DNA of 64,000 nt, taken from positions 186,001 through 250,000 of the forward strand of contig RHPI01002204.1 in NCBI GenBank assembly GCA_009103225.1, read 5' to 3'. A model generated the notes under the pieces. It was not told the origin of the DNA. It searched no databases and saw only the letters and a program-made list of their open reading frames with translations. Below, one piece after another: positions 1 to 64,000 of this stretch (positions are counted from its first letter, which is position 1; the number at the start of each line of letters is the position of its first letter). Source of the DNA: Chlorokybus atmophyticus (Eukaryota > Plantae > Mesostigma and Chlorokybus algae). A program made the translations under genes and the position numbers.

Positions 1-555
1 CCTTCAGAATACATCATCAAGAATGTGCACTCCGAGGACGATAAGCGCCATCACGTGGCCAACAGCTTCCGACAGGGGTGTTCCATACTGGGACATCCTC
101 TCAAATCAACGCAGCGCGTCATGGCTTTCGTGCTCATCGCGTCCGCGCCAAGTGGACCAACCTGGCTACAGTCGAGGATCTCTCTGCTGCTGAATATATG
201 CACAGCAATCATCCACGCAATCTCACCATCAACGCTATCCTAAACCCTGGGCGCACAGCGCAACCATTCACGCGATCACCAGCACTTCTACCAGTGCGAC
301 TAGTTTGGTCAACCACGTCGTGCGCTCCCCACTCGGGCGTCTTGCCCAGGATCATACGCCTTTCGCAACTTAAGCGAAGGCATGGTGTTGAATTCCAACA
401 CAGGCCGATTGGAGGAACCCAACGCACGAGGGCGCGAACGCGCAATGGCATTGTCTCCAGGCAGTATCACAGGTTCCATGCTGACCGACAGTCAGCAATG
501 TCAATTGTTGGGACGCGCTGTGGACGAGAACAGCATGGTGTGGTTATTGGAAATA
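1..555 (+). pseudogene. C5 cytosine DNA methyltransferase catalytic domain, C-terminal half (retrotransposon-encoded, frameshifted; 5' part lies outside the window)
   Basis: Reading across two frameshifts and one stop gives motif VI 'YIIKNV' (ENV with E>K, nt 10-27). Motif VIII reads 'INAARHGFRAHRVRAKWTNLA' (compare DNMT3 'DAxxVSAAHRARYFWGNL'). It is followed by 'RRALPT', motif IX 'EEPNARGRERAM' and motif X 'QCQLLGRAVDENS', in the canonical order. Confidence 0.8.
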
Positions 556-842
556 TGCTTTGCTCTCCAGGACCGCCATGTGTCCTTTCAGGCGCTCGAA
601 CACCTGGCGGGGGGGTGGGCCGATCACGTGCGAGAGACCAAGGCAGCACACACCGCCCTCTATATAATCAGCCATATGGAGGAGTATGCAGCGGTCACTG
701 TGGAGAATATTCCAGTAGTCGCCAACGCTACCTCTTGGTCCCATGGCATTGGACCACTGGCTACAGGCCAGACGCGAGAACAACTTGAGGCTCTCCTTAA
801 CAAGTGGAGGAGTTCCGCTTTAGCGTGAAGGAAGGGCGTTTG

Positions 843-1268
843 TGTAGAGAGTCATTCCTACGTACGATCAGCATCGACCCTCCACACATGAGTAGAAGGT
901 CGTAAGGACGAGCACTAGGTCCGGACTTAGCAAGATGGCATCGTCGGACCAGACTCCGGACTCCAGACTGGAGCCTTACTAACTGCTTCGTATCTCCGCG
1001 TATACTTACTCATATTAGGCGTGTGAGAGCTTGTTGGAAAGCTCTGATTGTAAGGAAGACAACACAGCTTAGAGCGCGTCAAAAGGCTGAGTATAGCTTA
1101 CGCAGTGCTTGCAAACGTAGACGTGTGTGTAACTGGCTGGTATAAGAACCAGCGAACAACTTGTAATAGATTGAATGTGATGTGACTTGTGTATGCTCTG
1201 GTGGCGGTAGCTCTGTCTCTGTGCATCTATGCTTGCCTCAACTACATGTGCATGCTAGTCCTTCAACA
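843..1268 (+). repeat. Copia LTR 1 (426 bp)
   Basis: TGTAGAGAG...CTTCAACA, near-identical to 5327-5750 and 9832-10270, followed by the PBS. Confidence 0.93.
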
Positions 1269-1281
1269 GGTTATGGGCCCA
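1269..1281 (+). promoter_or_regulatory. Primer-binding site of the half-tRNAiMet type (second copy at 5751-5763)
   Basis: GGTTATGGGCCCA directly after the LTR. This matches the PBS type of copia/Ty5/Osser-like elements primed by the anticodon-stem region of initiator tRNA-Met (established knowledge). Confidence 0.8.
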
Positions 1282-1396
1282 CACTACGCTTGAGGAGTGT
1301 GAGACTAGCTTGTGTGCATAGTAGTTCTACACTACGGTAGCTTGTTGGTAGCAGAGCCTTGGGTGTCAACTGCAAGTGAAGGCAGGCACGACAAAG

Positions 1397-4300
1397 ATGG
1401 AGGCGATATACGACAAGGGGCAGATTGCAAAGCTGGACACCGACAACTACAACACATGGTGCGTGGAGATGAAGGCCTTGCTCATCCACAAGAAGGTGTG
1501 GAAGTACGCTGATCTGAAGGCACCACCACCAACACCAGGAGCGAACACTGTGTGGTCAGAGCATTCAGCAGAAGCACACTCTTTGCTTGTGTTGAACAGC
1601 AAACCGCATCACTTTCCCATGCTCACTGCATGTGAAGATGGTAGACAAGCTTGGGAAAAGCTATCAGCCGTTTTCAGAGCCAAGAACAATGCCAGAAAGT
1701 TGCATCTACGCAAGCAGCTCAGCGCACTCAGGAAGGAGGCAGCAGAACCCATCACGAAGTATGTTGCGCGCGCGAGAGAGCTGTGGGCGGACCTCATCAA
1801 CGTCGGCCACAACATGGGGGAGACGGAGGTAGTGCTGGCCATTGTTGCAGGGCTACCAGCAGAGTACGAGGTCGTCGCAACCCTGCTGGAGACGTCATCA
1901 TCGGAGTTGACGTTGGACGATGTGCTACCGAAGCTGCTCACCGTGGAGCAGAGGGTTGTGAAGAAGGACGAGCAAGCGGATGCCGTCGCCTTCTACACCG
2001 GCAAGCACGCAAAGAAGAGCAACCATGAAGAGAAGTACAAGGGCAACAAGCCAGGCAATCCTCGTCACAAAGACCTCACATGCCACTGATGTGGTTGGAA
2101 GGGACACATTGTGAAGGACTGTAGGAAGAAACAACAGGGGCAACCTAGAGCAAGCACCAGCAACAGCGGCAACGAGCACCAACACAAGGAGAAACATGTC
2201 GCCTTCACTGCATCCAGTTCGAGGGCGGGCACAGCTTTCTGGGTGGTGGACTCTGGCTGCGATCGTCATCTCACACCAAACAAGGAGGTGATGGAGGGCT
2301 ACAGGAAGCTGACGTCCACAATCAAGGTGGCGGGCTTCGGTGGCGAAGTACTGGTGGCTGAGGGAGTTGGCAACGTGCGACTCCAGTGCAAGGTTGGTAA
2401 CACACTACGCGAGGTGTTGTTACGCAACGTCCTGCATGTTCCTAAGGCTATTGCGAGTCTATTCTCTGTGAGGGTTGCGGAGCGCTTAGGCGCGGAGATC
2501 CTATTTCGGAAGGGTGGCTGCACAGTCATCCTTGATGGGGTCGTGCACATGGTTGGAATCACTGATCCGGGAGGGCTCTACCACGTGGAGCAGCCTCAAG
2601 ACAGAGACATTCAAGCCATGGTGGTGAAGGACAAGGAGTCGCCAACATTGTGGCATCGAAGGTTCGGGCATCTCAGCTACGTCAACCTCACTCGCCTTGT
2701 CGCTGAGAAGATGGTCAAGGGCATCCATCTCAGCACAGAAGAACTCAAGACAGCATCAGGTGCACTTTGTGAACCATGCCTGGTTGCAAAGCAGCATGCT
2801 ATGCCATTCCCATCATCCTCTTCTAGCAGTCAGCATCCTTGCGAGCTTGTGCACATGGATGTTTGTGGCCCTATGCGCATTGTGGCGAAAGGAGGGGCCA
2901 GGTACTTTGCTACATTCCTCGACGACTACAGCAAGCTGTCCCTCATCTTTCCATTGACGCTCAAGTCAGAAGTTGCTGGAGCTGTGCGCACAGTTGTGGC
3001 CTTGTTGGAGACCCAGTCTGGCAACAAGATGAAGGCAATGAGGAGTGATCGAGGAGGGGAGTACATCAACAAGGAGTTGAAGGAGTTCTTCGCCAGCAAG
3101 GGCATACGCCACGAGACAACGGCACCCTACACCCCGCAGCAGAATGGAGCAGCTGAACGCCTCAACAGGACACTCTTGGAGCGTGTTCGAGCCATGCTCA
3201 ACGACACAAAGATGGAAGACAGTTTGTGGAAGGAGGCGGTACTCACTGCCAACTACATCCGCAACAGGTCTCCGGTGAGCTCAGAGCAGAAGACTCCGTG
3301 GGAGCACTTCTATGGAGCCACACCAGATGTGAGTGGTATGCGTGTGTTTGGATGCACGGCATATGCACTAGTGCCTAAACAGCTCAGGCACAAGCTGGAG
3401 CCGGTCAGCAAGAAGGGCATCTTCGTTGGCTATGAACCGGGTTCCAAGGCTTACAGGATCTTGCTCGAGGACACTCAGAAGATCATCGTGAGCAGAGAGG
3501 TGGTTTTCCACGAGGGATTATCACAACCAGAAGCAGGCTTCTTTCCTGAAGATGAAGCACAGCCGGAGCATCCTGAAACAGTGGAGGCTACAGGCAAGGC
3601 CATCATCGACGATAAGGGTGAGCAGGACTCCACTGTAGCAGACAAGCAGTCGCACCTGCAGCAGGAGCACGCAGCTCGGAGATACCCAGTGAGGGAGAGA
3701 AAGGCACCTGACTTCCTACACAAGGCACACGTCGCCAGTGTGCAGAATGAGGAGCCAAGCACCTACGAGGAGGCATTGTTAGCACCAGATGCGGAGCAAT
3801 GGCAGCGTGCTATGGACGAGGAGATTGCGTCACTCCATGCCAACAACACTTGGTCACTGGAGCAGTTACCGCAAGGAGTGAAGACCATTCCAGTGAAATG
3901 GGTCTTCAAGGTGAAGCGTGATGGTCAGGGCAACATTGAGCGCTACAAGGCAAGACTGGTGGCAAAGGGCTTCTTGCAGCAGGAAGGTGTGGACTTCAAC
4001 GAAGTGTTTGCACCTGCAAGTAAGCATACCACCTTCCGTGCACTGCTAGCTATGGTTGCTGCTGAAGACCTAGAGCTGCATCACCTGGATGTGAAGACTG
4101 CCTTCCTCTACGGAGAGCTGGAGGAGGAGATCTTCATCGAGCAACCACCTGGATATGAAGAAGGGGAGAGAGGCACAGCGTGCAAGCTGATCAAGGCACT
4201 GTACGGGCTGCGACAGGCACCGCGTATGTGGCACATCAAGCTCACCAAGGAGCTGGAGGCACTTGGCTTCACCGCATCCTCTGCAGACCCTGGGCTCTTC

Positions 4301-5284
4301 ATCCATGCAGACAACAAGGTCTGGCTGCTCGTGTATGTTGATGATATCATCATCACCGCCAGGCAGGTGCACCACCTGCAGGAGACGAAACTTGCTCTAC
4401 AGCAAGCATTCTCAGTTCGTGATCTTGGAGAGGCCAAGTGGTTCCTTGGCATGGTGATTGAGCGCGACAGGGCGGCTCGCACAATCAAGATCAGTCAGGA
4501 GCAGATGGTGAGAAGACTCGTCACCAAGTTTGGGCTCACTGAAGCGAAGACCAAGACCACACCGTTGGCACTTGGCACTGCCCTCATCAAGGCAAAAGAT
4601 GAGGAGGTACTCGACAAGGCTCAGTATCCATATGGTGAGCTGGTAGGCAGCATGCTCTATCTGGCAGTGTGCACACGTCCCGATGTTGCACATGCTGTGG
4701 GAGTACTTGCTCGCTACATGTCTGCACCGAGCATGGAGCACTGGAGAGCAGCAAAGGGAGTACTACGCTATGTTGCTGGGAGCGCAACAGTTGGCATCAA
4801 GTTTGGGAGCGGGAGCACTGAGTTGGAGGGCTACTGCGACTCGGACTTTGCTGGTGACCTCAACAGCAGGAGGTCCACTACAGGCTACGTCTTCAAGCTG
4901 AACGGAGGCGTGGTGAGCTGGAACAGCAGGCTGCAGCCAACAACAGCAGCATCTACATCAGAGGCTGAGTACATGGCAGCGGCAGCAGCAGTGAAGGAGG
5001 CACTCTGGCTTCGCAAGCTCATGGCAGACTTGGAGCACCCCATGGCGTGCATCGTCATCAACTGTGACAACCAAGGAGCCATCAAGTTGTTGAAGCACCC
5101 TATCGCCTCGGCAAGGACGAAGCACATTGATGTCATGCATCACTTTGTGCGTGACAGAGTCACAAGGAAGGAGGTGGAGTTCCAGTACTGCAACACCGAG
5201 GGCATGCTGGCGGACTTCATGACAAAGCCATTGTCACCACTCAAGTTCAAGACTTGTTGTGCAGGACTTGGCATCTGTGTTTGA
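1397..5284 (+). CDS. Copia gag-pol polyprotein, unit 1 (single frame, one in-frame TGA at 2087-2089)
   Basis: Gag N-term 'NYNTWCVEMKALL', UBN2-like 'RKLHLRKQL', CCHC knuckle 'CH*CGWKGHIVKDC', protease 'WVVDSGC' and GAG-pre-integrase 'LWHRRFGH...CEPC'. Also integrase 'LVHMDVCG...RSDRGGEY...QQNGAAER', RT 'YKARLVAKG...LLVYVDD' and RNase H 'YCDSDFAG...EAEY...CDNQGA'. Pol is open for 1057 aa. Confidence 0.92.
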
Positions 5285-5326
5285 CTACAGGAGCAAGCGT
5301 TGGAGGTCAAGCTGCTCGCGTGGGAG

Positions 5327-5750
5327 TGTTGAGAGTATTCCTACATACGATCAGCATCGACCCTCCACACAGGAGTAGAAGGTCGTAAGGACGAGCACTA
5401 GGTCCGGACTTAGCAAGATGGCATCGTCGGACCAGACTCCGGACTCCAGACTGGAGCCTTACTAACTGCTTCGTATCTCCGCGTATACTTACTCATATTA
5501 GGCGTGTAAGAGCTTGTTGGAAAGCTCTGGTTGTAAGAAAGACAACGCAGCTTAGAGCGCGTCAAAAGGCTGAGTATAGCTTACGCAGTGCTTGCAAACG
5601 TAGACGTGTGTGTAACTGGCTGGTATAAGAACCAGCGGACAACTTGTAATAGATGAATGTGATGTGACTTGTGTATGCTCTGGTGGCGGTAGCTCTGTCT
5701 CTGTGTATCCATGCTTGCCTCAACTACATGTGCATGCTAGTCCTTCAACA
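5327..5750 (+). repeat. Copia LTR 2 (shared central LTR, 424 bp)
   Basis: Preceded by the PPT GTGGGAG and followed by the PBS GGTTATGGGCCC. Confidence 0.93.
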
Positions 5751-5877
5751 GGTTATGGGCCCACACTACGCTTGAGGAGTGTGAGACTAGCTTGTGTGCA
5801 TAGTAGTTCTACACTACGGTAGCTTGTTGGTAGCAGAGCCTTGGGTGTCAACTGCAAGAAAGGCAGGCTCGACAAAG

Positions 5878-8800
5878 ATGGAGGCGACCTACGACAAGGG
5901 GCAGATTGCAAAGCTGGACACCGACAACTACAACACATGGTGCGTGGAGATGAAGGCCTTGCTCATCCACAAGAAGGTGTGGAAGTACGTTGATCCGAAG
6001 GCACCACCACCAACACCAGGAGCGAACACTGTGTGGTCAGAGCATTCAGCAGAAGCACACTCTTTGCTTGTGTTGAACAGCAAACCGCATCACTTTCCCA
6101 TGCTCACTGCATGTGAAGATGGTAGACAAGCTTGGGAAAAGCTATCAGCCGTTTTCAGAGCCAAGAACAATGCCAGAAAGTTGCATCTACGCAAGCAGCT
6201 CAGCGCACTCAGGAAGGAGGCAGCAGAACCCATCACAAAGTATGTTGCGCGCGCGAGAGAGCTGTGGGCGGACCTCATCAACGTCGGCCACAACATGGGG
6301 GAGACGGAGGTAGTGCTGGCCATTGTTGCAGGGCTACCAGCAGAGTACGAGGTCGTCGCAACCCTGCTGGAGACGTCATCATCGGAGTTGACGTTGGACG
6401 ATGTGCTACCGAAGCTGCTCACCGTGGAGCAGAGGGTTGTGAAGAAGGACGAGCAAGCGGATGCCGTCGCCTTCTACACCGGCAAGCACGCAAAGAAGAG
6501 CAACCATGAAGAGAAGTACAAGGGCAACAAGCCAGGCAATCCTCGTCACAAAGACCTCACATGCCACTGATGTGGTTGGAAGGGACACATTGTGAAGGAC
6601 TGTAGGAAGAAACAACAGGGGCAACCTAGAGCAAGCACCAGCAACAGCGGCAACGAGCACCAACACAAGGAGAAACATGTCGCCTTCATTGCATCCAGTT
6701 TGAGGGCGGGCACAGCTTTCTGGGTGGTGGACTCTGGCTGCGATCGTCATCTCACACCAAACAAGGAGGTGATGGAGGGCTACAGGAAGCTGACGTCCAC
6801 AATCAAGGTGGCGGGCTTCGGTGGCGAAGTACTGGTGGCTGAGGGAGTTGGCAACGTACGACTCCAGTGCAAGGTTGGTAACACACTACGCGAGGTGTTG
6901 TTACGCAACGTCCTGCATGTTCCTAAGGCTATTGCGAGTCTATTCTCTGTGAGGGTTGCGGAGTGCTTAGGCGCGGAGATCCTATTTCGGAAGGGTGGCT
7001 GCACAGTCATCCTTGATGGGGTCGTGCACATGGTTGGAATCACTGATCCGGGAGGGCTCTACCACGTGGAGCAGCATCCTAAGGACATTGACATTCAAGC
7101 CATGGTGGTGAAGGACAAGGCATCGCCAACATTGTGGCATCGAAGGTTCGGGCATCTCAGCTACGTCAACCTCACTCGCCTTGTCGCTGAGAAGATGGTC
7201 AAGGGCATCCATCTCAGCACAGAGGAACTCAAGAATGCATAAGGTGCACTTTGTGAACCATGCCTGGTTGCAAAGCAGCATGCTATGCCATTCCCATCAT
7301 CCTCTTCTAGCAGTCAGCATCCTTGCGAGCTTGTGCACATGGATGTCTGTGGCCCTATGCGCATTGTGGCGAAGGGAGGGGCCAGGTACTTTGCTACATT
7401 CCTCGACGACTACAGCAAGCTGTCCATCATCTTTCCATTGACGCTCAAGTCAGAAGTTGCTGGAGCTGTGCGCACAGTCGTGGCCTTGTTAGAGACCCAG
7501 TCTGGCAACAAGATGAAGGCAATGAGGAGTGATCGAGGAGGGGAGTACATCAACAAAGAGTTGAAGGAGTTCTTCGCCAGCAAGGGCATACGCCACGAGA
7601 CAACGGCACCCTACACCCCGCAGCAGAATGGAGCAGCTAAACGCCTCAACAGAACACTCTTGGAGCGTGTTCGAGCCATGCTCAACGACACAAAGATGGA
7701 AGACAGTTTGTGGAAGGAGGCGGTACTCACTGCCAACTACTTCCGCAACAGGTCTCCGGTGAGCTCAGAGCAGAAGACGCCGTGGGAGCACTTCTATGGA
7801 GCCACACCAGATGTGAGTGGTATGCGTGTGCTTGGATGCACGGCATATGCACTAGTGCCTAAACAGCTCAGGCACAAGCTGGAGCCGGTCAGCAAGAAGG
7901 GCATCTTCGTTGGCTATGAACCGGATTCCAAGGCTTACAGGATCTTGCTCGAGGACACTCAGAAGATCATTGTGAGCAGAGAGGTGGTTTTCCACAAGGA
8001 TTATCACAACCAGAAGCAGGCTTCTTTCCTGAAGATGAAGCACAGCCGGAGCATTCTGAAACTGTGGAGGCTACAGGCAAGGCCATCATCAACAACAAGG
8101 GTGAGCAGGACTCAGCTGTAGCAGGCCAAGAGGAGCCGTACCAACAGCAGGAGCACGCAGCTCGGAGATACCCAGTGAGGGAGAGAAAGGCACCTGACTT
8201 CTTACACAAGGCACACGTCGCCAGTGTGCAGAACGAGGAGCCAAGCACCTACGAGGAGGCATTTTCAGCACCAGATGCGGAGCAATGGCAGCGTGCTATG
8301 GACGAGGAGATTGCGTCACTCCATGCCAACAACACTTGGTCACTGGAGCAGTCACCGCAAGGAGTGAAGACCATTCCATTGAAATGGGTCTTCAAGGTGA
8401 AGCGTGATGGTCATGGCAACATTGAGCGCTACAAGGCAAGATTGGTGGCAAAGGGCTTCTTGCAGCAGGAAGGTGTGGACTTCAACGAAGTGTTTGCACC
8501 TGCAAGTAAGCATACCACCTTCCGTGCACTGCTAGCTATGGTTGCTGCTGAAGACCTAGAGCTGCATCACCTGGATGTGAAGACTGCCTTCCTCTACGGA
8601 GAGCTGGAGGAGGAGATCTTCATCGAGCAACCACCTGGATATGAAGAAGGGGAGAGAGGCACAGCGTGCAAGCTGAGGCACAGCGTGCAAGCTGATCAAG
8701 GCACTGTACGGGCTGCGACAGGCACCGCGTATGTGGCACATCAAGCTCACCAAGGAGCTTGAGGCACTTGGCTTCACCGCATCCTCTGCAGACCCTGGGA

Positions 8801-9789
8801 TCTTCATCCATGCAGACAACAAGGTCTGGCTGCTCGTGTATGTTGATGATATCATCATCACCGCCAGGCAGGTGCACCACCTGCAGGAGACGAAACTTGC
8901 TCTACAGCAAGCATTCTCAGTTCGTGATCTTGGAGAGGCCAAGTGGTTCCTTGGCATGGTGATTGAGCGCGACAGGGCGGCTCGCACAATCAAGATCAGT
9001 CAGGAGCAGATGGTGAGAAGACTCATCACCAAGTTTGGGCTCATTGAAGTGAAGACCAAGACCACACCGTTGGCACTTGGCACTGCCCTCATCGAGGCCA
9101 AGGATGAGGAGGTACTCGACAAGGCTCAGTATCCATATGGTGAGCTGGTAGGCAGCATGCTCTATCTGGCAGTGTGCACACGTCCCGATGTTGCGCATGC
9201 TGTGGGAGTACTTGCTCGCTATATGTCTGCACCGAGCATGGAGCACTGGAGAGCAGCAAAGGGAGTACATCGCTATGTTGCTGGGAGCGCAACAGTTGGC
9301 ATCAAGTTTGGGAGCGGGAGCACTGAGTTGGAGGGCTACTGCGACTCGGACTTTGCTGGTGACCTCAACAGCAGGAGGTCCACTACGGGCTACGTCTTCA
9401 AGCTGAACGGAGGCGTGGTGAGCTGGAACAGCAGGCTGCAGCCAACAACAGCAGCATCTACATCAGAGGCTGAGTACATGGCAGCGGCAGCAGCAGTGAA
9501 GGAGGCACTCTGGCTTCGCAAGCTCATGGCAGACTTGGAGCACCCCATGGCGTGCATCGTCATCAACTGTGACAACCAAGGAGCCATTAAGTTGTTGAAG
9601 CACCCTATCGCCTCGGCAAGGACGAAGCACATTGATGTCATGCATCACTTTGTGCGTGACAGAGTCACAAGGAAGGAGGTGGAGTTCCAGTACTGCAACA
9701 CCGAGGGCATGCTGGCGGACTTCATGACAAAGCCATTGTCACCGCTCAAGTTCAAGACTTGTTGCGCAGGACTTGGCATTTGTGTTTGA
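5878..9789 (+). pseudogene. Copia gag-pol, unit 2 (degenerate)
   Basis: Same domains as unit 1 and the same TGA in the knuckle (6568-6570). It also has a TCA>TAA stop at 7240-7242, a deletion frameshift near 7995 and a roughly 20-bp duplication frameshift near 8675. Confidence 0.92.
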
Positions 9790-9831
9790 CTACAGGAGCA
9801 AGCATTGGAGGTCAAGCTGCTCGCGTGGGAG

Positions 9832-10270
9832 TGTTGAGAGTCATTCCTACATACGATCAGCATCGACCCTCCACACAGGAGTAGAAGGTCGCAAGGATGA
9901 GCACTAGGTCCGGACTTAGCAAGATGGCGTCGTCGGACCAGACTCCGGACTCCAGACTCCAGACTGGAGCCTTACTAACTGCTTCGTATCTCCGCGTATA
10001 CTTACTCATATTAGGCGTGTAAGAGCTTGTTGGAAAGCTCTGGTTGTAAGGAATCTAAAGACAACACAGCTTAAAGCGCGTCAAAAGGCTGAGTATAGCT
10101 TATGCAGTGCTTGCAAACGTAGACGTGTGTGTAACTGGCTGGTATAAGAACCAGCGAACAACTTGTAATAGATTGAATGTGATGTGACTTGTGTATGCTC
10201 TGGTGGCGGTAGCTCTGTCTCTGTGCATCTATGCTTGCCTCAACTACATGTGCATGCTAGTCCTTCAACA
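9832..10270 (+). repeat. Copia LTR 3 (439 bp)
   Basis: TGTTGAGAG...CTTCAACA after the PPT. Small insertions relative to LTR1/2. Not followed by a PBS. Confidence 0.93.
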
Positions 10271-13256
10271 GTCTGCTCAGTTTGCTAGATGGACATCGAG
10301 TTGGTGGACACCGAACCGGTGTTTCAACGACAGTACCGACTCTCCAAGTTGGAAGAAGACCTGGTGGAACAGAGGTGCAAGGCTCTGCTAGATGCAGGCC
10401 TGATTGAGGAGTCCACATCGGACTTTGCGGCCGCGACCGTTATGCCCATGAAGAAGGATTTAGCAGGCAACTGGACAGACCGGCGTATGTGCGGCGACTA
10501 CCGCCCCCTCAACAACAAGACCAAACAAGACAGGTATCCAATGCCTACTGCAAAAGGTATCTTTGATGATGTAGGAGACTGTACCGTCTTCAGCATCCTG
10601 GACATGCGACAAGGGTACAACCAAATCGCCATCAAGGAGGAGGACAAGCACAAGACCTCTTTCTAGGGCAACCAGCAGCTATACCTGTGGAAGGTCATGC
10701 CCTTCGGGCTGAAAAATACTCCTGCCAAGTTCCAGCGCGTCATGGACAAAGCCTTGAAGGGGCTGGACTTTGCGCGATGTTACATAGACAACGTTCTCAT
10801 CTTCAGCCGCAACAACGAAAAGCACCTACAGCACATCGAGGAGGTGCTCGAGAGACTCAAGGGGGTGGGGATGACGGTGCACCCCGACAAGTGCACCTTC
10901 TTCACTCGCAAGGTACCCTACCTAGGGCACATGATTGTGCCCCATGGTGTGCACGTACAGCAGGCAAAGGTGGAGGCCCTGGCAGCTATCCCTGCTCCAA
11001 CGGACCTTACGCGCTTGCGCCTTTCTGAGCCTTGCCAACTACTATCGCCGATTCGTGAAGAACTTCGCAAAGATCGCGCGGCCCCTCGGCGAGCTTCTAA
11101 AGAAGGAAGTGGAGTTTGCGTTGAAGGAGCCCCAGCAGCAGGCGTTTGAGGAGCTAAAGGGCAGGCTCACCACCGCTCCCATCCTGCAACGCCCTGACTA
11201 CACCAAGCCCTTCATCCTCCGCACCGATTGGAGCAAGCTTGGGATGGGGGCTGTGCTGGTGCAGCACGATGAGAACAAGAAGGAGCGGGTGGTGTCATAC
11301 GCTAGCCAAAGCAACAACATCGCCGAGGCCAACTACAGCAACTACGAGGGGGAGTGCCTTGTTGCAGTGTGGGCTATCTTCTTCTTCAGATTTTCCTCTT
11401 CGGTCGACAGTTCCAGCTGATCACCAATCACCAGCCACAAGTGGTTGATGACCAACTAACATCTGACAAGAAAACTTGCTCGCTGGGCCCGGTTATTGCA
11501 GGAGTATGACTTTGAGATCCACCGCGCCGGCCTCCAACCAAGACGCCGATGGCCTCAGCCGCAACCCTCACCTCAGTACCAACGATGCAACAGGAGCTTG
11601 GCATGAGCTCGGCCCTGCAGCAGCAGCTCCCACCGTGGCGGCCATATTTGCTGTTGCCGCGTTACGTTCAGGGCGCCAGATTAGCACCACTGCCACCTCA
11701 ACGGCAGCGAAGATTCCTGCCCTTGAGTCTACCGGCCCGACAGGGACCGCACCTCCAAGGGGCGTCCACGCGGTCGATATTAACGTCAACGACACCGAGC
11801 TGGCACCCAATGACACCAGGCAGCACATATAGCTGGACAAGCTATCACTTTCCTTCCTTTAAAATGGCCAGCTTCCCTCCGGCATGAGTGCACAAGCATA
11901 AGATTGTGTCAATCAATGCACCCGCCACTATCGGTGGGCGGATAACAGGTTGTATCGCCGTGTCCATGACGAAGATCAGGAGGTGCCGACACAAGCCACA
12001 CGCGAGGGCATCATCACCGCCCTCCACACTGAGCTTGGACACTTTGGTGTCCAGCGTACAGTTAGCCTGGTAAGGGCAAAATATTGGTGGTATGGGCTGT
12101 CTAAACAGGTGCAGGGTTTCCTCAGTCACTGCTAACAGTGTGACATGGTACGCGCCAGCCTCAACACGCGCAGCGCTACCTTGCACCCTCTCCCCATCTC
12201 CGGTGTTTTCTACCGTTGGGGACTCGACATCTTGGGAGACTTGGCACCCTCGGCACGTGGCAACCGTTACATCCTGGTCATGATCGAGCACTTCTCCAAA
12301 CGGGTGGAGCTGGTGCCATTACCCGACAAAAGCAGCAGGGGGGTGTCTCAAGCCTTCCTCTCCCATGTCCTCAGCCGGCTCGGCAGCTGCGCTGAGGTCA
12401 TCACCAACCAAGGCACTGAGTTCAGAGGGGTGTTCGACACCCTGTTGGACAAATGCTACATCGATCATCGCCGCACTTCGCGTGACCACCCCCAAGCCGA
12501 CGGTCTCGCGGAGCGTACAGTGCAGACCATCAAGAAGGCACTCCGCAAGTACGTGCTGGAATATAAGAAGAACACCTGGGACGACCACCTTCCGTGGGTG
12601 GCCCTTGGATATCGATTGTTAAAGCAGGCGGCTCTGCGCAAGTACAGCCCATACCACCTGCTATTCGGGCGTCCGCCATTGCTTCCCTTTCGTGCACAGC
12701 AAAAAGTAGATCGTGCGGTGATCAACCTCGATAATCCCAACTGGATGCACCACGACATTACCACACATGCCGCGCAGTTCGAGCACACCGTCCCGATGGC
12801 CTTCAACAACCTACGCATCTCACAGCATCGCGTCACCCCGCGCTACGAGCGCGTGCGAAGCGGCTTCTACAAGGAGCACCAATGGTGGTTTTAGCAGGGG
12901 ACTTTGCCTACCGCATGGCAGCCACTGAAGACATGCTCGACACCTTCGTGGGCCGCATTGTCTACAAGGAACTCAAGGTGTACCCCACAGGAGTGCTGGA
13001 CCTCCTCGATCAAAACGGCGAGAGGTTGAAAGACAACATGGTGAAGTGCGCGCCATGCCACCTCCCTTACATATCTGGCTTTGCGCGCATCCAGCACCCT
13101 TGCCCCGCCCGCAGCACACGCTGTGAACGCTGCAGCAGCGCCGGCGACGACACATTCATGATGCTCTGCGATGGCTGTAACAAGGGCCCGCATTGCTACT
13201 GCCTGGAGCCCCCATTGGACGCGAAACCAATGGAGGAATACTGGTGCGACGATTGC
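10271..13256 (+). pseudogene. Gypsy pol: reverse transcriptase, RNase H, integrase (HHCC + core), C-terminal PHD finger
   Basis: RT 'RMCGDYRPLN...ILDMRQGYNQI...MPFGLKN...CYIDNVLIF' (YIDD>YIDN) and RNase H 'FILRTDWS...EGECLVAVWAI'. Integrase 'LHTELGHFG...YWWYG', 'RWGLDILG...TNQGTEF...PQADGLAERTVQTIK'. Several stops and frameshifts. Confidence 0.92.
13122..13256 (+). other. PHD finger domain (C4HC3) at the C-terminus of the Gypsy pol
   Basis: CERC-x11-CDGC-x4-HCYC-x14-WCDDC with the 'MMLCD' and 'LEPPL' PHD consensus. Confidence 0.9.
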
Positions 13257-13338
13257 CGCACCAACGGTCCGCCTCACATGCATGATGCATTAGCAACTGA
13301 ACTCTGGAGTGAGAACCTCCCCAGAAGCGCAGGAAGGG

Positions 13339-13578
13339 GTGGCTTGTTGACTGTGTGTCCTACAGCACAGCATGTACGTTAAGGAGGACACCGCCTCCAC
13401 ATATCCGTGTTATTCAGCGACAGCAGAGCAGCTCCACCAAGCACTCCTCGCCATACAAGCTGGGTTAAATTTTACTTTTGCTACGTGTTACAACATGTTG
13501 CAGCAACAGGGCTGGCAAGCATGTCTTTCCCCGCAGCGGCTCGAGACAGCGTGACCCTCGACTCTCCTCGACCCGACA
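13339..13578 (+). repeat. About 240-bp direct repeat, copy 1 (LTR-like core TGTTG...CGACA at 13345-13578)
   Basis: Close match to 14172-14411. Preceded by purine-rich AGGAAGGGG (possible PPT of the DNMT-Gypsy element). Confidence 0.7.
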
Positions 13579-14171
13579 GCTGTCATGCCTATTGCCCGCG
13601 CATACCAGCCTTCATCGAGCATGCCTACATTGAAACCATCGCCCGGCCTACAAGCATACCAACGCGCGCGCGTCACTGACCAGTAGCTAGATCATGACGC
13701 TAGAGTAGCTCACGACCATAGCCTACATAGGCACCGCGCGTAGCTGTTCAGTTGTGAGTTCAGCTATAAGGTGTGTTCTATATCGAGTGGTGATTGCTGT
13801 GGAAATAGCCTCAATATGACCGTTAGCTTATGTTCTAAACAATGATGATTTAACTTGTATATAAGTAGTCACGGTGTTCACCGAATCAGCTGGTGATACT
13901 GTGAGTGAGAAAGCTAAGAGCTTGTAAAGCGACTTGAATTGCGAACACGCCATCCCGATTATCAAGAAACCCCTCACTGTGTGAGAGCCTGTGCATGCTC
14001 GTGTGCATCGTGCTTGTCATTGCTGTGAGCTTGGTGTGCGTTGTTGTAGTGTGTTTGTTGGCATCAGTTAAGGCATAGTATCCACGTGTTGCTTGCTCAT
14101 TCACATCACTTAACAGTGTAACACATTTTCCGCTCATGCGAAGAACTGTGTAAACAGCACTACCTATAGTA

Positions 14172-14411
14172 GTGGCTTGTTGACTGTGTGTCCTACATCA
14201 CAGCATGTACGTTGAGGAGGACACCGCCTCCACATATCCGTGTTATTTAGCGACAGTGGAGCAGCTCCACCAAGCACCCCTCGCCATACAAGCTGGGTTG
14301 TCTTTTACTTTTGCTATGTGTTACAACATGTTGCAGCAACAGGGCTGGCAAGCATGTCTTTCGCCGCAGCAGCCCGAGACAACGTGACCCTCGACTCTCC
14401 TCGACCCGACA
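14172..14411 (+). repeat. About 240-bp direct repeat, copy 2
   Basis: Aligns to 13339-13578 with scattered substitutions. Confidence 0.7.
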
Positions 14412-14459
14412 CAGTGCATGCTGCACCATTGTTAATTTGACCTCAACCTCACGGCCGTG

Positions 14460-15550
14460 TACTTTTGCTTAAGACCACGTTGCAGTCAAGTTTCCAAGCT
14501 TACACGCCGGTGTTGCAATTCCCACAACCACTTGCACTACTTCCTGTCCTTTCTTTTTCTCAAAAGCTTCAACATCACATTGTATGGGGCACTGCCCCGG
14601 GCTGAGTCTTACCGAGTCTTGCAACATGTGGGTCACGCTCACACTTGCATCCAAGCTGCCCAAATCAATGTTGCACCTTTCAACTCTCCCATTGACGTCG
14701 TGCACATGTGTCGTTGGTTTCATCTTGCTTGTCATACTCATTTACCACTTCCCTTCACACTCAACACTTCACATTCAACCTCCTCATTACACTCAGTGTC
14801 GTCATTATTGAAGAAGTCCACTTGCATTGCAGGCTTCGAAGCTTCACGCTTGGGCTGTCCGGGACATGCTCGTACCATATGCCCCTCCTCCCCACATGCA
14901 TAACATCTCCTTTGCAACCTCTCTTTTTGCTGGTCCTGAGCTTGTTGCAACAGGTGCCTTTCATCTTACTCACCACCCCACTTCGCGTCGTTCGTATTGG
15001 GCGATGTGCACATTCGCAACCTTTTCTACCAACTCCGACTATTGCAACAACAAAGCCAATTGCTTGCTCAATCCCTCCTCACCTGCATGGGTCAATTCTT
15101 TCGTGTTGTGCATCATTCCCTCAAAATGTATAGCTCAATCTCAGCCTCTTTCTGTGTGGTTGGCTTGCGGGCTAATACCTTTTCACGAATATGCGACAAA
15201 AGACTTTGCATGAAGCTGTCCTTCCTCAATGCCTCAAGGAATAACTCCCTTCCTCCCAACCTCTCCATGAGTTGGTGAAAGTCATCCGCATAAGTGCGCA
15301 CACTTTCATGCTTGCCTTGTTTTCTCTCCCTCAGCTTGGACCATGTTATTACCATGTGTTGGTGATACTACCTTTAAGCTTGACTCGCAAGATGCATACT
15401 CGCCAACTTGAACGTGATAACTGCATCCCACTCGTATGTGTCAGCCATCAACTCAACATGTCTAATCCATGTCAGCACATTCTCCTTCTCTCGTCCCTCA
15501 AAAGTACACAAGTTCGGGGAGGGAATTTTTGATATTGTAATTCCTGCCAT
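14460..15550 (-). pseudogene. Second Ty3/Gypsy remnant: gag (capsid-like + CCHC knuckle) and degenerate aspartic protease
   Basis: 'FEGREKENVLTWIRHVE', 'KQGKHESVRTYADDF...DSFMQSLLSHIREKV', knuckle 'CYACGEEGHMVRAC' and protease-like 'VNGRVERCNIDLGS'. Broken by frameshifts and truncated before RT. Confidence 0.8.
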
Positions 15551-17402
15551 GTTGTGGCCTTGATTGCCGGGATGCTCCACAGGTGGGACCACTTTGTCCG
15601 CTGAGGCCACCTCACTGATACTCAGCAATGCGTCAGCGGCGTGAAAGGCTGCTTATCCCGCTCGCGCAACATGAGCCGTGGTGCACAATCACAAAGTCCC
15701 CTCCGAGCTTTATGTAAAAAACCCTCAGATTACGTGAGGTACTCCTCAATGAGTCCTCACACCAACTTCATAATTCATTCATATTCCTCACAGCAACCAC
15801 TCATATGGACTGTATTTGCCATCACAACTGCAATCACAATTGCAATTCCTTAATAGTTCAACCCCATCATTGAAATCACATTTGCAATCCCTTGAATTGT
15901 ATGTTGCTCCGATTCCGGGCCGGTCACGCCGTTTGCGAAACATGCAGTTTTGAGCGTTCACTCATAACTGAAACACAATCAATTACTAACAATCATCCTC
16001 AGTTACATTACTGCTGGCATGTATAATGTGGATACCATAACAAGCTAAGACTGACGCTTATATATTGCGCGGACTGATCATAAGCTGATTAAAATTGCCT
16101 ACTAAATTGCCTGCTTAACCGTAGCTAAGCAATGTAACAAGCGTTTCGCCGTAATACCTTTTTGTCTATTGGGTCAATTACAGCTTATAAGCACCGCGAC
16201 AACTGGTCTTCTCCGGTAACACAACCGACCGATAACAGCGCTGACGTGTGTACAGTACAAGTAGTACGGCGGCTACTCAATCGCATAAGTACGCCGCAAC
16301 ATACCACACAACCTACGCGCTACAGTGTTAACGCACTATAACTCGCTATGCTACTGGCCCCGAGTGTAGGAGGCGTGTGAGCAGACAGAGGACGCCCCGC
16401 ACAAGAAGCGCATTGGTTGTGCGCCTCAATGTAACAAGTGACGGCACGTGTCGCGCCGCTGAGAGTCAGCGGCCACTGCTAGGATTATGGTGTTGCTGAG
16501 ATGACAGTGAGGTCGCCGCCAGAGTCGGCGAGGCGGAGGGGCGAGCCTGCTGTAGAGTTTTGAATTCCCACCCAATTCAGGTGAACGCGCTTGCGATCGG
16601 GATCAAGACTGCTCGAAAATGCTGCCGCGTCTTCAATATGATCGACGCGTCAGCTTTACCCCGTTGCTCATGCTGTCATCACCGTTCGATTGGGTCACAG
16701 CGTCACGCTAAGGGTGGGCGCAGTCACTGCATTAAGGGAACAATGCACGCAGAGGACGTGCATGCATCATTAGAACTATTGATAGCCCAACCTACAGAAA
16801 GCAGGCGGCTCCTGCTACAATGCTTAAAGGGTTTGTAACAAGAAGTGAGGGATGCGCGAGTTCAAGAGCGCGTTTACAATGGCGTGCTTAGCGCAAAATA
16901 CAGGGACAAAATATGACTTTTACGATCGTCTCGAATTTACACCGGTACACCGAGTGGTACAAAACCCTTATATCGTAATTGTATTTGCAAAGGTGCCCCC
17001 GAGGTGTTTTGCGATTGTATTTTGGAGTCGCTCCGTCCTCGACCAATAAGAAAGCTGCCACGCATACCACGTGGCAAGCGTCGGGAAAGTTTAAACTATG
17101 TTTGCGGCAATTCAACCGTCCTGGTTGCTGGCGTTGTTGTCGTCATTGAGGGTAGCAACGGCGGCGGCGGCGGCGGCAGTGGTGGTAGTAAGGGAGTGGA
17201 AAAGATGGGGGAGCCTTCGCCGCAGCTTGCCAACCAAAGTTAGCAGCCTCAGGGGCTGTGGCATGCGAGCTCGGCGGCAATGTTGCAATCGCCCATGGTC
17301 ATCAACCAGCTTTTGGCTGCATTCCTAGCGCTCATGGGTGGGGGCATGGGAACTGAGAATGTGAGGTTGTCCTTAAGGGGGGGGGGGGGGGGGGGGGGGG
17401 GG

Positions 17403-17601
17403 NNNNNNNNNNNNNNNNNNNNNNNNNNNNNNNNNNNNNNNNNNNNNNNNNNNNNNNNNNNNNNNNNNNNNNNNNNNNNNNNNNNNNNNNNNNNNNNNNN
17501 NNNNNNNNNNNNNNNNNNNNNNNNNNNNNNNNNNNNNNNNNNNNNNNNNNNNNNNNNNNNNNNNNNNNNNNNNNNNNNNNNNNNNNNNNNNNNNNNNNNN
17601 N
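17403..17601. other. Assembly gap (199 N) flanked by poly-G
   Basis: N run in the sequence. Confidence 1.
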
Positions 17602-17619
17602 NGGGGGTATGGTACAGGT

Positions 17620-19748
17620 TTGCATGGTTTGGCAGGAGGTTTCATGCCCATGGGGGGACACCATGCCCCCAACATGAACATTCATATGTTAGGGGGTGTT
17701 GGGGGCGGGTTGCCATACACACCTGCGGCTGCCGCTAGCAGCAGCCCTAACCCTACACAAAGGCCACCGTCTTGCCCTCCTTCTGCGAGTTCAACTGGTA
17801 GGACGCCTCCAACGACCCAAAGTGCGGGCGAGAAACCTCTACAAGAAGTAAGCCCGTAGAATGTCACTGCTGTAAGTGTGATAAGGGTGTACTGTGCAAG
17901 TCATGCGTGCACTTGTATGCTCAGCAAGTCAGCATTTTGCATGTTCAAAGTGAGCAGCAGCTGGTGCACAAGCCAGCACACAAGTGCACGCATATGTAGG
18001 CCCAAGTGTAATCGTAGAGCACATGACAACTGTGCACCACGCAGCCAGTGTGTGCTCGCTGAGCTAGGTGCACATCTTACAGGAATGCATGTTCATACTG
18101 AGCACAAGGTGTTGCACAGTACAGCCACTGTGTGCACGCATTGGCAGGTACTAATCTGATGCATCAGGACCAGCACAACAGTATGCTGAGAGTTGCACAC
18201 TTCACACACGGTTTTAGAAGCATCTCTGATAGGAATGCATGTGCAAACTGGGCACAAAGTGTTGCACAGCACAGCCATGTGTGCACGCGTTGGTAGGTAC
18301 CAACCTCATGCATCAGGACAAGCACAACAGTATGCTGAGAGATGCACAGTTCACATACAGTTTAGGATAAGTGTGCGAACTCAACCACCAGCACGCTCAT
18401 ACATACTTGTTTGTGCAGAAGGACGAAGAGGATAAAGAGGGCGTCAACAAGGATACTGTCAGCTCACCAACTAAGGGTGCCAAAGGTGGCAAGACAACAA
18501 AGAAGACAACAAAGACGAAAAGTGGCGCAGGTGCAAAGGCTCCCAAAGCACATTGGGATGAGTACAAGACACGGTTGTTGTTGAGCATTCAAACTACCAT
18601 GGACAAGCAGGTGCTTATTGTAGGGCGTGAGAGCTAGCACTTGGCTGAACAGTCTAGTCTCCGGCATGCATGCAGGCATGCCACAGCAATTTATCATTGA
18701 CACACGCTTATGCAGGTCAATGAGTCCACCATCGCTAGCTTCATTCGCGAGAAGAAGCTAACAATTGGCCAAGCATATTGGGCTGTCGTCGCTCAACACA
18801 TGTGAACTCAATCCAATGTTGTATGGAAGTTTACTGGCAAGCAATGCGCTGCGCGCATGAATGTGTGCAAGGACATATTCAGGGTATAAATGCTGCTATG
18901 TTTCGTGCGTGTTGAGGGTTGTGCCTAGTCCCTTTGCTAACAACCTATGTGCATGCTTGCCTGCTGGCAGAAAATTCGCGACCTCAGCAGAACCTCCGGG
19001 CAGGTGTACTTGGAAACACGCAACCTTAACTATATTGAGCTGCCCCGGGCGGAGCCTGGGGAGATGGAGGAGCTGCGAGAGCTTCTGCGCAAGCACTTGC
19101 CCATTTGTAGGCTAATGGAAAAGTTCAGTTTTTAAACTGATAGTGAGAAGGCACCAGAGTTCTTGTCCTCCACCAATGACCCATAGTCTTTTGTGACGAC
19201 CTTGAAGACTGCTGCATCCGCAAAGCGTCGTCGACAAGATGATGACAGTGTTGAGGGGGAAGGTGGACATGCAGCCAGCGATGTAGACGAGGATGAGGAC
19301 AAGTAATGCTGCGTGTGTGGGCATGCGAACATGCTATTTACTCATAAAACATTTGCACGTCAGTGCGGCGCGTCGTGCCAACCTTGAGGAGGCAATGGCG
19401 AAGAAAAAGCAAGCGCAAGAAGGCAACCACGCCAGCAAGAAGGCCAACATGTTTTAGACCCACATGAAGACCGCCCTGAAGCAGAGCAACAAGGCATACG
19501 ACAGCTTACAGTTGGCCTTCAAACATGCCAATGACAAGCGCACTGCAGCATGCTCACAGACGATGGACAGGCTTGAGCAGTTGGAGGTGCGCATGCGTAA
19601 GGAGCAGGAGCAGCGAGCATTGGACACAAAACGGATAGCTGCATTGGATGCAGCGCATGCTCTAAAGCACGAGGAGAGACAACGTGCACGCGATGCACAA
19701 GCTGACAAGGTCACAAACATCATCATCGCTCTGCTAGCCAAAGAGTAG
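17620..19748 (+). pseudogene. Harbinger Myb/SANT(trihelix)-like accessory gene, multi-exon, degenerate
   Basis: Exons with 'HWDEYKTRLLLSI', 'YWAVVAQHM*...FTGKQCAARMN|VCKDIFR|KIRD' (trihelix/Myb_DNA-bind_4-like) and a C-terminal coiled coil. In-frame stops present. The start is uncertain because of the gap. Confidence 0.7.
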
Positions 19749-20183
19749 ACAGTCAGCACGTCATGATCATTGATGCATTGAAGATGGTATGCGCGTACGC
19801 ACGCGTGCGACATGCATATACAGTAGAGAGTAACACATTTTTTATAACTGTTGCCTGGTGTTGCTACTGATTGCATGCGCGCACATACATGTGCACAAGC
19901 TGTATCGCTTGCTGCATGCATGTAGTGTGAGTAACCATTTGCAGGGCTTTGCCTTGTAGGTTGCATAGCATAGAGACTTTGTCAATTGCAGCTGCAAAGC
20001 AAGCATGTCAATTCATGCCACCACACTACACCAAGTGAATCCACCCCTCTTGCAGGGCTAAGGCAATGCGGTCGCGTGTGCCGTTGTTCGTTGCTGTTAT
20101 TTCGGTTCTCACCACGCCGGTGTTGCGTTGCGTCCTTAACAGCTCTTGCCATGCACGGTAGCCAACATCATCGTTGAAGGGGA

Positions 20184-21381
20184 TCAACTCCTCGTCACCC
20201 CACACAACTTCATATTGACTTCATATTGATTACCCTCTGCTTCACACATGTTGTACAACACAGCTAGTGCATTGATGGCAGCAACCGCATGAGGAATGTT
20301 CATCTGCACGCCGATGCGCAAAGCCTTGAAACGCCATTTCCACCGACCAAATGCTGATTCAATGCTCATGCGCAAAGAGGATTGCACCTTGTTGTACACC
20401 CGTTGCCTGCTGCTGAGCTGACCATTATCGGAATAGGGTAACAAAATGAAGTTGGTCTGCATGTAGCCACCATCAGCCAGCAAGTAGTAACCTGGGTTCT
20501 GCAAGCACCCCGAATATGTGGCCTTCTTATAGATGGGACAATTGCGGTAGACACGGTTGTCGTGAGCTGAACCATGCCACCCTCCATATACATGGGTAAA
20601 GCGTCCGCAATCATCAGAAATGGCTAGCGTATTCAGAGATGCAAACCCCTTACGGCAGAAATGTTGCTGCTGTGCCAAGCGAGTAGCCGGTGTCATGATA
20701 GGGATGTGGGTCCCATCAATAGCGCCCACAACTCCAGGGAAATTGAAGCCATCTCTGAAGCGAAAGCTTTGCTCGATTCGACGACGCTCGTGCATGCCCT
20801 CCTCATTGACGCCAGGAACCCTACACACATGTGCAACTTAAGCCAACATAGCACATCACACATGTGCACACACGCACGCGCGCACGCGCACACACCAACT
20901 TGCACATGCTATCTTACCTCAAATATTGTGGTCCCAAACGCGTGGCAATAGCATAGCACATGTCGGAAGTCACCGTGCAGATAAGAGAGTCCGAGTATCC
21001 TGTTGGCTGACTGATAGCTTATAGTGACATGCCTTGCGCGAAACGCCACATGACCATGCCGAACCGCTTGCGCACCGACACGGCATCGCGGCGGTTGGTG
21101 TGCTCCTAAATGATCTCTGGACCAATAGCTTCGCAAATCTTTTCACATGTTTCTCTAGAAACACGCATCTGCTGCTTGAACTCCCGATCAGACCAATTAC
21201 TAACATTCACTCTCCACCAGTCAACAATCCTGCTTAACGTCCAGAACCACCTTCTCACACTCATCCCCACTGACATTAAATCAAACAAGGTCTCTCGCAT
21301 TGCATTGGCGTAGTCAGCAGCATGTTCAACCTGCCTCTGCCTACTCAACTCATCAATACCAATCGCCAACACTAGCTGCAT
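20184..21381 (-). pseudogene. Harbinger DDE transposase (DDE_Tnp_4-like), one intron near 20820-20905
   Basis: 'FKQQMRVSRET', 'FPGVVGAIDGTHIPI', 'GWHGSAHDNRVY', 'YLLADGGY', 'YNKVQSSLRMSIESAFGRWKWRF'. Stops in the 5' exon. Confidence 0.92.
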
Positions 21382-22713
21382 GTGCTGCTCATGCCGAAGC
21401 TCGGACGCCCACCAATGGAATCCTTAAGTGCTTGTGATTCAAATGTAGGCGAATATAGACATCATCAACAATAGCAGGACCAGCAAGATGCGCCTCCTGC
21501 GTGCGTCCATCTGCAGCGACCACAAGTGCATGCGTTTGTTCGTTACAACGCCCACTGCATGCTCAAAAACGTTGGTTGCACGTTGGTTGTAGTATGCGGA
21601 AACTCATCGTGGAGCAGCCTGCAGCTAATCAACGCAACCGCCCCCTATCCAGCATCACCAGCCGCCTCAAGCCCACCTCATGGCCGCCGCCGCCGCCGCC
21701 CACCAACACCACCGACCAGCGTCACAGCGTCACAGGCGCGACGTGTCATTTCCCGCGGCGAGTCACGCGAGAAAGAGTTTGAGGCGTCACGCCTGTGACA
21801 CGTACGAAATACGCCGGTATAAACTGGAGGGGTCCTTATTTTGCCCAAAAAGACCGAACCTACGCGTATTTTGCGCAATTATACAAGATTTCAAGGCACG
21901 CCGGTGTAACCGCGCTCTAAGTGTATGCCGGCAGCAAGCTGCTCCCCACACGTGGGGTACCGCATCTACTTGTACTCACCAGTTCTTTAACGCTGTACAC
22001 TAGCTGCCAACATATAGAGGCGTTGGTAGGACACGCCGTACTGCTCTCCCTGCATCCTACATCTTGCCACAGAGCTTAGCCAGCAAAGGATCTATGGCGT
22101 AAATCGCAAATGATTGCATGTCTCGCAATCACGGCACCAATTATCTCACGAAATGCTCACGCAAAGTACAAATGCATGCAAACCGCACAGATTGTGAATT
22201 GTGGTATGTGTTGGATGGTGTACAGTTGAGTAGGGTGGTAGTTACGTATGGTGGCAGCACGATCAACTAGCGGTGCGGCTGATTGGGCGTGTGACTGGGC
22301 CGGCCGGCATAGTGCACCAAGACACATCACACGCGCACCACGCACAACGGCCCAGTCACATACGGCACCCGCGCCTGCCGGGCTGCGCGGCCTGCCTGCC
22401 TCTCATTGGTTAGGCGGCAATAGGTATCGGCCGTTCGATCTGTCACAACAAATCTCGCTGAATGATACGCGACGCGCGGCATTGCAGCACAGCATATGGC
22501 GTCACTTGATCAAATATCGTATGATGTGCTAGCATACGACATCATATGTCGCGATATGCTCAACAGCGTATGTTGGATATCACACATATGGTATCCTGCG
22601 TGGAATGCGCTTCAGTTCAGGTCAATCAAACATGATTTTCGGTTCCGTCATAGTAATTGAGGTTATCCATCACATTTTAACTGAACTCTGCCAACAAGAA
22701 ATTTACGACATGC

Positions 22714-22850
22714 CATGCGACATCGCACCATACCGTTCCATATCATAACATGTGGTGTCACAGCCGAAATATGTCGTCATATGATGTCATATGACGTAAT
22801 ATGGCGCGGCGTCGCTGGACATCGTGAGTTCCCTGTGCAACATGTTAACA
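22714..22850 (+). repeat. Left arm of an imperfect inverted repeat of about 140 bp (partner 25238-25385)
   Basis: For example GGACATCGTGAGTTCCCTGTGCAACATGTTAACA versus TGTTAACATGACGCACAGGGAACTCACAATGTCC, and CATATCATAACATGTGGTGTCACAGC versus GCTGTGACACCATATGTTATGATATG. Confidence 0.85.
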
Positions 22851-22930
22851 GAGATTAAGTCAAACTGTGGTTCGTGCGTAATTTGTCCTGCGTATGATGG
22901 GATATCATACGCGCCCGGGCGATATGATCG

Positions 22931-25237
22931 ATGACTACCACGGCCCGGAAACCAAGTCGCATGCAAGCTCTTGGACAGCAGTGACGCCAAGATTGTCGAG
23001 CTTAGCGGCCGCGTTGTTTCATTTGTGCATTGCGACGTCTTCTTTCTCAGGTCCATGGCGGGTTCTCGGCGTGTTGCCACCTTCGAAAATTACTTTGTCC
23101 GTTGCATCTACGGATGCAACCTCACGGGCATACACAAAGGCTGGATCGCCAGAGTGGGAGTGCAAAACTTCAGGTCTCACCTTACTAGCGGTGTCCACAA
23201 GGACGCCTTCAATGCATTAACACGCCAACAGCAAGACGACTTGCTGAAGTACTGGTTGGATCTGGTGAGTCCTACATGGTAGCATGCATTGTTGTGCATG
23301 TTTGAATAGTAAACTGTTCCACAGCTTGAGAGTTTAACAATGCGCAATGTCACTGTCAATTTACTTTGAGTGCATGTTGCTGTCTGCATGATGACACATG
23401 GGATGGACTTATGTGGGATTGTCATCATCTATGTACTTGTTGCCACTTAGGGTCGGGCTGCAGTGGCACGACACAACTTCAATCCTACAGTGGGTGCTTT
23501 TATGCCAGTTGCTGGAATGTGGCCTTTGCAGCAAACAACCCCCCTGCCACCGTCGCTGCATGATGTTCTGCACCCTGTTGAAATCTCATACGATCTTAAT
23601 CTTATTGAAGACACCAATGCCAGTGCCTTGACGGTGCCCACAGGTATGTGACTGCTTCGTGGTGACATTAACAGTTTCATTCAATGCATGTATCCCAACA
23701 GGTCTTCGTGTGACTCCGTCTAAGCGCCGTAGGACTTTGTCTATGGCGCCTGATACTCCCACCACGTCTTATGTCACTGACGCTGAAACAGGTGATCAAT
23801 GTCATCGTTGCAGAGGTTCCCACCTGATCCGTGCACTATATAAACGCAGGGGAAGCAATGCCGCGGTTGCCAACTCACCAATTTACACCTGAGCTTATGC
23901 GTGCTGCTATCGACACCTTCAGTGGCCACCTGACTCGTGAAGTACAAAACAACGCTCGTCTACAAAACGAAAGTAAGGGAAATTGTGCCATTGTTTTGAC
24001 ACACACCACTGATGGCATTTTAAACTAGTTGACGAGAACACAGTCCTTCGCGAGCGTAACCTGAAGCAAGCAGAGCAGCTACGCCACAACCAGACACAGC
24101 CTGATCCCCAGATCGCTGCAAAGCTGTTGAAAATGATCGGTGAAATCAATGGTCTGCGTGCAGGCCATGCTGCTGCAGAACAACGCTCTGCTGACCTGGA
24201 GCGTGCATTACACGAAGAGCGTGCTGAGCACGTTTAAATGACAGAAAGTGACAAAAACGCAGACGCAGCAAGCATCGTGGGTTTACGCAAGCAGCTGACA
24301 GAAGTTTAGCGCAGGGCCACACAGTTGCAGCAACACAATGAGCGTAATGATGCAAAATTGGCGCGCTTGCAATGCCAGATTGGAGAAGCCAACCAGACAA
24401 TTGCTGCACAAAAAAAAAAAGGTGTGTGTTCCTGCACTATTAGATTTTCCAGCAACTGACTTTCCTGTAGATCTCAGAGTTGACAAGCGTCCTGCGTCTT
24501 TATACGGCAAACTGGCGATTTCGTGAGCGTGTTGAACCCAATGGCGTGCAATTCGAGAGCTTTCAGCAGGAACTGGAAGTCACTAGAAAGGAGTTGGACA
24601 GCTTGGCAAAATACATGTTGAAAGAGATCGACCTTGACGGACAGGTACTGAACAATTACAATTATGACAATTATTAACAAATGCAACACTTTGGTGTTCA
24701 TTGGTTGGTGTGCCAAGTATCGCTCCTTAATCGCAGAATTGTTAAAAGGCAGCTGCAACTGCAACTATACCAAACACTCTGGGAGAAGCTTTGTACCTAC
24801 CTCTGCACAGTTGCCCCGTTGCTGCGTGAAACAGCAACAACCGAAGAAATGCAGAAACATGTGCGCCAGGACTACAAGGGCAAGCGCGTGGTAGACAGTG
24901 AAGACAACACATGCGGGATCTGTTGCGAGCAGAAGCCAGTGGAAGTGTTGTTACCAATGCCATGTTGCGGAGCTACACTGTGCCGTCAGTGCTTGAAGAA
25001 GCTGCGCACATGATCTCACCCTCAAGTTGAGTGTCCTTTCTGCCGCCGCTTTCAACTTATTTTTATGCAGCGCCCACCACGTGGTGCAGAGCTCCCGGAT
25101 TTCCCTGTATATGAACTCAGCAGCAGTGACGATGATGAGGATGTTGACACACACAATACCGGTGCTGCTGGCGCTGGGCCTTCGCAGCCACCCCCCCCCC
25201 TGAGTAGACCTGTATCATGGAACCCGTTTTGCTCGTG
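22931..25237 (+). pseudogene. Spliced gene: N-terminal C2H2-like zinc finger, long coiled coil, C-terminal RING-type finger, acidic tail
   Basis: 'RCIYGC...NFRSHLTSGVH', heptad-rich exons, and RING 'CGICC...PCCGATLCRQC...*SHPQVECPFCR' (24912-25043). Short (about 55-75 nt) GT-AG introns and several premature stops. Confidence 0.7.
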
Positions 25238-25385
25238 TGTTAACATGACGCACAGGGAACTCACAATGTCCATTGACGTCGCGCGACATTTTGCCATATC
25301 TTGCTATATGACATCATATGTTGGCATATCAATCGCTGTGACACCATATGTTATGATATGGAATGGTATGGGGCAGTGTCGCATG
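25238..25385 (-). repeat. Right arm of the imperfect inverted repeat (partner 22714-22850)
   Basis: Reverse-complement match to 22714-22850. Confidence 0.85.
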
Positions 25386-25842
25386 ACGAGTTCTTGCATA
25401 CGTAGCATACGTACATTTATGAAGCTCACCACCAATATGCACCCATTGATTATATCGACACCAAAGCATGGTGTCACACAAACTGTCCAACACACATGGT
25501 GACCTACTCAAACAACAGCCAGTTTCACTCTTTTTTCTTTTTCTTATTGCCAAAACCGCTACCACTACGTCGGCGCGCCCAAAATGCTTTGAACCTCGCT
25601 GGGTTGCCTTCATCCATATTGTAACCTTTGCACCCTCGAGAGTCGTATTGGGCGATATACATAGCTTCTAACCAATCTATTCGCGCCTTGCAATGNATGT
25701 CGTGAGTTCTTGTATATGTAGCATACGTACATTTATGAAGCTCACCACCAATATGCACCCACCTGTATCATATCGACACCAAAGCATGGTGTCACACAAA
25801 CTGTCCAACACACATGGTGACCTACTCAAACAACAGCCAGTT

Positions 25843-26195
25843 TCACTCTTTTTTCTTTTTGTTATTGCCAAAACCGCTACCACTACGTCGGCCCGCCAAA
25901 AATGCTTTGAACCTTGCTGGGTTGCCTTCATCCATATTGTAACCTTTGCACCCTCGAGAGTCGTATTGGGCGATATACATAGCCTCCAACCAATCTATTC
26001 GCGCCTTGCAATGTCCTTCATTTAATACTTCAAACTGCACTTGCTCTTCAAAAGGTTTACTGCTATCTAAGTCAGGCAACATTTTCTTAGGCGGGTGTCT
26101 ACGATGTTCCTCATAACGTCGACCTGGGTGGTTACTTTGACCGATATATACTTTCTGTGTTGCCACATGCGTCAACTTGTAGATAAACTTCACAC
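25843..26195 (-). CDS. GIY-YIG endonuclease domain, intact; apparently the last exon of a spliced gene starting at about 27300-27500
   Basis: 'FIYKLTHVATQKVYIGQSNHPGRRYEEH...WLEAMYI...GYN', containing GIY/YIG, Arg, Glu and Asn catalytic positions. There is no ATG. An acceptor CAG at 26196-26198 is phase-compatible with an upstream exon at 26231-26315. Confidence 0.85.
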
Positions 26196-26230
26196 CTGTG
26201 TTTATGGGTTGCGCACGTTTTTTAATTTAC

Positions 26231-27344
26231 GTGCAGAGGCGCGAATGTTGGTGTTGGCATTGATGCTGTTTCTTGCTGCCGAGGATCGCAAGATCATCTG
26301 AACCTCATCGTTTACCTGCAAAGAACAATGGTACTATGAATGCTGCAGTACACATCCGAGATTGATGTTGAATATGGAACATATATGCGTAGCGAAGTAG
26401 AAGCAAGGAAACAGACCACGGATACAGGATATGAGCAAAGGGAGCCAATGCAAAAACAGAAGTGTAACAAAAGATGGAGCGACTGCATGGGTTCTGGCTT
26501 GATGTGCCCATTGTTGTTGAACTCTGCTACGCAACTATAGCATTCTCACGCATCGCAACTAATCTTGGCAAGCACAGTAATCCCATCATCAACTTGGATA
26601 ACCACACACCTCATTGGCAGCAACATTTGCTACTGAAGCTTCCCTTGGGTCTGCTTTGTTGATTTGCTCAATGAGTTTTTCTGCCTTTCCTTGCGACATG
26701 AAACGCGCTGTCTCCCAGTTGCAAACTTTGCAAATGTGAACCAGCTCGAACACCTGTGAAACATCTGTTAACTACAGGTATTTGGCCAATGACCCAGTGT
26801 CACATTGATACATACCTGATTAGCGTAAACTGGCTCTGCATTATCGGGGAGCTTTGGGTTGTCCTTGCGCATCAGAGTGTCCCGCAGCTTGTAAGCTACT
26901 TGGCGCTTCAGGTCATCAGAAATGTCGATGCCGAGCTTTCTGAGGTAGTAGATGCATGTTCCTACACATACTTGCATCAGTTAACACATGCACCACAGTG
27001 TGTCAGTGTACATTTTCCGCTTCTCACCAGTTGCAATAGAGTCCCTGTGGTTTATGCGAAACTCTTGAGCTCTCTTTTTGGCAGGGCGAATTGACCTACT
27101 TATCGGCCTCTGGCTTGGTAAATAGCCCCTCAAGCTTGTCGGGAGTGATTCCTGCTGAGTCACATGCTACCAGTTGTTTCGATGTCAGCGGACGACCAGG
27201 CGCATCACCTCCAGAGCTACTGGTACGTGGACGCTTAGAGCCAGGTTCGTCATTGGAAATTTGAGCGTGGAGCCTCTCGAACAGGTCTTTTCCGTTAAAG
27301 TCCATGCTGTCAACCAGGTGCATTGTCAATGTAACGCTCGCCAA
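26231..27344 (-). pseudogene. Uncharacterised multi-exon coding region upstream of, and probably fused to, the GIY-YIG exon
   Basis: Open exon-like segments ('MDFNGKDLFERLHAQ', 'KKRAQEFRINHRD', 'YYLRKLGIDISDDLKRQ...YANQ|VFELVHICKVC') with GT-AG junctions. At least one frameshift. No recognisable family. Confidence 0.45.
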
Positions 27345-28073
27345 ACTAATGACTCACAGGTTCGAGATTAAACATAGGCCAACTGAGCCACGTTGTTACC
27401 TGTGTCTGGCTGAGGTGACAGTTTCCGACGATGGGCAGGTGTCTGAGGCAGGTGATGCGACAGGCATGTATGCACAGTGCCCTGCGACTTGACGTTTCAA
27501 CTGGTGTACATTTACAGCAGCGTTAGATATATTGCCAATGTATATCTGCGTGGCAAGGAAAAGGGTCTGTGTCGGCAGAACACCACGTGCTAAGCCATGC
27601 CGCCATGCGATTGGTCAGAAGAGTTGATGGGATGGAGGAGATGATTGCATACAAAGCATGGTTGGATGACGGGTGATACGGCAATCAACTTAATGTGCCA
27701 TGTCATCAAACCGTACAATGCGTACAGTATGGTCATGAGATGCAGTTCATGTTACGCGACATGGTTCCATATCGTTGAACATGGAACCACATAACGCAAT
27801 GTTTTGCAATATCGTTCATACATGCACAAACATCATGCGATATCCGTTGATATCAAACAACGTTGCGCAATAGCGTACCATGTCGCCTAAAGCAATATCG
27901 TCCAACTTGGAACCATGTAGTGCAATGTTGTGCAACATCGATCTCACATGCTCAAACATTCGCGATATGCGTCGATATCAAACAACGTTGCGCAACATCG
28001 TATCATATCGCCAAATGATGCAACATATGTCACACCATTGCGCAACACTAACTGGACTTACCAATTATCAACG

Positions 28074-31000
28074 TCAATCCCCAGGAACGGGCGTCATCTC
28101 TTCAGGGCGCGGTAAACGCGTCAACCGTAAATAGGCCCTGTTTGTCACGCGCGACAACGCCACATACCACAATCCAGGAGCAAAATCTTCCTACATGTGG
28201 ACAACAGTAGTTGATTGTAGCGTTGCACCTTGACACTTGTGCACTGTCATTGCATACGCTAGCTGCAAAGGAAACACAGCTTTGTAGTACGTTTTGCCTT
28301 GAAACGTTGTTGTTTGCTGTATTATTCGGCGCATCCACATGAAGTCTGCCAAATGGTCAAATGTAACTTGTATACTGCTCACATTACCTTTGTAGTATCT
28401 AAACTGCGTCACTGTTCCCAAAGACCCATTGGCTACATCATCTTGCAGTGAAACGTTTTCGAAAACCAACACCTTTGCTCCTTTGGCGACTGAAGGTAAT
28501 AAGTTGAACTTGGGCTTGGGAATCCAGTCATACAGCTCGGGCACGCTCACTGCATTAGAAGTAATTTGTATTGGCACAATGGTATCAGTTGCAAAACGTT
28601 GTCTCACAATCATGCTGTTGAAAGCCAGTGTGTCTTGTACATGTGAACACAATATGGTTGCATCACTTGGTAACTGTTGTAAGTACTCCGAAGTGACCAG
28701 ACAGCCACCTAACGCATCTGCTATCTCTGTTGAACTGGGTATGCCAGAACGAATCTGAATCAAGAATTCAGCAAACAGAGGGTCTGAAGCATGACGCATT
28801 GAAACAGATAAAAAATGTTGCCTACGTAATGGCCACCTCTGTGATGCAGAAATATGGCATTTGTGGCAAACCTGCGATGTGTTTTGGACTTTGTGTCCAC
28901 AAACTGCTGGCAGTTGCTTGTGGTCACCAACCAATACAACGCCGATTGTTTGTAGAGATTCTGGTCCATGAACTTGCTGTAAGCGCAGCATCACCAAGTC
29001 AAACAACTGCAATGTCATCATGGAAAACTCGTCAATAATAAATACTCGACAATGATGTAACAGTTTGTAAGCATCATCCATAGCAGTTACAAACCGGAGT
29101 TGCTGACCGTTGACAGGTATTGCGAAGTTGGAATGTACAGTTGAAGCAGATGAGCTGAGCCGCAAAGCCGCAGCGCCAGTTGTAGCACTGAGTAAAACAG
29201 GTATCCTAGCAACGCGCAACTTGTGAGTGATGAATTTGGTCAAAAATGTTTTGCCTGTTTCTGAACAACCAGATATCACATGTAGACCAACCGGTGTTGC
29301 AATGATACTTCTTGCGGTGCGTTCTTGCTGGCTGGTCAAAAAGAGATTGTTCGCAAACGCAAACTCCTCAACATTCAATGTACATTGAAACATTGGCGCC
29401 GATACATCTGAGTCCGTTGTCACAGTTGAAGCTGGAGATGCAGGATTGGATGATGAAGCTGTTGGATACTGCGTGGTAGGTTCTGGTGCAGTTTGACTGT
29501 CTGTCAGACCAGCTGCAGCCATAGACAAGGCATTAATAGCATTATCAGTGGTCTGCATCATGGCATTCATCATATGGTGAACCTTAACATCATTGTATAG
29601 ATGACGTTCAGCATAGCGCGTGACATGTGTCAACAAACTGCGGTTTGTGTTGTTAATGAAACCCCGCAACACACATTCTTCATAGTAAGTGCGTAATTGG
29701 TTGTTCAAAGAAATCAAATCAACTTCAGAGCAAAAAGTAAGCCGCTGAAGAAGTAAATTGAAACAAAACCCTTCAATGCTGTGTACAGGATGGTAATCCG
29801 CGAATCTAATGATGCGCGGGACAGCTAACTTATAAACGAATGCATTCAGTCTGTCTCTTAAAGTATGCACAGTGTTATGTGGCACAGTGTCTCCATCTCG
29901 GTGCATGTACTGTCGAAAGTAGTTGTACGTTGTGACTCTTTCTACCTCGTCAGGCCTGACACAATAACGATGAATGGGATGCACAATTATCGTCCGTGCA
30001 CGACTGTTCACTATGCGAGAACGATTGTTAGGCAAACGCATGTCAACATATGTTACATTGGACGACATTTGCATGATGGGAATATCCAAACATATCAAAG
30101 CAGCTTCAGCTGGAGCAATGGGTTTGGACAAGCACATTGTGTTCAATATGCGCAATTCGTTAACAGTCAATCCTTGCAAACCGAGTGCATTGGTGTCTAA
30201 TGCATCATCAACAGTGCCACAAGGTTCCATTTTAGTTGTGTACTTGACTAAATACTTGCTCCAATGACTGTCAGTGACTTGCAACACATTACAATGAGCA
30301 CCCCACAACAATAAAAGCACTGGATGTGTGGGAACCACATTGCGGTCACAAGTGCGTGGTCTGTAATAATCGTACCTGCGCGTTTCTGTGTTAGACTGAG
30401 GTCGACGATCTGGTTGTACGGGTTACGGAAAGCCCATGTCGCACTTGTTGTCAAATGCACTGCAGCCACTGCCAACATCAGAACACTTGTGCATTTGCTT
30501 GCGTACAACATATTCATAAAAGACTCGCAGTTTAGAATCAGCTGGTACAATTATTTGCTGATTTGCATGGTCAAAATCTCCGGGGATAAATGCAGTGATT
30601 TCACTGCAAACTCGTTTAACATCTTTGGGATGTAACCACAACATAACATGTGCATGCAAAGATCCACGGTGTTGTGTTTCATACCTGATAACATAGTGCA
30701 TCACACGTCCAAGGATATCCTTTTGCATGATATATTCTTCAGAGAAGGTGCTGAACCGATGATGAAACAAACGTGCGCACTTCACAGGGGCATCGCGCCA
30801 ACTAAGTTGCGTGGAGACATTGTGGAGAACATTCTGCAAATCAATGATCTCAGGGAATTTGGTACTGGACACTTCATCTGCAGTCATGGTGACAAAGAGA
30901 TGAGGCATACCCCAATGCTCAACTCGACACAGCAGCTCACTCAACTTTTGTCGATGCCAACTCGGACATCCAATGATGTCACCCGGGACACGAAATTTTA

Positions 31001-32150
31001 CAGCGTTTTTGATGGCATCATTGATTGTGGCAGTAGGTCGTTGTTTGAGGAACTTTTTAATATCAGCGTCCACAGCAACTTCGCGGCATTTTCTGACTGT
31101 AAGAAGTGATTGACGGATTTGGTACAGCAAATAAGGCTTGTACAATGTGAAAACTGAGAACGATTGTGTAAGACGGAACTTGACATTGTCTGACAGTCTG
31201 CTGTACACGTTGCCATCAAAGAACCCACGATTGTGCGGGAACAACATGGGAAACAGCAGAGCAGACTCAACAGTTAAACCAGGAATGTTGTACGCACCAC
31301 CTGTATCCATGTGTATCAAAAGAGGAACACAAGGCTCACGCAGCGACATATGTCCAACGCGCAACATGGTGTCCACTGTGACTTCAACTGTGCTGCGCGA
31401 AGGAAATGGCAACAAAGTGGTTAAAACGTATGTGTATGCTGATTCACCAGCAATGTTCAAAGGATTACGATCTTGTGCACGAGACACAATGCTACGAATA
31501 GTAGATGAACTGACAGTGGGGATGCCGTCAAAACCAAATGGTTGTTCTGCCAAGGTCTGATATTTCTGAACCAGAGTGTTGGACGATAATAGCTCGCTTA
31601 ACAACTCCAGCAACAAGTGATAAACGGACCGTTAATCATATTCAACTGCTGAATTTGGCCCGAAGTGAAACTGTATGAGTTATACAAGTCGCAAAGCGCC
31701 ATGGACGTGTTAACAAGGGACAACATCTGCACTACCATTGGATGTGTCTCCAACAACTTGCGAATGTACACTGCGCTGTGTAATACAATGTAACTGGAAC
31801 GCTCCGACCCGTGACTACATCGATGGCATTGGTAGTAATCACTATCACACTTGGTATAATCGGACATAAAAACATTAGCCAAATCATATGGTGCAACGGT
31901 GGATACTAATTGTCGATAAATTGGACGATAAGTAGCAGCAGCAGAGTAAAACTGTACATGCCCGCACAAAGAACAACATTGCATTCGCGTGACAAACTTA
32001 CGTTGTGCATCTTGCCAACAGGAAAGCAAATCATCGCAGTCGTCCCACAATTCGCAATGCTGAGACAAATCGCAATGTTGCTCATAAGTCATAGCGGATG
32101 ACGAAACAATACACCAGGAACATATCAACCGCCCTGGCATTTGTCGCCAT
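28074..32150 (-). mobile_element. Helitron RepHel transposase (HUH Rep + PIF1-like SF1B helicase), degenerate; Helitron2/Helentron-type motif 2
   Basis: Rep motif 1 'HLFVTMTADE', motif 2 'YETQHRGSLHAHVMLW', motif 3 'YLVKYTTK'. Helicase 'SGCSETGKT', 'ATTGAAA', 'IIDEFSM', 'VGDHKQLPAV', 'PLQLAYAMTVHKCQGAT', 'YVALSRV'. Frameshifts and stops present. Element termini were not identified. Confidence 0.93.
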
Positions 32151-33918
32151 CCAAAAGAACCATCTCGGCACAGTCCAGCAATGAGGGCGTGCAAAGGTGC
32201 AAATCCACATGCACAATATCTCTGATGTGTAGCAAAATGTTGCGATATGATTACATATGCGGCGATATGGTGCAACATGGTGCCATATGATTAGCAAATG
32301 CTGTTAAGTGTTTTAAAACTTAATAATCAACGTAACGTTCACGCCACGGTACGTGCTGCGATACTTAGTAAATAATGCCGAGGTTACGACCATCAAAATA
32401 ATGCTAACCTGAATTACCTTAACGTTAAGATTCAACTAAACGAAAAATCGCATCGTTAGGCCACCATTTGGTCACGCATGAGATTGATCAAATGGGATCG
32501 CAACGGTGACAACAGCCAGTTGCTCAAAAAGGCAGCAAAATGGCCAATCATTGCAAAGATGCGTAAAAGATGCTGAAAAATATCTTTGCGGCAACCGCTT
32601 ACCAACGGCGACCCAAATTGCTAGGGATTTGGTGCAATTGCGGCACGGTTAGTGGTTAAAACGGCCGCGTTTTTGGCGGTACGAGGTCGGGGCAGGCCCC
32701 ATACCCCAAAGACATGCCGCCACTACTCACCCTCGTTCTAACTAATCCACTCTACCCTTTAACGCTAATTGATTACACGCTATAGTTACTGCGTCATCAA
32801 ACATGGTCAACAACCGAATAAACGCTGGTATGTAAATAATCACAACGGATGTTGTTAGGCAGGTCCAGTACAAGGTATATCAACCTATACAAACATGCAT
32901 AATGCTATGCTTGATTGTGCACTGCAACTTACACCCATACCAAGCATATATCTAACCTACTACATGAATACATACAAGTTATGTCTAGTATTCATATACC
33001 ATAACATAGCTAGCCTGCAAACCGTCGCTATCCACCTATAAGTGTCGTGTTTAGCAGATATTAATGGTTGGATTGTGCATGCTGGCTGCTGGTATTGGTG
33101 GTAGTGGTAAGGTGGTTTTGGTCAAGGTCATTGTCGTCACTTGTACATTGGATAAGCTGTGCCGCACACGCACCTACCCGACTCAATACCATGTGCACAA
33201 CCACGTGTAATTTAGAAGATAAATGCAGATGCATTCGCACACAGAACCAGGCTAGCAAGCAGGCGGCAAAATAGTCAACTACATACACTAGAAGGCTAGC
33301 TAGGGGCCTAATGCAACCACACACAAGCAGCGGTAATGGGGGTGGCGTTGAGACAGGGCGACACAGCAACAAGATATGCGGGCAGGTGATGACGCAGGAG
33401 TACAACCTGCGCGTCAGCCGCCGTGCTTGTCTTGTGACTATTCTTCCATGCTTATTGTGCACATAGTAGCTAGTCACACCTGCTCACCAATTGCAGTTGT
33501 AAGGGCTGCTGTGTTTAGTCCAGTGGCCCAATGCAGCATGCATGTTTTGCACTCGAGTGCGCCTGTTGTAATTACCAACATGTTGTATGTGAATATTGTG
33601 GACAACGAAACAGTTGCAACTCCAGCTTGCTATCGTAGCAATCTGACCGGTGGTGGAGGCAGTCACCAGAAGGCGCACCAGCTCAGTATCAAAGTGGTCA
33701 CAATCGTGCATACTGGTGCAAAGCGTGTGGTGCAGGATCGCGCGCTCCCTGGTTTGTTGTATGACTTCTGCACTGTGCAGCTGTGCCGGGGGTGGGGACA
33801 TGCTCGCACGCCTGCCCCGGCAGGCGGCAGGGGAAGACGCATTGCTGGCTGCTGCCGCTGTGTCGGCTTGCATGCAACGTGCGCTGTGCGTTGTGTAGGC
33901 ATGGTAGGCAATGCATAT

Positions 33919-34301
<383 letters not shown>

Positions 34302-34529
34302 GCAACAAGTTTCCGCTGTCATTTCACCTGTACAACTCTTGTCGACAGTTGAAATTAGGGCAATGTACAACAGTTCAATTGTCACCGCAGGTGACATTAC
34401 TGTGAAGGCAGATTTGAGTCCTTTGCATCCTGCAATGGCAAAGAACTCTGCTGCTGTGCTTTGCGCTGCACCAGTCCAGGCGGCCGCGGAATATCCGGCT
34501 TGTCTCGCATTGGACTGCGGATACCTAGT

Positions 34530-36912
34530 GTGCAAATGTATCAGTACAGCAACCGCGCAAGCATAAGTGCATGCGCACACACTGCATGTTGATACAAGTC
34601 ACAGCCAGTGAAGCAAGAGACTGCACAATCCTGCCTGGCTTGTCCTCAGGAGAGGTTGGCACGGGTGATAGCGCCGGCAGATAGCTGCTGATACTCTCAG
34701 CAAAGGCCTTCTGCCTGAATACACATTACAAGAACTCAACCACACAGAAAAAGAAACAACACTGTCTGGTCCAAAAAACACAACATATGTTGAATGGGCA
34801 CCTTTTCTGAGTGAGTTTTTTGGAGGGTCGATAATACTTGAGGTATCCGTCCCACTGGACTGCTTTGATGCCGGCGCGGCGTGCGATCATCGCCTGCACG
34901 CGGTTGGCAAAGTCCTCATGACACTCGCCCTCTTTGAGCGTCTGTGGCTCCATGTACCACACGTCCGCCACGACCGCCCACGAGGTCATCAGCCTCAGCA
35001 GGTGCCGTGTGAACGACTGCTTACGGCTGTTCCAGAACGCGTCCACAAAAATCTTATTATACTTGATTGCTATCGGGCACACGACCGCACCCAACTCGAA
35101 CGCCCCCTTCTTGAACATGACACAATACTCGTTGTTCACGCACACGCCCTCGGGGAATATTAGCAGCGGGTTGGCTTCGGGGTCGGCGATGTGGCGTTGA
35201 ATCTTGTCCGCAACGGCTCTTCGGTCTTTTGCTTCGCTACGGTTGAACCAGATGCAACCAAGGCTGCTGAGTATGTGGGTTTGCAGCAACCCAACCCACC
35301 CGGGATGCTTCTGCATGATTACCGCGAAGGCCGTCACTTGCTCAAGCAGCACAAAGTCAATCATTGACGTGTGGTTGGCCACAAACACCTGATTTGGCCT
35401 GGGACTAGGACGTGGACCGTGGTATCGGATCACGCCCGTCCACGACGCCACAAACACACCGCACATCAACTCCACCAGCCGCCTCTGTTCAGTGCAAACA
35501 CACGCATGAGGATGCGGCCAACATTGCCAGGGAGTATGTGAGGTGTGTTCCCGCGTTTTGACTTAGAAGATGTGTATATATGTATTGAAAATAAGTCACA
35601 GAGTAAATGACTTAACCTGCTGATAAGTGATTAAGTACATGCATCATTCAATCACCTCAAGACGGTGCTGAAGCTTTGGTGCAATGTCTTTGAGGGCAAA
35701 ATGCGTAGGGAAGAAGGTGATGATGAAGACAACCCATCCGGCCATAAGAAGCAGCAGCCTGCCATGGCAAGTATGTTGTCCAGCAAGCCTTAACGACAGA
35801 CACCCAAAGCATGTAAAATACCCAAAGTGTGTACCTCAAAGGAAACAGGATGCCATAGCGCATGACCACGCCCAACACCCACAAAGGAAACAAGTACCAG
35901 TTCCAGTTCCACGGCTCCGGCGTGTTTGAAGCGAAGCATTTCGTGAACGTGTCCTGCAAACATTGTGACAGTAACATGGTATGACAAATGCTGCCTATGT
36001 GCGTATATATATGTAGGCCTATGCGCCTATGCGCACGCACGCATGCATGCATGCACGCGCAAGTACACATTACTCAAAGTCATCACGCGAGGTACATCAT
36101 GTAAACACTCATGCTTACATCCACAATTGCAGCCACGCCCTCGTTGAGTACAGGAGTGATATCCAGCAACTCGTGCCTGCAAACAGAGACGCACAAACGT
36201 TATCAACACAATGCCCATCACAGTTCAAAAAATCAAGCCATAAAAAGCATCAGCTTCTTGACAATATCATTTCTCTCACTTACAGCGGGATGGCCTTTTC
36301 TCGTGCAGCGGTATCAATCGCGCGTGGCTTCACGCGCGAGCCTGCGAGCTGCTCTTCAAGCGAGCGTGCATACAAGTCGACCTCTGAAGCCGAGTGCGGC
36401 GCAAAGAACGGTCCCTCCTGACTAGAGGGTTTTGCCAAGATTAGTCAATGTTGCTGAAAGAGACATACGCACCACACTGCTTTATGTGATTGTTGGCAAT
36501 GGCTTTCTTTCTGACTGTTGGGTTCCTGACTGGATCGATCTCACCTCCTTTACACACAACTGGTGATATGATAACAGCAATCTGTGGTGCATCCGTGTTT
36601 GCGCGTATGCATTGCATGCATGTAGCATGTTCACACGAGGTGGAACGGAGAGGTGTTGTCAATGTATGATATGGTATGATGCCAACAATGAAGTGATGTG
36701 GGAGAATGCTGCATGCTGACTGGACTACATGCTGAAGTGGTGGTAAGTGCGCTGTTGTGACTGCTGCTTGCTGCAAAGGAACAGCGACAACGACAGCGAC
36801 AGGCAAAACGACAGCAAGCAAGCAGTCAAGTAAGCAGGCCAGCCAGCCAGCCAGCAGAAAAGGCTTCACACCTGCCAGCTCGGCGTGTGACGGCAGGCGG
36901 GTAGAGTGCCAT
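34530..36912 (-). CDS. GPAT9: Glycerol-3-phosphate acyltransferase 9 (multi-exon; start and stop approximate)
   Basis: Exons 'LLDITPVLNEGVAAIVD|DTFTKCFASNTPEPWNWNWYLFPLW', 'VANHTSMIDF' (HX4D), 'FNRSEAKDR', 'FPEG', 'VQWDGYLKYYRPS...|QKAFAESI', collinear with plant GPAT9. Confidence 0.93.
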
Positions 36913-37132
36913 GCTGGCTAGCTGTGTGGGCCGGGCGAACAGGAACACGAAGAAGCAGGCGGGTAAGGACGCAGCTGGGACTACCAACGCCGCCGCCTAC
37001 ACCGCCGCCCGCCTACCATCATCCCGCAGAAGGAATAAGCTCAGAGTAAAGCGAAAGAGAAAATTGGTTGTGTCCCCGTAGGTAAAGCCTGAGCAGGTTG
37101 CGGCGAAGCTGGGACTGGCTCAGGCGGCGGCG

Positions 37133-38876
37133 ATGGAGGACAGAAAGCAGCTGACTGACAGGAGGGTAATGATGGAGCTCCCACCGCCCAGCACTAGCAT
37201 GCTGACCCTGGCGACCACCCTGTCGCCCACCCGCCGGCACGCCAGAGCCATCGTGGAGAGATTTGACGCCCTGTAAGTGCCTGAGCGAAGCATGTAGCAC
37301 GGTTTTGTTTATATGTTCATGATTTATACACCCAATTTGTCCTCCTCAGCTTCTCAGAGCATGAAGTGAATATGTGTGGGTGTATGAAGCTGCTTCGCTC
37401 TTTTGCTTGTCAAGTGAGTCAGCACTTGACAGGCAGAATTTGGCACGCAGTTGAAAGGGTTTGGCTTAGTCAATTGATCTCAAAGTTGTGTAACTGCTGA
37501 GTGCACAGCTGTGTGACTGTCTGGTTTGAGAAACGAGAAGGTTTTGTTATGCTATGAGCGTGCAAGCAAGTGCAGTTGAGTTGATTGCTTGACTTGACGC
37601 CGCATTGACAAGAACAGCATTGCTGTCGAGCGCTTGATTTTTTTTTTTATTCAGAATAAAGTTCTGTTGTACTTTGCTGACTGGTGTGGGTGCTTGCGTG
37701 AGTGCAGTTATGAGCGCCTTATGTACAGCTACAGCACCAATGCCCAACCATGTCAAGTCCCTGCTCAAGACACACATTTGCAAGGTACACCGTGCTATTG
37801 TCCTGCTGGTTTGACACATAATGCATACCTCGCAACAGTCACTCTTTACTGCCTTACACAATGCATCAACAGGTGGAGGAATGCCACGAGCAGTGCGCTT
37901 CGAGCGCAAAACAGGCAACACTTGTGATGATCCAACATCACAACCGAGCACAAGCGGCGCTGATGATGGCCACAACTACTGGTTGACAGAGTTGGATTAT
38001 GAGCTCAATCCCACCCCGCAGCTGCAAATGCGACCTAAGGCACGCAGGAGGCGAGCGAGACGATGGCTGTGCGGGTGTGAAGTAAACAGGCCGGGTGCGT
38101 TGGCATGCAGCTGCACGTGCGTGTTGGTGTTGCGCCGAAGGAAGAGGAGAAGGAGAGGAGTGAGTGTGCACGCAAACAACAACAGTTTATCAGTACAAGA
38201 AGTGGCAAGCAGGCTTCCTATCCAAAGTGAGCAAGCATGGCGAAGCGACAACGCCTCCGCCAACGCCTTCTCACCCTATTTGGAACGCACTTTGCGCCGG
38301 TTGCAAGACAGACGGAAACAACAGAATAGTCACAACACCCACACAACGCCAACAACACCCAAAGCTGCTTCACCGATTTACGTGCCACCCACATCTTCGC
38401 CTGTACAAGAGCCTATATCATCGCCATCAAAGCAAGCCGCCAGCCGCGGCAACCTTATGGAGGACACGCCTTCACCACCACCCCCAGCCAAGCGTGTACA
38501 CTTGGCGAACGTCGGGCACATCTCACCTTCAACAACGTCAACAACAACAACTGTTGGTGCTCAGGCCCTGCACGCCATGCTCGCGACATTGGAGGATGAC
38601 GCAAACGAGGTGTGCGTGATGCTAGGCGCAGAGGAGCAGCAGCAGCAAGGTGGCGTGACCATGCGCAGCCGAAGCCGGCTTCAGAAGCCCGCGTCATCAG
38701 TGCGCGAAGGCATGCAATCGTTGCTGGCGCTGGCAGACAAAAGGGGACGAGAGGGGGAGTCTTTTATCATGACTGGTTCTGAAGAAGGAGATGTTGTGTT
38801 AGCGCCGGCTGCTGCTGCTGCTAGTGGTCAGTGGGTGGGTCGAACGTTCATGATAAACGCATTGCACAGTCACTAG
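37133..38876 (+). CDS. Hypothetical multi-exon protein, low-complexity/disordered, divergent from GPAT9
   Basis: ATG exon ending in a GTAAGT donor at about 37273 and a long open 3' exon (37872-38876). No recognisable domain. Confidence 0.45.
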
Positions 38877-41045
38877 CATTTATGCACTGGTATCCCGGTG
38901 TAAACTGTTGCAGCTGTGTGATGTGAACACGAGGCATAGTGCTTCATGTGAGAATTGACATTTGATGTACCTTGGGCTTCAGCTGGCTCTGGTTTGGGCA
39001 TGCCGACCAGGCAGCCGCAGTGAGCAGAGCGAGAACACAAGCATGCCGCTAGGGTATGCAATCGTATCACGTGATTGGCTCGCGCGTGGGCATGTGTACA
39101 TATGCACTGAGGATGCACTGAGGATGCACTGAGGATGATGTGGTCTACACAGGCTCTGCACAAACAATCTGCAATGCATGTCGATCATCAACTTGGCCAC
39201 GAGGAGCTACATGCATTAAGGCTGAGTTTCGGAATGTTTAATGCAGCACCTGCATGATCAACGTTCATGATGCATGTATAGTTGAACATGTGAAAGTGAG
39301 CATTGATGTTCAAAAGACAAGGCTTGTGTGCAGGTGACTGCAATTGCCATGCATGTTTACAAGGGGGCAGTAGTGGTAGGGGTAGGGGTAGGGGTCGGTA
39401 GATAGCATGCAGGCGCATGCCTTTGCCCGGTGGTCGAGTTGATGGAATCGTTGTTATGGTTGTGGCATTGCATGTTTACGCAGATCTTGCATGTGGGAGT
39501 TCCCAAGTCAGTCTTTTGTACATATTTATAAATATGCATATGTGATAACAATTTGCAAGCAGAACCCACGCTGCAACTTGCCGCTGTCTATGTTCGTTTT
39601 CAATTTTGAATACTTTAACCTATTCACCTTCCATGTCGCACATTACCTCTTGTATTTTGCACACCTTGCTCGATTGCTTGCTTGATTTTGGTGACAATAT
39701 GATGCGCAAATACAACATTTATCATAAAGGTATTGATCACGTTTATCATAGCACAACAAGCCGTCAATGTGCAGATCGGATCAATTAACTTTGATGAGCT
39801 CGCCATGTATATAAGCACAATTAATACTACATAGCATGACACATGTTGTAATACACGAGACATGTAGCAACGTGCGTGATGTTTTGTGTTGAGCATCGAG
39901 TGCCTTTGGAGTTCTTTGCCCTTACCTTGCATCATTACGCTAAGCTCAGTGCTTATGCTTTCAACGCGGGCAATCTTTTCCTTTACCAGCAACCTAGGGG
40001 CCCTAGGCTGGCGAAAGCTGGCACGGCAACTCTAAATGTTATGGATTTGGATTACGAAAAGCGGCACTTTCGTTGAGAGATTCACCTCGGCCTCAGCTGC
40101 TGGTTCTGTTTGTCGTCTAGCGCTGAGCGCCGGGGCTTTACACCGGCAGCAGGGCTTGTTGGCCGGTCTTCCTTTCCGGTCTTATCGGTGCGGCCCATTT
40201 AGCGCCACTCAGAGCCACGTACGTCCGCGTCGTGATCGGCATGCAGCGGCAGGCCTGTGGCCGGCGCGCCGCCGGCCCCTCCCGCCTCTACAGTCTAGAC
40301 CGCCGTCACATTGCAGGCATGCAGCCCCGCCACAACCGCCGATCCCTGCACCGACCCTCTAACCAAGAACATTCACCCCATGCACTAACCCTACTGTAGT
40401 CACTTGTAACTGGAAAGTGCTTGCGGCTTGATTCAACCAAACGCGGTTAGCCCAATTTCATAGTATGATTCGTGCTGGTTCGCGGTTAGCGGGTGTAGGG
40501 TTTTGACCGCTCTGGGTTCTGCAAAATCCTGCACTGCAGCGTTTGTTGGGTTGGCGGGGCGTTGTGGGCCTCGTTGCCGGCTGCCTCGGTCGCGCGCGGG
40601 GGGGCGGGCGGAGCGCGGGGTGCTTCGGCTGCTTCGGCGCGGCGCAGACTCGCACGGTTCCGCGCGGACGGGCATCCGGTCCGATGATGCCCGCCTCCGC
40701 GAGGCGCCCTTCGCGTCCACGGCGGCGTGGAGGACCCTCTCACCGCCGCCATAGCTGGCGATATGGCAGCGGTCTTCCACGGAACCTGCTAGACACACCA
40801 CCTCACCGCCGCGGTAGTTGCGTAGGCGGCGGCGACGGCCTGGGCGGCGATGTTGCTGCGGGCATAGTTGTCGTGCCTAGCCAGCTGCCGCCGGCTGCGC
40901 TCAGCGCAAGCCGCTCCGATCCGCCCGACGTCGGCGGCGTAGCTTGTGTCTCTGGCCTGGGGAGGAGGTTGTAGCCTTTGTGAGGCTTTGCGCCGCACAG
41001 CGTCGGACAGGTTCTAGTGGGCGGTTGGCAGGCGTTGCGGCTACT

Positions 41046-43669
41046 ATGGTCAGCGACGGTGATGCCGCCGCCGCTTTGCCCGTCCCTGCAGCTGTCGTTT
41101 CCACCATTAAGCAGGCCTCCACATCCAGCCTGGTAAGCACACGACGCAGTGCCAACTACTGACTTCCACACTGGTTTGGTAAGCTTTTGCGGGTACGAGT
41201 GGTGCATCATTTGGGGTCTTTCATGCATGTGCCCCGTTGGACGTCTAGCTTAATCAGTAGTTTGCACGCTAGGTAGCAGTTGTCTTCAGACTCCAGGACT
41301 TGCTCAAAGCCATTGGAATTTGAGGCAGCTTGTCTGCGTTGTAGCATGTCAGCGTTTCACGCTAGTGGGTGGCGTCTCCAGCAGGAAGGAAGCCGTGTGT
41401 AGTTAAACGTGTAAGCCAATACACAGTCAACGGCAGATCAGCTGGTGGCGTTGAGTGCTTCCGTCTGCACTTGACATATCTGTGCTGACCGTGATGCATG
41501 TGCAGGATGGATCTGCATCTACCCAACCGGTCGTGCAGTATTTGGAGTGCATGCGAAACTTGAGCTCAGGAACGCCTGGACCAGCTTGCCACGATGGCTG
41601 TCAGGAGTTTACTGCAGCTGATGACCCACTCCTTTGCAGTATTTGTGGATGCAAGCGTGCATTCCACAAGCGCATAGTGGCTCCCTGCAATGCAAGCGCC
41701 CTGCCTGCTGTGCCGCACACTTTGGAAGAGGCTACTGCATTGCTGAGGAAACTCAATGAGGGACTTGAGCACAGGGATCAAGCTGAGCTACATGCGCTGC
41801 GCCTGATCTATGCTGCGGCACATGAAGGCAGCAGCAAGTAAGCGTATCTCTAGATCGGTCCTCGCATCTGGCGTGTTTTTCAGCAGCACATTGCTGCCAC
41901 TACCACTGATGCACAAAAGGGGACGCTGTATTGGTACTGACTCGAATGTGTTCTAGCAGGCAATCGTGCAGGCACTGTACTACAGTTGTTGCACACTGCA
42001 CAATGCAGAACTCATTGCTTCGAGCAAGGCTGGGGGCGGCAGCTGGGCCTGCTGCTCCTGTTGTTCAAGTGGATGGGCCTGAGCCAGCAAGGGCAAACAA
42101 GCGCGCCACATCTGCGGGTCCTGCCGGGGAAACCACCAGTGATGAGGCCGACACCAGGCAGGTGCCACTGCAACGGCCAAACAAGAAACAGAAGCGAGAT
42201 AAACCAGCAGCAAATAACCCGACTCCTGAGAAGTCCTTGGACGATGCTGATAGAGCCAATGGTGCTGCTGACCTGCCTTTTCCTTCACCACGCATTGGAA
42301 GTACACCATCCAGGAATGGCAACTCCCCTCACATACAGATCGCACAGCCAAACTCGCAGTCATATCCGGGCCCAGCATCTGTCCATGTCAGCCAAAATGG
42401 GTCGCCAGATAGCAGCATGGCAGCAGCACCGCCCCACCCTTCAGCCAGACCACCTACTCCTGTTTATATGCACAGTAGGCCTGTGAAGATGGAGAATGGA
42501 AACGTTCCTTCATCAACTGACGTGGCCATGGGCTATGTGCCGTCTGTTGGAGGCCCTCACGATGTGGCCATGGGGTTTGTTCCCTCCTACGAGATGTATA
42601 CCGGGTTTGCAGGCGGCCAGACAGACTACACGACTGCCACTGATGTCATGTACGGCCCCAATTCGGGTGTCGAGCCACCGTTTGCTATCATGGCAGGCGC
42701 AAGCAGTGAACAGAACGGGTCGCAAGGCAAGGGAGGGTCTCAGCGCATTACTTTGCCTGGCATGCGAGGCACTGCTGAGCAGCTGACTTGCTGTCCTCGC
42801 CATGAAGTCTCCTGCGATGTGTACCATGTTACCTGCGGCAATAAAACTGGGCAGCTTCACCTGTCTGAGGAGCAAGCTGCAATCATTTGCAACTGCGAAA
42901 CCTGCAAACGTAAGTGCTGTGTTGTGTAGTTTGCGTGTCGGCGTTCCATTTAGAGTCACTGCCATGCCAGACTCGTGGCATGAGTAGCGCTAAGGGACGC
43001 CTAGATTAGGCTTGCCATTGCGGCACATCATCGTTCAAGCCTAGCCATATATGCTTCTGCTTGTCTGGGAATGCGCTGAACATCACAAGGATGCTGTTAG
43101 TTTTCATCATTTCTTTTTTGGTTGGCATGCAGTCCTATACGCGCGTACTAACCTGCTGCCGTCGTGCAGAGTGGCCAAGCTATGAATGGTCGCCAAGGTT
43201 CTTCCCGTGTCATGCCCAGTTCAACAGCGTCGGTGGTTGGAAGGACATGATCAAGGTGCCTGGGACTGACGGGCGGAGGCTCCCGCTTGCGACTGCTCTA
43301 AAAGGGAAGACAGTGCGGTTGAAGCCCCAGATGCGGATGCCCATCGGCCGACATTTGGATCGTTGGTTGCAATGCACAGCTTGCGGCAAGTGGCGCAAGT
43401 TCGAGCGCAAGAATGTCAGGGGCAGGCGAGCCTACCACTACGCCTGCATGGACCCCAACTGGACCTGCGCCCAGCATGTGGATCCCAAGTCCAACAACTG
43501 CGCCATCAAGCAGGAGCTCCCATCAGAAGAGGTGTTTTCGTCAATGGAGCCCGGTTGCAAAGACTGCAAGTCAGGCTGCAACGAGTGCATGGATTGTCCT
43601 GGCTGCCCCGACTGCTGCGTGCATGGCTGCGACTGCAGCCACTGCAGGACAGCACCAGGGTTGGCGTGA
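41046..43669 (+). CDS. ZF-HD dimerisation-type zinc finger fused to an ULTRAPETALA-like SAND + Cys-rich region (4 exons)
   Basis: Exon 2 reads 'VQYLECMRN...DGCQEF...LCSICGCKRAFHKR' (ZF-HD). Exons 3-4 read 'VTCGNKTGQL...ICNCETC...SPRFFPCHA...GWKDMIKV' (SAND-like) and 'DRWLQCTACGKWRKF...YHYACMDPNWTC...GCKDCKSGCNECMDCPGCPDC...CDCSHC' (ULT C-terminus). Junctions 41132/41506, 41837/about 41957-41972 and 42909/43170 are phase-compatible. Confidence 0.8.
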
Positions 43670-44717
43670 TGTAACATGTAGGACTGACTGCTGGTGCTGA
43701 AGGCTTGTATGTTGGAGTTGACTATGTATATATGTTTGCACTCATTCTGGCAGAGTGCGATGTACCTTATTGGGCGAGTAGACTTTGTGGCTGTCCCGCT
43801 GCTGGTGTTGGGCACTGTACAGCTGTTGACAGCTTGGGGTGAGACTTGACAAGCGGTGCCATGTTGTATGCGCATGGGCACTTTGGTAGTTGTGATTTAG
43901 TAACTGGCTTGTGCTGGGGCATGTACAAGGCGAGTGGTAGTCTTTTATATCATTCATCAGTCAGTACCCCCAAGTGCATGGTACACTCAAAGATTGGCAC
44001 ATCATGGATTGCTTGGGCGCATCATGGTTTTGCCCATGCCCTGTGCTGCAAATCCTACAGTACACCAGACCACTGCACTTCATGTGTTGCACTGGTTGCT
44101 GACATGGCAGTCTGTGGCGGTGCTTGCAGTTCACTTAGTAGCCCATGTAGCTTCGCATTCATTTACAATGCCAGGTTGTGTTGTGACCGTTGGTGCTGCT
44201 GCCAATGGGCTGCTAAGCAGGTGGCGCTGCTGCAGGTAATCATGACTGCAACATGTGCATGCATGACTAACAGGGCGGCGTAGATGTAGGTGTAGGAGTG
44301 GAGTAGTGGTCATGTATGTAGCAAGGAGGTGAGTATGTTTTGCAGAGTGTTGCATGCGTGGTGTGGTATGAATGGGCATACCCCTCTGGCATTTTCTGTA
44401 TATAGCAGCCCCAGGGATATTCCATAGCCAGAACACCACACTGTGTCGCATGCCACAACCCCTCATTACATTCAATTACATTCAATGTAGCCTAATCAAC
44501 GCGGAACCTTGTCATTGTCTGACACACATATTGAGAGAGGTATTCAACCACAGCAATAACCACTCACCCACATACACAGCCTGCAACAAGCACAATACTC
44601 ACTGTTAGCTCTGCACGTGCGTGGCACCAGCATAATACCAACACTACGAACACTTCACAACCACCAAGCATAACCTTTCAACACCAAGCTGCAGCCCAAA
44701 ACTAAACTACACAACCC

Positions 44718-47700
44718 TCAGGCTGCTTGAGACACAAGTCCCTGCTGCTCGTTCCCCGCTGTTCCAACCCTTAGCTCTGCTGTTTCAAGCTGTTGTGCCA
44801 CGGCCACACGTTTCTCTTTCAACCGTTGGCGCCATCGCTGCCGTCGGATCGCCTGCGCACTAGTGCCTGGCGTGTTGTGTTCTTGTTCTTGTTCCCCTCC
44901 GTTGCTGCTGCGAATGCCGCTGTTGCTGTACACGTGCCAGCGGTCAAAGTAGCGCCCCATCGCACCCATCGGACGAAGCCGCGAGGCTCCCAAACACACC
45001 GGCCCACAACAGCCGCGCAGAAGCTCCGCACAATCATCGCACATGCTACACGCAGAAAGAGAAGGGTGATCAGAAGATGCAACACATCGTCGTACAAGTG
45101 GCATGTACGCAAGGACTGTGGTGTCAGGAGCCAAACAAGCCACCACAGACAATCATGATGACTTCTTGAATTCAGTATCGACACCTAGTGGTGGATAAAA
45201 GTAGTGCCCAAGTGACATCAACTACTGACCAACACGCAGAGTGAATGAATCTTCACATTGCAATGACAAGAGTGTACGCCCTCAACAACCAACAAGCGCA
45301 CAGGGATGAAGGTTATACAAAGTCTGAGCAAATGATCAGCATTCCCACAAATCACTCGCAGTGCTTGTACATGAGAAAAGTCCGCTGATGGTGACCAACA
45401 CAATCATGCGTTGTAATGACACGTACGAACACCAACACACGAAAGCATACGCACACGCAAAATGCAGCCATGCAATGTAGTAACTCACAGGAAGTGGTCA
45501 TTGCAGTCAATATTGGCGCAGTTCCGGTGCAGAGGCTCCACCGTCACACCGCAATCGCGACATCTGGCTATGCTTTCTGTGGCCGCGGTCGATATCTCCG
45601 CCGCCGTGGATGCCGACAGGTCGGACGGCGCGAGGGCGAGCCTTTCGTCGAACACGTAAAGGTGCCCACGCCACAAGTGATCGTCACCTTTGCCGCCACC
45701 CACCTCTTTGAGGTAGTTGGCAACCCCGCCCTCGAGCGTGTACACATGCTTGAACCCCTTTGATCTGAACAAGTGTGAGAGTGTTACACAAATGTTCTCT
45801 CCTGTTACATGAACACACGTATGTGTGTGCGCACATGTGCATGTGTGCGTGTGCATGTGGGTTGCAGTGACTGCTTTGTTATACCTGAGGACAGTGGAGT
45901 AGATGTCGCATCGGATGCCGCCCGTGCAGTACATCATCACCTCCGTGTTATCCTTGTCCACGTCACGCAACCACGCATCCTCGCCCTGCTTGGGCATGCA
46001 ACGTCAGTCAGCAAGCACACCTGTCTCGACGATGGACATGCATGAAGTTGATGTGGGTATCATCAACCTGGGTGATTATGTGCGCGTGTTCCCGCGTGTG
46101 AGTTTGGGTAAGCAGCAGACGGACTTGGAATCGTTATGCCAAACCCTCACCTCAGTAGATCCTGAGACGTCCGTGTCCTTGAAGTACTCCACCGATGGCC
46201 TCGCGGCACCCTTGAAATGCCCCACATCCCACTCATAGTCTACCGAAACGCATACACCAACATGAGCGACTACAGCCTCATTGATAACAATTGCACACAC
46301 TAAGCCCTTGGAACTCCTGTGTTTCCATCAGCACGCATGCACCACGCAAGCGTACCATTGCGCACATCGAGGAGGACCACCTTGGGCTTGACATTGCTGC
46401 TTTGGTTCTGGTGGTGGTAGAAATGGTTGTTAGTGTTGTTGTTGTTGTTGTTGTTGTGATTGTGGTTGTTGGCTTCTGCCATGTTGTTGGTGCCAGTGAT
46501 GGCATCCCTAAGCTTGTCTCGCCACTCGTGGGGCGACAGCGGATGCGCGCGCTTGCTGGGATCCGTCACTGGGAGATAAGCTGTGCCGCCTGCTACATGA
46601 CCGCAACAACAACCCAACACATTAGCATACGCAGCCGACACACACATGAGCAAATCATGGCAATCTTATTGCAAGCACTACGCACACTGGCGCATGCATA
46701 TGCAGAGGTGCATATATGCGAGTCTGAGTGCGTGCACCCGCGCTTGTGACTGTGTACTCGTGCCATATGCGCGTGCACATACCTGAGCCAGTGCCTGTAC
46801 AAATGCATGTGCATGCGCATGCGCATGTGTGCTTGTGTACTGATGAAGGTAACATGTGCGTGTATACTGGTAACAGTTGCGTGTGTACTGATAACAGTTA
46901 ATGTAGCAAACACGTAACCAGATTCTTGTGTGAACAGAATCTTGAAGCAAAAAGTACAAAAGCGAGTGAGAGAGAGAGAGACACCTGCAAGCGACACGAG
47001 TTGGGCGCGGTACTTGAGCTTGAGTCTTGGGAAAGGGTGTCTGTTGGGATCTCTTGCGGGCGCAACCAGCGGCCTCGTCTCCACAAAGGGTCCCCTCGTC
47101 TTCACCCACTCCGCGTATGCCACAGCATCACGATACCGCCCACTCAACTGACATGGGTGAAAAAAGATGCTAAGGATTGATTTGTGGTTGATCGGCACTG
47201 CGAGTGCAACATGGTGTGCATGCATGCACATGCCTGTGCGCATGTGCGCGTGCGCGTGTGATGCGTGTACCTGTGCGTTGATGCCTTGGTCATTGATGTA
47301 GATGCGCCCGCGCAAATCACGATCCTGCTTACAGCATCGTTCAGTTACATATACTGCTGCACAAACACTGGCGAATTGCATACACCTAAACATCACAAGT
47401 CCGATGTTGATCTTTGTCATGGCAATTGCTTCGTAAAGCAAGAGGCGTGCTTTTTGTACAGATGTAGTGTCCAACACAACGAAAGAGACTGCGCACCTTG
47501 ACGAACTCCTTGTGGGCGGCCACCTCGCCATGCGGGTCAGGGACGTCCGCGAGGGTGTAGAAGTTGACCACCGTCATAGGGTTGTCATTCAAAGTTTTGT
47601 CATCGCCATCAAGCGCAGAAGCTGCCTCCTCTGCCGCCGGCGACAACGGCGCTGACACTATGGCGGAGACGATGGAAGCGGCGGCAAAGCAGGAAGGCGC

Positions 47701-47988
47701 AGGTTTCCTCCCAGCTGTGGTACTTGTTTTGGTCGTTGTCCTGACCGTCGTCGTAACCGGTGTCGTCATTGTCGCTGGTGGTGGCGGTGACAACAGCGAC
47801 CGGGCGGTGCTGCCGCGGCTGAAGGTGGTGGAGGAGGAGGACGGCGCTGGCCATCGTGTCCGCAACCGCAGTGGAAGTCGGACGACGCCAATGGCAGCAG
47901 TCGCTGGCGCAGCAGTCGCTGGCGGCCTGGCGGAGGTGGTGGACGCCCGCGCCACGAGGGGCGCCGCCGCCGCCGCGGCCGCCGCCAT
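44718..47988 (-). CDS. Chloroplast rhodanese-like domain protein of the TrhO/YceA (UPF0176) family, STR8-like (multi-exon)
   Basis: Ala/Ser/Thr-rich transit peptide followed by 'NFYTLADV', 'LRGRIYINDQGINAQ', 'LLDVRN|DYEWDVGHFKGA', 'MYCTGGIRCD', 'LEGGVANYL', 'LYVFDER' and 'HRNCANIDCN'. Confidence 0.9.
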
Positions 47989-49775
47989 GTTGGCAGCGAC
48001 CAACAGCGGCCCCGTCGCTCGTGTCAGCGGCGACGGATGAAGTCATGTCACACGTGTAGTGTACGCATGATGCATTTGGCTCCAAACCCAACTTTGGGTT
48101 CATGCAAGAACTTCTCTCATGCTCAAGCCCTGATGTCACGTTGCTAGCACAGCTTGCTGTGTGTGGAGGTTCATGGCACCCAAACAACCAATGCCATGAA
48201 CCTGACAGTAGTTTGATCTTGAATAGCACATATTGGTGCGTATTATTGCTGCCAAGAAGTCTTGCATAGCTTAAAGTTGGGTTTGGCCAAATGCGCCATG
48301 CGTAAAGGTGCTTTGAAGTGATGTGTTGCGTTGAATTGTAAATGCTTCGTTGGTGATGTTATGTACTATGCTGTCATGCTTGACCTGATGTACAATGAGT
48401 ATTGCCTTGAAGTAGTTACGTTTATGTACATGTTATCAATCATGAATACGTATCCATTATTTACAAGAAGACATGTTACGTGCCAACGCTACTGCGCTAT
48501 CATCTACAATTGTTTAAGCATTGCACAATATTAGCCAATATCAATCAATTGGTAACAAGTGCAATTGCTGCATATCACATTACACTATACATGCATCTGT
48601 ATTTAACAGTGTTAAAAAGCGTTGCATAATAGTATCATGTTGATAAGTATTGATGTACATGAGCAAGGTGTGTCATGAAGGTCAATATTTGTGTACTTGA
48701 GTTGTGTCATGATGATGCACATGCAAGTGTGTTTCGCAGTTTTGTACACATTAGCCACTAGATTAAACATTGTTGCCTTATTGTATGTCACACTATTGCA
48801 TCAATTATGCATAGTGAGGATGCTATGAGGGTCACATATTTAAGAATAAAAGCAATGAACAACCAATGCTTTGCTATAGCAAATGATACAAAAGTTGTAC
48901 GATTGTCATCACCCGCACGGACTGGAACATTAACTATCAACTATAAAGGGGGAAACAATCTTCTATGCGAGAAGGGGGGAGGGGGTGCAAAGTTGTTCAA
49001 CATCTCATTAAAAAGCACGCAATCTACAAAGTGGCGAGATGGTGACAACCTTTCTTATGATAAATGCTTGATGGCAGTGAGGACTTTTGCTAATTGTGAA
49101 GGCAGTGTACAAATAAACTGTCACTGGAGGGATAGACACTGCATGTTTGCCTATCCCTTCAACTCCAAGTCCATCGATTGTGAGCTGACATGTTGCCCCT
49201 ACAAGGTCATTCTATGTAGACAACCAACAGCAGAATTGTCATTGCAAACTCATATAAAAAGAAGATGTGCAAGCAACACAGAGGCAAGCATGAGACAACT
49301 TGGCAAGTTCCATACACAAGTCCAAGCCATATCAATGCGAGTGATGTCGTTGGAGGATAGGTACGCAACATAACTCCATGCTCAGGTAGTCCTGAACTGG
49401 CTATGCGCATGCAGATGCAACCACTCAATCCATGCATGGAATACAACTGCCACATGTGGGCGGTCTCACGCACGCCAGCAAGCTCCCTACCATGTACACG
49501 TAGAGTACATGGTGGTGATGCAAACAATCTGCTGCTGCTGAAATGGTGATGAAAATGACCAAAACACATGCATGGATGAGTAGCTGAATTGCACACCTCA
49601 TAGCATGCGGTGAATGCACTGTTGCACTGTGGGAGACTCTTACTGAGAACGCATGCGAAACAATTCACATAGGAACTGCATCAAGTGAGCTCAATGTGCA
49701 CGCACACATGCACGCACATGTCGCAAGCTTAACAACCCATGACAACAGCAAAAAGGGGCATGCTTACACAGCACA

Positions 49776-50467
49776 TCATGTTGTCCTCAATGGAGGCGAA
49801 ACCAAAATGACGCCATCGCCTCTTACAAACAGGTAAGCCAGCGTTCGTTTTGTTGTCTGCAATAAGCAAGTCATCTCATGTCAGTCAGTAGGAAGGATGG
49901 GCGTTGTTTGATAGAGTCAATACTATCATCGGTTCACCTTAATGATCTCCTCATAAGTCTCATCATCAATCTCCAGCGAAGTAACAGTCTCCTCCACTCC
50001 CCCCAAAATCATATTCAAATGCTGCGATGGGATCACAACAAGCACTCAGACAAATCAACACCTTAACTCGCTAAAAATTGACGCATTGCAATGGAGGCAA
50101 GTCCATAGCGTGCATGCCTATGCTAGACAAGCTCTGCTCTGGCTGAGGCACAATGCAAGCAGTTACCATGCTTGTACACGAATTGCGCTACATCACCTAA
50201 GACAACGTGATCAGCAAATCTACACGTGGTAGTATTACACAAAAACTGAAAAGTTCAGAACAGAAACACACACAATGCATTGTTCATTCAACTAGCCCCA
50301 CCAACCTGGTCGTAAGCATGCAGCTTGCCGCGCAGCTCCCTCTCACCGCGGAGCTTCACGTAGATGCGCTCCTCCAGGCTGAGACGTATGAGATCCAAGG
50401 GCTCCCTAACGGCCGCAGCCGCCGCTACAGCCGCAGCAGCTGCCGCCGCCGCCCCCTCCTCCGCCAT
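49776..50467 (-). CDS. LSM3: Sm-like protein LSm3 (3 exons)
   Basis: '[35 protein letters not shown]|[14 protein letters not shown]...EEIIK|[25 protein letters not shown]'. Confidence 0.95.
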
Positions 50468-50597
50468 CACATCACACACACGGCTTGCAAACCCTAAACT
50501 TGGGCCTGGTCAGCCCTAACTGACTTGGCGAGGAGGCGGTGGCGGAGGTGGAGAAGGACGAGGAGGAGGAGGAGGAGGGGCAGGTGGTGTCGTCAGG
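50468..50597. promoter_or_regulatory. 130-bp bidirectional promoter (LSM3/OEP61) with telo-box and site II motif
   Basis: AAACCCTAA at 50489-50497 and TGGGCC at 50501-50506, between divergent start codons. Confidence 0.6.
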
Positions 50598-53367
50598 ATG
50601 ATGAGCCCAGAGATGGTCCGCCTGGCCTCGGAGCAGATGGCCCGCATGCGCCCCGAGGATCTCCGCCGCATGCAGGAACAGGTGAGGGAGAAGGTTGCAG
50701 TTTATGTGCGATAAGGTAGCCTGGCACTTGTCTCAGCATGGCTCAAATGGGCTCTGATTATGTATAATAGATTTCTATGTGCGGAGTGTTGAGATGATTC
50801 ACGCTTTTAGGTTATGAGCATGGATCCAGCCACCCTGCGTATGGCGCAGCAGCAAATGGGCAGCATGCGTCCGGAGGACTTCAACGCTATGTCCGATGTC
50901 ATGCGGGGTCTCAGCCCCGATCAGATGGCCGCCATGTCCTCAGCCGCCTCTGCCGGCTCCCCTCCGATCGCAGGTTCCAGCGACGCTTACACCTACGCCA
51001 ACAAACTTAAAGAGGAGGTGTGTTCATCGTTTTTCCAGCTACCACGTTGCACATGAGCTCATGTTACGCATACCCGTACACTTACATGTACAGAAATATT
51101 TAAACATACACATACGCGCACACATACACGTACACATGCACATAAAGCTCACACTGACCTGGTGCCTCCGGCACTGGCAAGATCTTGCAAAGTCATGTTA
51201 GTGGTTGGTGATTAACAGGGCAACAAGCTCCACAATGCTGGACAGTACTCGCAAGCCATTGAGAAGTACGCAAAAGCGCAGGCAGACGTCTCCAACCTGT
51301 CGGTGAGTGCATTGAATAACCAATCTTGCGCACATGCTGGCTATGACGGGTGTGACGGCATTGCTTATCTGAGCTTCAACTTCAACAATAACACAGTCAA
51401 GTTACCGCTGCTGAGTTGCTATCGTGGACCGCTTGTTGTAAAGTACGTAGTGGGTGCATATACAGTGTATGGTAGCGATAGATGTTCGGTTGCGTCGTAG
51501 CCCACTGCTTGTGTTGCTTACAGAGTGCAGAAGCAGTAGCCCTTCGCAAATCGTGCTTGCTCAACCTGGCATCCTGTTACTTGAAAACTAAACAGTTTGG
51601 TGCAACCGCGCAAGTCTGCACGGAGGTAACTATCAAAGTGGTTGTATCAGCTGGGATTTGTGTGCTGTGTTCTCAGCAGCATGGCATCAATGCTGAAGCA
51701 TATTGTGTGCAATTCAGGTGTTGAATGATGACCACAACAACTTGAAAGCGCTTTACCGGCGAGGGCAAGCCTACTTGGCCAACAATAAAATTAGGCCGGC
51801 GATAGCCGACTTGGAGCGCGCGCACAAGCTGTCTCCCGATGACGAGACTGTGCTGGCTGTGTACAATGAAGCCAGAGCCAAGTTGACACAAGACGCTGTC
51901 GATCAAACCGACGAGCTGCAGCAGACATTATTGCCTTCAATTGCAGATCAGCAACCTGCGCAAGCTTCGGTTGTGGACGAAAGACAAGATGAAGCCAATG
52001 CACCAGTACGGTCACATATCAATTGTCTTGTAGTGCTTGCTTCACAGCCAGCAGGAGTGTCTCTTGACTCAACACGTGTTATGAAACAGGAGGGTTCAGT
52101 AGAGGAGGTTGAGGAGGCGCACGAGGTTGTGGAGGCGCGTGCGCCAACAAGCACGGGTCTCAACAGCAGTGAAAGTACATCCGGTGGTGTTGGTACGCCG
52201 TTCATACCGGATGCTGCACAGATGCGCGAGGCGGCGAGTATGTTTGGAAGCAATCCGGAGTTGGTGCGGTACGCTTGTTGCTACCGTTCTCTGTGGCGTG
52301 TGTGCAAGGGGTGTTGTTTAGATGAACGGAATGAGGTGCAGGATGATGTCGCGCATGATGTCCAACATGGAGCCGGAAGTGATAGCTGCTATGAGTGGAG
52401 GGCGTGTCACGTCACAGATGGCGCAGCAGGCATCCACCTTAATGCAGGTGTGTATGGCTCTCAGTCCGCTCTCATGCTTTGCTGCTTGCAACCTTACCTA
52501 CATTTGTGCGAAATTGTGTTGGTGCGAATTGATTTATGTGCCATTGCCACAGAGCATGCCACCAGAGGCCTTGCAAACTATGATGCAGAGCACAATGGGA
52601 ATGCAACCCCCCGCGTCAACTTCTGCAGCAAGCAACACAAGCATTGCTTCAAGTTTGCAGCCACAAGCTTCTACTCTCCCTCAACCCAGTCCTGACTTGT
52701 TGCGAGCCATGACAAGGGTGAGTATGTGTCTGTTTGGTGTGCATACATGGTGTTGTGCACCGGTTTTAACAAACATTGTTGCACCAGAATGGAGTGCCTC
52801 CAAGTATGGAGGAGATGAGGCAAAAGATGCAGGCAGATCCATCAATGTTGACAGCTGCAATGTCTGATCCTAACATGATGAGCGCCATGAACGAAATGAT
52901 GAAGAACATGTCACCTGAAGCTATGGTGCAGATGAGCGAACAGATGGGCATGAAGGTACAGTTGTTATATACTTTTGCCACATATCGCCATGTGCTGCCA
53001 CTTGATGCGGCTGCTCGCACACACACAATGAAATTGTACTCATTGGCCATGTGCAGTTGTCTCCTGAGATGGCACGCAAGGTGCATGACCAGATGAGCAC
53101 AATGCGACCAGAGGACATGGAAAGGATGGTAAACACACTTCAACCTGCACATGCGTGAACGTGTTAAGATCTGTTATTGGGTGAATTGCTGGTTGACATG
53201 GTGGTCTGTGCTGTTCGTCAACTCAGATGAAGGTAGCGGCTCAAGTGCAGAAAGTCGCTGTTGTTGGCAAGAAGGCGAAGGACTTCTTGCTTGGGCGCGC
53301 GGGCCTCGTTATTGCCCTTGTTGTTTTGCTGCTCGGCGTTCTGTTGCATTGGTATTGGTACCGGTGA
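50598..53367 (+). CDS. OEP61: Outer envelope protein 61-like TPR co-chaperone receptor (multi-exon)
   Basis: Met-rich N-term 'MMSPEMVRLASEQMARMRPEDL', TPR clamp 'KLKEE|GNKLHNAG...LNLASCYLK...KALYRRGQA', Met-rich STI1-like repeats and a C-terminal TM 'LVIALVVLLLGVLLHWYWYR*'. Confidence 0.88.
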
Positions 53368-54849
53368 CAGTTGGGAGATGGTTGTTATTTGTGTAGCACC
53401 GCGCTTAATCGGGATAGTTCAAACTTGTGTATTAATGGACATCAGAGATTGCACACGCGTATTGCAGTCACTGCTTGTGTTGGCAAAAGCATGAATGCAT
53501 TATTTGGGAACAGAACAATACACAGGTCCATAGATGCTGCACTGCTGTAAGATCTACATTGAAGCCAACTACATTGAATCCGCCAATGTCAGTCTCGCAG
53601 TGTCTGTCAAGATTGCGGCCAGAGCAGGCCGCAGCTGCCAGCACGGTCGAGGCGAGGGCGATTGTGTATCGGCGCACGTGGTCATCGACAAAACAGGGTG
53701 AGCTGGTGAGCTGGTTAACCCTTGGCCTCCGGATCCGTCGCCGCCGCACACCCTGCCGTAAGCGCGTACCAGTCTGCGGCGACGACTTCCGGCGAGTTGG
53801 TCCAGAACCCTGGCGCAACCAAGATCTTGACCGCCATTGCTACATCCAGTGGCAAGCAGCAATCCGTCTCGCATGTAGGCTTTCAAACTACATGTATACG
53901 CATTAGCCCAGTAAGGACGTGCGTAGTTGCGAATCGTCCATGTACAGGCTTCCCCCATTAGGAGACCTTGGTTTAAGAGGACCCGGTAATATCATAGGAG
54001 CGCCGCATACGAAATGTTTTTGAGGTAAATGCTTGTGGTCATGGCATTACTCTTGTCTGTAGTAAGCCTAGAGGTTTGGCGCAAACTTTCCCGCGGATCC
54101 AATCTTGTAATGGGGGAACTCCTCGCTAACAGCATGAATATATCATAGCAAAAATGTTAGTATATCATAGTTTCATAAAATTTATATCATAATCTTGTCA
54201 ATCTTATATATATAAACTATTGGCCACCTCACTATGTGGGGTAACAATAAAAACCGTTACTTATAGCAAACCTATTGTATTACACGGTAAGGCATTACTA
54301 TTATAATAAGCATTCAGATCATTACCTTGCTGGTGGAATGAAAAGCTACAATATTTGTGATGTTGATATAACGGGGGGACTGGACACTTCCGACGCGGGA
54401 TCGGATGCATGTGTATATGGATGGACCGCCGTCTTGTTAAATCTGCAAAATGAAAGCCGATGGGCGATTAGTAGATAGTGACACAATTATTCATGGGTCT
54501 CGACAATTGTTGCTGCCTGTGCACGTTAGCACAAGCTACGCTCACCTCGCCCGCCCCGGAAGGCAATGAGCAACATTCAATGTGAGATCAAGCACGCCAT
54601 GCATCGTGTAGTCCACAAGTGATAAGTCATTCTCAAATTTTAAATGCTTGTAGACGAGGCTTACGGGCCACTTACAACCAAGCCCTTGAGCCGGTTAAAT
54701 TTCCTTGACGATTAGGCATGCAACCGCCTAGTGGCATGCATAGTTGATTTGATTGACATATTAACTACTGGTTACCAATGCAATAAAGTTCTGTATGCTA
54801 GTGACAGCTACACTTGGCCTACCTCAGTCACAGTCATGTCTTGTGGTAA

Positions 54850-55275
54850 GAGGGCACTTACACCGGCTTACTTTGCGCAAAATCCGAGGCCCAAATACAA
54901 CTTTTACGATCGGCTCGAATGTACATCGGCGCCAAATGGTACCAAACCCGTAAGTTAAAGTTGTATTTGCAAAAGGGGCCCTGAGGCGCTTTTGCGATTG
55001 TATTTTGGGGTCGCCGACCAGTAACAACGGTGAGAACGCTTGCCACGGTCACCACGTCGGCAAGCGTCGGCGGGAATTGAACATCACCTGCGGCGATTAG
55101 GTTCGGGCGCTAGCCGTTAAGCATGTTACAAATACAACTACACGTATAGATGCAAGTACATAGTGTTTCCTTGCAAGCGCATCTACCCACAGAGCGTGCT
55201 TCGCGCAGCTTCAATGTCTGCTAATCTAAATACATATATGTACACATGTTTAGATGTGCTCGTATACATACACAG

Positions 55276-55309
<34 letters not shown>

Positions 55310-56040
55310 TCAATTGTAAGTATACTTATAACTGTATATATTTTTATATGTATATACATAAATATGCACATACAAATATGCGTAAATATGCGCAAATATA
55401 CATGTGTATATCTACATGTTTATATATACATATGTATACATATGTATATGTTTTCCGGGGCGTGCTTCGCGTAGTGAGTCTCCTGACAATTCTGTATACA
55501 TATATACATCTTTCAAAATGCTATGTGAATGTGTATACATGAGTATCGATGTGTTACATGCATATATCTTCAATGAATGCGTTTCATATATGTCTGTATG
55601 TTGCCGATTTCAACCTTTCGTGTGCACGCGCGATTTTACAGAAACGGCCGTTCCCCCGCCGTGACAGGCGGGGGATTGGCCGTTTCTGTAACGGCTTTTG
55701 TGAGTCGGGTGCTTCGTGCACATGAAAGGTTGAAATCGGCAATAATCTACGCAAACATATACATCTATGCATATTTGTATAGGCATATATGTGTATCTGC
55801 AAATGCACCTATGTCTATGTTTCAATGTGCCTCGATTATTTACTAAGTTTATCGACCCCTGACTGTGGTAATGCATAGTCAATAGTCGTCGCGCGGGAAA
55901 CGGCGTCAAGTGGTGATGTGGCGGTCGAAACACGTCCATGTAAACGCGAGAAGTGATGATGTACTTGCCATAAAAGTCCGTACCCACACGTATTTTGCGC
56001 AAGATACAGGTTTTCAACGCACGCCGGTGTAAACGCCCTC
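54850..56040. mobile_element. Non-autonomous Harbinger (Tourist-like) element related to 16866-21917
   Basis: TIRs GAGGGCACTTACACCGGC and reverse complement GAGGGCGTTTACACCGGC (16/18), flanked by TAA and TGA. The left roughly 230 bp resembles 16890-17110 and the right end resembles 21860-21917. The interior is TA/CA low-complexity sequence with no transposase. Confidence 0.8.
55601..55742. repeat. Long nested hairpin
   Basis: Outer stem 28 bp with 1 mismatch (TTGCCGATTTCAACCTTTCGTGTGCACG), middle stem 14 bp perfect (TTACAGAAACGGCC), inner stem 8 bp (CCCCCGCC) and a 6-nt loop. Confidence 0.9.
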
Positions 56041-56259
56041 TGAGGCCCGTGGCTACCTGGTTGAGTGATTGATGTTCAGTGCTGCATGCCGTCACAAGGC
56101 CAAATTACGGAATACATAACCATGATTATATTTCAACTAAATCGCCTCCTAGCGACCGTCGATGCGCGTCGTCACTCATCGGACGACCCTGGCGCTTCAC
56201 GCGCGGTCATCCGTCGCCGTCCTATGATTGGGACCACGCAGCCCCCAGTCTGACTGACT

Positions 56260-56994
56260 GTGACACTCCCCCACACCCTGCATGTCGCCTACATCAGTCC
56301 AGGCAGGGGGGCAATGCGTCGGGACTGGGGGCTGCTGCCCGGCGACGTTTGGCACCGTCGCTGCGGGCGAGAAGTATACCCTCTCACCGCCGGGCGGCTC
56401 ACCTTCGTGAGGCATCTGCTCTTCGGCTTCCTACACGGCTTCCTGCACGGCAGCCCGTGGCTTACCGGCAGGCCCGACTTCGACCGAGCCGTCCCTTTCC
56501 TCCAGGACACCTTGCGAAGCCTCGACGCTTACGAGTCCGAGCTGAGAGCCCTGGCGGGACACAGAGGCATCGCCGTCGCCTCCGGGCCGCTGGGTCCTCG
56601 CCTACCTGACGGGCTGCATCGCGCCGCCACGGGGACCACCGCGGTGCTGTGCTACATCTTGGCGTGGGACCTGTGCGGCGAGTGCCAGCAGCTGCCGCCC
56701 GACACCCCGGCCAAGGTCAGCCGGTGGGTGCCGCAGCTGCGCTTCCACCGCATCTTCCGGTCCATACACACCGACCTGTACCCGTCGTCCGTCCCTCGCA
56801 CCGTGTACCTGGCGGCCAAGCGTGACTTACCTGGCGTGCGGGAGCTGAGGGGCGAGGCGGTCGGGCGCCTGCTGCGTTTCGCAGCGTTCTACCGCAGTTC
56901 CGTCGTGGAAGGCCTGCCGCTAGACGACGGGGCGTATTGCCCGGCTCACGCGCGATTCTTCGAGCCGGGACCACTCAAATTGCCTCGCTTCTGA
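56260..56994 (+). CDS. Hypothetical intronless GC-rich ORF (ATG at about 56314)
   Basis: 244-codon open frame, visibly richer in GC and GC3 than its flanks. No domain recognised. Confidence 0.5.
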   Translation: MTLPHTLHVAYISPGRGAMRRDWGLLPGDVWHRRCGREVYPLTAGRLTFVRHLLFGFLHGFLHGSPWLTGRPDFDRAVPFLQDTLRSLDAYESELRALAGHRGIAVASGPLGPRLPDGLHRAATGTTAVLCYILAWDLCGECQQLPPDTPAKVSRWVPQLRFHRIFRSIHTDLYPSSVPRTVYLAAKRDLPGVRELRGEAVGRLLRFAAFYRSSVVEGLPLDDGAYCPAHARFFEPGPLKLPRF

Positions 56995-57784
56995 TTTTTA
57001 GACGTGTGTGTATGATGGACTCACCGTTTGCAAAGACGACGTGTAACACATCAGCACAAAGTGTTGTTCTTTGCAAACGGTGCTGCACAACATGTGTCGC
57101 TCGCAGTGACAGAGCTGCCGGACCAGACACAGGCAACCCATGCTGGTTGCCTTTGCACTCTCGAACATATAAAACACACCGGTGTGGTCCAGCGCCTGAT
57201 ATTCAACAACACGCCTTCTGTAATCATATCGCTGCATGGTCAAGGCTCGCACGCTTGGTTACAAGCTGACAACAAACAACTTGCGATAACACCACACACG
57301 CCTTGGCACTGATCCGTAGAAGGGTTGCTGCAGTGACTTGTACAGATCTCTAGCAATCACTGAACACTGCCACGCAAACACGTTGGAACCCATCCACGCC
57401 ACACCATCAGCTGTGCCTGCATGCACTCGATCCATGCAAGAAGACCAGGGTAATGGACGAAGCAAAGCAAAGCTTGGGACATTGGCACTTATTCATGATG
57501 TCTGCACATGCCCCATGTATCGTTTGTATCGCTACTACATACAGACATGCACAGATAACATACACAAGTGTGCGCGCAATGGCAAACAAAGCGGCAAGAT
57601 GTGAACAGCAGTGACCCTTTGCCACTCAACGTGGCAATGGACCATTGCCACCATGCACAACTTGAACTCGCAAGTATTGACCACAATAGGTGGGTACATG
57701 TACTAACAAACAAACTAGCTAACCAATTCATAACAACTCTACCGCCCTAAGTGTGTCATGTGGCCACCCCTGTCACTACTACGA

Positions 57785-58931
57785 CTAGAGTATGTGAGGA
57801 GGAGGCTCCCCAAACCAGCGCGGGGGGTCGTATCCGGAACCGCCTGCATCGCAAGCACACAACACGTGTTGTTACCCAACATAACCCACGTGCTGCTGCA
57901 AGCACAGCTGCTGTAAACAACCCCGAAACAGATGAGCTCACCGAAAGGGTTGCATCGCATGAGGCGCCATGCCGTCAGTACAGTCCCCTTTGCCACGCCG
58001 TACTTTGTGTACGCCTGTCATATATGTCACGATGTGCACACACATACACATGCAGAAAAGTTGATGCCGCAAACATGCAACACAGTAGCATGCCATACAA
58101 ACCAGAAGTGTGAGCGGAGATGTGAAGCACCCTTGCCTGCATGGCGTACTCTGAACAGGTTGGGATGTACCGACAGCTGGGCGGGAGAAGCGGCGATATC
58201 AGCCCTGCATACACGCGCTTTTGTTCAGACACTCCTTCAAGCAAAGCTTGTTTGCATATGCGTTTGGCTTGCGTGCATGCGCCCGCAATTGCGCATGCAT
58301 GCGTCTATGTTTGTGTGCCTGCGTGTACACTCTGCATGACAAGTAACATGACCACACAACAGCCGTTGCAGGTACGGCGAACTCTCTTCAAGCAAGAGCA
58401 ATGACCACGCACCCAGTACACCTTACTTGTTGTTGTTCACGTTTTTGTTCTTGCGTTCTCTTTGCAAGATTAGTGGTAACTGATGAGTTACACAGTAAGA
58501 TGGCTGATTTGGATGTGATGCCATAAGTTACAGGCAAGGCAGTCACCTTTGTAGAACTTCAACATGGACACAGCCGCTTTCACCGCAGGACTGCGCCTGT
58601 CCTCCTCCTCCTCCTCCTCCTCCTCCGCCTCGTCCTTATCACGGTCCTCCACCTCCTCATCCTGGACTAGCGCAAACGCAACATCCCAGTGGCGGCTTCC
58701 AGCACAGCATTGACACCAGCCTCTGGGCTCTGCACCTGCCCACTGCACCGGGTGCAGCTGGCGCCGCCCAGGCTTGGCTGTGCTGAACAGCAAGGCGGGA
58801 CGGCCGCTGGATGACGCTGACGAGGAGGAGGTGACACGGAGGTGATGACCTGTTTGTCGTTGCTGTCGTGGGTGGTAGTCTAGCGGAGTAACAGGGAGAC
58901 GTAACACCACCGCCGTTGCCGCCGCCGCCAT
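57785..58931 (-). CDS. YidD/UPF0161 (membrane protein insertion efficiency factor)-like protein with transit peptide (4 exons)
   Basis: '[10 protein letters not shown]|...[21 protein letters not shown]|[24 protein letters not shown]|[16 protein letters not shown]'. Confidence 0.9.
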
Positions 58932-59826
58932 CCTGATGTGCCACAAGTCCTTGTCTCACATGGTCTGCTGGTGGCGATGTCCAGTGTAGGACGAGGAAGC
59001 GGCGGCGGTGACGACGGGGTCGAGGAGGAGGTTGACCTTGGTGGGTTGATATTGGTATAGAACTGTACAGTCGTTGAGATGTTGAGGAGAAGAGTACTGG
59101 CCTACTGTTTTGCAGTTATGCTTCGGGTACGTCCACTACAGGATAGGCATGACTGATTGAGACCCTCTCCTTGACCCTACTGAGTCTGTCTCACGCTGTT
59201 CCTGCTGTGCACATAAGCCTGAAGGGCCAGTGCAGCATGCAGTGATTGCTTTGCTGTCTGCATACAGATTGTGATGCAACACGTGTGTAAGTGTCTTTGC
59301 TGGTTGGCGTGCGCGTAATGTAATCAATGCATAAAACAGTAAAGTTTAAGAACACGGACGACCATAACATGAATGAAGGCAACACACGTCTAATGCCTTG
59401 GTTAGCCCATACAGTTTTCATAACTGCACACATCTCTACTACTCTGTCTACAAACGCTGATTGCAAGCAATTCTCAAGTAAGTTGTGCTCAGCGTATGTC
59501 CAGTAGCGTTCTGTAAAGCAGTAATCAAAGGTAAACACGTCAGGAGCGTTTACAACCAATCACTCTTCGACCTGTGAACAGAAAGTACGGCCTGTTTCAA
59601 GGGGCAAGAATATTGTCACCACTTGATGATAGACTTGCCCCAGCAAGCAACCTCTCTGTTTCATATGAAAGACCCAAGCACACATGCCAACACAAGGATT
59701 GTGCTTGACAACTGTTATTCAAGGGGGAGGTCAGCCCATAGACGCCTCCGTTGCCAATTGCAACCAACAACAACACCAGCTAGCAACAGCATACATGATA
59801 CACATCAACCACTACCCCAACGATTT

Positions 59827-62570
59827 TCATATCCTGATTTTGAATCGCTCGGGGTTGCTGACCTTCCTCACACCCGCGCGTGTGACCCGCACACCACTCT
59901 TACCATTACCACTACTTTGCCTTTCCCACGCCGCCACCCACGCAGCGACTTGGTCGTACATGGGCGCTAGGAAGCCGGACACGCCAGGCTTGCCCGGGTA
60001 GTAGGCTCCGTTGGCAACGGCCTGCGGGTCCTGCATAGCCGCCTCGGCCGCGGCCGTGACAAGTGTCATGCTGCTTGGCCTCACATCCAACTCGAGCGTC
60101 TCAGTCCTCTTCTCCATGCACAGGTTGCGCAGCTCGTCTGCGCGCGGAAGATCCCCAAGCCTCTCTTCCATTTGTGCCCACGCCTGTGCACAACGTTGTC
60201 TCCCTGTCAGCAATAACAACACACACGCACCATCGAGCTCTTCTCCCAGCGTGTATACGTACCATCCAGGATGGGACGCTGCTGGGGTCAGCCTTCACTG
60301 CGCACTTGTAGAGTGCGCGCGCGAAAGCAATGTTGCTTTGCCTATCCTCCAACACGCCCCACGCCTGCAAAGTGGATACGCACACGCATATCGTGAGTGC
60401 CTGTGCACTCTAAATAATGTGGGATGAGACAGCCTGCAAAGGCTTGCCTGAAACAGCTTTGCTACATTCTTGTTTGTGGGATCAGCCCACACGCCCTTCT
60501 GAAACAGCTCCCTCGCCCTGTCCAGGTTGCCTTCCCGGAACTCCATGACCGCCCAAGCCTGCATGCAAGCCATGGTTTACTTCAAACAAGCTCAACGCTT
60601 CAGATGCAACTAGTATTTGAATTGAAAGCCAACCTGCCACACTGGTTGATGCGATGAATCTGCGCGCACACCCTCCTCAAACAATCTGCGGGCGGTTTCG
60701 AGGTTGCCCTGCTTGTGCTCGAACAGAGCCCAAGCCTGATGCATAGAGCGCGACCATCAGCACACTTGCCCAGGTGGCAAACTAAGTACATAGAATGGTT
60801 TGTGCATGTGAGCTTGCCTGCCAGTTTGCTGGGTCTCTCCGATTAAGCTTTGTGCATTTTTCCAGCAGGTCGCGGATGGTGTCAGGATGCCCACCTTGCT
60901 TGGACTCCCAAATGGCCCATGCTTGCCACAGGTAACAGTTCCGTGGCACTTCTTCTGTCCCTCGCTGTATGCATATGCTGGTCAGATCAAGCAGCAAAAA
61001 CACAGCAGTGTGCAAGACAAGACCCTGAACAACACAACAACAATATCCAACAGTGCATTGTCACGCCTACGTGATACAAGATGCATACTTTGAACAGCCT
61101 GCGAGCTTCGTAGGTGTTGCCGGCCTCAACTTCCATCAACGCCCATGCCTGTGTGTTACACCGAAGATGCGCAGCTGAGCAACGCAGTGTGCAAACAAGC
61201 AAGCATACCAACACTCTAGATCCACGCACCTGCCACAGTGCCGCACTGCTTGGGTTGGTCCTTACACCAAGCTGAAAGTAGTGCCTCGCAGTGTCCAAGC
61301 GACCCGCATCAGACTGCGATGATAGCAAGACAGCACTCAGAGTTATGCTCTTTCACAAAGGACAAGCACGCACATTCATCCACATGTGCGGGTGGTGAGA
61401 CCGTACCTCCATGAGCGCAAGTGACTGATACAGAAAGGCATTTCCTGGATCATAGCGGGCGCCCTTCACAAGGAGATCCCTGGCTTTTCGCAAATTGCCG
61501 TCACGCTTTTCAAGCATCGCCCACGCATGCCATGATGGACCGTGCTTTGGGTCCGCCACTGTGGCGGAGTCGAACAGGTCGCGCGCCTTCGACAGGTTGC
61601 CTTGCTGCTCCTCAAACACGCCCCACGACTGCCACAAGAACGGGTTGTTGCCCTCCACGGCAGCCACACCCGCTTCATACAGCGCCCGCGCACGCTCCGG
61701 CCGCCCAGCAACCTGCTCCATGCGTGCCAACGCAACATATGCCCGCCCATCTGTTGGCAGCAGCTCCAAACACCTCCTGAAACCTGCTTCAGCCTCCTGC
61801 GGGAAAGCGCAAGCAGACATTGGCGCATGCTACTGCTCAGCAATGCCACACACAGACAACCAAATTGCACAACACAACCAGCGCACACTTTGCGGACAAC
61901 AGCCGACAGACAGCTCCAACATAAACACAGCGATAACAAATGCTGTCTTCACAACGGACACCAGTGTGCAAGACACTACTGTCGAGTAACGACGACCAAT
62001 TCTCAACTATGCTACCCCTGAATGAACAAACAGCATTTGCGTCAACCATCTGTAGTAGAATTCACAAACCCTAATGCAGATCAGGCAGTGTGACCACTAC
62101 GGAAACCTCCAGAGCGAGCCACAGCCTATTACGGCTGCATGCCACTGGCCAATGTGTCTGTTACTCACCCTAAAACGTCCTTGTCTGCGCAACTGGCGAG
62201 CCCTCCACAGCCCCAGGTCGACATTGAGCTTAGCAATCTTCTCAGGGAGGCCCTTGGGGGAGGTGGGCGGGGAGGAGGAGGAGGCGGCGGACGTTGACGG
62301 CGCGGAGGACGACGGCGAGGTGGTCGGCAGTGACGACGACGATGACGACGTCGATGGGTGAGACGCGTCGCCTTCTTCTTCCGTCCGCACCACCACCCCC
62401 GCTGCCGAAGCCCTGATAGACGACAACCTCCTGGAGGACGTCCTCACCGGCCTGGGCCTCTCCGGCAGCAGCAGTGGCGGCGCTCCCTTCCAAGCAGGCA
62501 TGGCCAACATAGCTGCAAATGTCGAGGATGACGATGGGCACTGCATCACCGGCGCCGATAATGACGCCAT
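59827..62570 (-). CDS. HCF107: HAT/TPR plastid RNA-stability factor HCF107/Mbb1 homolog (multi-exon)
   Basis: Transit peptide, 'LNVDLGLWRAR', 'DGRAYVAL', 'NPFLWQSWGVFE', 'ARDLFDSATVADPKHGPSWHAWA', 'ARELFQKGVWAD' and further HAT repeats. Confidence 0.88.
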
Positions 62571-63247
62571 CGCAGCGGCGGCGGCGGAGGACGCGCACAA
62601 CGTCGGCCACGTCGACACTATGTGACGCTTCGTCGACAGCGTCGGCAAGAGACGGCTGCGCGTCGACACTTGATCGCGTCGACATGCAGTGTCGGCGTTG
62701 TGCATCGCATGGCAGCTAGCAGACAAACCCTAGAAAAGGAATATTTGCTCTGTGCCTAGCGGCGGCGGTGTCGTGGTTGTCGTAGGTGCTGTCGGCAGCG
62801 GTGCGGCAGGACTGGTTCGCTGTGTGTTGTTACAGATGCGCGTCTTGTGCTGTTTATGAGGCTGGATTGGGCAAGATACTGGTGGCAAGCCAGGAGTACA
62901 GCTTGAAGCAGCAGCAGCAGCAGCAGCAGCAATAGCGCCACGGCGGTTTCCCGCGCTGCTTTGTCAAAAGCGCCTGCTGACGGCTGGAGATCCGCAGCAA
63001 AGAACGCTGCGGCATGGCTGTGGTGCTGTCCTAGGTACGGTCATGTCAGTCTGCCTTCGCACTCAGAGAACTAGCAGATCAGCTGCTGGCTGCGTCGTTG
63101 TTCAAGTAACAGTAACTATCAATGGCAAATTGTTCAATTGGCAATTTCGTTTGATCAACTGAAGAATATGATGGTCATGGCTACCGTGTTTGCAGTTTAC
63201 ATGCCTACATTGCGCCCCGCGCTCTCTTACGTCCAGCTGTAGCGGAC

Positions 63248-64000
63248 ATGGGAGGATCTTCCTCTAAGCTTGAGAAAGCTTTGGGCGAGGCTTTTCCTGA
63301 GGGAGAGAGGTTTTTTGGCTTGGAGAACTTTGGGAATACCTGCTATTGCAACAGCGTGCTTCAGGTGATTGAGAAAAGCCGTTTACATGTGTCAGTTGAT
63401 GGTAGCAGACTGTTGCATAGACGTGCTCATCCTGGTATTGCAGGCTCTCTTTTTCTGCATACCGTTCAGGGAGAGACTCTTAGAGTATTACTCTAAAGCT
63501 CTTGCTAGCAACAAGGTCCCGGCAGAAGAGAATCTGCTGTACTGCTTGGCGGACCTGTTTACGCAGGTACAGCGATACAATGCAGCTGTGTGCGGTGATC
63601 TGTTTGATGTACACTTGTGTTGTAGTTGCGTTGTCTATGTCAAGAAGACTCCATCCATATCCCTAGCTGCTGTGTGCCTGTTTGGTTGTGTTGCTGTAGT
63701 GCCCTTGACTGTTAAGGCTAGTGTAGCGCACATTGAAGTCACATACAGCATTCAATGGAGCTGACTTCTTGGCGGCAGATCACAAGTCAGAAGAAGAAAA
63801 CCGGTGTGGTGGCTCCCAAAAAGTTTATTCAACGATTGAAGAAGCAGAATGAGCTTTTCCGCAGTTACATGCATCAGGTAACCTTGGTTGGCACAAATTC
63901 AGGTTCGCTGTTGGTAGATCGCTTGACAAAAGGGGGTTGCTTATGTGATGCTTCACAGGACGCACACGAGTTCCTGAATTTTTTGCTTAATGAACTTGCC
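63248..64000 (+). CDS. Ubiquitin carboxyl-terminal hydrolase, UBP3/UBP4 (USP12/46) type; partial, runs off the window
   Basis: '[13 protein letters not shown]...[18 protein letters not shown]|ALFFCIPFR...|[33 protein letters not shown]|[13 protein letters not shown]'. Confidence 0.93.

Follow-up and report, generated by a model that had tools for sequence, protein, structure and literature searches.

A region of about 10 kb in the streptophyte alga Chlorokybus atmophyticus raises the question of whether a transposase gene, a nuclease gene and a RING gene lying side by side form one transposable element and, if they do, whether the nuclease belongs to the element's own machinery. The window analysed here is a 64,000-nucleotide stretch of contig RHPI01002204.1, and all coordinates refer to it. 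Within the region we find three real genes: a RepHel transposase gene and a GIY-YIG nuclease gene on the minus strand, and a RING gene on the plus strand.

A RepHel pseudogene of apparently recent decay

The RepHel gene (28074..32278, minus strand) was delimited by Pfam matches and one-frame translation. It encodes an N-terminal Cys-rich region (31598-32278), a Rep/HUH domain (30426-31616), a PIF1-type SF1 helicase C-terminal to it (28194-30338) and a tail containing motif VI (28074-28190), with Rep and helicase in one reading frame apart from two stops. Pfam identifies Helitron_like_N (E=8.9e-23) and PIF1 (E=2e-19); the Rep domain gives a weak match to Helraiser (7lcc) and the helicase matches Pif1 entries in the PDB. 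The HUH motif is RGSLHAH and the two-tyrosine motif YLVKY, and the frame stops at a TGA (28076-28074) about 30 codons past helicase motif VI. This agrees with the initial annotation, which had described a minus-strand RepHel with an RGS-type motif and a frame ending soon after motif VI. Its further claim that no AP endonuclease is fused to the transposase is also borne out: Pfam finds no Exo_endo_phos (AP endonuclease) domain in the window RepHel, and the 51 RepHels of the clade in the database all lack both a fused AP endonuclease (PF03372) and a fused GIY-YIG domain. By sequence comparison, the window RepHel is placed in a RepHel clade of green algae and probably moss-derived contigs. Its helicase lies at much the same distance from Helraiser (HLE1) as from the AP-endonuclease-bearing helicase P0012, a comparison that does not separate HLE1 from HLE2, and we take the RGS-type motif as no more than a lead.

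The expectation of an intact or active element does not survive closer reading. The window copy is dead, with both RepHel and the RING gene reduced to pseudogenes, the former by two in-frame stops and one frame change and the latter by three stops. On the minus strand, a TAA (30423-30425) interrupts the linker between Rep and helicase, where relatives have Q, F, H or Y, and a TAG (28191-28193) falls between helicase motifs V and VI. The frame change, placed at 31604..31643 from tblastx coordinates, lies between the N-terminal region and the Rep domain, at a point where the relative L001 keeps one frame. RepHel nevertheless retains 67 of the 68 positions that are invariant across 19 relatives; such conservation, despite two nonsense codons and a frame change, suggests that the decay is recent. 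No second copy of the element was found by self-comparison of the window, which returned only a 318-bp duplication, an inverted repeat on either side of the RING gene, a tandem pair of 122 nt and one microsatellite.

A separate GIY-YIG nuclease gene with intact catalytic positions

The GIY-YIG gene (25843..27323, minus strand) can, as first proposed, be read as a spliced gene. Our predicted model has six exons (27323-27100, 27044-27028, 26961-26816, 26753-26610, 26315-26231 and 26195-25843) joined across predicted GT-AG introns of 55, 66, 62, 294 and 35 nt into an uninterrupted open reading frame of 322 aa. The last exon (25843..26195) encodes an I-TevI-like catalytic domain, as judged from Pfam, a fold model and subfamily alignments. 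Positions 25843-26193 of the minus strand match PF01541 with E=6.6e-6 and 26.8 bits, above the cut-off of 22.6 bits. The catalytic positions had been called intact, and Y5, Y16, R26, H30, E70 and N86 are indeed all present; each is invariant or nearly so in 32 members of the subfamily. A PDB sequence search with this exon gave no match. The structural model of the domain (pLDDT 87, and >95 over residues 1-80), when used in a fold search of the PDB, finds the I-TevI catalytic domain as its best match (entries 1mk0 and 1ln0; probability 1.00, TM 0.64/0.76, rmsd 2.5 Å). For the first 205 residues of the gene model, which are encoded by the other exons, we found no Pfam domain and no homolog in the relatives. 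The 3' half of the catalytic exon and the adjoining spacer are contained in the 318-bp tandem duplication (25388..26013), whose copies (25388-25695 and 25704-26013) are 96% identical and start 316-318 nt apart; they meet at a single N (25696), and the duplication may be an assembly artefact.

The GIY-YIG gene accompanies RepHel in distant relatives

The initial annotation had proposed to test whether the nuclease recurs beside other RepHel copies, and a GIY-YIG gene of the same subfamily does accompany L001-L003 and several more distant relatives. These three are the nearest RepHel relatives whose flanks could be used, and all (3/3) have the gene 1.6-1.8 kb away on the same strand; L001 (Apatococcus lobatus) and L002 have it downstream of RepHel, L003 upstream. 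Elsewhere it is found 1.6-2 kb upstream, as it is in L003, in L005 (Volvox) and L052/53/55, 1.7 kb downstream in L019-21 and L087, and 3.9 kb past a helicase end in L008. Its position and orientation relative to RepHel differ among lineages. The linked RepHels, which come from Apatococcus, Volvox and metagenome contigs of probable moss origin, are only 30-40% identical, and the window RepHel shares only about 30-35% identity with the relatives of probable moss origin. In one multi-copy family from metagenome contigs, a stretch of at least 13 kb with both genes is common to two members (L048 and L065), and the five copies that were aligned end at one and the same 3' point, with a hairpin, AACTAG and TT. 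Alignment of these copies supports a position of the nuclease gene inside the transposed unit for this metagenome family only, and not for the family of the window.

All RepHel-linked GIY-YIG proteins carry the signature YIGQS..P..RF..H.R.PP..M..D...PF...E..YI...GYN, and members of the subfamily score 85-142 bits against at most 65 bits for the nearest group I intron endonucleases. Linked pairs occur throughout the RepHel tree, in which the window branches close to the base, and RepHel and GIY-YIG identities are correlated across pairs (Spearman 0.58). Recurrence in such distant relatives argues for a lasting partnership of RepHel and GIY-YIG instead of a chance neighbourhood, and the correlated divergence points to long co-inheritance. 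Taken together, the sequence comparisons support the view that the GIY-YIG gene is a part of this Helitron lineage and did not come to lie beside RepHel by chance.

The association is not universal. Several RepHel loci with long flanks have no GIY-YIG gene, although in one family the apparent lack is partly explained by a gene located 7-9 kb upstream, past the flank examined. Conversely, five of the eight loci found from GIY-YIG have no RepHel in reach (L006, L095, L096 and the short contigs L013 and L014), and at L095 the neighbours are PCIF1_WW and RNase H genes. Such unaccompanied members, together with the variable placement of the gene, would suit a selfish hitchhiker of the homing-endonuclease type, riding in Helitrons and other repeats to spread itself, or a nuclease that drives copying of the element into cut empty sites, neither of which would be a cofactor of transposition. 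The nearest relatives in sequence and structure are likewise I-TevI/Seg-type homing endonucleases of phages and chloroviruses. We nonetheless consider this reading unlikely, because the linkage holds across RepHels of such low identity with correlated divergence, and because most members of the subfamily amount to little beyond the bare catalytic domain, at 100-140 aa, and have no DNA-binding module of the kind through which homing endonucleases recognise their sites.

The evidence speaks more strongly still against a single capture of host genes, in which GIY-YIG and RING would be passive cargo with no role for the element. Helitrons commonly capture host genes, the GIY-YIG domain of a Sphagnum Helitron has been called 'captured' (PMC11417382) and the RING gene described below is lineage-specific; but one dedicated GIY-YIG subfamily extends over the whole RepHel clade, its catalytic residues are conserved throughout and its nearest outgroup is made up of viral and phage homing endonucleases and no recognisable host gene family. 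We regard capture of this kind as very unlikely.

A RING pseudogene on the opposite strand

The third gene (23055..25235) encodes a zinc-finger-like, coiled-coil and RING protein and is a pseudogene. The initial annotation had placed it on the same strand as RepHel; it lies in fact on the plus strand, opposite to and convergent with the GIY-YIG gene. In-frame stops occur at 24235-24237, 24307-24309 and 25011-25013, the last of these being a TGA that breaks the RING-like domain (24912..25043). When that stop is read through as X, the domain matches zf-C3HC4_3 with E=1.3e-5 and 25.4 bits, just under the cut-off of 27, and has Ala at the usual His position of C3HC4. An acidic SIM-like stretch follows (25107-25148), and one putative intron of the gene is just 22 nt long. 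We considered an intron at 25027-25071 over the RING stop and rejected it: its removal would take away the last two zinc ligands and leave the TGA at 25011. In the self-comparison, the gene is bracketed by an inverted repeat with arms at 22714..22850 and 25238..25385 (137-148 nt, 78% identity over 149 nt).

No such co-occurrence was found for the RING gene. A tblastn search with ten exon pieces against 94 related loci gave nothing at E<=0.1, leaving the gene absent from 94/94 loci searched. Given this absence from related loci outside this genome, we read it as lineage-specific cargo, and from these searches it looks like cargo specific to this genome's element family. That the protein served as an E3 ligase acting as an anti-host factor is speculation.

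Spacer motifs and candidate termini

Similar motifs had been noticed in the spacers between the genes, and motif counts uphold this. Motifs of the CATATG, ATATCGC and ATGTCGC types, rare elsewhere in the window, cluster only in four blocks, at 22401-22900, 25201-25400, 27801-28200 and 32201-32400, and these motif-rich blocks delimit all three gene units. One block lies at the start of RepHel (32201..32400), one beyond the RING gene (22401..22900) and one in the spacer between RepHel and the GIY-YIG gene (27740..28075); the last contains the tandem pair of about 122 nt (27769-27890 and 27895-28015, 81% identical). A weak candidate for the 3' end (22267..22360, minus strand; z=-2.1) consists of a GC-rich hairpin (22290-22360) with a perfect outer stem of 13 bp, then CTAG (22270-22267) and TT. 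Comparison of the region upstream of RepHel (32250-33400) with two possible 3' regions gave no terminal inverted repeats, that is, no match longer than 10 nt, and a generic scan for a hairpin plus CTAG downstream of L001-L003 gave no convincing ends.

These observations bear on whether the region could be a mosaic of independent pieces, in which a defunct Helitron, an unconnected GIY-YIG gene or element and a third unit, with the RING gene between inverted repeats, share nothing but proximity. The RING gene, with its opposite strand, its own repeats and no counterpart in related loci, would fit such a mosaic, as would the failure to find termini enclosing all three genes, the best match between putative ends being 10 nt. 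Set against this, the linkage of GIY-YIG and RepHel recurs in independent genomes, and the same type of motif block flanks all three units. A mosaic therefore seems to us highly improbable. In our judgement the region is probably one recently inactivated, multi-gene Helitron-like copy of about 10 kb in a streptophyte alga, belonging to a RepHel clade that is repeatedly accompanied by a separate GIY-YIG nuclease.

A possible second nuclease of a Helitron lineage

How the two proteins might work together can be sketched by analogy. As in other Helitrons, RepHel would cut and join single-stranded DNA at the ends of the element and unwind the donor. The GIY-YIG protein would introduce a nick into double-stranded DNA, whether in the target or in the second strand, which is what the AP endonuclease of Helentrons is usually conjectured to do. 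The nearly bare GIY-YIG domains of most relatives would be aimed by RepHel, and the protein of this genome by its own N-terminal extension. We infer the nicking role, the recruitment of the nuclease and any cargo function of the RING gene.

Extended to the whole lineage, the proposal is that GIY-YIG is no occasional capture but an ancestral, dedicated second nuclease, a bare I-TevI-like catalytic domain aimed by RepHel to nick duplex DNA as rolling-circle transposition proceeds, in one Helitron lineage that spans chlorophytes, streptophyte algae and mosses. We advance this tentatively, as possible rather than probable. That a second, unrelated nuclease has been kept by this RepHel clade over such deep divergence speaks for a requirement, in some Helitron lineages, for duplex nicking beyond what RepHel itself does. 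If the ancestral-nuclease reading is true, these elements would stand as a third kind of architecture next to plain Helitrons and Helentrons with their AP endonuclease. The role of the nuclease would also be testable, because so small a protein, encoded on its own, lends itself to expression and mutagenesis. The many small GIY-YIG proteins annotated as 'hypothetical' in green algae (e.g. Volvox) and in metagenomes from soil and moss probably have a Helitron association, and the GIY-YIG signature could help tools such as HELIANO to flag this lineage.

Comparison with known systems

Penelope-like elements, likewise mobile elements of eukaryotes, carry a GIY-YIG nuclease fused to a reverse transcriptase, where it presumably nicks the target. 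Theirs is the GIY-YIG of a retroelement, whereas that of the window lies beside a DNA rolling-circle transposase. Homing endonucleases of the I-TevI/Seg type share the catalytic fold and the catalytic residues with the window protein. The latter differs in having no NUMOD, zinc-finger or helix-turn-helix module that we could find and in its distinct PP..M..D...PF signature, and it falls below the cut-off of TIGR01453, the model for group I intron and Seg homing endonucleases (28.6 bits against 56, over model positions 1-90 of 215 only).

Among Helitron-like elements, Helentrons resemble the window element in pairing RepHel with a second, unrelated nuclease, and both have accessory genes and palindrome-rich regions. 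In Helentrons an AP endonuclease is fused to RepHel, whereas the window has a separate GIY-YIG gene in place of any Exo_endo_phos domain. Proto-Helentron-Pi of Phytophthora infestans (about 14 kb; PMC4067079) likewise has several genes, among them chromatin-type cargo with a SET domain, as well as a RepHel free of any fused endonuclease and a 3' CTAG end; in the window the hairpin and CTAG are a candidate end only, and the metagenome family described above ends in a hairpin and AACTAG. It comes from another host kingdom, and no GIY-YIG has been reported for it.

The closest precedent is HelenSM92, an HLE2 family of Sphagnum magellanicum described with a GIY-YIG domain termed 'captured' in the HELIANO study (2024; PMC11417382). 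Both are Helitron-like elements of the green lineage with a GIY-YIG domain beside RepHel, and the probably moss-derived relatives of the window RepHel also carry the GIY-YIG subfamily. By its description, HelenSM92 is a one-off capture in one family, whereas the window has a separate, apparently spliced nuclease gene and a RING gene. The novelty initially supposed for the window element is thus reduced, a GIY-YIG domain in a Helitron being already known (PMC11417382); what seems undescribed is the association of RepHel and GIY-YIG across a whole clade.

The RepHel transposase of the window

The Helitron transposase (RepHel) coding region occupies 32278-28074 on the minus strand. Pfam searches of its three long ORFs returned Helitron_like_N (E=8.9e-23) and PIF1 helicase (E=2e-19) domains and no match to Exo_endo_phos, consistent with the description in the initial annotation of a RepHel without a fused AP endonuclease. 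One-frame translation shows that the Rep and helicase ORFs fall in the same frame and form a single reading frame, which is interrupted by a TAA (30423-30425) and by a TAG (28191-28193) ahead of helicase motif VI (YVALSRV) before reaching its true end at a TGA (28076-28074; all minus strand). Both stops fall at variable positions through which the alignments of relatives run uninterrupted. A frame change is also present at 31643-31604, in the stretch that separates Rep from the Cys-rich N-terminal region; the RepHel of an Apatococcus lobatus locus (L001) is in frame there. Of 68 positions at which 19 relatives show no variation, the window RepHel retains 67; it is a recently inactivated copy rather than an old wreck. 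Heavy decay is seen in several RepHel copies that are probably moss-derived (L025, L045, L048, L052). At invariant positions, C-to-T-type changes predominate in them (P>L, R>Q/C/H/stop, A>V, T>I), and the window copy has almost none of these.

The GIY-YIG gene

The GIY-YIG domain is encoded by an ORF at 25843-26193 on the minus strand (PF01541, 26.8 bits, over the cut-off) that lacks its own ATG. When the gene is modelled with six exons from 27323 onwards, predicted splicing yields a 322-aa protein with no interruption (predicted GT-AG introns of 55, 66, 62, 294 and 35 nt), and this favours the spliced gene that had been proposed initially. Neither a homolog nor a Pfam domain was found for the first 205 residues of the model. 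The structure was modelled with confidence (pLDDT 87) from 32 sequences of the subfamily, and the top PDB match for the predicted fold is the catalytic domain of I-TevI (probability 1.00, TM 0.64/0.76). The NCBIfam model TIGR01453 agrees weakly (28.6 bits, under the cut-off), with the catalytic part alone being matched. The viral matches are phage group I intron/Seg-type endonucleases, and some are possibly from chloroviruses, going by accession prefixes alone. The 3' half of the GIY-YIG exon is duplicated in tandem together with the spacer behind it, in copies that are 96% identical and start 316-318 nt apart. The two copies join at one N (25696), so the duplication may be an assembly artefact.

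Linkage of RepHel and GIY-YIG among relatives

The nearest database RepHels, those named being from the green algae Apatococcus, Edaphochlamys, Tetrabaena and Trebouxia, are merely 33-39% identical to that of the window. Relatives were sampled as the DNA around these nearest RepHels and then as 80 further metagenome loci, many of which, going by their contig series, are probably moss DNA. The GIY-YIG exon has homologs at several places among them. Homologs on the RepHel strand lie 1.6-1.8 kb downstream of it in L001 and L002, and 1.6-2 kb upstream in L003, L005 (Volvox) and L052/53/55. Others lie 1.7 kb downstream (L019-21, L087) or 3.9 kb past a helicase end (L008), and in a multi-copy family the homolog is 7-9 kb upstream on the opposite strand, with both genes inside at least 13 kb common to copies L048 and L065. 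This variable placement, together with an I-TevI-like ancestry, fits the main alternative explanation, that the nuclease is a selfish homing-type hitchhiker. This explanation, which we consider unlikely, sits less well with the fact that most members consist of the catalytic domain alone, 100-140 aa in length.

All of the RepHel-linked GIY-YIGs share one distinctive signature and score far over the next-best group I intron endonucleases. Linked pairs are scattered over the entire clade in a rough RepHel tree, where the window branches close to the base of the clade. RepHel and GIY-YIG identities rise together from pair to pair with a Spearman coefficient of 0.58, which, as the pairs are non-independent, amounts to a trend rather than a test. 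Eight loci were reached by starting from GIY-YIG, and RepHel remnants were in range at three of them; of the other five, two are short contigs and one has PCIF1_WW/RNase H neighbours. GIY-YIG was absent at several RepHel loci despite long downstream flanks. We conclude that the window's RepHel clade and the GIY-YIG gene have long been companions.

A member of the same subfamily at L095:600-8800 is flanked on both sides by PCIF1_WW and RNase H genes that repeat in tandem, and the nearest 6 kb hold no RepHel; this locus may represent another type of repeat with the same nuclease. In Volvox carteri (GCA_000143455.1) the 'hypothetical proteins' VOLCADRAFT_107728, 106710, 85992 and 89037 carry the subfamily domain; the three loci examined (L005, L006, L007) are one repeat family (84-93% identical), with Rep fragments near two of them.

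Spacers, ends and the RING gene

Clusters of CATATG / ATATCGC / ATGTCGC-type motifs are found at 22401-22900, 25201-25400, 27801-28200 and 32201-32400, and such motifs are rare in the remainder of the 64 kb scanned. The motif set was drawn from the four blocks themselves, and weight therefore attaches only to how they differ from other parts of the window. The similar spacer motifs described for the cargo genes in the initial annotation are confirmed. The blocks bound the three gene units, and their arrangement points to an element about 10 kb in length. In the RepHel/GIY-YIG spacer, a tandem pair of units of about 122 nt (27769-28015) with 81% identity holds many short palindromes (GTTGCGCAAC, GATATC, CATATG), which might be binding sites.

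Inverted matches between the two sides of the element, whose termini were not located, reach 10 nt at most, and there is no further copy within the 64-kb window. A candidate 3' end, though a weak one (z=-2.1), is a GC-rich hairpin (22290-22360) with CTAG 20 nt beyond it and TT after the CTAG. Interest in it is raised because a related metagenome family ends in a short hairpin (GGTCCC..GGGACC), AACTAG and then TT. This 3' end is common to five copies with unrelated flanks (L048:15000-15090, L045, L061, L065 and L072), and is Helitron1/proto-Helentron-like and not of the inverted-repeat type. An 81-nt repeat (83% identical) occurs at 21841-21921, immediately beyond what is presumed to be the element's 3' side, and at 55965-56044. 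Elsewhere in the window there is a 200-N assembly gap (17403-17602) and a long perfect dinucleotide microsatellite (33921-34300, with a single N at 34003), which accounts for spurious long ORFs on both strands at 33376-34580.

The initial annotation suggested that the RING gene (about 23055-25235) shares the strand of RepHel and GIY-YIG; it lies instead on the plus strand, convergent with the GIY-YIG gene. It comprises a zinc-finger-like first exon, a coiled-coil exon with two in-frame stops (24235, 24307), a RING-like domain split by a TGA at 25011, and an acidic SIM-like stretch. With the stop read as X, the RING domain scores 25.4 bits against a zf-C3HC4_3 cut-off of 27. Inverted repeats (22714-22850 and 25238-25385, 78% identical) bracket the gene. 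None of its pieces has a counterpart among the 94 related loci searched, and the gene appears to be cargo of the Helitron family in the Chlorokybus atmophyticus genome.

Comparison with known elements

The sole relevant statement on Helitrons together with GIY-YIG in the full-text literature searched concerns HelenSM92, a Sphagnum magellanicum HLE2 family with a GIY-YIG domain (HELIANO; PMC11417382). A Helitron with GIY-YIG is therefore already published and the element type is not new. To this type the window contributes a member from a streptophyte alga, which has its nuclease in a separate, apparently spliced gene and a RING gene as cargo. Measured against Helraiser (HLE1) and a helicase that bears an AP endonuclease (P0012), the window's helicase lies at about the same distance from both. 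The sequence comparisons further suggest that the RepHel/GIY-YIG pairing is clade-wide and old, which we did not find stated in the same literature. The GIY-YIG protein most likely supplies a nicking activity, which would cut duplex DNA during rolling-circle transposition. This role is proposed by analogy with the AP endonuclease that Helentrons carry fused to RepHel. PMC4067079 covers both Helentrons and the multi-gene Phytophthora proto-Helentron.
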